Part shown: positions 1 through 64,000 of the stretch, piece by piece
Layout of the letters: the number at the start of each line of letters is the position of its first letter
How positions within the stretch are numbered: the stretch's first letter is position 1
From: Octopus vulgaris
Taxonomy: Eukaryota
DNA: 64,000 nucleotides
Assembly (NCBI GenBank): GCA_951406725.2
Contig: OX597819.1
Coordinates: 116,126,001-116,190,000 of the forward strand
Direction: 5' to 3'
Position numbers and translations under genes: made by a program
The notes under the pieces: generated by a model
Told to the model about the DNA's origin: nothing
The model's database searches: none
The model's input: the letters and a program-made list of their open reading frames with translations, nothing else

Positions 1-669
1 AGTACTGAAGGCTGATAGCAGTAACCGACGTCAAATTACATCAGACCGTTGGAATCATAAAAATAAGTTTTATCATACCTTCAAAAATTCACGACCCCTT
101 CAATTGTATATATATTATCCCCATCAGAAACATAAAGAAATACTTAATTACATGTAAAATGATTCTAACCACCTTAGGCAGATACTTTCCAAATTGACTG
201 TGAATAACTCATTCAAGTTTTTCTCAAATTTCCCTAGAAGTGTCGAAGATAAGATCTTTTACACTACTGCAGCTTCTAATCTTCCGAACACGAACAAAAT
301 GAGAAAAACAAGAATCACATGGTACTCACCCCGCCTTCAATATCACAGCATTCCGCTGTAGTCAAAGATCGTGTTCAATAGTGGGCTCTATATAGCACTG
401 TAAGTATCCTGAGTTGTACGATGTAGGGCATCAACTTCGGAATTGGCTAGAGCACAGATTACGAGCCAATTCTAGGATTGAGTCTTGGATTATAAAGAAA
501 GAGGATGGAAAACAAAAAAATAAAAAGAAAAACATAATCTCTTAAAGTCTTAAACATTTGATAGTTTATTGAAAACTTGTTACCTAAAGTTACAAGAGAG
601 TAACCCGCTACCGACCTACATTCTGCCAGGAATAACAACGAACCCGAGTCAAATCGTCAATAAATATAA

Positions 670-792
670 TAATAATCCTTTGTACTGTAGGAACAAGGCC
701 TGGAACTTGGAGGAAGGGAATAGTCGATTACATCGACAACAGTATTAAACTTGTACTTAATTTATCAATCCCGAAAGGATGAAAGGCAAAAT
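670..792 (-). mobile_element. Decayed partial SINE (family B, 3' part)
   Basis: Matches the family-B body (tagtcgattacatcgac...tacttaatttatc..cccgaaaggatgaaaggcaaa) seen in the fuller copies at 1340-1683 and 10427-10837. Confidence 0.7.
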
Positions 793-1339
793 CAAAACTT
801 ATTAGATAGTTGAAAAGAAGAGATAGCATCGTCCCGTAGGCTACAGGCAGCAAGCCGCTACGCATGCAAGACACCAGGAATTACAACAAAACCTTTGATA
901 AAAATAATAACAATAACAACAACAATAATAATAATAATTAACTCCGGGCTAAATAACAGGAATGTGCTCTGGGTTAAATAACAACATGAACGTACACTAA
1001 GAAGTTATCTCCAAAAAACGAACTCAATCCAATAAAATCGGTGCGATGGAATGAAAACCTCGCAATATAACCGTGGGAAAAGTTTTGTTAAAACAGAAAC
1101 TAAAAACCAGGAAGGTTTTTTCATATATATAGGGTTGTTTCTTTCTTAAATGCACGATATCTCAGCGCAACATATGCGAGAAGTTGAATCCAGCACCATA
1201 TACAAAGTAAGTACGTAATTTGAATAGTTACCTATACGTGCAACTATTCACGCATCCATGTACACTTGTTAATATTCATAAGCAAGAGAAATAATGCCTA
1301 CACGACACACTACATACACGGAAAACAAAAGAAAAAAGC

Positions 1340-1683
1340 ATCGACCCCAATGATCAACTGGTAAGTACCTTATCGACCCCGAAAGGATGAAAGGCAATGT
1401 CGACCTCGGCAACATTTGAACTCATAACGTAGCGACAAACCAAAAATACCTATTTCTTTAATACCCACAAGGGGCTAAACACAGAGGAAACAAACAAGGA
1501 CAGACAGACTGATTAAGTCGATGACATCGACCCCAGTGCGTAACTGGTACTTAATTTATCGACCCCAAAAGGATGAAAGGTAAAGTCGACCTCGGTGGAA
1601 TTTGAACTCAGAAGGGTAACGGCAGACGAAATACCGCTAAGCATTTCGCCCGGCGTGCTAACGTTTCTGCCAGCTCACCGCCT
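1340..1683 (-). mobile_element. tRNA-derived SINE family B with duplicated body
   Basis: Minus strand reads ggcggtgagctggcagaaacgttagcacgccgggcg..., then B-box-like gagttcaaattcc, then two tandem copies of the body gaggtcgac...cctttcatcc...ggggtcgataa. Same architecture as 10427-10837. Confidence 0.85.
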
Positions 1684-1687
1684 TTCT

Positions 1688-1725
<38 letters not shown>

Positions 1726-1806
1726 ATACTAATACTACGACTACTACTACTACTACTAATAATAACAATGATAATAGTGATGATAATAGTAATAATTGAT
1801 AATAAT
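1688..1806. repeat. (TAC)n/(TAA)n trinucleotide microsatellite
   Basis: Seen directly. Confidence 0.9.
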
Positions 1807-2779
1807 TGAGCAGGAAAAAAGTGTATTCTACGCTTTACGGAAGATACAAACGTTTCAGCAAAAATGCAATAAATACATAAAGTTTAAAGAAACAATGCGC
1901 ACTTCATCTCATCAGTGTTCCGGAAGAAATACAATAACAGATGTTAGAGCTCCAAATATACACATGCTTCGCGCTATGCAAATTACTAACAATTACGCAT
2001 TATGCACGGGACAATTACATATTAATGCAGAGGACAGAAAAATCATAATATGGAATTACGAACAATGCCAGACCTCCCTCAGTTCCAATTAATTACGAGC
2101 AGAAAGAAAGGGTGGGGGAAAGAGAAAACGTAACCTAATTGGAAGAAAAAGTGGAAGGACACCGATCATGCTGATAGATGGTCATTAACCTCGGAATATT
2201 AATCAACCTTAGGTTGGTTTATAAATATACTTTTTAAAATGTTTCATTAAATGTTAGTGTTATTTAAACATTTCTGTCTTAAAAATATGATGCGTCACAT
2301 CCTATGGAAGATAATTACTGAATTGATGGAGAATTAATAGAAGCAAATTTTTAAAATGAAATAACTGGAATTTTGCATCATCTCAGTGATTGATATGCAT
2401 TATGGTGACAAGTTAAAAATTTGCTAAGTACAAGCTGACATACACAAACAAGACACGTACAGATACTCACACACAAGACACGTATACACACAAACACACA
2501 TACATGCATACCCATACACACACACATATGGATATATATTCTAAAACATGAGGAACAATTCCACTAAGGGATATGTGTTTATTTACTCAGAAAACTCACC
2601 AAACAACACAGCCGTGGAAAGCACCATTCCGTAGGAGATATTCAACGTGATTATTCTTTCAAAATGACACATTACAAGAAAAAGAATATTATCTAAAGAC
2701 ATTTTAAAACATTACCGATAAATGTAGACGCAAAGTCACATACGCATTTATGTATATGTTTATGTACACACCAACATAT

Positions 2780-2823
<44 letters not shown>

Positions 2824-2828
<5 letters not shown>

Positions 2829-3361
2829 TCCCAGGTTGATTCGGGGTTAACCACAGTAAGTAAGGTACTCAATACATAGCAGAGTAAAATTAATTTATTA
2901 TATAGAAGGAGCTTCTACAGGACTAGTACTGTTTCATTCAAGAGAAATCTTCAGGAAGCTATTTAACAAGAATTGTATTAGCATTTATACATTTAGAGGA
3001 GTGGTGGTGGGGGACTTTTTGGGGGTAGGCATAGCGCAAAATATCATACTTGGGGGAGTGGTCAAGGTAATAAAAAAATAAAAAAATAAAAAATAAAAAA
3101 ATAAAAAGATAAAATAAAAGAATAAAAATAAAAAATATAAAAAATATAAAAAATATAAAAAATATAAAAAATATAAAAAATATATATATAAAAAAAATAT
3201 ATAAAAAAATATAAAAAAATATATATATAAAATATATATATAAAAAATATATATATAAAAAAAGGGGGGATAGAGTTATAGGTAAATAAGGAGATTCTCA
3301 CTTATACCTATACACACATGTATACGTATCTACACACACATACGCTCATACACATATATCT

Positions 3362-3412
<51 letters not shown>

Positions 3413-3792
3413 CCTACACATACACACGTACATACATACAAATATACATATACATATATATATATATACAATCCAATACAGGCCCATTCCCTAATTTTAA
3501 TTTTATTATCTTCATTTATTACTTTTGTTATCTTTGATCGCTAAGGCTAAGAATCCTGGCAATAGCTGCTTGTCCATTTGTCTGTCTACTAGAAGGCAAG
3601 TACTCATTCCCGCACGCACACTCATTAGCACGTACATTCACCCATTCGTACACTCATACACATACACGTACGCACGCGTTATATTCATACATACAAACAT
3701 CTACATACGTTCACGTATATACACATACGTACTCGTACCCACAGATTCGTGTCTACACTTTAGGAGGCTAGTCTATACATATACACCAATAA

Positions 3793-3824
<32 letters not shown>

Positions 3825-3875
3825 CCGCATATACATACACACACACACATATATACTCCTACATACAGATACATA

Positions 3876-3923
<48 letters not shown>

Positions 3924-4101
3924 TATATATATACATATATACACATACATACACATACACACACATACATACACATATATATACATACACAAACATATAT
4001 ACACACACATATATATACATACACACATACACACATACATACGTATACATACATACATCCATCTATACATGCATTTATACGCATACACACACCCATCTAT
4101 A

Positions 4102-4138
<37 letters not shown>

Positions 4139-4425
4139 TCACACATACATATACAAATCTACGCACACACATACATACATACACGTATACGCATACACGC
4201 ACATACACATATACATGCGTACCCATACACGTGCACACACGCACGCGCATCCATATAAATACACACACACACATATATATATACACATATACACGTGTGC
4301 AAGCATACATACATACTCATACGCGCACACATACTTACAAATACATATATGCACACACTTACACACATATATATACATACACATATACATGCATACATAC
4401 ATATATGCATACATACACACACGCA

Positions 4426-4479
<54 letters not shown>

Positions 4480-5106
4480 TACATACATAGACACATATAC
4501 ACATACATACACATACACATACGTACACACACATATACACATATATATATATACATATATATATATATACACATATACGCATACATATATACACATATAC
4601 ATACATATACATACACACACACATACATATATACATATACACTGATACACATACCCATACATACACATGCATATACTTATATTACTACATACTCACATAT
4701 ATAGACATATATACATATACACACATACATATATACATGTACATACACATACGCATGCATATATATATATATATACATACATATATATACACACATATAT
4801 ATATATATATATATACATACATACACACACACACACACATACATATACACATATACATGTATACATACGCAAAAATGATACGCATATATACACATACACA
4901 CACACAGACAGATGCATATACATACATATATATATATATAAACTACATATCTATATAAATACATACATAATACACATATACACACACATATATATACATT
5001 CATGCATATACATATACAAGTATACATACACAAACATACACACACACGCGCACACATACATATACACACACACATATACAAATACATACATACACACATA
5101 CACACG

Positions 5107-5137
<31 letters not shown>

Positions 5138-5390
5138 ATACATGTACACATATACATATGTATATATATATCAACAAGGGGGTAAAGTTAATTAGTTATT
5201 AATCAATTTCATCAAGTGTTCAGTATGTAAAGGGACCATTATTATTTTGAGTAAACAATGTTAGAGGGAAAAAAATTCTCTAAGTAGTGGAAGAGGCTAA
5301 AAAACTTTATTGGCTGCTATTTCTAGAAAGTTTAGTATGTGGCAAAGTAATTTATTTTATTTTCCTAAGCCCTAATTATATAATATTTTA
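2824..5390 (-). mobile_element. Non-autonomous Penelope-pLTR/retrozyme-like element with hammerhead and a microsatellite-filled interior
   Basis: Starts at the edge of a (TA)n tract. 2824-3310 and the ccctaattttaatttt block near 3489 are homologous to 26890-27215 and ~27740. It carries a minimal HHR followed (minus strand) by AATAAA, and the interior is degenerate (CA/TA)n. The right boundary is approximate. Confidence 0.6.
2910..2960 (-). ncRNA. Minimal type I hammerhead ribozyme motif (PLE-type)
   Basis: Minus strand: AGCUUC-CUGAAGA-u-UUC-ucuu-GAA-u-GAAA-CAG-uacuaguc-CUG-UA-GAAGCU. Helix I is agcuuc/gaagcu, helix III is Acag/cugU with a palindromic ACUAGU loop, and the triplet is GUA. Confidence 0.8.
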
Positions 5391-5541
5391 TACATACATA
5401 CACATACATAAGCACATACATTTACACATACATATGCATATACATATATACACATATACATACAAACACATATACACATATACACACACACACACATACA
5501 AGCACATACATATATATATACATATATATACACATATATAT

Positions 5542-5589
<48 letters not shown>

Positions 5590-5814
5590 GAGTACTTGCC
5601 TATATATGAGTACTTGCAAATGAGTACTTGCCTTCTAGTAGACAGACAAATGGACAAGCAGCTATTGCCAGGATTCTTAGCCTTAGCGATCAAAGATAAC
5701 AAAAGTAATAAATGAAGATAATAAAATTAAAATTAGGGAATGGGCCTGTATTGGATTGTATATATATATATATGTATATGTATATTTGTATGTATGTACG
5801 TGTGTATGTGTAGG

Positions 5815-5865
<51 letters not shown>

Positions 5866-6266
5866 AGATATATGTGTATGAGCGTATGTGTGTGTAGATA
5901 CGTATACATGTGTGTATAGGTATAAGTGAGAATCTCCTTATTTACCTATAACTCTATCCCCCCTTTTTTTATATATATATTTTTTATATATATATTTTAT
6001 ATATATATTTTTTTATATTTTTTTATATATTTTTTTTATATATATATTTTTTATATTTTTTATATTTTTTATATTTTTTATATTTTTTATATTTTTTATT
6101 TTTATTCTTTTATTTTATCTTTTTATTTTTTTATTTTTTATTTTTTTATTTTTTTATTACCTTGACCACTCCCCCAAGTATGATATTTTGCGCTATGCCT
6201 ACCCCCAAAAAGTCCCCCACCACCACTCCTCTAAATGTATAAATGCTAATACAATTCTTGTTAAAT

Positions 6267-6317
6267 AGCTTCCTGAAGATTTCTCTTGAATGAAACAGTA
6301 CTAGTCCTGTAGAAGCT
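6267..6317 (+). ncRNA. Minimal type I hammerhead ribozyme motif (inverted copy of 2910-2960)
   Basis: agcttc CTGAAGA tttctcttgaat GAAA cagtactagtcctg TA gaagct, followed by AATAAA near 6328. Confidence 0.8.
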
Positions 6318-6332
6318 CCTTCTATATAATAA

Positions 6333-6401
<69 letters not shown>

Positions 6402-6466
6402 TACGGGTGTGTGTGATTGTGTATAGAGAGAGAGAGATACGGGTGTGTGTGATTGTGTATAGAAGA

Positions 6467-6877
6467 ATATATTAATAAAAGGAATTCCAACCTAGTCTGA
6501 TTTTCACGTTTTATTTACAACCTTATAATGATATAATATAAGATATAATAGAATAAAATAAAATAGTAGAATGTTAAATGTTCGTTCTGATGGAACTAGT
6601 ACTTTCATGCATTAAATTATGCAATCTTCGGGTTCATGTAGTAGTGGTGACAGTCATGCTTCACAATTTTTGACTGTCAAAAATTGTGAAGCATGACTGT
6701 CACCACTACTACATGAACCCGAAGATTGCATAATTTAATGCATGAAAGTACTAGTTCCATCAGAACGAACATTTAACATTCTACTATTTTATTTTATTCT
6801 ATTATATCTTATATTATATCATTATAAGGTTGTAAATAAAACGTGAAAATCAGACTAGGTTGGAATTCCTTTTATTA

Positions 6878-6883
<6 letters not shown>
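6467..6883. repeat. Perfect palindrome, 208-bp arms with a 1-nt spacer (centre 6675)
   Basis: Centre reads ...aatttttgac-t-gtcaaaaatt...; the coordinate sum of 13350 was verified at the centre and at the outer ends. The right end runs into (TA)n. Confidence 0.95.
6713..6760 (+). ncRNA. Minimal hammerhead-like motif with U4C variant core (mirror copy at 6590-6637, minus strand)
   Basis: GAAC-CCGAAGA-t-TGCAT-aattta-ATGCA-t-GAAA-GTAC-TA-GTTC. Helix I is gaac/gttc, helix II has 5 bp, and helix III is reduced to the palindrome AGTACT, as in PLE minimal HHRs. Confidence 0.65.
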
Positions 6884-6948
<65 letters not shown>

Positions 6949-7256
6949 GTATATACATATATGCCTAAGGTTCTGGTAGGTTGTAAAGTTAGGTTGTATT
7001 CTCCAGGGAAGTACTCGACCCGAATACTGGGCTTTCAAACCGTCGGGTTCAGGGCCAACGACCGAATTTCTCACGTGTTGAAAATCCAAATTTCACGATG
7101 GTCACACCGTAAAGTGGGTTTAGCAAAGAGTAAATAAGCCAAAGGATGAGAAGAAGACAAGTGTCAAGTGGCGTTGCAAATAGAGTTGATAGATAGACAA
7201 TTGTAACGTATCGAATCATTAAGGATGTATTAAAGAATTGTCTTTATCTTCTAATC

Positions 7257-7327
<71 letters not shown>

Positions 7328-8769
7328 TAATAAAGGGTTTTTTGCAACAAGTTGCTTAAACCACATACTGGAAATCTTAGAAATAGCAGTCAAAGGGCTA
7401 GTATTACTATTTCTACAAAAGTGAGTCTCCACAAACAACAGTATTTGTAACTCATATATGGTAAAAAGAAGGAAGACAATGAAATCACACAGTCTACTGG
7501 ATTAATTATGGACGATCGTTTCTGGATTAGAATCGTAAAGTTCATTTCCTTATCAACATAATATTTCCCATAAATCTAGAAATGCTAGGAAAAAGTTACC
7601 TTTTATATATTCGATCAAGTGCAGCATATCCACATTTATATAGACAAGCGAATTCGTATCTCCCTCCCAAAATTTCACCACGTGAGTCACAAAAACAGTA
7701 CTGTATGTATGTTTGTGTGTGTAAGTACAAATATTCACACATATGTACATATTTGCCGGAGATGTTTAGATTACATGTGATATATTCTCACAGCCCATAA
7801 ATTATCGGATCTTAATTCGATATAAACTAAGGTAAGTACCTACAATTTAGCATGATACTATTTAACGAAGATTATTGTATACAGATAAAGTGAGGAGTAG
7901 AAAATTACAAAATGAGTTCGCTTTTAAATATTCGATTTGATTTGAAAAAAAAATTAATAACATTAACTGAAATTTTCATCAACATGTATTCTGTTTTTCA
8001 TGTATAATTTCCTTTCTTGATGCTTTATTTATAAATTCTTGAATTTCAATTTGTATATTTAATTATAAATGTAATTCGATTTTAAATATCTGAAAATCTT
8101 TCGTTCACTAAATTAGATGGAAAATGACATCTTTGGAAATTGATATCCGGTTTTAAGATGCACTCAACACTCCGAGATATGCCAGCTCATTGAGATGAAA
8201 AGAAAGATGTAGGGCACGCTATATGTTATCTTCCGTATGAGAGTGAGCTCTGTATTATTTGTATTAGTGAAAAATAGAATAACCCGACGACTGTTAGAAT
8301 GTCTGTCAAAATGCCTGAGTTCCATTTCCGCCAGGGTCTATGGTATCTACTAACTCTCTTAACTAAAAATTGCTGGTTTTGTACCAAAATTTAAAACCAG
8401 TATGGAAGCAAGCTTACAATATCGTGAGTGCATTGGGAAAAATGCTTGGTACAATTTCTTCCGGTACTTCCAGTTCTGAGGTCTGGTTCCACTGAGGTCG
8501 ACTTTGTATCTTTCATCTACTGAAACCGAGGTAATCTACTTGTACCCTCTAAAAGTTGCTGGCATTGTGCCAATATTTGAAACTTCTATTAGGAAGCAAA
8601 TAATACCGGTTTCAAAAAAGTAGATTAAGGTTATTTTTTAGTAGGAGGACATCTATGACTGAGGGGCACATAATGAAAATTATTCCAACCGCTGAAACCC
8701 CGTCTGCTTGGGTTGCGTAGAACTACTTCTCCTAAATCAGAGATGGAGAATCTGCGACCTTCGAGGTCG

Positions 8770-9860
8770 TTGTGTTGTGTGCGGCCTTCTGAACGCTACC
8801 AGATTACGTCAGCAAAATTTCTTAATTCTATTAATAATTTACCGGTTAGACCTAAAAGAAACATACCGTAAATAATATACGAGTAAGAGACGATTAGTTA
8901 TGCTATTTTTCTTGACATGACACAATTAAGAAAGTTATAAGGACTATTTTGACATTTTATAAGCTCATTAGTTAGCTCTGGAATATGTTGACGAGCGTTA
9001 ACTCCCGCATCTTACTGGTATTACTACCACTCTATCATGCCAAAACAAAATCACTTGCATATTTATTTGAAGGGTAAAAGAAAATCTGTTTTCTGATGTG
9101 ACAAAAAATTCAAGTATATCGAAAAAAGCTATCTTTTTGGAAAGATCTTCTTCATAATGAAATTTGATATGTACACTTTTCCCAGCTAGCTAAAGTCATT
9201 TATTACCATGAAAATTCGTATGAATCCGTCGATGAATATGCAGGTGTTCTCCATTAATTAGTTGAAGTATACAGTGAAAGGTTCACTGACTTTGAGAAAC
9301 ATGATATTATACTCAAACTAATGTTTCAATCGCATATAGTTTATGCCTGCAAGGCTCCTAAAGAGTTTCAGATGGAATTAAACGAGCTCACAGAAGATGA
9401 CATTTGAAAGCCATTATTTAACCCCCCCAAAATATCAAGTTGAAGTATGGAAAAATGCTGTAGAATGCTCACAAATTTGTCAACATGCAGGAAGGATGCT
9501 TTCCTGCTTCGCTACGATATATTGCTGTGAATTTACATTTTCATACTTAAACGAAATCAAGACTGCCTGAAGGTTGCAAATTACGGACGCCCTTCTAAAA
9601 GATCAGCTTAAACTGCGAACCTCGATGCTACAACCAAACGTTGTAATGCTTCCAAACAAAAGAATAGCAACATATTAGTCATTGAAAACTGAGTCCCGTT
9701 TAGAATTAAATATTTAAAAAATACTTTTCAAATTAGATATTACTCTTTAGTACTATGATTCATTAGAAAATATGGATTTAAAAAATAATAATGAAATTTT
9801 CTGTTGCGGCCTTGTTAAATTACGATTAAACACAATGCAGCCTCCCAACTTAAAAAAATT
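8770..9860 (+). mobile_element. Decayed hAT (Charlie/Buster/SPIN-like) transposon with transposase C-terminal remnant
   Basis: From 9481 it translates as QHAGRMLSCFATIYCCEFTFSYLNEIKTA*RLQITDALLKDQLKLR, the hAT dimerisation-domain pattern (FxTTYxCExxFS..IKT..R..LTD). Multiple stops; tgcggcc subterminal motifs near 8780 and 9806. Boundaries approximate. Confidence 0.75.
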
Positions 9861-10009
9861 CACTTTCTATGTCTTAAAAGTTTTTTTCTTATATAAAGTA
9901 GCAGATTAGCAACTTAATAGCCTAATCAAACGAATCTAGCTCGTGAAGCACGAAAAAAGGGAACATATATAAGTGCATATTCATACATACATACATACAT
10001 ACATACCCC

Positions 10010-10055
<46 letters not shown>

Positions 10056-10426
10056 CCACAGACAAAGCACATTTTCCAGTGCAGCGCTCAACCAGAATTT
10101 TAGTCATTTACACTCTTGGAATATAGTCGTAATGACTACAGTCGTATGATTATGCATGCTATATCCTGCCTTGTATTCTGGTAAGCCTGAAGGTGATGAT
10201 GACTTTAGATATGGCTGATATTTCTAGCAAAGCATCTGGCTACATTTTGCATGTTGTTGTAGATATTACTATTGTTTTAAACCCAGATCACTTATGCCAA
10301 ACAGAGTATGTAACAAAAGCCTTCAAAAAATGAATATTCAATCGATAAATATATGTAGGAAGGTCTTCATTATCTAATGTGTCGTTCCCTTTTGGTAGAT
10401 TTTCGTGTATGTTTCGAAGCAGATTT

Positions 10427-10837
10427 GGCGGCAGGTTGGCAGTAACGTTAGCACGCAGGGAGAAATGCTTACCGGTATTTCGTCTGCCGCTACGTTCTGA
10501 GTTCAAATTACACCGAGGTCGACTTTGCCTTTCATCCATTCGGGGTCTATTAAATAACTACCAGTTACGGAGTGGGGTCGATATAATCGACTTAATCCGT
10601 TTGTCTATCCTTGTTTGTCCTCTCTGTGTTTAGCCCCTTGTGTGGAGTAAAGAAATAGGTATTTCATCTGCCGCTACGTTCTGACTTCAAATGTTGCCGA
10701 GGTCGACTTTGCCTTTCATCCTTTCGGAGTCGATAAAATAAGTACCAGTTACTCACTGGGGTCGATGTAATCCATTTAATCTTTTTGTCCTTGTTTCTCC
10801 CCTCTATGTTTAGCCCCTTGTGCGCCATAAATAAATA
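10427..10837 (+). mobile_element. tRNA-derived SINE family B, dimeric body, 21-bp TSD
   Basis: A-box/B-box-like head; body repeated at ~10474-10658 and ~10659-10837; flanked by gtatgtttcgaagcagatttg at 10407-10427 and 10838-10858. Confidence 0.9.
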
Positions 10838-11845
10838 GTATGTTTCGAAGCAGATTTGCCTGCTAATTTTTGTAACTCGAGTGATCGCGTACCATCTACT
10901 TCAGTGGCTTCTCTTTATATTTTTATTTTCATATTCTTAAAGAAGCGCAGAAAGGCAGATATACAGGGGAATCTGAAAAAAAAGAAGGAAAATATTGAAG
11001 ACAGTTCGTACAACATAAGCTAGTTTCATTTGTAAGATCCAATCTTATTAACATAATCTTGAATATTCTGTTTACTTACTATTAGATAATATGTTGTATA
11101 GATAAGAAATGAAACCTTCATCAAATGACAATGGTACACTAAGAAATATTATGAGATATATGGAGTTCTGTTCAAGCGGATTTTGGATTAGTGAGTGCAG
11201 ATAATATAATGACATTGTTATCTTCTCCATATTTTAACATGCTCTTGTTTTAATTCTCCATGACTGTGATATACCACTGAACACTGATTGATTCCAAAAG
11301 TAAATTTCCTTCTCGGATGCAAATTCAATTTTCCACAAATAATACAGGATATTCAACAGGATAACATTTTAGAGTGATTGTGCGTAATATTGGCTACAAT
11401 CTGCTTGCCGTTGAAATTGTTGGCCAAATTTATTTTTCAAAAACTAACGAATATCATACAGAAAAATTGAAATAAAACATATTTGATAAATTAGAAAAAT
11501 ACATCATTAATTTACCTCTCTCCGAATCATTTTAAATAATTATTATTATAGAAAAATTTTAAAAAAAATTAATTCGATATGATGAATAGATCCTGTTGAT
11601 TATTCAATGTTATTTACATAAAAAATGCGTTTATGATTTTAATTCCATACATTAGAAAAATAATCCTAACAAATTCTGAATTAAAATCAATGATTACGAC
11701 TTATTCTGTTCTATCATCAACGGATGCAATATGAATTTTAAAAATACTTCACAATGTATAGACACACGCACGCATGCAGTCCGAGAATATTTCTGTATGT
11801 CTCTGTAAGCCTTGTCTGTCGGTTAGTCTGGATATCCGTCGCCCA

Positions 11846-11851
11846 TGTATG

Positions 11852-11883
<32 letters not shown>

Positions 11884-12162
11884 TGTATGTATGTATGTAT
11901 GTATGTATGTATGTATGTATGTATGTATGTATGTATGTAGGCATGCATGTATGCATGTATGTATGTATTTTTATATAATGTACATATATGTGTGTATAAA
12001 TATATGTACACACACACACACGCACGCACACACATATATATATATATATGTATATATGTACACATAAATATGTACCTGTATATATATATATGTATGTATA
12101 TATATATATATATATATATAAAATGTAAATATATATATGCGTGTATATATATGTATATATAT

Positions 12163-12231
<69 letters not shown>

Positions 12232-12275
12232 AAATGTAAATATATTTATATTTGTACGCGTGTAGGTGTGTATAC
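11846..12275. repeat. (TATG)n/(CA)n/(TA)n compound microsatellite
   Basis: Seen directly. Confidence 0.9.
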
Positions 12276-13666
12276 CTATTTATGTAAATCATTTACTGAG
12301 TAAAGAAATGAAATGTTATAAATGTGTGTTCGTGAATGTAGGGGAATTAAAACTGCTACACACATTCTCACAAAAACTTTCAACATGAATTCCATCAGGT
12401 ACGCTCCTGAACACAACGTTATATATACACACGTGAACAGTGTAATAGTAAAACACATTTCACGAATAAACAGTTTCAATAATTTACAGATGAAATCTAA
12501 ATTATATATTAAAATCGGCTTTATTAATGTCATACAATACAATTGATATATAGATTGAAATTAGATTAAAACCTTTTGTTAATTAATTTATGAAGCTATT
12601 AATTTTTTCTCTATGTGTTCAATTTAAATATTAATGCGATTGGATAGAGAAAATATTTCAATAATGGGAGTGAAATGAAGCTCAAAATGCTATCATTTCG
12701 ATAAAGATAACGGAAGTGTTTTAATGTTTGATACGTCGTTTGCTCTGTTTTATGAATAGGCAATTTCGTATAATAAAATAGAAAATAAAAAAAGTTTTAA
12801 AAAATAAACCATAAAATAAGGAAATATTACTGGTTGACTGATCAAACATATGTTAAATGTTGTGGAAGGGAAACTCAGTGATACAATAATTTCAATGCTT
12901 ATGTTTATCGCCTTAATGTGTGTGTGTGTGCAAAATGTTATGTAGGAAAGTAAATATTTAATGTTAAATGTATTTCTTTATTAACACATTGTAAATATTA
13001 CATTTGCTTTAGAAGTTAAAGATAGAATTATGGTTGACAGAGGGGAGTGTTGGATCCTATGTCATTTAGCATTTGGATCAGTCTGTTCTGACCTTGTTAA
13101 ATATTGCTTTGAGACCCCAAAAAGTTATTAATCATCACCTCCAAATATAATCGTGCTTATCTCTGTGAACTAATTTTCCCCAAACACATTTTCCATAGAG
13201 TCAAATCGTCACAGCATATATGTAACCAGAAGTAACTGGTAGTTCATATCAATTACTAGTTCTTACAACTATATCGTACCATCAGCTCCTTGTCTTTTAC
13301 TTTTAACACCATGAGTGTGGGTTCATTTTCCGTTTCGTCTATGAAATAAATTGGTCTCGTATAAATTGGTCTCGTATAGAGGAACGATTCATACGATTAC
13401 GAACCACCCCCTTCAGAAAATTGATTCAAAGATTTCTTCCTTTTTTAAACCATTGAAAAGAAGTAAGATGCTGTGTAACATGTAACCATCCTATAGAAAA
13501 GATCTCAGATTCAATGCTCAATAGAAATCATCGTATCTCATTTAAGCTATAAACGTTGTTACAAAGTTAATTACTTGAGATTTCCTATGTATAGAAAAAT
13601 TCAATGATATTTGAAAGGGACTAATTGAACTGAAAATACAGTGTTTGTAAACAAAAACTTAATGAT

Positions 13667-13841
13667 GCATAGGAGTGACTGTGTGGTAAGTAGCTTGCTT
13701 ACGAAACCAAGGTTCCGGGTTCAGTCCCACTGCGTGGCACCTTGAGCAAGTGGCTTCTACTATAGCCTCGAACTGACCAAAGTCTTGTGAGTCGATTTGG
13801 TTGACGGAAACTGAAAAAAGCCCATCGTATATATATGTATG

Positions 13842-13895
<54 letters not shown>

Positions 13896-14106
13896 GGTGT
13901 GTATATATGTTTGTGTGTCTTTCGCGCCAACACCACTTCACAACCGATGCTGGTGAATTTACGTCCCCGTAATTTAGCGGTTCAGCAAAAGAGACCGATA
14001 GAATAAGTACTAGGCTTACAAAGAATAAATCCTGGGGTCGATTTGCTCGACTAAAGGCGGTGCTCCAGCATGGCCCCAGTCAAATGACTGAAACAAGTAA
14101 AAGAAT
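13667..14106 (+). mobile_element. tRNA-derived SINE family A (CORE-like motif, internal (TA)n(TG)n)
   Basis: Head aggagtg.ctgtgtggtaagtagcttgc, B-box-like gggttcagtccc, CORE-like ccttg.gcaagt, internal microsatellite, tail gactgaaacaagtaaaaga. At least six near-full copies in the window. Confidence 0.9.
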
Positions 14107-14371
14107 ATGCGAATTTAGATGTCCGTCGAAAAGTAACACATTACTCGTAATACACAGAGTTATGGCCACAATGTAAAGAAGCAACATGCATCTCTGTGCA
14201 GTATATAAGATGCAGTATGTTGCGAATAAATATGAATTATCAGAATTTATGTATTATACTATGCGTAGACATTATTTACATAAATTAAGAACGAGCGATG
14301 TAGATAAGTTGATTGAAATGATTATCTCCATCTTTTCGGAACATATTTGCCTTGTGACTATTGAACTGAAA

Positions 14372-14883
14372 TCTATATATATATAAAACTGTAGTTGTGT
14401 GAGTGTCTGTCCCCTTCGATTTAGATTCCTAACTACTCCCACATTTTGCGGTGCAGTTTAACCAAATTCGGGTATCTTATAGTCGTGATTCATATCGAGC
14501 CCGTCTGGCTATTAACGCGCGTCTACGATGAGTCTACGATTTTAAAAATAATTTAACATCATTTTTTATTCCATTTTAATGCATAATTTTTCGTGTGTCG
14601 ATGGCGGCGGAGTTGGCGTCCATGGTCACACCTGCACCTGTTTGCTTCTCCCCTTCTACCCTCCCTCGTGAAGCTGTGGGGAAGGGAGTGTAAGGAAATC
14701 AACGTCGTAAAGCGTTGTCAAGGAGACCAGCGTTCTTTTAGAACAACGACTTCATGGCTTGAAGACACCAAAACAGAAATGGCTAAGAAAGCCCGAATTG
14801 GCATCTATAAGGGAAGTAACTCTAAAAATGCTTATATAGTTATTTCCCTTACAAACCCGAGCAACGCCGGGCGATACTGCTAG
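14372..14883 (+). mobile_element. Non-autonomous Helitron (unit 1 of a tandem)
   Basis: 5' A|TC start (tctatatatatataaaa), 3' hairpin cccgagcaacgccggg and a CTAG end; no TSD. Confidence 0.85.
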
Positions 14884-15280
14884 TCTTTATATATAAAAGT
14901 GAAGTTGTGTGTCTGTCTCCTACGATTTAGATTCCTAACTACTCCCACATTTTGCGGTGCAGTGTAACCAAAAGCGGGTATCTTATAGTCGTGATTCATA
15001 TCGAGCCCTTCTGGGTATTAGCGCGCGTCTACGATGAGTCTACGATTTAAAAAATTATTTACCATAATTTTTTCCCATTTTGATGCATTTTTTCGCTATT
15101 ATATCAGGGAAGTAACTCTCTAAAAATGTCTACGATGAGTCAACGATTAAAAAAAAAATTTACCATCATTTTTTTGCCATTTTTAATGCATTTTTTTGCT
15201 ATTTTTTGGCTATAACTCTCTAAAAATGCTTATATAGTTATTTCCCTTACAAACCCGAGCAACGCCGGGCGATATGCTAG
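14884..15280 (+). mobile_element. Non-autonomous Helitron (unit 2 of a tandem)
   Basis: Starts with TC immediately after the CTAG of unit 1; ends with the same hairpin plus CTAG|T. Confidence 0.85.
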
Positions 15281-17141
15281 TCAATATTAAATCTGAAATA
15301 TTTTGAATTTATAACAGCAGTCTGTGTCTCTTCTTGTGTTTGATATTTCTCATCAGTTGAGTGCTAATCAGTTATACATATGTACAAACGTGGTACAATC
15401 ATGACATGGTGCCTTGGAGACAAAATATATCAAGGGCAACATTATCGAATATCTCCTTCACATTAGAAAAAGAACTTATTTCAAATGAGGAAATTTGGTT
15501 CATTTTCCTAACAGTTTGAGAGACCATTTAGAGGTATTTCATATGAACGCCTTCAGCAACGTGCGTTTTTGGGTTGTAATTGACATCAACTTTGACACCA
15601 AATTTGACATCAGTTTCAAGTCAGAATACTTTCAACACCACATAGTAATGCTTACTTCTCACTTGTGACAAACACGAGGTTAGCAGCAATTACGAACCGC
15701 GATAGTTTCTATTTAATTAATAGCTTTGCTACACAACCAAATATTTGTCACTTACATCTCTGAGAAAGGCCAACTTACTTCTCGTTCCCATTAATATTGA
15801 TTCTATCTGTCTGTTCTGTTTTGGTTTTATTTGGTTAATAGTATTGTGACAGCTAGCGTTATATTTCTTGGCAATGGCCACAGTGTAGCACCGGTAGCAT
15901 TATACACATTATCGAGTGGACCAGCTGGGTTCCTTTGTATTCAGAATAGAATGGGTGGTGTGAGGGATGGAGATCTCACCTACTAAGATACACAATGTAA
16001 AAGACTCCCATTCGTGAATACCATAGAATGAGTAAACAAACTAGTGTTTGATTATCTACGAAAGTATAAGATTGCGTCTTTAGAATAAACCTTGGAGTTT
16101 TGTCATTAATAATAAAGAAAAATCGAGATTGTATGAATGGCCACAAGGCTATAGTACCAAATTAACCATTCTCTTCTGTCAAGAACGAATCAACTTTGTT
16201 GAACGGGTGAAAATATATTATGTTTAAATAATTAAATGTGTTTCAATGTGAAATGCCTTCGGCCATACTGCTTATCACATTGACCATTACCTTTCCAATT
16301 GAATTCGAACATTTTTCCTTTTTTTCTTCTCTCTTTCTATCGATCTATCAATTTCTACTACTCTCTCGCTCTCTACCTCATTCTTCCTCTGTAGCATGTG
16401 TGTGCTCGTATATATCTTTCTCTGTGCGTAGGTGTGTGCGTAAACACAATACATGAAAATAACAAAGTTTGACAAGCGGCAAGATCGATCTCTGCTAAAA
16501 TACTCATGTTATCAAATTCAATTACTCTGATATATACAAGACAGGATGCTAATACAATATTCATCCTCACAACCATGTGAGATAATTGGGTTTGCATGAA
16601 TGTTACTAATACGTCAATATTCTCTATCATCGAGGCCTTCACTCTATTATTTGCTACACAAGCAATTAGTAGCCAGGAGGCTGTAGTAAGTTGAATACAG
16701 ATACCAAATAACAAAAGAAAGGAAAGACAAAATTATAAAAACAAAATCAAGAAGCAACGGGCAATGAGAAGGAGAGATTCAAACACCCGTGCAAAATTAA
16801 TTGTATTCCCCACATAGCGTTTTTGCATACTGTGAATACAGATAGAAGCATTCTAGTTATAGAGACGAAGTAACACATAATATATCTGAATATTCACACC
16901 AGTTTAGCTACCTCACATTTTCACACACTCACACTTCAGTTACCCTGCATCTACACACATTCTCGAGCACAAGCACACAAACAGACACACACACAGAGAC
17001 ACACACACACACACAAACACACACACATTCATGTGTACATATGTGTCTGCGTTTCCGTGTATGTGGTACGATTAAGTATGTATAACTGCTTACATATGTG
17101 TGTATGAATGTATATGTATATGTATATCTATATCTATAACT

Positions 17142-17176
<35 letters not shown>

Positions 17177-17340
17177 CACACAAATATAAGATGCATGTGT
17201 ATACATACATATATATATATATATATATAAAATATTATTAGAGACAAAACCACTATTTTGCAAAACAAACAAGGAAAGACTTAATCAATACATAAAATTT
17301 TAATAAATAGTCAAAAAAACCGCCACTATAATCGTTTCTT

Positions 17341-17712
17341 TGGCCAGTATTGGCCCAGGCCATGTCTGACTTAACAGCACCAACCGGCGAAATCTTTCAA
17401 TTCAGGATTTGGGCACCAGGGCCCATTCGAGCAGAGAGTTATTGTTAGCAGTGACATATCCCGGTGTGGGTGGTTTGTCCGGGACTGTTTGAAGGAATTT
17501 GTCCAAAGACTTCTTGAATTTTGTGTGGTCAGTTTCTGTTTTGACGTGTCCTGGTGTAATGTTGAAGAAGGGGGTCCAACTGAGGTGAAATAATTGTGCC
17601 GTATTGTCGTTATGTGATGCGATTTAGATTTTTGTTGTGGACAGATGGCACGTGGTCCAAGCCTTGGATGTATTTTGAAGGTGATGCTAACGTCATTCGG
17701 ACAGTTGATGGA
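17341..17712 (-). mobile_element. 3' fragment of a CR1/L2-group LINE
   Basis: Minus strand translates across one frameshift as ...HPRLGPRAI...RHNYFTSVGP / FNITPGHVKTETDHTKFKKSLDKFLQTVPDKPPTPGY...NSLLEW, the typical CR1-group ORF2 C-terminus (FKxxLDKFL..VPDxP). Confidence 0.75.
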
Positions 17713-17863
17713 ATATATATATATACACATTGACACACTCACACTTCAGTTACTCCGCATCTACACACATTCTCAAGCTCAGAAACACACACACTCACAC
17801 ACACACACACACACACAACACCCACACCTACATATTCATGTGTACATATGTGTCTGCGTTTCC

Positions 17864-17910
<47 letters not shown>

Positions 17911-17913
<3 letters not shown>

Positions 17914-18730
17914 GGTTTCCCAAAAATACCTGAAGGTTTTCAATTTTTAATAACTTCCTTAACTTTACAAATAAATGCACGGAGTTTTGATACAGTTTAC
18001 AGGACATAATGAAAATGAATATGCAGAAGTCAGATTTTGGAACACCACTATATCACGTGTGAAAAATGACGTTAACTGAATGGCAGCCATTTTGGGCTTC
18101 GCACGCCCGTGCTTTTTCCAAAACTTGTAACATAACACCATCAACATTTTCAGACCTCACTTCTCTGATTTGTCTATTGATGTTCTCTTTCAATTGCACC
18201 AGGGTCCCCGGTCTGTTGACATAAACCCTCTCTTTCAGGTATCCCCACAAGAAAAAGTTCGGTTAGTAAAGTCGGGGGAACGTGAAGGCCAGTTGACATT
18301 ACCGTAGCGGGAGCTTATTCTCTCCCCAAAGCACTGCTGTATCAACTGCATTGTTTCTCTTGCGGTATGAGCAAGTGCCCCATCTTACTGGAATCATGTA
18401 TAAGGTCTACTTTGAATGGCTGGATACCTGAAAGAGAGGTTTTACGTCAAGAAACCAGAGACCCTGGTGCAACTGAAGGAGAACATCAGTAGAGAAATCA
18501 GAGAATGGTATCTGAAACTCTTCAGGGTGTTATGGTGTAAGTTTTGGAAAGAGCACGAGTGTGCAAAGCCGTAAATGGCTGCCATTTTTCATATGCGACG
18601 TATTGGTGTTGCAGAATTTGACTGGTTCATAATCATTTCCATGATGTCCTTTATATTATATCAAATTTTCATGCATTTATTTGTAAAGTTAAGGAAGTTA
18701 TTAAGAATTGAAATTTTTGGACAAACTAGC
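17911..18730. mobile_element. Tc1/mariner-derived fold-back element built from two 3' ends
   Basis: TA|cagggtttcccaaaa terminus. The left arm on the minus strand encodes WPSRSPDF...FLWGYLKERVYVNRPGTLVQLKENI. The right arm (~18419-18730) is a diverged plus-strand copy of the same C-terminal and subterminal region. Confidence 0.8.
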
Positions 18731-19183
18731 CACTGGAACTAATGTTAAAATCCTACACAAATTCCAATTGATTTTCATCCTTCCATGAAGTTGCGAATGA
18801 GGGTCTGCGCAATCGACTATACGGCACCATCAGATGGGTGGCCTAATATACCAACTGCGACACGAGAGAAACTAATAACAAAATAAAGGAATACGCACAA
18901 AATACATACACACACACGCACACACAGCACAGACACATACAAATGCACACATATATGAATATGTATTGTATTATCTGTTTTGAAATTAGTTCTAATTTCA
19001 AATGCACTGGTTCGTACTAGATAGAGAGCTACAGTTTCATATTTTTTTAATTCAATCGTTGGCACAGCAACCGTTTATATCTGAAATCATTATTCAGTGA
19101 AGTTAAAATTGGTAGTTCAAATTCATGTAGTTACACACACACATATCGTACACATACATACATACTATATGTGCTAAGTAGCT

Positions 19184-19623
19184 ATAGGCGTAGGAGTGGA
19201 TGTGTGGTAAGTAGCCATGGGCCTAGGAATGGCTGTGTGGTAAGTAGCTTGCTTACAAACCACATGGTTCCAGGTTCAGTCCCAGTGCGTGGCAACTTCG
19301 GCAAGTGTCTTCTACCAAAGCCTCGACCCGACCAAAGCCTTGTGAGTAGATTTGGTAGACGAAAACTGAAAGAAGCCCGTGGTATATATGTATATATGTG
19401 TATGTATGTGTGTGTGTATGTTTGTGTGTCTGTGTTTGTGCCCCCAACATTGCCTGACAACCGACGGTGGTGTGTTTACGTCCCCACAACTTAGCGGTTC
19501 GGCAAAAGAAACCGATAGAATTAGTACTAAGCTTACAAAGAATATGTCCTGGGGTCGATTTGCTCGACTAAAGGCGGTGCTCCCACATGGCCGCAGTCAC
19601 ATGACTGAAACAAGTAAAAGAGT
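19184..19623 (+). mobile_element. SINE family A with duplicated 5' head
   Basis: Same sequence as 13667-14106; the head aggagtggatgtgtggtaagtagc occurs twice. Confidence 0.9.
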
Positions 19624-19825
19624 ATATATATATGACTGGGATAATAAAACATAAAATGTCAAAAGAATAAACATTTATCTTATGAGCTTCATTACCTTAC
19701 AGCTGCTTCTTCGATAAGATGCAGTGGACGAATAGTTGAGTGCCTGAGTTAAGCCTTATAACTTCAAGTGAAGCTCAAACATGACGTGCAATTTGTTTTG
19801 AAAATGGAATTACATCTATGCCTAT

Positions 19826-20212
19826 GTGGAGGCGCAATGGCCCAGTGGTTAGGGCAGCGGACTCGCGGTCATAGGATCGCGGTTTCGATTCCCAGACCGG
19901 GCGTTGTGAGTGTTTATTGAGCGAAAACACCTAAAGCTCCACGAGGCTCCGGCAGGGGATGGTGGCGATCCCTGCTGTACTCTTTCACCACAACTTTCTC
20001 TCACTCTTACTTCCTGTTTCTGTTGTACCTGTATTTCAAAGGGCCGGCCTTGTCACTCTCTGTGTCACGCTGGATATCCCCGAGAACTACGTTAAGGGTA
20101 CACGTGTCTGTGGAGTGCTCAGCCACTTACATGTTAATTTCACGAGCAGGCTGTTCCGTTGATTCGGATCAACCGGAACCCTCGTCGCCGTAACCGACGG
20201 AGTGCTTCCATC
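19826..20212 (+). mobile_element. tRNA-Arg-like SINE family C (resembles octopus OR-type SINEs), 15-bp TSD
   Basis: Head gtggaggcgcaatggcccagtggttaggg...ggactcgcgg...ggtttcgattccc. TSD tacatctatgcctat (19811-19825) / tacatttatgcctat (20213-20227). Near-identical copy at 55147-55531. Confidence 0.9.
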
Positions 20213-20390
20213 TACATTTATGCCTATCTACATAAAAGCATTACTAATGGGAAACCATACACGTACGTGGCGGATGAAATTCAGATTCTGTGCTTATAAT
20301 TAAAATAAGATGAATTTTTAAACGTGTATAAGGATAGGCATACTAAGATATAGATAAACAGTAACTAGATCTATCAGCAAAAGATATATG

Positions 20391-20550
20391 TGTAGGAGTG
20401 GCTGTGTGGTAAGTAGCTTGCTAACCAACCACATGGTTCCGGGTTCAGTCCCACTGCGTGGCATCTTGGGCAAGTGTCTTCTGCTATAGCCCCGGGCCGA
20501 CCAAAGCCTTGTGAGTGGATTTGGTAGACGGAAACTGAAAGAAGCCTGTA

Positions 20551-20610
<60 letters not shown>

Positions 20611-20820
20611 ATGTGTTTGTGTGTCTGTGTTTGTCCCCCTAGCATTGCTTGACAACCGATGCTGGTGTGTTTACGTCCCCGTCACTTAGCGGTTCGGCAA
20701 AAGAGACCGATAGAATAAGTACTGGGCTTGCAGGGAATAAGTCCCGGGGTCGATTCGCTCGACTAAAGGCGGTGCTCCAGCATGGCCGCAGTCGGATGGC
20801 TGAAACAAGTAAAAAAGAAA
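20391..20820 (+). mobile_element. SINE family A
   Basis: Full head, internal (TA)n(TG)n and tail. Confidence 0.9.
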
Positions 20821-20896
20821 AAAATATATACACAAAATATACAGAGACACATATATCCCTCCAAAGATGTATAGTGTTAAATCATAGAGTCTACAT

Positions 20897-21217
20897 CAGG
20901 GCTGGCCAACTTGAGGTCCGTGGGCTGCTAGCGGTTCGCAGACTTTTATCTTGCAGCCCGCTTGATACTTTATTGAAATGGATTTATTTAAACAAATATA
21001 TTTAAAACCTTATAAAAAAATTTTAAGATTGTAATGAAAAGAAAAAGAAAGATGCTACTGTTTTTTGCAACGATACTATTTCATGTCGAATCAACGATCG
21101 TTCATTCATTATTGTAATAATAGCATGAGAAAGCTAAATGCTTTCAATTCTATCAGTATATAAGTCGCTTTCTGTTATCAACGTGGCTCGCAATGTAATT
21201 CGAGCTGGCCAGGCCTG
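20897..21217. mobile_element. hAT (Charlie-like) MITE with 8-bp TSD
   Basis: TIRs cagggctggccaact / agctggccaggcctg (13 of 15 match); identical 8-bp TSD gtctacat at 20889-20896 and 21218-21225. Confidence 0.9.
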
Positions 21218-21371
21218 GTCTACATCAAAGTTAGGGGGAAACGAAAGCTCCCCGGAATTGAAGAAGATAGAGAGACATATACTAGGGCTTAGAAGTATTT
21301 AGCTGCTCATCAATGTCCAGTTTACCTTTCACTTTCAAACTGAAACCGAAAACATCAAGTATACTCTATTG

Positions 21372-21619
21372 CTCATTTACTTGTTTCAGTAATGTGACTT
21401 TGACTCTGGCCATACTGGAGCACCGCCTTTAGTCGAGCAGGGACTTATTCTCTGCAAGCCTAGTTCTTATTCTATCGGTCTCTTTTGCCGAACCGCTATG
21501 CTAAGATGACGTAAAACAGACACAAACACACACAGATATATATATACACACACTCATATATATATATATATATATATATATGATATATATTTATTTATAT
21601 ATATATATATATTGATATA

Positions 21620-21676
<57 letters not shown>

Positions 21677-21729
21677 CATCAGGAAGCTTCTGATATTTAT
21701 TTATATATATATATTCTATCTGTATATAT

Positions 21730-21792
<63 letters not shown>

Positions 21793-21958
21793 GTATATAC
21801 GACCGGCTTCTTTCAGTTTCCGTCTACTAAATCCACTCACAAGGCTTTGGTCGGCCCGAGAATGTAGTTGAAGGCACTTGCCCAAGGTGCCGCGTAGTAG
21901 GACTGAACCCGGAACCTTGTAGTTCGTAAAGAAGCTACTTACCACATAGCAACTCCTA
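21372..21958 (-). mobile_element. SINE family A with expanded internal (TA)n
   Basis: Reverse complement of the family A head and tail, separated by ~250 bp of degenerate (TA)n. Confidence 0.85.
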
Positions 21959-22634
21959 AAAATCACTTTATGAGAGAAATTAGAATAAATTCAAACTATT
22001 TGCTAGAAACACCTCACTAATGTTAACATTATTACTATATAATACTTAATGCGTGCGTGGTATTAAAACGACAGGAGTTGCATTTTTTCGCCTGGAGATG
22101 ATTCCATTAAAGTCGTAGATGATTAAAATATACTATACTTCAAAGGTAAGGCAAGACGAAACTGTCCAGGAAGAGAACGAATATGATTGCTCACGGAGCT
22201 TCGAAGGATTTTCCTATTTGTGAAAAACACGTATTTAGCTTCGTTTCGAAGTGTGATTTTAACAACACATAAACGTTACGTATTTAATATTTGTAATATT
22301 TATAGTTCTGAGCTGTTTTTAACATTTGAACACACACACACTCACAGATACGTGCCTACGTACACACACATACATACTTACAAGCGCGCGTTCACACACA
22401 CCCAAACACATTTAATTGGTTTCAAAGTTGCCTAATTAATCCATTGTATATACTCTCATGTAATGAGTTTTATTTACTCCTATTTATTGCAGCAAATCTA
22501 CTCACCTATTAATCTGTGTTTACGGATGCATGTATGTACGTATATTGTATGTCTCTAACTTTCTTTTTCTCGTTCTCTTTTCGTATATATACATACATAT
22601 ATATACATATACATACATACATACATATATATAT

Positions 22635-22700
<66 letters not shown>

Positions 22701-23579
22701 GTAACTCAAGGCTTTATTGTTGCCTCTATTTCCATTTTCATCACCTGTGTATTTACCATTTAAATAGTTTTAGGGAAAGCAATACTGAATTGATGATGTT
22801 TCTTTCACATTGTCACTTTGTATAATTAACTAATTATCTTGGCTTATTTCTTCCTCGGTATTAACAAACTTTATAATCAACACCTTCAAAACAATGAAAA
22901 TCGTGGTTGTATGTTATAGTATCATATAAACTCGTTAAGAAGAGGACACTGAAATGACATCGATTCTAACGTCTATAGTTCTCTTTATAATATATTTGTA
23001 AAAGCAATAATTAAATTTCTATTTTGTTTACCACAATCATTGTTTTTGTAAAAATTACTTTTATTTAAATTTTGAATTGCATTTCACCACTATGTATTCT
23101 TTAAAAAAAACATTTCCTGGTATTAGTTATTCTGCTAGAAACATACCGGAGGTCGATTTCAGGAGTTGCTCAGTTACATTATCCTCTGTTACATATCGCA
23201 GACTTATACTCCATTTGTTTTCTTAGGTGTCTCATAAGTTCTAGGATGTATAACGTGGAGGTACATTCGGTTTTATGGCGTAAACGTGACTAAAGTTATA
23301 ACCTCTCACTGAACGGTTTGTTGCCGGCATAACTTCACAGCTACGACACAAAGCCGCATGTAGCTGCGTGGAATGGCTCAGCATAAAATATATGTCGCGC
23401 TGGTAAACCGAAACTACAATATTACGATTATCCACTTCCACGCTTCTCTCTTTGTCGAATGTTTAAAGTTATCATGTTGAAAACAAATTTGCACAACTTA
23501 AGTCTGTAACGATTAATATAATCTCTCTCTCCAACTCTCCGTTATCGCACATGCATCTATCTATCTATCTATCTGTCTG

Positions 23580-23641
<62 letters not shown>

Positions 23642-23772
23642 CATCCATCCATCCATCCATCCATCCATCCATCCATCCATCCATCCTTCCCTCCTTCCCT
23701 CCTTCCTTCCTTCCTTCCTGTGTGTGTGTGTGTGTGTGTGTGTCTATCTATCTATCTATCTATCTATCTAAT

Positions 23773-23807
<35 letters not shown>

Positions 23808-23824
23808 TTCTATCTATCTATCTA

Positions 23825-24804
23825 TGATCCGCCTGTTCTGGACCACTTTCGGGCCAGGGCCCATGGACAACTTCCAGAGATCCCTGGCCTGGCAGTGCTA
23901 CCGAGAAGCGCTACCCGTTTGGGATAAGCTCTACAGACACGGCTCGAGAAACACGGGGCCGACCTGCCCGAGATGCGGCCAGAGTGACGAAACCGTTCTG
24001 CACGCACTTGTGCAGTGTCCAATAATTTCCGACCTGTGGGCTTATGTCGAACAACTGCTGTCACGTGTGGGACGAGTCGGTTTATCAGCTGAGTCTATCG
24101 TCAATATTGTCACGCATCCTTCCTTCAAACGAGAAGGAAGAGCTATTTTCATCATCCTTGTGGCAATGGCGAAAGAATGTATCTGGTGGACGCGTCTGAA
24201 AGGATTGGAGACAAACACTTTCCTCTCTGGTCAATCTCTCATCAACTTCTTCAAGTACCACTTGAAAAGGAAAGTGAGAGAAGAGAGGAAGTTTTGTCTA
24301 ACGAATGTTTTAAAAAAGATGGGTGAATGTAGCAAGGATGGCACGTATGAATGACGAAGCCACCTTGAGCATAATCCTATGAACCCAGAAATTGAAAACA
24401 GAGGGTTACCCACTTGCAAACAAATGTGGTAACATATAACAATATTGACCAAGGTTACCGTGGTCTTTTTCGTAGGCTTTTCTTACTTACTTTCCCCTTT
24501 ACACCATACATCATTACACTGTGATACACGATCCCTATTGGTCGCTTTTTTTTCCCTCTTCCCCTTTTCCCCCCTTTTTCTTCTTTTTTTTCATTTCTCT
24601 TTTCTTTTGTTCCTTTTCCTTTTTTATTTTTATTTTTTGTTCTTTTTTTCCCTTTTACGATCCCTTTTGATCGAAAACGTACGCCACCTTTTTTTTTTGT
24701 TTCTTTTGTTTTTTGTTTTTTGTTTTTTTTCATCCCCCAAAAGAAAAGCTCTACCTTGTAACTTGTCCCATCTGTGTGCAGCCCTGTGTGGCCAATAAAG
24801 AAAC

Positions 24805-24806
<2 letters not shown>
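23825..24806 (+). mobile_element. 5'-truncated Tx1-type LINE inserted in (TCTA)n
   Basis: Encodes an ORF2 C-terminal zinc-finger region (LPVWDKL...TCPRCGQSDETVLHALVQCP) plus a 3' UTR ending aataaagaaac; (TCTA)n on both sides; same family as 55972-58720. Confidence 0.9.
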
Positions 24807-24835
<29 letters not shown>

Positions 24836-24919
24836 CATGTCTGTTCGACTGTCTACCTGCCTGTCTGCCTGTCTATCTCCTTCCCTGGTTGTCTGCCTGC
24901 CTGTTTGCCTCGCTGTCTA

Positions 24920-24984
<65 letters not shown>

Positions 24985-25452
24985 GTCTAGCTAGCTAGAT
25001 GGATATATAACTAGATAATTTAGCTATTAAGAAGATATTGGGGTAGTTTACTATTGCCTTCACAAAGTGAATGATCGTTTACCCGTAATGGGCTCATCTA
25101 GCTTTTGACAAATTTTGTTATTATCCGGACACCCTCCTCACAATAATAGGAAGCTGCTCAAATAAGGGAGCCAGTGTAGTGGCTGACTACTCGACCACGA
25201 AACAGGAGAACGGGTTTCGTTTGCATCAAAAGCAGGTCTTATTATCCTGTGATGAGATCCATGACCACGTCTCATCAAAACTAATACCTATCTATACTAG
25301 AGGGTATTTCATTGAGTACATTGATTTGTCCACCTTTCAAATATTTATGAAGTTTCATCGATTAGACAGGGTTATTTTTTCCAATTAAACCAAATTCAGT
25401 TAGTTTGAAAAGAATCATTCCATTAACATGAATTAGAGAACAGAATATACAC

Positions 25453-25575
25453 ACAGACACACACAGACAAACACACACACACACATATATATATATACAT
25501 ATACAAATATATATATGTATACATTTATATATATGGATTTATATATATATCCATTTATACAGACACACACACACA

Positions 25576-25663
<88 letters not shown>

Positions 25664-25690
25664 CATATATATATATATACATACATATAT

Positions 25691-25738
<48 letters not shown>

Positions 25739-25741
25739 GTA

Positions 25742-25787
<46 letters not shown>
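25453..25787. repeat. (CA)n/(TA)n compound microsatellite
   Basis: Seen directly. Confidence 0.9.
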
Positions 25788-25791
<4 letters not shown>

Positions 25792-26823
25792 TGTAATCGA
25801 TGTAAATATATTTTCCTTAATATCAAATAACGTAATGATGAAAATATTTTTCTAATATTAAAAAGAAAAAAACATAAGCAGACGTTATTAATGAGAAAAA
25901 AAGAACTTTCTTTTTTACAAAATATAGTGAGTTTTAAAATTCAAATACATAACAAAAATCAGAAAAAGGATAAACTGTGTAGAAGAAGGCAATAAACATA
26001 TGAGGTATACATGATTAAAAAAAAAGTTTACGTAAGATTTCACTTATGAATTTTAAATGAAATTCTTCACATATTACGCCTTGAATTACATTCCAACTTG
26101 TAAAGTTTACAGCGTTAAAAGTAATAATGCGCAACCGCGTTTTAAACTAACTAAAATCCCAAATAGCTTCTCTGCATTTGATATTGAGGTCCGTTGATTA
26201 AGTATGATAATGATCACCCTCTCCTTATTTCTTTCTCTGTTCACACACAGGAACACTAACACATATAAATATATACCTACATGTTTCTGTTTTTGTTTTA
26301 TAATTCGTGAAACACTTTGTGTTCGTTTTTTTTTTCGTACCTTGTCTTCCTGTCATACGTTTCAAACGATATATATATATATATACAGATCCTGGTGAGC
26401 GTCGAATTCCAATAACCAACGGAAATCAGTTATGCCGAAAGAGAAAATTAGACTAAAAAGAGCACTTTACGAAATTAAGGTAGGGTCCTCTATGCATGAT
26501 ATAGGCCTTACAGAGTAACTAACAATTAATCTAATAAAGGGAAGGAGAAGTGAAGTAGATGTTGCGATGATTTCCATAAACGAATGTTGATTATACTATA
26601 CCACATATAATGTCATGTAATGCATGCAGTATATGAATCTTATATAATTAAATTACTGTGCATTCACTTCCTCGGTCATCGTGATCTGAAACACAAACAG
26701 CTTATAATTCTATATTGCATGGACTGCATAACTTTACATGTGGTGTGGAATGAACAAGGTTCTTTTACGGAAACGATCGTAACATGTTTGACTTCTATTT
26801 TTTTCTGAATTATACACACACAT

Positions 26824-26889
<66 letters not shown>

Positions 26890-26892
<3 letters not shown>

Positions 26893-27272
26893 GGTCCCGG
26901 GTTGAGTCGGGGTTAACCACAGTAAATAAGGTACTCAATACATAGCGGAGTAAATTAATTTATTTTATAGAAGGAGCTTCTACAGGACTAGAACTGTTTC
27001 ATTCAAAAGAAATCATCAGGAAGCTAGGTGACAAGAATAGTTTTGGCATTTATACATTTAAGCAGGTTTAAAGGGGTGGTGGTGGGGGACTTTTTGGGGT
27101 AGGCATGGCGCAAACTATCATTCTTAGGGGAGTGGTCAAAGGAATCAGTGATAAAGTAGATAAAAGAATAAATAGAATAATAGAGTTTAATGTAAATAAG
27201 GAGACTCTCACTTATACACACATATATATATATATATATACATATACACACACACACATATATATATATACA

Positions 27273-27305
<33 letters not shown>

Positions 27306-27323
27306 GTATATATATATACACAC

Positions 27324-27378
<55 letters not shown>

Positions 27379-27577
27379 CATATATACATACACATACACA
27401 CATACATCCATATACACATGTACATATGCACCCATTTACATACATCTACGTACACACCCATATCCATACTCATACATACACTCATATCTCTACACACATA
27501 TATAAAAAAAATATAAATATAAATACAAAACCAAATATAAAGGAGGATATACACCCCCATACACACACGCTCATATA

Positions 27578-27636
<59 letters not shown>

Positions 27637-28353
27637 ACACACATACATACACACACCTACATATATATATATATATACATACACACATACATACACATAC
27701 ATATGCACATACATGCACACACATACACACACGTTCCTTCCCTAATTTTAATTTTATCTTTATCTTTATCTTTATTTTTATTTTGACCTCGAACCACCAG
27801 GCCAGCTCTCCCAAGGGAGCTAGCCTGGTCGGCATAAAGACACCATTTATTGCCCTTCTCCCTTCCTTTCTATCTTTCTTCCACTGATACGGACACAAAC
27901 ACTCACACACGCATACACACACGCACGCACACTCATACACATACATAAACGCACGTGTTATATTCATATATACATAAGTGTACCGACTTTCACATAAACG
28001 TACACATAACTATGTACACACAAAACCACATACACATATATATACATATACATATATATACATACATATACATACACATATATATATACACATACACGCA
28101 CGCACATCTATCTACATATATAAAAAAAGAAACCCAACAAGTCCATACATATACACACATACACATACATACATATACACGTATATATACTCATACATAT
28201 ATACACATATATACACATATATACACATACACCTATATACACACATGTATATATATATATATATATATTCCTGCTTCCATTTCCTGAGCGCCTATTAATA
28301 ATAATACTGTAATTGTTCCATTGTTGTTGTTTTTTTGTTTTCCCGTTTGGATT

Positions 28354-28392
<39 letters not shown>

Positions 28393-28505
28393 CATACATA
28401 TACGTACACACACATCTACATACACATACATATACATCCGTACACACACCCTATTACATACATACATCGACACGGAGGTATACAGGCATCTACACACATG
28501 CATAT

Positions 28506-28552
<47 letters not shown>

Positions 28553-28901
28553 CACACGAACGCACAGAAATACACATATATACGCATATATACATCAATA
28601 CACATACGCATACATAAATGTATACATATGTATATACATATGCATACACATACACACACACACGCGCATCTATATTTACATAAATACATACATGCATACA
28701 AACATATACATATATACATACATGCATACTCAAATAATAAATATAAATATATATACGTGCAATTACCTATCATACAGACGGATGCATACATATAAACATA
28801 TAAACATACACATATATACCTATTTACACATATGTATATATACATACATACATACACATACACATAAAACTACATACCTACATATACATAAACACACAGG
28901 C

Positions 28902-28945
<44 letters not shown>

Positions 28946-29066
28946 ACATACATACACACACACATATATATACACACATATATATACATACATATACATG
29001 TATGTAAATACACGCACACATACATATATACACATATATATACACACACACATATATACACACATG

Positions 29067-29098
<32 letters not shown>

Positions 29099-29251
29099 CA
29101 CATACATATACATACACACACATCTACATACACATACATATACATCCGTACGCACACCCTTATACATACATACATCCACACAGAGGTATACAGGCATATA
29201 CACACATACACATACACACACATATACATATATATATATACATATATATAT

Positions 29252-29298
<47 letters not shown>

Positions 29299-29510
29299 CA
29301 TATATATATATACATACGAACACACACAAATAAACATATATACACATATATTCACCAATACACATAGGCATACATAAAAGTACACACACACACGCGCATC
29401 ATATATATATGACAAATAGGGAAAATGAGAAGGATATAGATTAATGAAATGACGACATACAGGACAGGAGTAAAGGAATAAGGAAATGAACAATCAAAAC
29501 CCCATATCTT
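26890..29510 (-). mobile_element. Second Penelope-pLTR/retrozyme-like element (relative of 2824-5390)
   Basis: Begins at a (TA)n edge with gtaggtcccgggttgagtcggggttaaccacagtaa; shares the HHR and the ccctaattttaatttt block; interior is degenerate (CA/TA)n. The right boundary is approximate. Confidence 0.6.
26975..27025 (-). ncRNA. Minimal type I hammerhead ribozyme motif
   Basis: Minus strand: AGCUUC-CUGAUGA-u-UUC-uuuu-GAA-u-GAAA-CAG-uucuaguc-CUG-UA-GAAGCU. It differs from 2910-2960 only at N7 and loop positions. Confidence 0.82.
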
Positions 29511-29547
29511 GTATGTATATATATAAACATACATGTGTATACATATA

Positions 29548-29586
<39 letters not shown>

Positions 29587-29605
29587 ATACATGTGTATAC
29601 ATATA

Positions 29606-29654
<49 letters not shown>

Positions 29655-29771
29655 CTCTCTTCCTTCCCTCTCTTTATATATATATGTATATATATAATAA
29701 TATAAATTATATATACATATATGCATATATACATACATATATTTACATACCTACATATATATGTATATATA

Positions 29772-30110
29772 TGGGTACAGGACATCAAAAAAAGTTGAAC
29801 AAAATGAGAAACGAAAACATACAAAATCATAGAAACGAACTTCTTTTCAAACAACGAAAAAAAAAACAAAACATAGAAAAACGAAACATACAACATAAAG
29901 AATATTCCCCCTTCATTCAATTGTCCCTGTTTCATCTACTCCTCGTTTGAAGGTAAGGACAAGACGCGACTTCTGTGAAACTATTCTTCCCGCAAAGCAA
30001 TTTAAATAAAATTTGTGATTTTTTGCGGAGGGTGAAAGTGGTAACAAGAACAGGACAGTGAGAACAAAACAGTAAAAAATGTAAAAGACAAAACGATGAG
30101 AACAATGAGT
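29772..30110 (-). mobile_element. (TA)n-flanked repeat related to the 48573-51693 unit, carrying a decayed rearranged hammerhead
   Basis: Shares the terminal motif gtacaggacatcaaaa, an A-rich spacer, the HHR-like block and the downstream aatt.aaataaaatt with the 48.6-51.7 kb repeat. Confidence 0.65.
29907..29968 (-). ncRNA. Rearranged (non-circularly permuted) hammerhead-like motif, decayed
   Basis: Minus strand: CGCGU-C-UUGUCC-uua-CCUUC-[g]AAA-CGAG-linker-GGACAA-uUGAaUGA-a-GGGGG. The GUC triplet and 6-bp helix I are intact; the core carries mutations. Confidence 0.6.
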
Positions 30111-30482
30111 TATATATATATAAAAGTAAGGTTGTGTGTCCGTCTCCTACGATTTAGATTCCTAACTACTCCCACATTTTGCGGTGCAGTTTAACCAAAA
30201 CCGGGTATCTTATAGTCGTGATTCATATCGAGCCCTTCTGGGTATTAGCGCGCGTCTACGAGTCTACGATTAAAAAAAAAATTACCATAATTTTTTTCCA
30301 TTTTAATGCATTTTTTCGCTATTATATAAGGGAAGTAACTCTCTAATAATGTCTACGATGAGACAACGATTTGGAAAAAAAATTACCATCATTTTTTTGC
30401 TATTTTTGGGCTATAACTCTCTAAAAATGCTTATATAGTTATTTCCCTTACAAACCCGAGCAACGCCGGGCGATACTGCTGG
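30111..30482 (+). mobile_element. Non-autonomous Helitron (same family as 14884-15280)
   Basis: Near-identical body; 3' hairpin cccgagcaacgccggg and a CTGG end. Confidence 0.85.
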
Positions 30483-31287
30483 TATATATATATATGTTAT
30501 GCACTATCGGGGACAGAAACTGACGCTGGTTATAAATTTTCACAGCACACACCCATCTAAACAAGCGGAGAGTGAGAGAAGGGGAGAGAGAGAGAGCAAG
30601 AGAAAGAGGGTGATGGCGGAAAAGAGAAGGGGAGGGGGAGAGAAGAGTGAGTAAGTGAGAGAGCGAGAAAGAAAGAGGAAGAGGGAGAGAGAAGGAGTAA
30701 AACATTTAAATCCGTTGAAACAGACGATAACCGGCATTGTCTGACAAGCTTTCATAAGAAATTTCCCTGCGGTGTTCTATATATAAGTTGTGGTGTGGTG
30801 AAGAATAAAGAATCTAATTCTTCTTTCTCTTTTACTCGTCGAAAGTGAAGAATAAACTACAAAAAATTTAACATGCAACTTTGTTATATACAACGGCCAT
30901 TCATCGATAAAATCTGGTCGATCTTCATCAGAATTACAGATGGTATTATCTCTAGCACACTGACATTAGTGAGCCTTGATACATGTCTATAATCCAAGGC
31001 GTTGAAACCATGAATACGGCAAAATACCTGAATTTACCATTCATGATAAAAGCTTTGACAACAGCGAGAAAGTGTTGGACTGTTCAAACACGTAATAGTA
31101 ATTACGATAAGACATTACCGAATTTACATCTTCCTAACTACACTAACATCATGCCAATGACCGTGGAAAATATCAGAGACCATTTTTTTTTCTTTTTGCA
31201 CCATGTATTTTTGCGAGCGGGATTGGATTAGTTACTTTGTCCATCTGTAGAATATAGGCACCTTGTATTTATTTGGAGCAAAATAAG

Positions 31288-31362
31288 TAATATGGCGGCG
31301 TGCTGGGAAAAGTAACATGGCGGCGTGCTGGGAAAAATAACATGGCGGCGTGCTGCGAAAAT
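31288..31362 (+). repeat. 3 x 25-bp tandem repeat at the head of a decayed family-B SINE
   Basis: Unit taa(c/t)atggcggcgtgctg(g/c)gaaaa(g/a/t), followed by decayed family-B sequence to ~31500. Confidence 0.8.
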
Positions 31363-32326
31363 CTGTAGCACAGCGGGCTAGGCGGCATTTCACACGTCTT
31401 TGTGTTCTACTTCGATCTACTTTTCTACTTCTCATTCAGTCGGGGTCGATAAAATAAGTAGCGGTTGAGCACTGTAGTTGATGTAATCGACTCATCATTC
31501 CTTCCAAATGGCTAGCTTTTCACCACTGAAATTTGGAGATAATATTTATTTTCAAATTTTGCAAATTTTCACCGAAGTCAGCGAAGTCGAATGAATTTCA
31601 CACAATTAGTTCAGACAACCTCAAAGAGTTCCAAGTTTTCCCCAATAAGTTATATGAAGTCAGTTGTTAAGTCAGCTCAATCATACGACTGATTATGAAA
31701 CATTGATCTGCTATTTGGGATTTTTGTGGGAAAACTCTTTTCAATATTTCATTACCCACTTTGTCAGAAGTCGAGTGCTGCAGGAAAATCATAGGCAAGG
31801 TCAAAATTCAAGACTGCAGGTGTTTTGGAGTGGAGTCGGTATAAATAATAATATAGAAAGTGGGTTTATGTGACAATATGGATAATGAAGGGAAAGAAGC
31901 ATGTGATTTTGAAATATCTGAATTAAAGTTACATGATATTAAGTATTTATGAAAGGCCTAGACCATTAAGAAAAAAGGTAAATTTGGAGACAACAATCCA
32001 GGACCAGGAATTGGAATGAGAAGTAAGCAATTCTATACCGAGCCTATTGGTTTTCTTTGGATACTGTCTCGGGAGACTGAATACAGCAGCATGATCCCAT
32101 GCATAGGAGCAGTACACTATTTCGGCTCTAACCCTTCTGAGCAATGTATAGTTTTCTTCGTTGCTGGTTGTTCAAGTATTCAAAAAAACAATTTTTTAAA
32201 AGTCTAGTTTTGAAATGCAATGTTGGGTTACACGACAGAGGCTATCATTAATATGAAACTTATCATTTGTAGCTATCTCGAGGGTTCCTGTTGCATGTTG
32301 TTTAAGCGTTGGCTACAGATGGTCAA

Positions 32327-32893
32327 AGCGAGTGGCTTAGTCGTTAGGGTATACAGTTCACGATTGTTAGGTAGTAAGTTCCTTCCTTGGTGGTGTGTTG
32401 CATCCTTGAACGAGACCTATTTCCCGTTACTCCAGTGCACTCAAAATAAAAATAAATGCGCCCTTTTAAAGCCTAGCCAGTCTCATGGGCTCGGTTTCCC
32501 AGTTTCAAGGGCGTATGTGTTCCCCAACACATATGTGTTGGGGAACACATACGCAGCGTTACTCACTTTTGTCAGCTGAGTGGACTGGAGCAACGTGAAA
32601 TGAAGTGTTTTGCTCAAGAACACAACGTTCACCCGCTCCAGGAATCGAAACTACAATCTTACGATCAAGATGTTAACACCCTAACCACTAAACCACGCGC
32701 CTCCACCCAGTGCACTCATCTGGCAAAAATGGGTTGATCCTGTAATTCAAAGGGCCAAGGTTATTACATTCTGCGTCAGGTTGTATCTCTTTGAGAACTA
32801 CGTTAAAGGTACGCATATTTGTGGAGTGCTCAGCCGCTTGCAAATTAATTTCAAGTCAGCTGGAACATTCGTCGTCGTAACCGTCGGAATGCT
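32327..32893 (+). mobile_element. Older family-C-related SINE interrupted by a nested SINE
   Basis: tRNA-like head near 32327; 3' part (gagaactacgttaa.ggtac...ggagtgctcagcc...tcgtcgtcgtaaccg.cgga) matches the family C tail. Confidence 0.7.
32444..32706 (-). mobile_element. Nested tRNA-derived SINE with 12-bp TSD
   Basis: Head gtggaggcgcgtggtttagtggttaggg on the minus strand; TSD ccagtgcactca at 32432-32443 and 32707-32718. Confidence 0.85.
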
Positions 32894-34624
32894 TTTCTTT
32901 ATTATATTTGAATGTAGGTATTTGTGTGGCGAGTCTTGGATATTACGCAAGCGCGCAGATGTTCTTACATAGGTTCGTTATAACTCAAGATGGTAGAAAT
33001 CAGCGGAAACAAACTGACGAGCGAATCGTTAGCCTGCAGTTAGAAGTTCGATTCCTTCCAGAGGAAAAGCTGCATATAATATTCTAACTCGATAGCCGAG
33101 GAAATACAGACCTCGGCAACGTAACTCTATGAAGACGGGATATAATCACCAGCAAGTTGGATCCAGAAAGAGATATTATCTTAGGTTTCAGAGTTGAGAT
33201 GTTATTTCATTAACTGCTATCTACCGGTTATAACAAAGGACTTAAAGAAAGCTAACATGTTTGTATACAATGAAAACTTTTTCGCAATAAACGTACCGTT
33301 AGTATATCAAAGAAAATTATGCATTCAAATTTGAGAATGTAGGATCTAATATCTTTCAAACATTATAAGGATTGTAGCCACAATCAAATACCAAGCGAGA
33401 ATTAATGAAAGCAAAATGCATAGCAAAGTAATTGATAATATAGTGATATTATTTAGAATATTTCGGATTCCTAATAGCACAATAGGTGACAGAACCTGCT
33501 GCATTTTATTCAGAATATATATACTGAAATATTTCTTAGTATTATATGGATTTCAAAGCTTCGTCGCTATTGAATTGATAATACAAGCCATAATTTACTT
33601 TTACCTTGTAAAACTCAATTTATGTATATCTTCAAGCTATATCTACTTTATGTATTTGTAACTAAACTTCTCCTGAAATTGAAAGCAATATAAGAGAAAG
33701 AGAAAAAAGAAAGAATCAGAAGAATTTCAAAAGCTTCCATTTGGTTACGTTTATTTGAACATAACATATACGAAGTAATGGTTTGTAGTATTAATATGAA
33801 AGAAATTAGCAGAACTTTATGTTCTTCAAACGTACAAATTCACTTCCACATATAGGTATGTATTTATAAATATGAACGTATATGTATATTCATGAAGGAA
33901 CGGATATGCCTACGTACATAAGTAAATATATGTAAATACATATACACGCACAGACATATACATATATGTGTACATATGTATAATCTTTCTATATGATTAT
34001 GCAGATAGCAGTTACACATATTTGTGTGTGTGTATGTATCTAAATACATAGTCACACGGACACAGTCACTCACACACACAAACACACAAACACACATGCA
34101 CACACACACGTGCACACACACATCTACATATATGTATACACAACTATAGTATACATATATGTGCATCTAACGATATATATATATGTGGAAATATAAGCAT
34201 GTGTATGCATCAATATATGTATATATATGTGTGTGTGTGTGTCTGTGTGTTCGTGTGTGTGTATGAGGGCGTGTGTGCATATATCCACGCATGCAAGCAT
34301 ACGTATGTAAACGCAAACATATATACACATATCACACAACAAATAGCTTTCTATCTACAAACTTTTGTCATGACACAGAACGTACACACAAATCCAAATA
34401 CACACACATGCAAATACGCACACAGACATACACACATACACACACATAGACGCATAGGGAAAGAGAGTGTCTCACACACGTTTTATTACAACCTCTACTA
34501 CGCTCCTTTGTTCGGTCAATGTTTTTAATGAGATTCCGAAACCTATGTTATACTCAGCAGACAATAACATTAAATTTATGAAATATCATATATTATATAT
34601 AACTACACACACACTCACACACAC

Positions 34625-34676
<52 letters not shown>

Positions 34677-36593
34677 ACACACACGCACACACACACAAAC
34701 ACACACACATACGCACGCACATACACAAATGCACAAACACACACATATACGCACACACACACACATATACACATATGTATCTATTTATTACATTATATAA
34801 TACATGGATTTTACTTGTGTTTTTTATATGTTCAATTCTAAGACAATTAAATCTAATTCTGTACCGTAGTTTTATTCCAGACTTTGTAGCACGGTGTGTG
34901 GAATAAAATCCACATTTCACAAAGTATTTGATTCCCGTTCATTGCAAGATGATTCCATGTTTATAATTTTACTGATGCCTCTCAGTCAAACTAAATCACT
35001 GTCTTTTCATCCGAAAGGATAACAAAAACGTCTGTAAACAAATATTTCACAGCTATAAATTTTATAATTCATAATGTATGAGAAATATACCAAATATTTT
35101 TTTCTCTTTGTTTTCATTTATTCTCATCGCCATACATAGTTTACCTAACTTCTATTCATTACTCAAAGTGTTTCAAGCATATTCACCATTTATGTATACA
35201 AACGCGCACACGTATGTACACACATGCACACATATGGACAGACATATGCTTTATACACGAAGTGGGCTATGTATTTTGGGTAATGTACATATAAATCTTA
35301 CGTTTATATATTTGTTTTGCAAGATTTTTGATAGACACACATAGAGATATACGCACGCGCAAATGAAGACACATACAATAGAAATACAAAATACAAAATG
35401 GCTGACCGTTAGTAAGGAGAGACACACAAATAAGAAAGAAGAAAGCAAAGGACCACTGATGCAGTTACAGGAGTGTGACGAAAGAACTCTGGCCGAAATA
35501 AGATAAAGATTAATGTAAAAAATAAATAACGCTGAAGCAAAGTAACACCAAATATATAGTGCGTGTGTTTTTATTGGCTAAGCTGGCAAAATGACCATTC
35601 CTAAATACAAAAATACATATGAATCTTATCAGAAATATAAGTCGCACTTACATTCGTACTTATGGTATATCTCTAGCCATTGCAATGCAGGTTTGAACAA
35701 TAAACTTCAATGTATCTGTCGTCGTTATTAAGATAATCTCTCAGTTTTCTTGAAGCGATATGTTATCAGTTTTCTGTGGCAAGAAAGTGTTTCGTAATCC
35801 AAAAGTCACCGAAAACATTGCATTATAGTTATTTTGCCGGAATGGAATGCCTAAGAATGGATTGTAAATTTTAAAATAGATGGACAAATGCACCACATTT
35901 GTTCAGCTGGATATCCAAAACGGAAATGTTCTAATGACAGGATTACAGGAATCTGTGATATAATTTTTTTGAAACAATGAATTCTTGTTGATGAAGTAGA
36001 AAAATAATAATATACATATTACACCCGAATCTGCCTATGGGCTCTTAGAAAGTTATATCCGTTGAAATCTGTGGGAAAGAACGATTTCCAAGACAATACA
36101 AAACTGAAGTAGGAAAAATTGCTTTGAGAACTCTCAGTGGAGTTTAAATAGTTTTTTTCTGTTAGTGGTAGAGTTAAAGTGTTTGCAAATCAGGGAAAAC
36201 TAGTCAACGCGTTTGAGGTCAGGGAGCCCGTTGTTTTGTATTATAAATTTACATACAACGTGCATGATGTTTCATCGAGAGAATATATAAAACTAGGATA
36301 AGTCTTGCATGTGATAAATAGCTTTGTGATATAATATAATATAATATGATGTAATATAATATAGTATATGCTACATGCATAGATTATTATCGTTTATTCA
36401 AGTGAGGATTAGTGAAAATTTAGTAATATACTTTGGGCAGTTGTAAACAAATATGGGGTATATACAACTTTATATTAATCAGGAGAGGCTCTCATTAGCA
36501 GTAAAGTTTCGTACTCTTAAAGGATTATTATGAAATTGTTATTAAAAGCACTCTTATTTGGTACAATTAAAACAAGTACACTGATTTGCTCCC

Positions 36594-36811
36594 TTTTACT
36601 CTTTTATTTGTTTCAGTCATTTGACTGCGGCCAAGCTGGAGCACCGCCTCTAGTCGAGCAATTCGACCCCAGGACTTAATCTTTGTAAGCCTAGTACTTA
36701 TTCTATCGGTCTCTTTTGCCGAACCGCTGGGTTTCGAGGACGTAAACACACCAGCATCGGTTTCAAGCGATGTTGGGAGGGGGGGGCAAACGCAGACACT
36801 GAAACACACAC

Positions 36812-36858
<47 letters not shown>

Positions 36859-37013
36859 TACAACGGGCTTCTTTCAGTTTCCGTCTACCAAATCCACTCA
36901 CAAGGCTTTGGGCGGCCCGAGGCTATAGTAGAAGACACTTACCCAACGTGCCACGCAGTGGGACTGAACCCGGAACCATGTGGTTTGTAAGCAAGCTACT
37001 TACCACAAGCCCT
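36594..37013 (-). mobile_element. SINE family A
   Basis: Reverse complement of family A with internal (TA)n. Confidence 0.9.
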
Positions 37014-37026
37014 ATATATATATATG

Positions 37027-37081
<55 letters not shown>

Positions 37082-37619
37082 ATAAATATTGCGTTGATCT
37101 ATTAAATTATTCTCTTTTTCGCTTTTCTACACATACACTACCACTCTCTGCCATTCCATAGCGCGCTGCATTGATATACCACATACTTAGAACAATGCAG
37201 TTAAGTCTATTTATTCGCCAATCCTAACCATCTAAATTTGTATTTTTGTGAAATAAATATATCTATTTTCGTATATATAGACGACGAATTCTTGTCTTAT
37301 TGTCAATCTGTTACAGACAAGTAAATGTCGTTTACACAAATAGAAAATCGCGTTTTTCTATTTGTGGAGAAAAATAGAAGAATAAAATTTTTTCACTTTT
37401 ATTTCAGAAGAAAAGTTAAAATTTGGCTACATGAAACCCATGTACAAAGACGCTCTTTTATTTTTGACTATTAATAACTTTAAAATATATAGAATCATTG
37501 CAACAAGTATTTTATTACTAGTTTTGGTAAAATAACCGAAACTTTCTTGGGATCAAATAACACTATTTTTATTTTCTGAAATAAATTTTTAAATCTAATA
37601 ACTGCGGAATTTAAGAAAC

Positions 37620-37755
37620 GAATGGCTGTGTGGTAAGAAGATTGTTTACCAACCACATAGTTCCGAGTTCAGTGGCACTTGGGGCAATTATCTTCTAGTA
37701 GAGCTTCGGGTAGACCGAAGCTTGATAGACGGAAACCGAAAGAAGCTCGACGTAT
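37620..37755 (+). mobile_element. SINE family A, decayed 5' half
   Basis: gaatggctgtgtggtaagaag...gagttcagt...gacggaaaccgaaagaagctcgacg, then (TA)n. Confidence 0.7.
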
Positions 37756-37869
37756 ATATATATATATATATATACTGAATCGAAACATATAACAAACAAG
37801 TAAAAAGCATTAACGCGAGGACGTGGTAGAAGTAATGTATTATCAGACGCTCAGGAAAGGAAGGAAAGA

Positions 37870-37918
37870 GGATTTAACGCTTCGAGCTAAGCTCTTGTTC
37901 AGAAATAGATGTAAATCC
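37870..37918 (-). ncRNA. Degenerate minimal hammerhead-like motif in a short (TA)n-flanked repeat
   Basis: Minus strand: AUUU-CUGAaCA-a-GAGC-uua-GCUC-GAAg-CG-UU-AAAU. There are two core substitutions (G8C, A15.1G), and the flanks ggauuua/uaaaucc are complementary. Confidence 0.45.
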
Positions 37919-38554
37919 AAAGGAAGGGAAGACGGAGGAAGAAAATCGCCAACGATACACACATGGTTTATTTATATATATATAGTTGAAAATATGTGGA
38001 AAAAAATATAAAAAGTGGAAGAGAAATGCCTTCGTTTCATATAGGTTGATATCTTTTTATAAATACATACATATCATATGGATGTCGTGAAATCCAACTA
38101 GTTTTCGCTATTCAAATTACCTTTTCAAGGGACATTGTACAGTATTCAGTATTCAGGGGTCTCGTCATTTAAGAAGAATGAGTCCAGAGAGTGAACCAAG
38201 TAAAGTCAGGCTTGGCCGAACACCGGTCACTTGGAAGGAGTGGAGAGAGGTAGAAGCAGAGGGATAGAATAATTAGGGAGGGGCGAGAAAATAAGGACAG
38301 AGTAAAGTGAAAGAGGAGGGAAGGTGAGAATCTTTTCTACTTTAGGGACAATGACAGAAGTTTTGGGGGGAGGAGCCCAGTTGATTAGATCGACCTCAGT
38401 ACGCAAGTGGTACTTAGTTTATCGACCCCGACAGGATGAAAGGTAAAGTCGAGGCCAGGAAATGTGAGAGAGGGGGAGCGAAAGAAAGAAGAGTGGAAAG
38501 AACGAAGTGTGAAGGGAATGAAAGAAAGAAAGAATGAAAGAATAAGAGAGTCGT

Positions 38555-38892
<338 letters not shown>

Positions 38893-40127
38893 TTTACCTG
38901 AGTTTACTTAAGAAATATTCACCACAGGGGAATTTCATTGTGGATTTCAGCGGATTCCGTCATATTTGTATGGTTTGAGACTGCTTGCGCACCTAATGGC
39001 AATTCTCTTCTTGAAAGACCAAAGTTTGTATACGTGTCAACTATGTATGAAGAATGCATTGATAAGTTTTGAATGAAGACTTGGGGAATCTATGGATTTA
39101 TGTCAATGGTTCTGTCATTTAATGGCCGAGAAGAATTTACGGAAGCGTAGTGTGAGAGGTCAAATTATATATCAACGTATACAACATTACTGAGTCACAT
39201 TTGTCACGAGTTCTTGATTTAAACTAACATATGTTATACGGCCAAAGGTCTAGTCACTAACTGGATTTGTAATAATATTTATGTAACGTGCGATCTTGTA
39301 TTGAAATGACACAATTTATTTAAAATATCAAGATAAATTAGATTTAAGATAAGATATTGTTATCATGGTTAGCTGTAGTGGTAAGGTGGCTTGATGGAAG
39401 AATCGTTGGCACTTTGGTCGAAATGTTTAGCAGATTTCTTCCCGCTGCACACATTCTGAGATCAAATCCTGCCTTAATCAACTATGCTTTTCTTTCGAAA
39501 TTGATAAGATAAAGTACCACTCAAGAACTGAGTGTCGTGTTTTCAACTTCCTTTCCCTCTTAGAGTCTCGGTGACCTTTACCGACATTTTCATCAATCAT
39601 TATAGGCTGTTGTTGCAGTTGTTTAATACTTTTGTAGTGCCAATTAAAACCTCTTTCACCAGACCTATGAGCAAAGGCATTCCATTCGTGACCGTTCCCT
39701 TTATAAGGAATATAAAATGATATATTATTAAATATCTTTCCAGTTTAAAGACGTTAGCATGTTTCATAAGAGATTTATTTGTCATTTCTCATCGGTCCAA
39801 CGATCGTGTGGAAACCGGTTCGTCGGTTAGATTCCATTACTCTTTCTAGAACACTGAGGAACCGAGGAAGGCTCTCAGTCATTATCATAACAGCGGATCC
39901 CTTTCTGTAGCGTAGCCCAATATTGAGAAAATCTTGATGTTACTTACGGGCTATGAATATAAATTCCGACCAAGGGATAGGGTTGATCTATTTCTGTTAC
40001 AATTCTTGTATTGGTTAGTCAGGCAGTTGTAATGTATTTGTCAATCCTGTTCTGGCGAAATCGGATTTAGTCTCCTGGCTATGAGAAATTATTTATTTAG
40101 TTATGTATAACCTTACAATTGACAATA

Positions 40128-40505
40128 GGGGTAGAGACGAAAAATGGATCTATTTTCATAATTTTAGTAAGAGATATCAGTGCTTTATTTCCGGCCAGGC
40201 TTTAGAGCCTGTTGCCAAACAAGAATGGTTTGAACACAAGGTAATGCTATGTGTTTGGTGAAATTGCGAGGGTGTGTTCCTCTTCAGGCTTCTCCCACAT
40301 GGTAATGCTGTAGAAGTTTACGCTCAACAACTGCAGTGAGTATATGATTCTTGGAATGCCAGCATTGGTCAAAGGAAGACGCGAACTCCTAAAACATGAC
40401 AGTTCTCCAGCACTCATTGCCAATGTGACCATGGGCCAACGTGAAGAATTTCTGGGGCTGGAGGTGCTGTCTCAAACCGCTTGCAGTCCTGCCCATGCAC
40501 TATTG
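40128..40505 (+). pseudogene. mariner transposase fragment
   Basis: KVMLCVW*NCEGV and LLKHDSSPA..ANVT...LGLEVL motifs; duplicate of part of 42100-43000. Confidence 0.75.
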
Positions 40506-41047
40506 TCGATACATCATAATCCAATTTCAGTTAGTCGATAGACCGTAATCACATGTCGGGGTTCTTTGGTTATGTTCTATATCGGACGTGACAGAGTGCC
40601 AGCTAGCCGTGAGTCGAGTTCCCTAGATGCGATCTGAGAATATGGTAGCAGTACTGCCCCAGATATGGGAGGAGTACTCTATTGTCAGACTCATTTGAGT
40701 ATTTTAAAGTATCAGGAGTTGTTGGGGGCCGAAATATTTCCTGGTTCTAAAGTGAAAGACTAATTTTTGGGATGTGATTATATATTTGTTAAAGAAATAC
40801 TTCTGTCTTTTATAAGATGTCTCTTTCTCTAATCCAATATTTTATGTGTTTTTGTTAGCTTATATTTATGGCAACTAACTTAATGTTCATAGATTTTCCC
40901 TATGTTAATATTTTATCAACTGTTATGTACGTTGTCTACGATACTCTCAAACGTTTTCTATATGGTCTCCTCTAAAACGTTTGCAGCCATTTCGATAGTA
41001 CATTTGTTAATGTCTATGTTTCAGCTTCATATTTAGAATGGACTATC

Positions 41048-41443
41048 TCTTTCTCTCTTTTCTCTTTTACTTGTTTCAGTCATTTGACTGCGGCCATGCT
41101 GGAGCACCGCCTTTAATCGAGCAACTCGACCCCGGGACTTATTCTATCGGTCTCTTTTGCCGAACAATAAAGTTACGGGGACGTAAACACACCAGCATCG
41201 GTTATTAAGTGATGTTTGGGGGACAAACACAGACACACAAACATATACACACACACATGTATAATATATACATATATACGACCGGCTTCTTTCAGTTTCC
41301 GTCTACCAAAACCACTCACAAGGCTTTGGTCGGCCCGGGGCTATAGCAGAAGACACTTGCTCAAGATGCCACGAAGTGGGACTGAACCCGGAACCATGTG
41401 GTTGGTAAGCAAGCTACTTACCACACAGCCACTCCTGCGCCTA
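41048..41443 (-). mobile_element. SINE family A
   Basis: Reverse complement of family A with a short internal microsatellite. Confidence 0.9.
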
Positions 41444-41544
41444 TAATAATATTTTCAGAAAAACATATTTTGGTGTTGATATTAATATTTATTTCTTTGA
41501 TGGTTTGGATATTGATGTCAGTTATATTCCTTTTTGCTATAGAT

Positions 41545-41733
41545 ACAGAGCCTGACATTTGGGGTGGAGGGCTAGTACATCAACCCCATTGTACAACTTG
41601 CGTTATTTTTATCGACATCGAAATGATGAAAGGCAAACTTGACCCCGGCAGAATTCGAACTCAGAACATAAAGACGGACGAAATGCAACTAAACATTTAT
41701 AATTGTGCTAACAATTCTGTCAGACCACCGCCT
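41545..41733 (-). mobile_element. SINE family B, decayed monomer
   Basis: atgaaaggcaaacttgaccccggcagaattcgaactcagaac...gacgaaat...accaccgcc matches family B. Confidence 0.7.
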
Positions 41734-42099
41734 TTTTGATGTCAGTAATATTGTAATTTTTTCAAATTCCATTTTAGTGATTTCAATCCTTCATTTAATT
41801 TCTGATTCAGACTTCCTATTATCAGATTACATTTCTATATATATATACACACTCATACTCGCGCGCGCACAAACAGACAGGCACATACATACACACACAC
41901 ACGCACACGCATAACAAATTGAGTAAAAAAGAATTCTTCGGATTTTCACTGCTGACTTTTGGCAACTTGTATCTCCATGTTGTATCATTAATTTAACACC
42001 GCTTGTCCAGTTGTTTATTCTTTATTTTCATATATATCTTATAAACATTAATTGACTATTCGTTATTTTACAGCTTTTATTAGTTACAATTATAGCCAT

Positions 42100-43000
42100 T
42101 TTACTCTACAGCGACAAAAGAAATTAATAATGTGGAAGGTTATGCCAGCCTCAATGACAAGCCAACGTCAAGGAAACCTGTTGCGAAAGCTGTTCCCTTG
42201 CTTCAAATGGTCGAAGAACATCCTAATACAATCACGCGTACATTGTCGGTAGAATTTGATTCTTCACAAAGCACCATCAATCGATAATTCCATAAGCTCG
42301 GTCTTGTGAACAGACGCTGTCGAGTGGTTGGTGATGAATTTACCAATGACCAGGCTTAACGACACGTTAAAATTTGCAAACAAGTCCTGGCAAATCCTCG
42401 AGAAGCCTGATTTTGGCGTCGAGTTGTAAATGGAGAGGAAAATTGGATCTATTTTCATAATTTTAGTAAGAGATATCAGTGCTTTATTTCTGGCCAGGCT
42501 TCAGAGCCTGTTGCCAAACAAGGGTGGTTTGAACACATGATCATGTTATGTTTTTGGTGAAATTGCGAGGGTGTGTTCCTCTTTCAAGTTTTCCCACATG
42601 GTAATGTTGTTGACACTAACGTTTACGCTCAACAACTGCAGTGAGTATATGATTCTTGGAAAGCCAGCATTCGTCAAAGGAAGACACGAACTCCTACAGC
42701 ATAACAGTTCTCCAGCACTCATTGCCAATGTGACCAAGCGCCAACTTGAAAGATTTCTGGGGCTGGAGGTGCTGTCTCAATCCGCCTGCAGTCCTGCCGA
42801 AGCATTATCAGATAATTAGGTTTTCCTATCCAAAACTCATCTCCTGCACCGAGGAAGATTTAACAAAGTGGATAGTTTGAAAACGGGTGAAGGAGGGCTT
42901 TTTCTCTAAATCAGCCGCATAGCATACGCGTGGAATTAAGCTTCAGGCACACCAGTGGTAACTGACAAGAGAATATTGTGGGATATATTTTGATGAATAA
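42100..43000 (+). pseudogene. Decayed mariner transposase
   Basis: HTH-like region near 42200-42330, MLCFW*NCEGV, LLQHNSSPA..ANVTKRQLERFLGLEVL, and a C-terminal GxYFDE*-like end near 42995. Many stops and frameshifts. Confidence 0.75.
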
Positions 43001-43209
43001 ATGCTTTACGTATGTAATTTGTTGGAACTATATACTAAATATTCGAATACGTAAAGCAAAGCTTTTGACTCAACTGGGTATATATGTATATATTACTGCA
43101 TGATATATAAAATGTTAATGGGTTATATACGGTACTGTCATAAACTTTTACAGTGTTTTATAAAACATTAGCAATTACAAGCTACTAGACTTTATCACTG
43201 TTGAAAGTG

Positions 43210-44260
43210 GATGAGTTCAATAACTTAGTGTAAAGAACACATCACCGCCTGATGCCGTTTTCAATCTTAAATTTTGAAGCTATTCCAGGATTTATAAAAA
43301 GGGTTATATTTACTAAATATTATATCACAATCTTCACGCATGTCCCGATCTCATATAAGACAATGGATTATCTTTATCAGTTTACCTCTGGCATAGGTCT
43401 TAGTGGAGTCTATAGAGATTTGTAAACACCTAGGTTTACATATAGAACTACTTCATATACGATTCTCAGGTCTTGTATTCTTCCATGTCTTCCCAGCTTT
43501 GGCATAAACCCGCTTTTATAATTGGCTTTAATTTATTCTTTATGAAAATCTCTGTTCGAAAATGATCACTATCAATTTAATCTCATGCTTACGATGCTAA
43601 ATTCTCTACATTCCTTGAAGTTTCGGTTTCTTTAGTAATAGAACAAAGATACATTGTTTTATTTAATTTGGAATGTATCCACTCTCATATATTGCGTTAC
43701 AAAATATGTTATTAGATCTATAACATGGTTTATAATGCCTTTAATACCTTTCTGTTTTATCTCCTCCAGTTAACATAACATATTTCATTGCCTTTATTAC
43801 CATTTCTACTTCTTTTAAGATTCCATTTCCATTAGCAGCTTTAAAATTGAGAATAGACGGTCTGGTCTCCTCACCGTACAGTTCTTTTATGCAATCATTC
43901 TATCTTGATGCAATCTGTCGATGATCAAACGTTATGTTTCGATTTTTGTCCTTAATGTTACAACGCGGTTTACTCGTGCATGTACTGCTTGTGATCTCGT
44001 TTATTTCATCTTACTGTTCTTTAGATTTAAGCCGGTTAATAAGTTTTCCGCATAAGTGGCATTGATCATCCAGGTATTTGGTTTTTACTTCCCCACATTC
44101 AGAAGTGATTTCTATATTTAGGTTGCTATATCTATCTTCATCTTCATTCTTGTATCTCTTTCGCTCTTTCCGTCCTCATAGAATTTCCTCTATGATCTAG
44201 CTTCGTTTTTCGCCTTTCTTTGATTTCAATATTTCATTCTACTTCTTCATCTCTACGCAG
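43210..44260 (-). pseudogene. Highly decayed RTE-like reverse transcriptase remnant
   Basis: Minus strand gives GFMPK...LRIVYE (RTE-like GFMPG..LR...E) and KIENGIRR*CVL..KLLN (compare GVRQGCVLSPxLFN). Boundaries uncertain. Confidence 0.5.
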
Positions 44261-46618
44261 TGCTTGTGTCTCTTTTATTGCATAAATATGCCTAATTGGT
44301 TCATATTATCAAATAATATCAGTATTTTGCTTGATTTAGAAAATTTTAATTTAATTGCTCTGTAATTTTTAGTTATTTTGAGTTACATTTATATTCCGCT
44401 GCATATTGATACACTGTGGTGGAGAAGAATCTTAAAGAATATAAACACGATTAGTATGCTAACAATCTTGATATAAGCTTCCTTGAATAACGTTATCTTA
44501 TGAGTAACCATCATCAATAACAACAGCAACGTATATCAAAATGCTACGCACTCATACGTGAACTCCACGAAACGCAAATCTCCTCATGGAAGATTATCTT
44601 TCGGAACAAGGTATGGAGGAAAGAAAAAAATATGGTGCAATGTTCAGTAAATATTTCATTTTTTGCAGTATTAATTATGATGAAATATACAAGCAATTGA
44701 CAATTTACATCCAGCTTGTAGAATCTGATTGGTAGGAATCGATATATATGAAAATTGAATCAAAGTAAACATTTAACGATATAGCTGAAATCAGCACTTA
44801 GCTATTGATTATAAATAAATAACTAAATGACTGAATGAATAAATAAATGCATGTAGTGTTAGGAGTATGACACTCATTTCTAACACCTGTACGTGACATT
44901 TTCATTAGAAGCAACATATTAATGTATTTATTGATATATTTTTTATAGTGTTATATTTCAGGAATCTATCGATCTTGGTTGACCATGAATTTGCACATAA
45001 AATATTTCTCACGAAGCAGTAAACCTAAACTTCTAGGAAAGATCAGTTGTTTCGTATGCAGAAAAATATTCACCTCAACGATACGGGTGTTGATCAAAGA
45101 AAAAGCAAAGATCTAAATATTTTGTAGGGTATACCACAGGTGAAGTCAAGACACAGAAAGCCAGACTACGCACCCCAAAATTTGGGTTACACATTTTACA
45201 TGCTGAGTTCAACCTTGAAAGAAATTCCACCAAACTATACTGAGCTTATACATTTTTTTCTCTAGGAAATTTGAAGAAGAAAAGGCCAAGTTGAGCTCGG
45301 CAAAATTTGATCCCAGAATGAAAAGGACGGGAACAAATATCGCCAGGTATTTGTCCAACGCTAATACAATCGCACACACCCACACTAAATTACTATTAAA
45401 ATTGGCTCAATATTACCTGTGTCGCAGAGAGGAACCATCGGGTTAACTGAAAGCCGTACGGAAATGGTACATACATTATACTCATTAAAAAACTTGAAGC
45501 CTTGTATCTATGAAAAGATCAGTATTAAAATAGAAATTAAGGAAGAATGGATAACAGAATGTTGAAGAGTCGAAAAATGCTTTGCGGTATGTAATTATTT
45601 CTTCTTAAATACTGAGTTCAAATCTCACTGAAGTTGAATTTGGCTTTTACTCTCATAGATTCATTAAAATATCTATAGGTCATGTACGACGATAAAGTTG
45701 ATCGACAGTATATATGTGGCTTTGTGCCAATTTTCACTGTGAGAAACCAATATGAAGATAAATTACTTTTAATTTGATATGAACTTATATACCACCATGC
45801 ATCAAAGTCTCCTGCTAATACTTAATACTTGAATTATCAGAATTAAAGGCAAAATAGATCCTCTTTGGTTATCTCACTCAAAAGAAACTTCTAAAAGTCA
45901 CATAATAACGTGGATTGAATGATTTGAACGGTATCATACTAACAATACCGTTCTATTCAGTTATTTAAAAGACTTTATCCAAATTACTCAAGCGAATAAT
46001 CTATAATAAGCTATTTAAAAATAAGTACCTTTTGTGTGCAGAATTACAACCGAAAGTTTAAATTGGTGAAATATAGGTGACAAAGAGTGTCAGTTAGTAG
46101 TAAGAACTTTCTATAATAGATGAGACATAATGAAACTAATTAAACACTTCCGTTAAATACTTTTGATCTTCTCCGATACAGAGTCAACCATCTTTCCATC
46201 CATCCAGCTTCTCGATTAGACCAGTTCTACGAACGATATATTTACTGGTCGTTTTATAAATAACTCCAACAAATCGATTGATTTTCTTTTTAATGAATCT
46301 CAATGTATCAATTCATTAGAATTCGTTTGGCCATTTCTAGTGAAAGTTTCTTTCAATTATTTATTAGTAAGCCTTTGGTAAGTGACATTTATGGCATTTT
46401 ATTCCATTTTGCTCGTATTTGTAGACAGAATTATTGATTATTGAAAGGTGAGTGGAAATGATAGTAAAAATTATAAAGAGGAAATATTGAAAACAAAATC
46501 AAAAACAAGAAAAATGTGATCAATAAGATTTAAAGTGTGAGATTTCTAAATTTTCACTGATTGTAATTTATTGGTTATTATTATAGTTTTTATATTACTT
46601 TATATATACATATACATA

Positions 46619-46715
<97 letters not shown>

Positions 46716-48509
46716 TACTTTCTGTGATTCAATAATTTTTCAATTCGATATCGCCTGAGCTGGTTTGCAATTCTATCGTTGTTTGGTTGTTGATAGTATT
46801 GATTGGTCACATGGACAAAATGTTTTTCTTTTTAAATAAAATGAAATTACAGAGGATGAGTAAAATCGATTGATTCGTCCACAGTGTATGCATAACGGTT
46901 TTTACTGACACCAAAGAGATGATGAGTCAAGACTTACACTGAATATGTAGATGGACGAAATCATGGATATTTTAGGGTGTTTACTTGGTGACTTTATTTT
47001 CATTGACTTTCCATCAACTTGCTTTCCATGGTAAAATAAATTTCTTTTGAAAAAACTAAGCTAAGACTTGTATAGTGTGGGTGTAATCAACTGGATGAAT
47101 AAATTCCATTTTTATTACCAAAATCGATACATTATTGGACAAGTTAAAACTTCAGTAGAAAAACAACAACGTATTATGCACAGCCTATTTAAAAGTAAAC
47201 TGAAATCACAAATTATGAACAAGTTACCAATGTAAGCAGTTGAAGGAGAGTAAAAAAAACATAAATGTTATGTTAGTTTTTTTAGAAAAACTGAAACCAA
47301 AAGTATTCCAGCTATGGGCATTCCTATTTTAAGGGTAACATAATTGTAAGAGAGTATGGTGTAATTTAGTGGAAATCTGATATTTCAACAGGTCAAATAA
47401 AAACCTAGAGATTCTTTTGTTGGTTCCTATAGATATAGTTCATTGGTAGACAAATAAAGTTAAGAAACCCACAAGGATATAAATTCTACAATTAGTTCTT
47501 TGACCGCTGGAATTTAAGTCAAAATTCTCAGAGGGAAATGAAGATGGGTCAAAGTAGATTTGTGGTTAACTCCTTGTAAATTGAGTAGGTTTTATAGATT
47601 CGGTTTCCTGTTGAGCGATTCCATTTTCTTTTCGGGAGATATTTCTGGTTAGTATCAAATGCACAAAAGAGGACAACTCCACAACTAAGTCTCGCCATTT
47701 AAACACTTTATAGGAATTTAAATCCTAGTCATATTTCTGATATCATACATATTTGTGAACAGTAAGTTCGCTTCTTAAAGATTTACGCAGGGCTAATCAT
47801 TGATTACCTGTTTTTCCGAAGTTCATCTCAGCTGGAGTAAAGTTATATCACCAAGAAAATTTATCGAGGCATGAGTTAATGCGGCAAAGAAAACGTATAT
47901 ATAAACAAGCACGCCCACACATACACACACAAATGTCATGTGACTCACAAGTGCTAACAGGTAAAATGTCGTTCAGTGCAACTGGTTGCATTGTCATGTC
48001 GACTGCAGTTAAACTGTCGACGTCTAACATCCTCTGCTGTCTGATCAAAAATGTAATTTAAGAAAATCTGTACGGTAAAAATAAACCCTGGTAAAAAAGA
48101 CGAATGAATTGATGAGCATCACCAGCCATCTAACTGCGTGCAAATATGCTTCCTTCATATCCCTGTTGAGCTGAAATAATCCAAAGATGGGAGAAGACTA
48201 AGCGTAGGGAACTTGAAATGGAAACTCATGTAGCTATCAATCTTCTTGTAATGCTTATCACTAGATTACACTTAGTTATACTTAGAGGACGAGATACGCG
48301 CTGTAGAGGCGTGTGTCATGTAAATCCAATGACGTACGCATACTCCATTCCGTCTAGATAATTTCGTATCTCTACTAAACTCCTGTGGTTGCAGAGGTGC
48401 AGTGCATCTGAGAGCACACTAATGTAATGGAGATTATTGAGATGATGTAGATAAACTGAGACGGGTACCACCTGTCAAGAAGAAGCAATCATCATCATTA
48501 TCGTATGCA

Positions 48510-48565
<56 letters not shown>

Positions 48566-48786
48566 TATATATAATAAAAATATATGCATACATACAAACA
48601 TATATGTACGTACCTACATCTACATGTATATATACATGCATATATAAATAATTATACGTGAGTACAGGACATCAAAATAAGACGTAGAAACGGGAAAAAA
48701 CAAAAAAACAAAAAAAACAAGAAAACGAAAAACAAAAAACAAGGAAACGAAAAAACAATTACAGGACGAGCTACACAAGGAAAAAA

Positions 48787-48848
48787 CCCCCGTCATCAGC
48801 TGTCGCTAGTGGAGTCAAGCATGTTTCGAAGGCAGAGACAGAACACTA
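48787..48848 (-). ncRNA. Rearranged (non-circularly permuted) hammerhead-like motif
   Basis: Minus strand: GUGU-U-CUGUC-ucug-CCUUC-GAAA-CAUg-15 nt-GACAG-CUGAUGA-c-GGGGG. Helix I is cuguc/gacag, helix II is ccuuc/ggggg, helix III is Acau/gugU, and the core is intact. Confidence 0.7.
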
Positions 48849-48850
48849 AT

Positions 48851-50569
48851 CCAAACGTTGGTAGACTCAACAGGCGTATCGATTGAGGACCCTTATCAAC
48901 AGAGTCAATTATTTGCCGAGGCTTTTTCAACTATTTTCAAACAAGATGATGGTCGTGAACCCCCTCCATTTGATAGATCGGTACCTCCAATACCTAGATT
49001 GGTCATCACGCGGGACGAAGTCAAACGTGTTATTCAAGGCCTCGATGTCAACAAGGGTCACGGCCCTGACGGCATACACCCACGGGTTATCAAAGCGTTG
49101 GCTCCGGTCATCTGCGAGCCCTTAACACGTCTATTCAATATGTCATTGGCGACGGGTGTTATACCTGCGGACTGGAGAACAGCGATAATCTGCCCAATTT
49201 TCAAGAAAGGGAGCCGCGAAGACCCGCTTAGCTACCGACCGGTTTCCCTTACATCAATAATCAGCAAGATGTTCGAAACCATCCTTAAAGAAAAGTATGA
49301 TGCTCCACCTCCAAAACACAGCCCCTATCTCTGATTCCCAACACGGCTTCGTGCCGAAGAGATCATGCTTGACCAACTTACTGGTAATGGAAGAATTGGT
49401 GACGCGCATCCTCGATGATAGTGATGCTGTTGACATCGTTTTATTGGACTTTGCCAAAGCTTTTGACTCGGTAAACCACCGCCTATTACTTGTCAAGCTT
49501 CAAGCATATAGTTTCCATCCGGATATTGTACGATGGGTTGGTGCCTTCCTCTCAGATCGCTCCTTCCAAGTCCAAGTTAATGGTTCGCTGTCCGACGTCT
49601 CCAGTGCGAGCAGTGGCGTGCCTCAAGGTTCAGTGCTTGGGCCCTTATTGTTCTTAGTCTTCATAAATGACTTGCCCGACGACCTCACGCAACACACCCT
49701 TCTATTTGCCGACGATATCAAACTGGTCGCTCCTCGCGGTGATATAGAGGATCTTCGTCGATGCCTCCACCAAATTTGGAAGTGGTCTAACGAATGGGAC
49801 CTGTGTCTGAACGTGTCAAAGTGCTGTCATCTGCCTGTTGGCTCTCCTCCTGCAACTCAACTTGATTTCGAGCCGGGTCGTCTGCTGCTGGAGAGGACCG
49901 ATCAGGTAAAGGACCTGGGTATCTTGGTGGATTCCTCCTTTTCGCCTTCGGCCCAGTGCGTCCATGCTGCCAACAAAGCACGCGGAATTCTGTTCTTGAT
50001 TCGACGGTCATTCGGAATGCTCACAGCAGCCATATTCCTACCACTCTATGTCACGCTGGTGAGACCCATATTGGAGTACGGGATTCAAGCCTCTTCTCCT
50101 TATCTCCTCAAAGACATACAGCATCTCGAAAGAGTCCAGAAGCTGGCTACCCGCATGGTTCATGGTCTCAAAAATTTGTCCTATGAAGAAAGGCTGAGGA
50201 GGCTCGACCTTTATTCTCTTTAAAAACGCCGCTGCCGTGGTGATCTCATTCTCGCCCACAACATAATAAGCGGAAAGTGTAACCTCTCGAAAGAGCTGTT
50301 CTTCACTCCTGCTCCAGAGCGTCGGCTGCGGGGTCATTCCGAAAAGCTCTACCTGCGACGATTTCATCTCAATCGAAGGAGAGGAGCTTTCTCCATCCGG
50401 GTTGCGGATCCGTGGAACAAGCTGCCAGACGAGATGGTGAAGATGCCGACGACCGCTTTGTTCAAAGTCTCCCTTGACCTCAAGTGGCCTGAACTCTTTA
50501 CATGAACACCACCCTGTACTTAACTCCATGTCCCCCTACATGGCCTTGCTATTTGCTTTCGAGCCAAAT

Positions 50570-50600
<31 letters not shown>
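48851..50600 (+). mobile_element. 5'-truncated CR1-group LINE (RT pseudogene) with (AACT)n tail
   Basis: ORFs 48858-49334 and 49297-50223 contain GPDGI, YRPVSLTS, QHGF, DFAKAFDSVNH, SGVPQGSVLGPLLFLVFINDL, LFADDIK and LERVQ. Frameshift near 49290, premature stop at 50221, tail ~50570-50600. Confidence 0.95.
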
Positions 50601-51455
50601 AGGCCTTCCTGCGAGAGAATTAAAATAAAATTCCAAGCAGCGGGACAAAATGAGTACGAACACGAACAAGACGTAACAATAAAACTGCAAAAATAAAAAT
50701 ACATGTACAAAAAATACAAATAATTACAAAACGAGAAAATAAAAAGAGAATACGATACAGGAAGTCAAACACACAAGAGGACGAACGAAAAAGCCTTTTT
50801 TTCTGGCATAGACAACAATAAAACTGCAAAAATAAAAATACATGTACAAAAAATACAAATAATTACAAAACGAGAAAATAAAAAGAGAATACGATACAGG
50901 AAATCAAACATACAAGAGGACGAACGAAAAAGCCTTTTCTTGGCGAAGACGAAGGATACTGTAGCAGCGCGTGGAGGCAGTCTTTTCAGTAGTAAGAACC
51001 ACGTGTAAAAGAAATTTTATTTTATAGGCTGGCAGTAAGGAAGAAGGAAGGAGGAGGGGGACACGCGGCTGAGAGAGAGAGGAGGAGTGGAAGGGAGAGA
51101 GAGTGAAGAGGTTAAAGCAAAGGGAGAGAATTCCGCATCTTAAATATAATAATATAAAAAAAAAAACAGGAACCAAGAAGTGGAACGAAACAACGAATCG
51201 GAACGAACCTGATGCGGGGCGCTGTCAGACAATAAGGTGATAAATAAAAATATATGCATACATACAAACATATATGTACGTACCTACATCTACATGTATA
51301 TATACATGCATATATAAATAATTATACGTGAGTACAGGACATCACAATAAGACGTAGAAACGGGAAAAAACAAAAAAACAAAAAACAAGAATACGAAAAA
51401 CAAAAAACAAAAAAACGAAAAAACAATTACAGGACGAGCTACACAAGGAAAAAAA

Positions 51456-51515
51456 CCCGTCATCAGCTGTCGCTAGTGGAGTCAAGCATGTTTCGAAGGC
51501 AGAGACAGAACACTA
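51456..51515 (-). ncRNA. Rearranged hammerhead-like motif (second monomer)
   Basis: Identical to 48787-48848 except for a shorter G-run (GGG) in helix II. Confidence 0.65.
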
Positions 51516-51713
51516 ATTCAATAGGCCTTCCTGCGAGAGAATTAAAATAAAATTCCCAGCAGCGGGGCAAAATGAGTACGAAGACGAACAAGACGTAACA
51601 ATAAAACTGCAAAAGTAAAAATACATGTACAAAAAATACAAATAATTACAAAACGAGAAAATAAAAAGAGAATACGATACAGGAAATCAAACATGTATAT
51701 ATATATCAATCAA

Positions 51714-51769
<56 letters not shown>

Positions 51770-53487
51770 CAGTTGTATACTGTCAACTTAATATGACAGT
51801 CCCATGAAGGGTATCACTCCACCGCTATTTAGCCGTAGGAAGCATCAACGCTTCATGTCGGCCTTGACGCATTTGCTGAAAGGATGAAGGGCCAAACCGA
51901 CCTCGGTGGAATTTGAACTCAGAACGTAAAGATGGACGAAATATCACTCAGCATTATGCCCGGAGTGCCGACACTCCTAACATGAAGCAAAATGTTTCAT
52001 AACACGATTTCACAGGAAGAATTTTACAAACCAAATACGAAGACAAAAAAAAATTAAAACTGTGTATTTCTTTTTGTATTGCAATTTATTTAAATTATAA
52101 TTCATATCAGATAAGAATTTAACAATTTCTTAAAAGGTTTTCTTCAAGTAGTTTCTTTCTTTGTTCTTCGGCATTGTCGTGTGTTTCAAATTATATAAAA
52201 TGTTATTTATATAAAATATAAAATTACACAATTTAAAAACGTTGTTTTCGAGTGTATCCCTTCATTCCATCTCCTTATAGTCGTTTACTGAAAATTATAT
52301 AAATTATAATCTACGTAAAATAGAAAAATTACTGATTTTAAAAGGTTATTCTCGAGTACATTGCTTTCTTTGTTTCTAACTAACGTCTTGTGTTGCGTCT
52401 TTTGTCACACATAATTTACTTCTTGATTTCCAAAGATGTTTACCTCTACGTCACACATTGTCTCTCATTCGTCTAGACCAAGCAATGTAAACACATTTTA
52501 CGTCTCTATTTCGCTCGATAAAGCAAAGTTTTAAGTACTTAGCATACTCATAGTTAACTATGAAATCACGCAAAATCATGGTAGAAAATAATAATTGAGC
52601 ATTTTAGCACGAAATATCAAATATATGACATGTACACACACATAAACATATACACCTACACACATAAACATTAATGTACTCTTGCTTCCATTTTAACTTA
52701 CAATGTCTCCTAAAGACCCACACTTATATGCATATATCAATATATACATAAATATGTATATACACATATACATGTATACATATGTACGTATAGTTATATA
52801 TACATGATATATGTATATATATATATATATATGTATGTGTATGCGCTTGTCTATATGCATGCATATGTGTTTCCTGTCTTCGAAATCACCTTATCATCAT
52901 TCGTTAACGTTATTATGTTTCAGATTTATGGAAAGCACTACAGGACTTAATTCAATTTTTTCTCCATATTCATCCGCTTTAATGAAATATGTGAATTTTG
53001 TGTTATTTATTTAGTGAGAGACAATATAATATCGATCACACCCACTTATTGCACAATAAACATATATTGCTCAATAATGATAACATTGATGAGAGCCATT
53101 AATAACAATTAAATACCATCGTACAGTTAATAATTTCCAGAGAGAAAATATATCAAATGGAAAATCATAAAACTGACATATTCCCCACCAGACATGATAT
53201 TAACGGCCCAGATTCATCTAGTAAGTTTTAAGAATAATTATGTTTACATTACTGATTCCTGTATCTGAAATAATTCTCTGTCTGCAAAGTACGCGCATAA
53301 AATAAAGATATGTTTCGAAGCATGATAAACACTCTCTAGACGAATGAAAGCAGTCAATAATGCAATAAGAACTTGCTTAACATATTTATGTTTAGCAGGA
53401 AAGACATAGCACTTACAGCTGCAACCGATACAACTTTTCTAGCTGTCACAGTTAGCCGAATTACAACTTCCCGCGGTAGAGTATACA

Positions 53488-53811
53488 AAATCTCTCGTGG
53501 AAGCGTCATCCAACCAAAATGCAAGTATATGGGAAACTACCACCTGTGTCATCTCTTGTAAAAGGTAGGAGAGTCCAGTTTGCTGGACATTGTTGTAGAG
53601 CTGAAAACGAGGCAATTCCTACTCTTCTCCTCTGGAAGCTATCTACTCCCCATACCAGAGGGCGCACACTCTCCTACCCTGCTGTAATCTCCAGGGATAC
53701 AGACATCCAGCAACAGGCATCGTACAGGCATCGTAATGCTTTGATGGACCGTGAAGTCTGGCGTAGCTTGGTAAATCCCATTGTCTTGACCACGGTCGAA
53801 CAATGATGATG
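53488..53811 (+). mobile_element. 5'-truncated RTE-type LINE with (TGA)n tail and 10-bp TSD
   Basis: ORF 53519-53806 ...RRVQFAGHCCRA...MDREVWRSLV (RTE C-terminus); tail tgatgatg; TSD agagtataca at 53478-53487 and 53812-53821. Confidence 0.85.
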
Positions 53812-54081
53812 AGAGTATACATGTATTTATAAACGTAGGTCGTGTTGAGGTTCGGCGTGTTTGAAGATCACTGGGAATGAGACAACTCTTAACTTTTGTT
53901 AAAGCATGTCATGTGAAGAATGTATACATTAGATAAAACTAGATATGCAAGGAAGAGCATCGAAGCTTTTGGGGATCTTCTGTTTGCGCTTGAAATCATG
54001 GCGCTTCTATATATCTGAGCCTGAGATTCATATCAGCACTGGATATCTTGACCTGATTTCTGTCTGGATTATATATATATA

Positions 54082-54211
54082 TCACCGTGATCACCGTGAT
54101 CACCGTGACCGACTAGGCTATCAGATGTTTCTACACATCGCTGGTCAGAATGCGCTTCGTATTGTTTTAGCCTTCAAATGATGCCACCCCGCTGGCTAAG
54201 CGAGCAGGCCA
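54082..54211 (-). mobile_element. Probable retroelement 3' end with (CACGGTGAT)3 tail, in (TA)n
   Basis: A 9-bp unit repeated three times next to (TA)n, followed by ~100 bp of complex sequence and more (TA)n. Family not identified. Confidence 0.4.
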
Positions 54212-54881
54212 ATATATATATATATACGTGTGTGTGTCTTTCTATGTGTTTGTTTGTCCCCACCACCATCGCTTGACCCCCGAAGCTTGTGTGTTTGCGT
54301 CACTGCAACTTAGCGGTTTGGCAAAATAAACGATGAAGTAAGTACAGGGCTTTAAAAAGTAAGCACTCTGGTTAATATATACAACTAAAACGTTCAAGTT
54401 GAAATAAGTAAAAGATAAAGATTTATTGATAGTCAGTGACACACGCATGTATACGAACTGTCAAACTCGCAAGTATCTTGTATGAAAGCGTAATGATCTA
54501 CGATAAAACAGCGTGGTTGCAGTTTAATATTTTACGGGTTGACATAAGTAGATGTTTGTCAAGAATTCGTCGTTGGTAGTACATAATCTCAAGTAGGCTA
54601 CATCTAAATGCCTGACTTCCAGCGCTGATATTTGTATGTCTCCATACATTTTATCAGGAGAATATTTGAATTTAAATATATACTACAATTATCTAAATAA
54701 AATAGCATATTTGATATAGTAAATTACTAAGTAAAAGTTATCATTGTATAACATACTTCAGTACTATAGCAACTTATAGTAATTAAGACATGATAAATAG
54801 AAAAATTGCGAAGACTTTATCACAAAACTGACCGACAAAATCATGTGATGCAACTGAGGTAGTTCTGTTTAGAAGTTCAAT

Positions 54882-55050
54882 ATGTTTCTTTATTAGCCAC
54901 ACAGGGCTGAACACAGACGGGACAGATTACAAAGTAGAGCTTTGGTGGTGGTGGGGGGGGGAGGAGAAAAAAAGGTGGGGTAGGATTTCGATCAAAAGGG
55001 ATCGTAAAAGGGAAAGAAAAAAACGATCAATAGGGATCGTGTATCACATC
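54882..55050 (-). mobile_element. Tx1-type LINE 3' UTR fragment
   Basis: Reverse complement of gtgatacacgatccctattgatcg...ccctgtgtggctaataaagaaacat; not embedded in (TCTA)n. Confidence 0.85.
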
Positions 55051-55146
55051 AACATTTTATAACATTCAGTCATGTTTCTAGAAACTTCAGCACAACGATC
55101 AGTCCCAAAAATTCACAATAGACACTTTAACGTCTACCACACATTT

Positions 55147-55531
55147 GGAAGCACTCCGTCGGTTACGACGATGAGGGTTCCGGTTGATCCGAATCAACGG
55201 AACAGCCTGCTCGTGTAATTAACGTGTAAGTGGCTGAGCACTCCACAGACACGTGCACCCTTAACGTAGTTCTCAGGGAGATTCAGCGTGACACAGAGAG
55301 TGACAAGGCCGGCCGCTTGAAATTACAGGTACAACAGAAACAGGAAATAAGAGTGAGAGAAAGTTGTGGTGAAAGAGTACGGCAGTGATCACCAACATCC
55401 CCTGCCGGAGTCTCGTGGAGCTTTAGGTGTTTTCGCTCAATAAACACTCACAAAGCCCGGTCTGGAGATCGAAACCGCGATCCTATGACCGCGAGTCCGC
55501 TGCCCTAACCAATGGGCCATTGCGCCTCCAC
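55147..55531 (-). mobile_element. SINE family C with 11-bp TSD
   Basis: Reverse complement of 19826-20212; TSD accacacattt at 55136-55146 and 55532-55542. Confidence 0.9.
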
Positions 55532-55840
55532 ACCACACATTTAATTAGATACTAGCCGATGTTATTGTCCGAATAATGTTCACGTAAGTGTTAATGTGTT
55601 TTATGGTGATACGGTCAATTTTGCCTTCTAATGCGGTGTAGTTGGGCCGTGATTCTTAATTTGGAAGCTGCATTTAACCAAATTGCTTTGCATTTATTTC
55701 CACTTGTCTTTCCCAACCTCATCCTCGTTGTCGTCACCATCTCCATCATCAGCATTTGGCTGGTGGATATTAGCTATAGAATTGATGGGTTACGTGTAAC
55801 ACCAAATTCAAGGTAAGTGCCAATGAAACAGCGGGCGACG

Positions 55841-55971
<131 letters not shown>

Positions 55972-58719
55972 GATGCGTGCTCTAAGGATGGAAGGTGTTG
56001 GAGCCGCGAGGGAGGCCCGGGTGGCGGTGGCGTAGCAGGGCAACAAATCCACCATTCGGTCTCTGGTAGATGAACAAGGGCGCGAATTGCTCGAGCCCAG
56101 CAAGATGTGCGAGACATTTCAGCGGTACTTTGCCCGACTGTACAGGACGAGTGGTGAGCGTGAACGCAGGGTGGACTTCAGTGCCTACCTGCACAGCCTA
56201 CCACGACTCTCGGCAAGAGAGGCAGAGTGCTGCGAAGGTGCCATCACGGCGGCGGATGTGCGGGACGCGATGGCAGAATGCTCGAGAGACAAATCGCCGG
56301 GTTTGGATGGTCTGCCCTACGAGTTTTACAATTGTATGCCAGACTTGTTTGGAGACATCTTGGCAGCGGTATACTGCAACTGGCAGCAAAACGGGAGCAT
56401 ACCCGGTTTTGTGAATCGAGGAGCTGTAACACTGCTGAAGAAAGATCCAAACAAGGGGAACATTATAGATAACTTTAGACCAATCACTCTGCTCAATGCA
56501 GACCTGAAAATTTTGACAAAGGTGTTAGCCAAGAGGTTGGCGCTTGTCATCGAGAAACTGGTCGACAACGCACAAACGTGCGCCGTGCCGGGCCGGAGCA
56601 TCCATGACAACCTCCATCTGATGCGCTACATCATAGACAAGGTAGTTAACGAACCTGGCATGGGTGGGGCCCTGATCAACTTGGATCAATCGAAGCCTTC
56701 GATAGGGTAGACCATCGATACTTGGAGGCAGTCCTGAGAGCGGCTGGTTTCGGTCCCGTCTTCCGCGGCTGGATAGCTGCCTTGTACAGAGGCATCCGTT
56801 CGGTAATTCGCGTAAATGGACATCTATCGAGACCTTTCGACATTGCACGTTCGGTCCGTCAGGGATGCCCCCTCTCGGCGCTTCTATACGTATTGACTCT
56901 TGAGCCACTACTGCGGAAGCTGGCGACTCTGAGGGGCATCCCGCGAGAATTGGGATGCGGGACGAGCGTGTCTGCATACGCGGACGACGTCACCGTCATA
57001 GTGTTAAGCCACGAGCACATCGAGCGTGTCGGCGAGACACTGAAAGACTACGAAGCGGTGACAGGAGCAAAAATCAACCGGGAAAAGTCAGTGGGCTTGC
57101 GGCTCGGCACCTGGAGAAGGAAGCCCATGCCGTCCACCAGTACCTCCGTCGTGGGGCGCTGGACCGACGACCCGGTTGAGTTGCTCGGGGTTTGGTTCGG
57201 TCCGGACCTCCAAATGGAGAAGAACTGGAACGAGATAACGAGTAGGGTGGTCACTCTCGCCCGGCAATGGGCCGAGAGGAAAATTGTCCCTAAAAGGTCG
57301 GGCGGAGGTGGCGAACACGTACATCGCGTCCATCATCTACTACCGCCTGACCGTCGTACCTTGTCCCGACCCTACCATCACCAAACTAGAACGCATTCTC
57401 TTCCGCTTCTTGTGGAAAGGATGCGTCCCGATGGTCAGGCGATCCATTTGCTGTCAACACCCGTTAAAAGGAGGGCTGGGCATGCCATGGTTGATGATGC
57501 GCAGACACGCGCTGAGACTGCGACATCTCCGGCTCTATGTAAGACGACGGTGAACAGGTGTGGTCGCCGTTTGTGAGGCACGCATTCCCGCAACTCGTCT
57601 CCATGACCGAACTGCAGTCGTGGATCAAAAAGAAGCCGAGGAAGGGCGAATGGCACCGCGAGTGTCGCGTTGCTCTCAAGCAACTCTGCCGTCCCGGGTC
57701 GACCTTGAGTGACTTCAACACAACCAAAGCATTCTATAGGGGATTAGTGGAGGGGAGGTACGACGACGATCTCGGGGCGAACCTGGGCGTCGACGAGGAA
57801 TACCTGACCCGCCTGTTTCAAACGACTTTCGGCCCGGGACTTATGGACAACTTCCAGAGATCCCTGGCCTGGCGGTGCTACCGAGAAGCGCTACCCGTTC
57901 GGGATAAGCTCTATAGGCATGGCTCGAGAAACACGGGGCCGACTTACCCGAGATGCGGGCAGAGCGACGAAACCGCTCTGCACGCAATCGTGCAGTGTCC
58001 AGCAATTTCTGACCTGTGGGCTTATGTCGAACGACTGCTGTCACGTGTGGGACGTGTTGGTTTATCAGCCGAGTCTATCGTTAATATCGTCACGCCTCCT
58101 TCCTTCAAACGGGAAGGAAGAGCTATTTTTATCATACTTGTGGCTATGGCGAAAGAATGTATCTGGTGGACGCGCCTCAAAGGATTAGAGACAAACACTT
58201 TCCTCTCTGGTCAATCTCTCATCAACTTCAAGTATCACTTGAAGAGGAAAGTGAGACTAGAGAGGCAAGTTTTGTCTAGTGAATGTTTTAAAAAAAGATG
58301 GGTGAATGTAGCAAGGGTGAATGTCAAGCCACCTTGACTATGATTCTATGAACCGTAAAAATTAATACAGAGAGTTGCTTATTTGCAAAAAAAAAGAAAG
58401 AAATATAACATGTGACTTCATTGACCGAGGTTACCGTGGTCTTTTCCGTAGGCTTTTCTTTCCACGGGTAAACCTCACCTGTCCTCCCCTTTACACTTCA
58501 TATTGACATTTCTGTGATTACGATCCCTATTGAACAACCTTTTTTTTCCTCTCCCCTTTTCTTTTTTTTTCCCTCTCCCCCCTTTTTTTTGTCCTCTTTC
58601 TTTCCTTTTACGATCCCTTTTGATCGAAAACCAACCCCCTCTTTTTCCCCCAAAAAGAAAAGCTCTACCTTGTAATTTGTTCTGTCTGTGTGCAGCCCTG
58701 TGTGGCTAATAAAGAAACA

Positions 58720-58720
<1 letters not shown>
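55972..58720 (+). mobile_element. 5'-truncated Tx1-type (L1 group) LINE, frameshifted ORF2, inserted in (TCTA)n
   Basis: Four successive frames: KSPGLDGLPYEFY and NFRPITLLNADLKILTKVLAKRL; SVRQGCPLS and SAYADDVT; LSLKGR-like ...KGGLG; zinc-finger region YPRC..DETALH..CP. No endonuclease domain or ORF1. 3' end aataaagaaacat joins (ATCT)n. Confidence 0.95.
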
Positions 58721-58779
<59 letters not shown>

Positions 58780-58808
58780 GATCGATCTATCTATCCTATC
58801 TGTATCTT

Positions 58809-58863
<55 letters not shown>

Positions 58864-59036
58864 GTAAATAAAAGGCGGAGGATGGAAGGGAGTGTATACA
58901 AACATGTACACATACACATATGTGCAAATCTACCCATATTTTTACGTATTTATTTAAAATCATATATATTATGTATATATATTATATCATATGTAAATAT
59001 ATATATATATATATACATATATAGTTATATAAGAAA

Positions 59037-59104
<68 letters not shown>

Positions 59105-59931
59105 GAAAGAGAGGGGAGAGAGAGATAAGAGAAGGTGAAAAGCAACTAAGCGTGTAAAAATTCTATATGGAGCAAGCTAAACCATTGCCGCGAATTTTAG
59201 CTTTTTTCCTCTTATGGCATATTTCCAAACACGTAGAAGCCAGGCTCTCTGATATCTTTATGCATGACGTAGAATCTAGAGCTGATCCATCTATCTATTG
59301 ACTTATAGCTTTACTCAATGTATAAATCAACCAGAAGTCCCTAAACACATGCAATGCAATTCTGTTCGTTGAAAAACTGACTTATTTCTAGAATATAATT
59401 CATCTTCCCAAGAAACTTCACTCATCAATAATTAAATTTTTGATCCGTGTATTGTATCCAGTTGTTTAGTCAACTACCACTACAGTGTAAGAGATCTATT
59501 CAATGAAAGCTCATCTCAAGTCACACGTGAACAAAGTAAGTAAACAAACAGCTTGTCTTTGAAAAGTTTACCATTTGTTATGATGTTTTTCAACTATTCC
59601 TTTTCACCCGAGCACTATTAAATTGATGTTGAGCTGTTGCGGCCATTGTCCCACCTGATCGATCTAAATCATTATGCCAGAAAGAAACCAACAAAACGGA
59701 AAGAAAATATTTCTAAGATATAGTAAGTCGTTGCAGTTTCGAGTGTGTAGTGATCATCGGACGAATTTCTTGCTATATATTTTCTTCACCGAGATTTGTA
59801 TCAAACTTTTCAAACGCACTGCAGCAAACTAGTGACTGGGGTGATGGAAATATATAAGCAGAGACGAGAAAGACATAATGTAAAGCGTTAAATAAATACA
59901 AGACGTCTATCCACAAAACCTCACGTTTCCA

Positions 59932-60004
<73 letters not shown>

Positions 60005-60033
60005 CCTACCTACCTATCTATCTATCTATCTAC

Positions 60034-60615
<582 letters not shown>

Positions 60616-61777
60616 GTCTGTCTATTTATCTATCTATAAATGTTAGGACCGCGAGAAGTGTGAAAGCAATTGTGATTAACTGTGTTGACTCTGTTATGAA
60701 ATTACGCGATTATTGTTAAATACTTAATTTAGTAGATGGGTTTTTATATATCTTTAAAAAAACCCCACCAGAAACCAGCTCCATGCTAACACTTTGCTTA
60801 CCCAAAGCGTTTTTATAAGTTTCTTCTAAACGTTCATTCTCGATTTCAGGGGTTCAGTTAGCCTTGTTCCAATAGTTGTAAGTAACATAAATCTTCCGTA
60901 CAATAAGTCCCAAGTTACTCCGGTGCCTGACGAATATTGGAAATGTGTATTAGATACGACGCATGGACCCCAGGGGAATACGGGATACGTACGATAGGTA
61001 AGCTGATGATATAAAATAGGGTGAGACAAAATTCGATGCCTGTGGTGCATTTGATTTCCGAAGGAACTAGTTTCCTTATAAATAAATGCCACAAAATACA
61101 TGCGGTGAATTCGAACTGGAAATGTACGAATTGGTTGAGTAATTCCATTTTAACTTTGCTATATAGTTTCCGCCATTTTATTAACAAGACCACAGTGTAA
61201 TCAATAGAAACAGCAAACTAATCATGGATTTGTTTGCATTACATGCAACTATGAGTTTTTGGCTTTTGTTTATATTCATTATATCTATATATTATATTTT
61301 TTTATTTCTTTGCTTCAACGTACTGCCGAGAAAAAACAACAACTACCACAATAATAATAAATACATGTACTACTCTCACGTTGTTGATTGTCAGTTTGGA
61401 TATTAAATAGGAGCTGCGCAGAAAGCCCACAGTTTGTTTGAATTTTGTTTTCGTCATGCTATAAGTAGTAACAAAAGACGTTGATGGGAAATGCTTTATA
61501 ACAGAGAAGTGAATGATGTTTAAAAGACAGCAGAAAATTAAATTCCGTTGACATATATTTCTTGCTTTATCTAATCTCTTGTTTGCATCTGTAATATTTT
61601 ATTTATTGCTTTGACTAAGAGTTTATTTGTTTTTTACAGCTTTCCATGTAAGCAAAGGTAACATTACATTTTGGTAAAATGAAGTCTTTCTATGTTTTTC
61701 TTATTTTTTTTCTTTCATAAAAGCAAAACAAAGTAACTAGAATTGACATTTTCGGGAAATCTTAATGTTTCTGTTAC

Positions 61778-61781
61778 ACTA

Positions 61782-61812
<31 letters not shown>

Positions 61813-62061
61813 AACGCACCCTCCTCCTCATCATCGTCATCGTACTCTTCATCATCATCAACATCATCATCGTCATCATCATCATCATCATTAAGATCAC
61901 CACCACCATCATCATCATCACCACCACCAACACCATCACCACCACCATCATCATCCTCATCATCATCATCGCAGTCATCGTCGTCGACCTAGTCGTCGTC
62001 GTTGTCTTCATCATCATCATTATCATTATCATTATTATCATCATCATCATCATCATTATTA

Positions 62062-62113
<52 letters not shown>
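61778..62113. repeat. (CTA)n/(CTG)n/(CAT)n/(ATT)n compound trinucleotide repeat
   Basis: Seen directly. Confidence 0.9.
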
Positions 62114-62570
62114 GACTGGACCGGTTCAATTAATCAGTGTCCGGTTTGATCAAGACTTCCGGGTAGAGAAGAACTGGGGGTGATGTGACGAGCAGGGTAG
62201 CCAATCTCACCCAGAATTAGGCAGAGAGGGAGCTTTCTCTGAAAGTTCAGGCTGAAGTGGCGAATGCGTGCATCGCATCTGTTATCATCGCCTGACTGTT
62301 TTCCATTTCCCTGCTTCGCGTCTGATAAAGCTGGAGCGCCTGCTCTCCCGCTTTCTGTTGAAGGGACGTGTCCCACTCGTCAGGCGGTCCATCTGAGGTC
62401 AATAGCCGCTGAGTGGAAGACAGGGCATGTCATGATTACTGATGCGCCGACACGCGCTGAGGCTGCCACGTGTCCAGCGCTTTCTTAACGGTGAACAGGT
62501 ATGGTGGCCGTTTGTCACACAGGATTTTCTGCACCTTGTTTCATTGACGGAGCTAGTCCTGGATCAAGCG
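62114..62570 (+). mobile_element. Decayed internal fragment of the Tx1-type LINE
   Basis: Similar to 57165-57630 (gagaagaactgg, gacacgcgctgag, acggtgaacaggt.tgg). Confidence 0.7.
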
Positions 62571-63602
62571 TAGACACACACACATATATGCAAATATATA
62601 TATATATATATACATACATATGTGTTGGGTGTTTGTGTGTGCGTATATGCATGCAGTATTTATCTATACAAGCATACACATGCATATATAAATTCATGCA
62701 TACGTAAGTCCTGGAACCCAAATACCTTTAGATGTCGCAGAAGCATTGCTGGGAACAAATTTCATTAAGGCAGGGATTTCGTTCCAGATAACTGTCTGTT
62801 GGTCGTCCCTGATTTGGCCGTGTAGATCTCGATTATGTGGCTTGTGTAGTCAAATAAATGAAACGACGAAGAGCTTAATATCTATCTTTTGCTAATTTAT
62901 GAGATTTGTACAATCTAGAATACCCACTATGTTTTTTTCAAGATTATACTGTTTCTATCAGAAATCCAAGTGACACACGTCAAAACGGTGAACCTGCATG
63001 GGCAATATTATGAATATTTTACAAGCGTTTTTGTCAGTTAGTCTATCTGCAATGCAATTCTGTGTTCAAGATGTCTGTATTCCCACTCGTCTGTTAACAA
63101 TGATATATTGCCTACTCTGAGTAATGCTACCAACACGGTGCTAAAAATATGAAGCAGCTACTTTAAACTCGGCCTAGGAAAGAAAGCATCATGAGCACCA
63201 ACTCAAATTTGAAAAAAAGTGTCAAATGCAAGGGAAAATAAGAGCCTTGTAAGCGTGAAAAATAGATTCGGAAGAAATATTGAGCTTGACAGACGGAATC
63301 AATTTACACAGCCTAAAAACGATATGTTGGTGAAGACAACATCATAATTTACTTTCGAATCTCACTGAAAGCACCAGATTGGTGGATGCCTTTTTAAGAT
63401 CGTTTTTGCAAAAAATGCCCGCTTTCGGTTACATCAATAATATTTACGAGGTATACAACACATAGCAAACGGGCAGAGTCGTAAGATGCTGCAACATTAG
63501 CAGATTAAATGTTTGTAATACATATGATCAACCGATTTGAATTTTAATTGTTTAAATTATACCTCGTTTAAATTAGAAGAATATTCTTCTTTCTTTTATT
63601 TT

Positions 63603-63863
63603 CGCCCTTTTCAAGTCTAGTCAGGCTCATGCGCCCGGTTTCCCGGTTTCTGTGGCGTATGCGACCCCCCACCCAGCTGGACGGGACGCCAGTCCATCGC
63701 AGCGTTATTCAAGAAACAAGAAGAGAGAGTGAGAGAAAGTTGGGGTGAAAGAGTACAACAGGGATTGCCACAACCCCTGCCGGCGTATGGTGGAGCAGTG
63801 GGTGTTTTCGCTCAATAAACACACATAACGCCCGGTCTGGGAATCGAAACTGCGATCCTCCGA
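63603..63863 (-). mobile_element. Chimeric SINE (family C head and body with the tail of the 32444-32706 type)
   Basis: 63720-63863 matches family C; 63603-63710 matches the 32461-32560 tail. Confidence 0.75.
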
Positions 63864-64000
63864 CTTCAATTTTTCAAATTTTAACCAATCCTATGCACTC
63901 TTTTGAGCTAAAATCATTTGCTGCCTCTAAAACTGAGACAACATCCTGTAACTAACCCTAAACATCCCCCCTAACCCTAACCCTAACCCTAAATTTTTTT

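Follow-up and report, generated by a model that had tools for sequence, protein, structure and literature searches.

Evidence for a conserved hammerhead fold with rearranged strand order, probably opened inside its core, in a repeat family of Octopus vulgaris

The repeat copies in the window

The window, by which the whole analysed stretch of 64,000 nucleotides is meant (Octopus vulgaris, contig OX597819.1, positions 116,126,001 to 116,190,000), is AT-rich and microsatellite-rich and belongs to a genome of 2.8 Gb. Its minus strand holds a 5′-truncated repeat copy of subfamily A1 and two copies of subfamily B, with parts of a hammerhead ribozyme in rearranged order (Table 1). An earlier sequence-only reading had described such a hammerhead at 29907-29968, and its strands, including the GUC triplet, were found as described on the minus strand from 29968 to 29907. 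That interval covers the core, but it omits the leader and the helix IV 5′ arm (29976-29989), both mutated here. The same reading took this copy to be probably dead, which it very likely is: C3U and an inserted U are found in the core, GAAA is one base short, helix III contains a mismatch and the two upstream strands are changed. One extra nucleotide is indeed present in the core; since the family core is CUGAAGA, it is to be read as a U after A7 (accompanied by an extra G in the G-run) and not as an A.

Besides itself, the window copy has 40 scored relatives at 83-89% (the best 40 of 4360 candidates), and it matches a longer copy at 87% over 30078-29755. The family with which it had been compared (CUGUC/GACAG, GUGU/ACAU) lies at 48573-48854 and 50601-51693 of the window, and on the plus strand, at 48860-50600, a LINE reverse-transcriptase fragment sits inside the second subfamily B copy, between leader and core and beside (TAAC)n. 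Another dispersed repeat occurs at 14374-15287 and 30111-30494 (about 88% alike), its second copy adjoining the 5′ end of the A1 copy, and a 720-base inverted duplication of 99.7% identity occupies 2889-3608 and 5619-6338.

Table 1. Repeat copies in the window and the parts assigned to the predicted fold (window positions)
Feature	Positions	Strand	Remarks
Repeat copy, subfamily A1, 5′-truncated	29700..30110 (boundaries approximate)	-	(TA)n runs flank both sides
Leader strand, putative 5′ strand of helix II	29985..29989	-	family GAAGG, here GAAGA
Helix IV 5′ arm	29976..29983	-	family CUGUUUCA; damaged in this copy
Helix III 3′ strand and GUC triplet	29963..29968	-	CGCGU at 29968-29964; predicted cut between 29963 and 29962
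Helix I 5′ strand UUGUCC	29957..29962	-	followed by a 3-nt linker
Helix II 3′ strand CCUUC	29949..29953	-	C11.1 is 29949
Damaged GAAA and helix III 5′ strand	29942..29948	-	AAA, one base missing; ACGAG at 29946-29942, family ACGCG
GA-rich internal-loop strand and helix IV 3′ arm UGAAACAG	29927..29941	-	
Helix I 3′ strand GGACAA	29921..29926	-	
Damaged CUGAAGA core, here UUGAAUGA	29913..29920	-	C3U, inserted U
Extra A and G-run (AGGGGG) after A9	29907..29912	-	weaker alternative partner of CCUUC
Ribozyme copy, subfamily B, leader and intact core	51452..51530	-	
Second tandem subfamily B copy	48785..48854	-	leader at about 50601-50610, split off by LINE insertion

The repeat family and its core

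A pattern joining CCTTCGAAAC to CTGANGA-N-GGGG has 4,381 matches in the genome and none for a reversed control, and a second pattern, which excludes that helix II strand, adds 3,481 matches (control 7), most of them belonging to the family in which TGCTC precedes GAAA. When the majority base is taken at each column of the 30 best loci, CCTTC-GAAA-CGCG and the complementarity of TTGTCC and GGACAA are restored, both of which had been predicted from the window copy. The predicted GGACAA-CTGATGA is recovered in its first half, but the core that follows is CTGAAGA, with A at position 7, which is still a valid CUGANGA; CTGANGA occurs in 26 of the 29 best other copies and CTGATGA in one. Individual copies are decayed to different degrees: among the 29 best A1 relatives, 25 keep a GUH triplet and 20 have both helix I strands exact, while CGAAA is found in 7 and the whole core in 6.

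Eight subfamilies were told apart, which are homologous because they have flanking sequence in common. For this reason the description of the window subfamily as independent had to be given up: it and the comparison family share a 3′ flank (70% over 110 nt). The block order S-G-C (site, GAAA, CUGANGA) is found in the subfamilies, and GAAA is the majority in all of them; the A15.1-U16.1 pair is kept as U-A in 19 of 20 aligned rows, the NUH triplet is GUC, GUA, GUU or AUA, and the catalytic bases are invariant or nearly so, although the helices differ. At E-value thresholds Rfam gave no hammerhead among the 150 listed of 223 window matches, all of them microsatellite-driven miRNA models, and none in an intact copy. 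Four contig sets cover the repeat, one of them with a second organism label; such contigs cannot show ends or strand.

Pairing across subfamilies

Covariation was assessed on 20 hand-picked near-majority copies from the 8 subfamilies, three Naiad-type rows and the window row being left out as misaligned by MAFFT. The leader with the helix II 3′ strand is paired in 98%, helix III in 97% and helix I in 93%, and changes on both sides occur in 12 of the 16 pairs of these three helices, whereas slid controls reach 32-44% paired. On both the cells paired and the covariation score the structure exceeds all 500 shuffles. These counts are inflated by common ancestry, nonetheless the core is constant through repeated changes of pair type. 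Helix I shows two-sided change in 5 of 6 pairs and helix III in 4 of 5, so that the compensatory change asserted by the sequence-only reading holds across subfamilies, and because it does, selection on the RNA structure is the reading that fits best. That a real, conserved and rearranged hammerhead fold exists in the family is, on this evidence, highly probable.

In each subfamily a further helix, IV, can form; one of its strands lies 5′ of the cut site and the other immediately precedes the 3′ side of helix I. This pairing was read subfamily by subfamily, and the paired sequences differ: CUGUUUCA/UGAAACAG, CUAGUUC/GAACUAG, CUGUCU/AGACAG and CGGAU/AUCCG. A hairpin directly after A9 was considered as a conserved fifth helix and rejected, since the Naiad type lacks it and it is weak in A, C and D, being stable (2% of shuffles as stable) only in subfamily B. 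A kink-turn consists in its consensus of a 3-nt bulge followed by tandem G.A pairs; compared with this, the Naiad type has the features of the bulged strand in 30/35 and those of the opposite strand in 19/35, and by eye A and D fit loosely and B does not.

The partner of helix II and the published permuted hammerheads

The rearranged strand order is real, but as a block order it has already been published as type-SGC, a class known from metatranscriptomes, metagenomes and RefSeq that cleaves in cis (HRIMA-1 and a variant; Eckert et al., 2023; PMC10085705). The octopus motif resembles type-SGC in the order of site, GAAA and CUGANGA, in its full core, in the short linker between helices I and II and in a fourth helix beside helix I, and it has the extra base after A9 seen in the HRIMA-1 rows of the published alignment. 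In type-SGC, block C is assumed to be indivisible and to supply helix II, and the partner of the fourth helix lies 3′ of it, whereas in the octopus repeat the better helix II partner and the fourth-helix partner both lie 5′ of the cut site. Since the helix IV arm stands 5′ of block S in all subfamilies, and not at the downstream position of type-SGC, the motif is set apart as a variant of that type. It is also an animal repeat, while the source text and supplement, as far as accessible, hold no octopus, mollusc, metazoan or transposon terms apart from references.

The pairing CCUUC/GGGGG, to which helix II had been assigned, came out weaker in comparison: the strand before GAAA covaries better with the 5′ leader, and the assignment is probably a mistaken one. 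The leader is the Watson-Crick complement of that strand (GAAGG:CCUUC, GAGCA:UGCUC, GACAC:GUGUC), and the leader helix, paired at 98%, has three two-sided changes, which stem from a single split of A/B/C vs D, while the downstream helix is 79% paired with wobbles and one two-sided change. A perfect 5-bp leader match is present in 41/52 untruncated copies with CCTTC, 22/32 with GTGTC and 9/20 with TGCTC, and in none in two control zones of equal width. Duplex energies favour the leader over the downstream strand by 2.6-8.3 kcal/mol in 6/6 representatives (minimum-energy folds cannot show the pseudoknots). The leader ends 1-3 nt before the helix IV arm, a place taken by the helix II strand in the type-CSG motifs that were read by eye in nematode Naiads. 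Type-CSG hammerheads, of which two sequences are known in the same study (PMC10085705), have the same circle of blocks opened at another point, and there the arm of the fourth helix directly follows the 5′ strand of helix II. The leader is favoured as the helix II strand because it leads straight into the fourth helix in the same manner.

These comparisons have to be weighed against what is kept downstream, where every family still has G-C and G.U pairing to the two bases that immediately precede GAAA. The motif could thus be an ordinary type-SGC hammerhead, or a hybrid, in which the GG after CUGANGA-N provides G10.1 and perhaps the next pair, and in which the leader supplies the outer pairs of helix II or serves as an off-switch that is displaced before cutting. 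We hold this possible but would not expect it. Every family, the Naiad type included, has N-G-G following the core and U-C preceding GAAA, the HRIMA-1 alignment shares the extra base after A9, and the spider and ostracod Naiad consensus ends appear by eye to use the downstream strand for helix II; yet the downstream pairing of 79%, with its wobbles, drops to 2-3 scattered pairs in the Naiad type and the duplex to about 0 kcal/mol in D and N, and in the leader, too, a G and an A are retained for pairing with the two innermost bases. A G able to pair with C11.1 is in fact kept in both strands, and the GG downstream could be what is left of a duplicate of the helix II 5′ strand.

The preferred reading is therefore one in which the leader is the 5′ strand of helix II and the chain is opened between A9 and G10.1, so that the motif would share its circle of blocks with SGC and CSG and differ in this point of opening; we put its probability at slightly below 0.6.

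Traces bearing on cleavage

Copies that span the predicted cut site differ from copies truncated just 3′ of it. A search for site-spanning A1 copies, exact at flanking positions, found 136, and tallies were made by hand from the 100 listed. In these, AAA is kept in 20 and one A is lost in 21, A13 is T in 19, G in 16 and C in 3, and 21 have other changes. The one-A loss bears on the GAAA gap of the window copy, which had been taken as loss of G12: a base is missing there, but it may be a lost A combined with a CpG G>A change. GAAA is kept in 20/100 listed site-spanning copies as against 46/72 listed truncated ones (Fisher p 6e-9), and when 19 copies with A2-type linkers are set aside, in 30/53 truncated ones (p 9e-6). 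In 17 distinct site-spanning A1 copies, picked by the downstream core only, A13 is off the majority in 8, compared with a median of 1 for the other non-CpG columns. Cut templates cannot yield site-spanning copies, and a damaged core is therefore expected to be enriched among these, as is seen; the contrast fits cleavage in vivo, so far as genomic copies can tell.

Selection for dead templates alone does not, however, predict lesions on A13 alone, to which the A1 lesions are almost confined. Changes of A13 (T, G, C, deletion) recur on different subfamily backgrounds, and truncated A1 copies are changed as well (26/72). A13 is kept in site-spanning copies of the Naiad type (30/31), of D (11/11) and of off-centre B (6/6). 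One may ask whether a modified base is involved, since mixed substitutions together with arrest form the signature of m1A in reverse transcription (PMC4787781). A13 occupies the A58 position of UUCGA, and TRMT6/61A sites for m1A have been described as GUUCRA in a hairpin with a 7-nt loop (10.1101/202747). A1 has instead CUUCGA, a C.C closing pair and a weak stem of 3-4 bp, and because this motif and hairpin are not found, an m1A origin of the A13 lesions is possibly a lead and is offered only as such.

The 5′ ends of copies cluster between site and core: in 27 distinct places 20 lie 3′ of the site, 3 upstream and 4 are unclear, and in a sample chosen by the downstream core only, 12/30 lie 3′ of the site. 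A pile-up exactly at the cut site was looked for and rejected, with about 3/90, 1/27 and 0/30 in three samples. Stalling of reverse transcriptase at structure, together with TA microhomology in the linker, would also explain the clustering. At four loci (L227, L236, L165 and L166) small internal deletions start at the cut site or close to it, or take out a helix arm; these could be repair scars of cut templates.

A different reading of these traces is that no monomer cuts, the motif acting only between tandem copies or two RNAs, or its fold being kept for protein binding (e.g., recognition by a Penelope-like protein) with vestigial catalysis. We regard this as quite improbable. Tandem copies are common, a second direct copy being present at 5/30 A1 and 12/30 B loci, minimal Penelope hammerheads are reported to act as dimers, and the core is damaged in most site-spanning A1 copies; but all helices can form within one unit, the catalytic bases hold across subfamilies whose helices differ, and cis cleavage has been published for SGC RNAs (PMC10085705). 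Chance resemblance within a repeat, to which an unenriched CTGANGA in the window (19 vs 20.8 expected) and the lack of an Rfam hammerhead among the matches listed might point, is refuted by near-zero controls against thousands of matches and by covariation beyond all 500 shuffles and all slid controls, and Rfam models cannot match a permuted order.

The host element

The copies end alike on the 3′ side, at (TA)n, and are truncated to different extents on the 5′ side; neighbouring copies occur in direct or inverted orientation, and the units, of about 0.6-1.0 kb, are mostly 5′-truncated singletons. (TA)5 lies within 280 nt downstream in 17/21 copies of A, 22/30 of B, 8/13 of C and 17/23 of D, in a genome where (TA)n density is high throughout. 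No ORF was found in the shared parts of families A-D. A tRNA-derived SINE is not indicated, since no tRNA-like head was found, ARAGORN (which can miss decayed heads) predicting 0 genes in 5/5 loci. The repeat is likely a non-autonomous Penelope-like retroelement.

Among Penelope-like elements, Naiads are reported to target (TA)n and to lack canonical hammerheads, eight of them being marked HHR_half_core (Craig et al., 2021; PMC8557442). The octopus repeat shares with them the (TA)n targets, partial tandems and inverted truncated copies, and the Naiad_Obim and Naiad_Ovul consensus 3′ ends in the supplement hold the same design, i.e., they end in the same fold. A Naiad-type pattern has 313 matches in the genome (control 0). 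Naiad copies in this genome have decayed, at 82-93% to the query; subfamily B, at 92-98%, is young. At two loci (L215, L216) Naiad-like linker or reverse-transcriptase fragments lie upstream on the strand of the motif; Pfam returned nothing for four Naiad-like fragments, which were assigned by eye from likeness to the supplement text. Families A-D differ from Naiads in having no ORF in their shared parts and, by BLAST, no match to the Naiad-type 3′ end outside the motif.

Read by eye in the supplement, other Naiad ends carry related forms. Five nematode ends (Nbra-1, -2, -3, Hcon, Hpol) look like type-CSG hammerheads that have a fourth helix, the Asuum end looks like a CSG core, one spider and one ostracod end (Smim, Dst-4) read as type-SGC with long insertions and an ordinary helix II, and no such motif was seen in most bivalve and hemichordate ends, which are displayed in part.

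Another candidate for the host, a Penelope-like element with a 775-aa ORF of the GIY-YIG kind found beside a family A copy (L030), was rejected because the permuted motif occurs in only 2/30 of its loci, both times antisense; BLAST of A-D against this young element gave no match beyond (TA)n, and as a mobiliser of the repeat it is a candidate at most. The young element itself is seen at L121:1624-9493 (G000:C1:27840000-27849900) as head-to-tail repeats of 4271 bases with many near-identical copies, in which a 454-aa ORF precedes the 775-aa RT/GIY-YIG ORF, and its 3′ UTR contains what reads by eye as a canonical minimal type I hammerhead. Non-coding tandem repeats with hammerheads, for which a Penelope-like origin is proposed, have been described as non-LTR retrozymes (Li, Clavereau, Pollet, 2026; bioRxiv 10.64898/2026.07.22.740005). 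The octopus repeat is alike in these respects, but non-LTR retrozymes are defined by type I hammerheads, and the octopus order is permuted.

Proposed mechanism and significance

From 5′ to 3′ the parts are the leader, a helix IV arm, a helix III strand bearing the predicted cut site, the first helix I strand, the strand of helix II joined to GAAA and the other helix III strand, the second helix IV arm, and the second helix I strand followed by CUGANGA. In the proposed model the 5′ strand of helix II is likely to be supplied by the upstream leader and not by what follows CUGANGA; the chain would thus be open between A9 and G10.1, and a second junction, in which helices I, II and IV meet, may replace the usual contact of loop I with loop II. 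For the intact RNA, self-cleavage after GUC is predicted. Such cleavage would process tandem transcripts and set the 5′ ends of templates, a Penelope-like reverse transcriptase/endonuclease may copy the RNA in trans, and templates with a damaged or blocked core would escape cutting and yield most of the site-spanning copies.

A more far-reaching combination, speculative and on the whole unlikely, is that a hammerhead whose core is opened between A9 and G10.1, with a second junction caging it, represents, together with the SGC and CSG forms in other phyla, the missing ribozyme of Naiads and their parasites, and that in A1 a host methyltransferase marks A13 (m1A in UUCGA) and switches the ribozyme off, the mark being kept in retrocopies that escaped cutting.

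In the openly accessible papers searched, no report of permuted hammerheads in animal retroelements was found. If the motif cleaves, the published rule of a single indivisible block made up of CUGANGA and its helix II strand would no longer hold, and a hammerhead topology missed by standard searches would be added. Non-circular permutations, so far a matter of rare viroid-like contigs, would then be present in an animal genome in thousands of copies, and Naiads could no longer be said to spread without a hammerhead. The function of hammerheads in Penelope-like elements has been called unclear (PMC8557442), and the contrast between site-spanning and truncated copies makes it testable from genome sequence alone.
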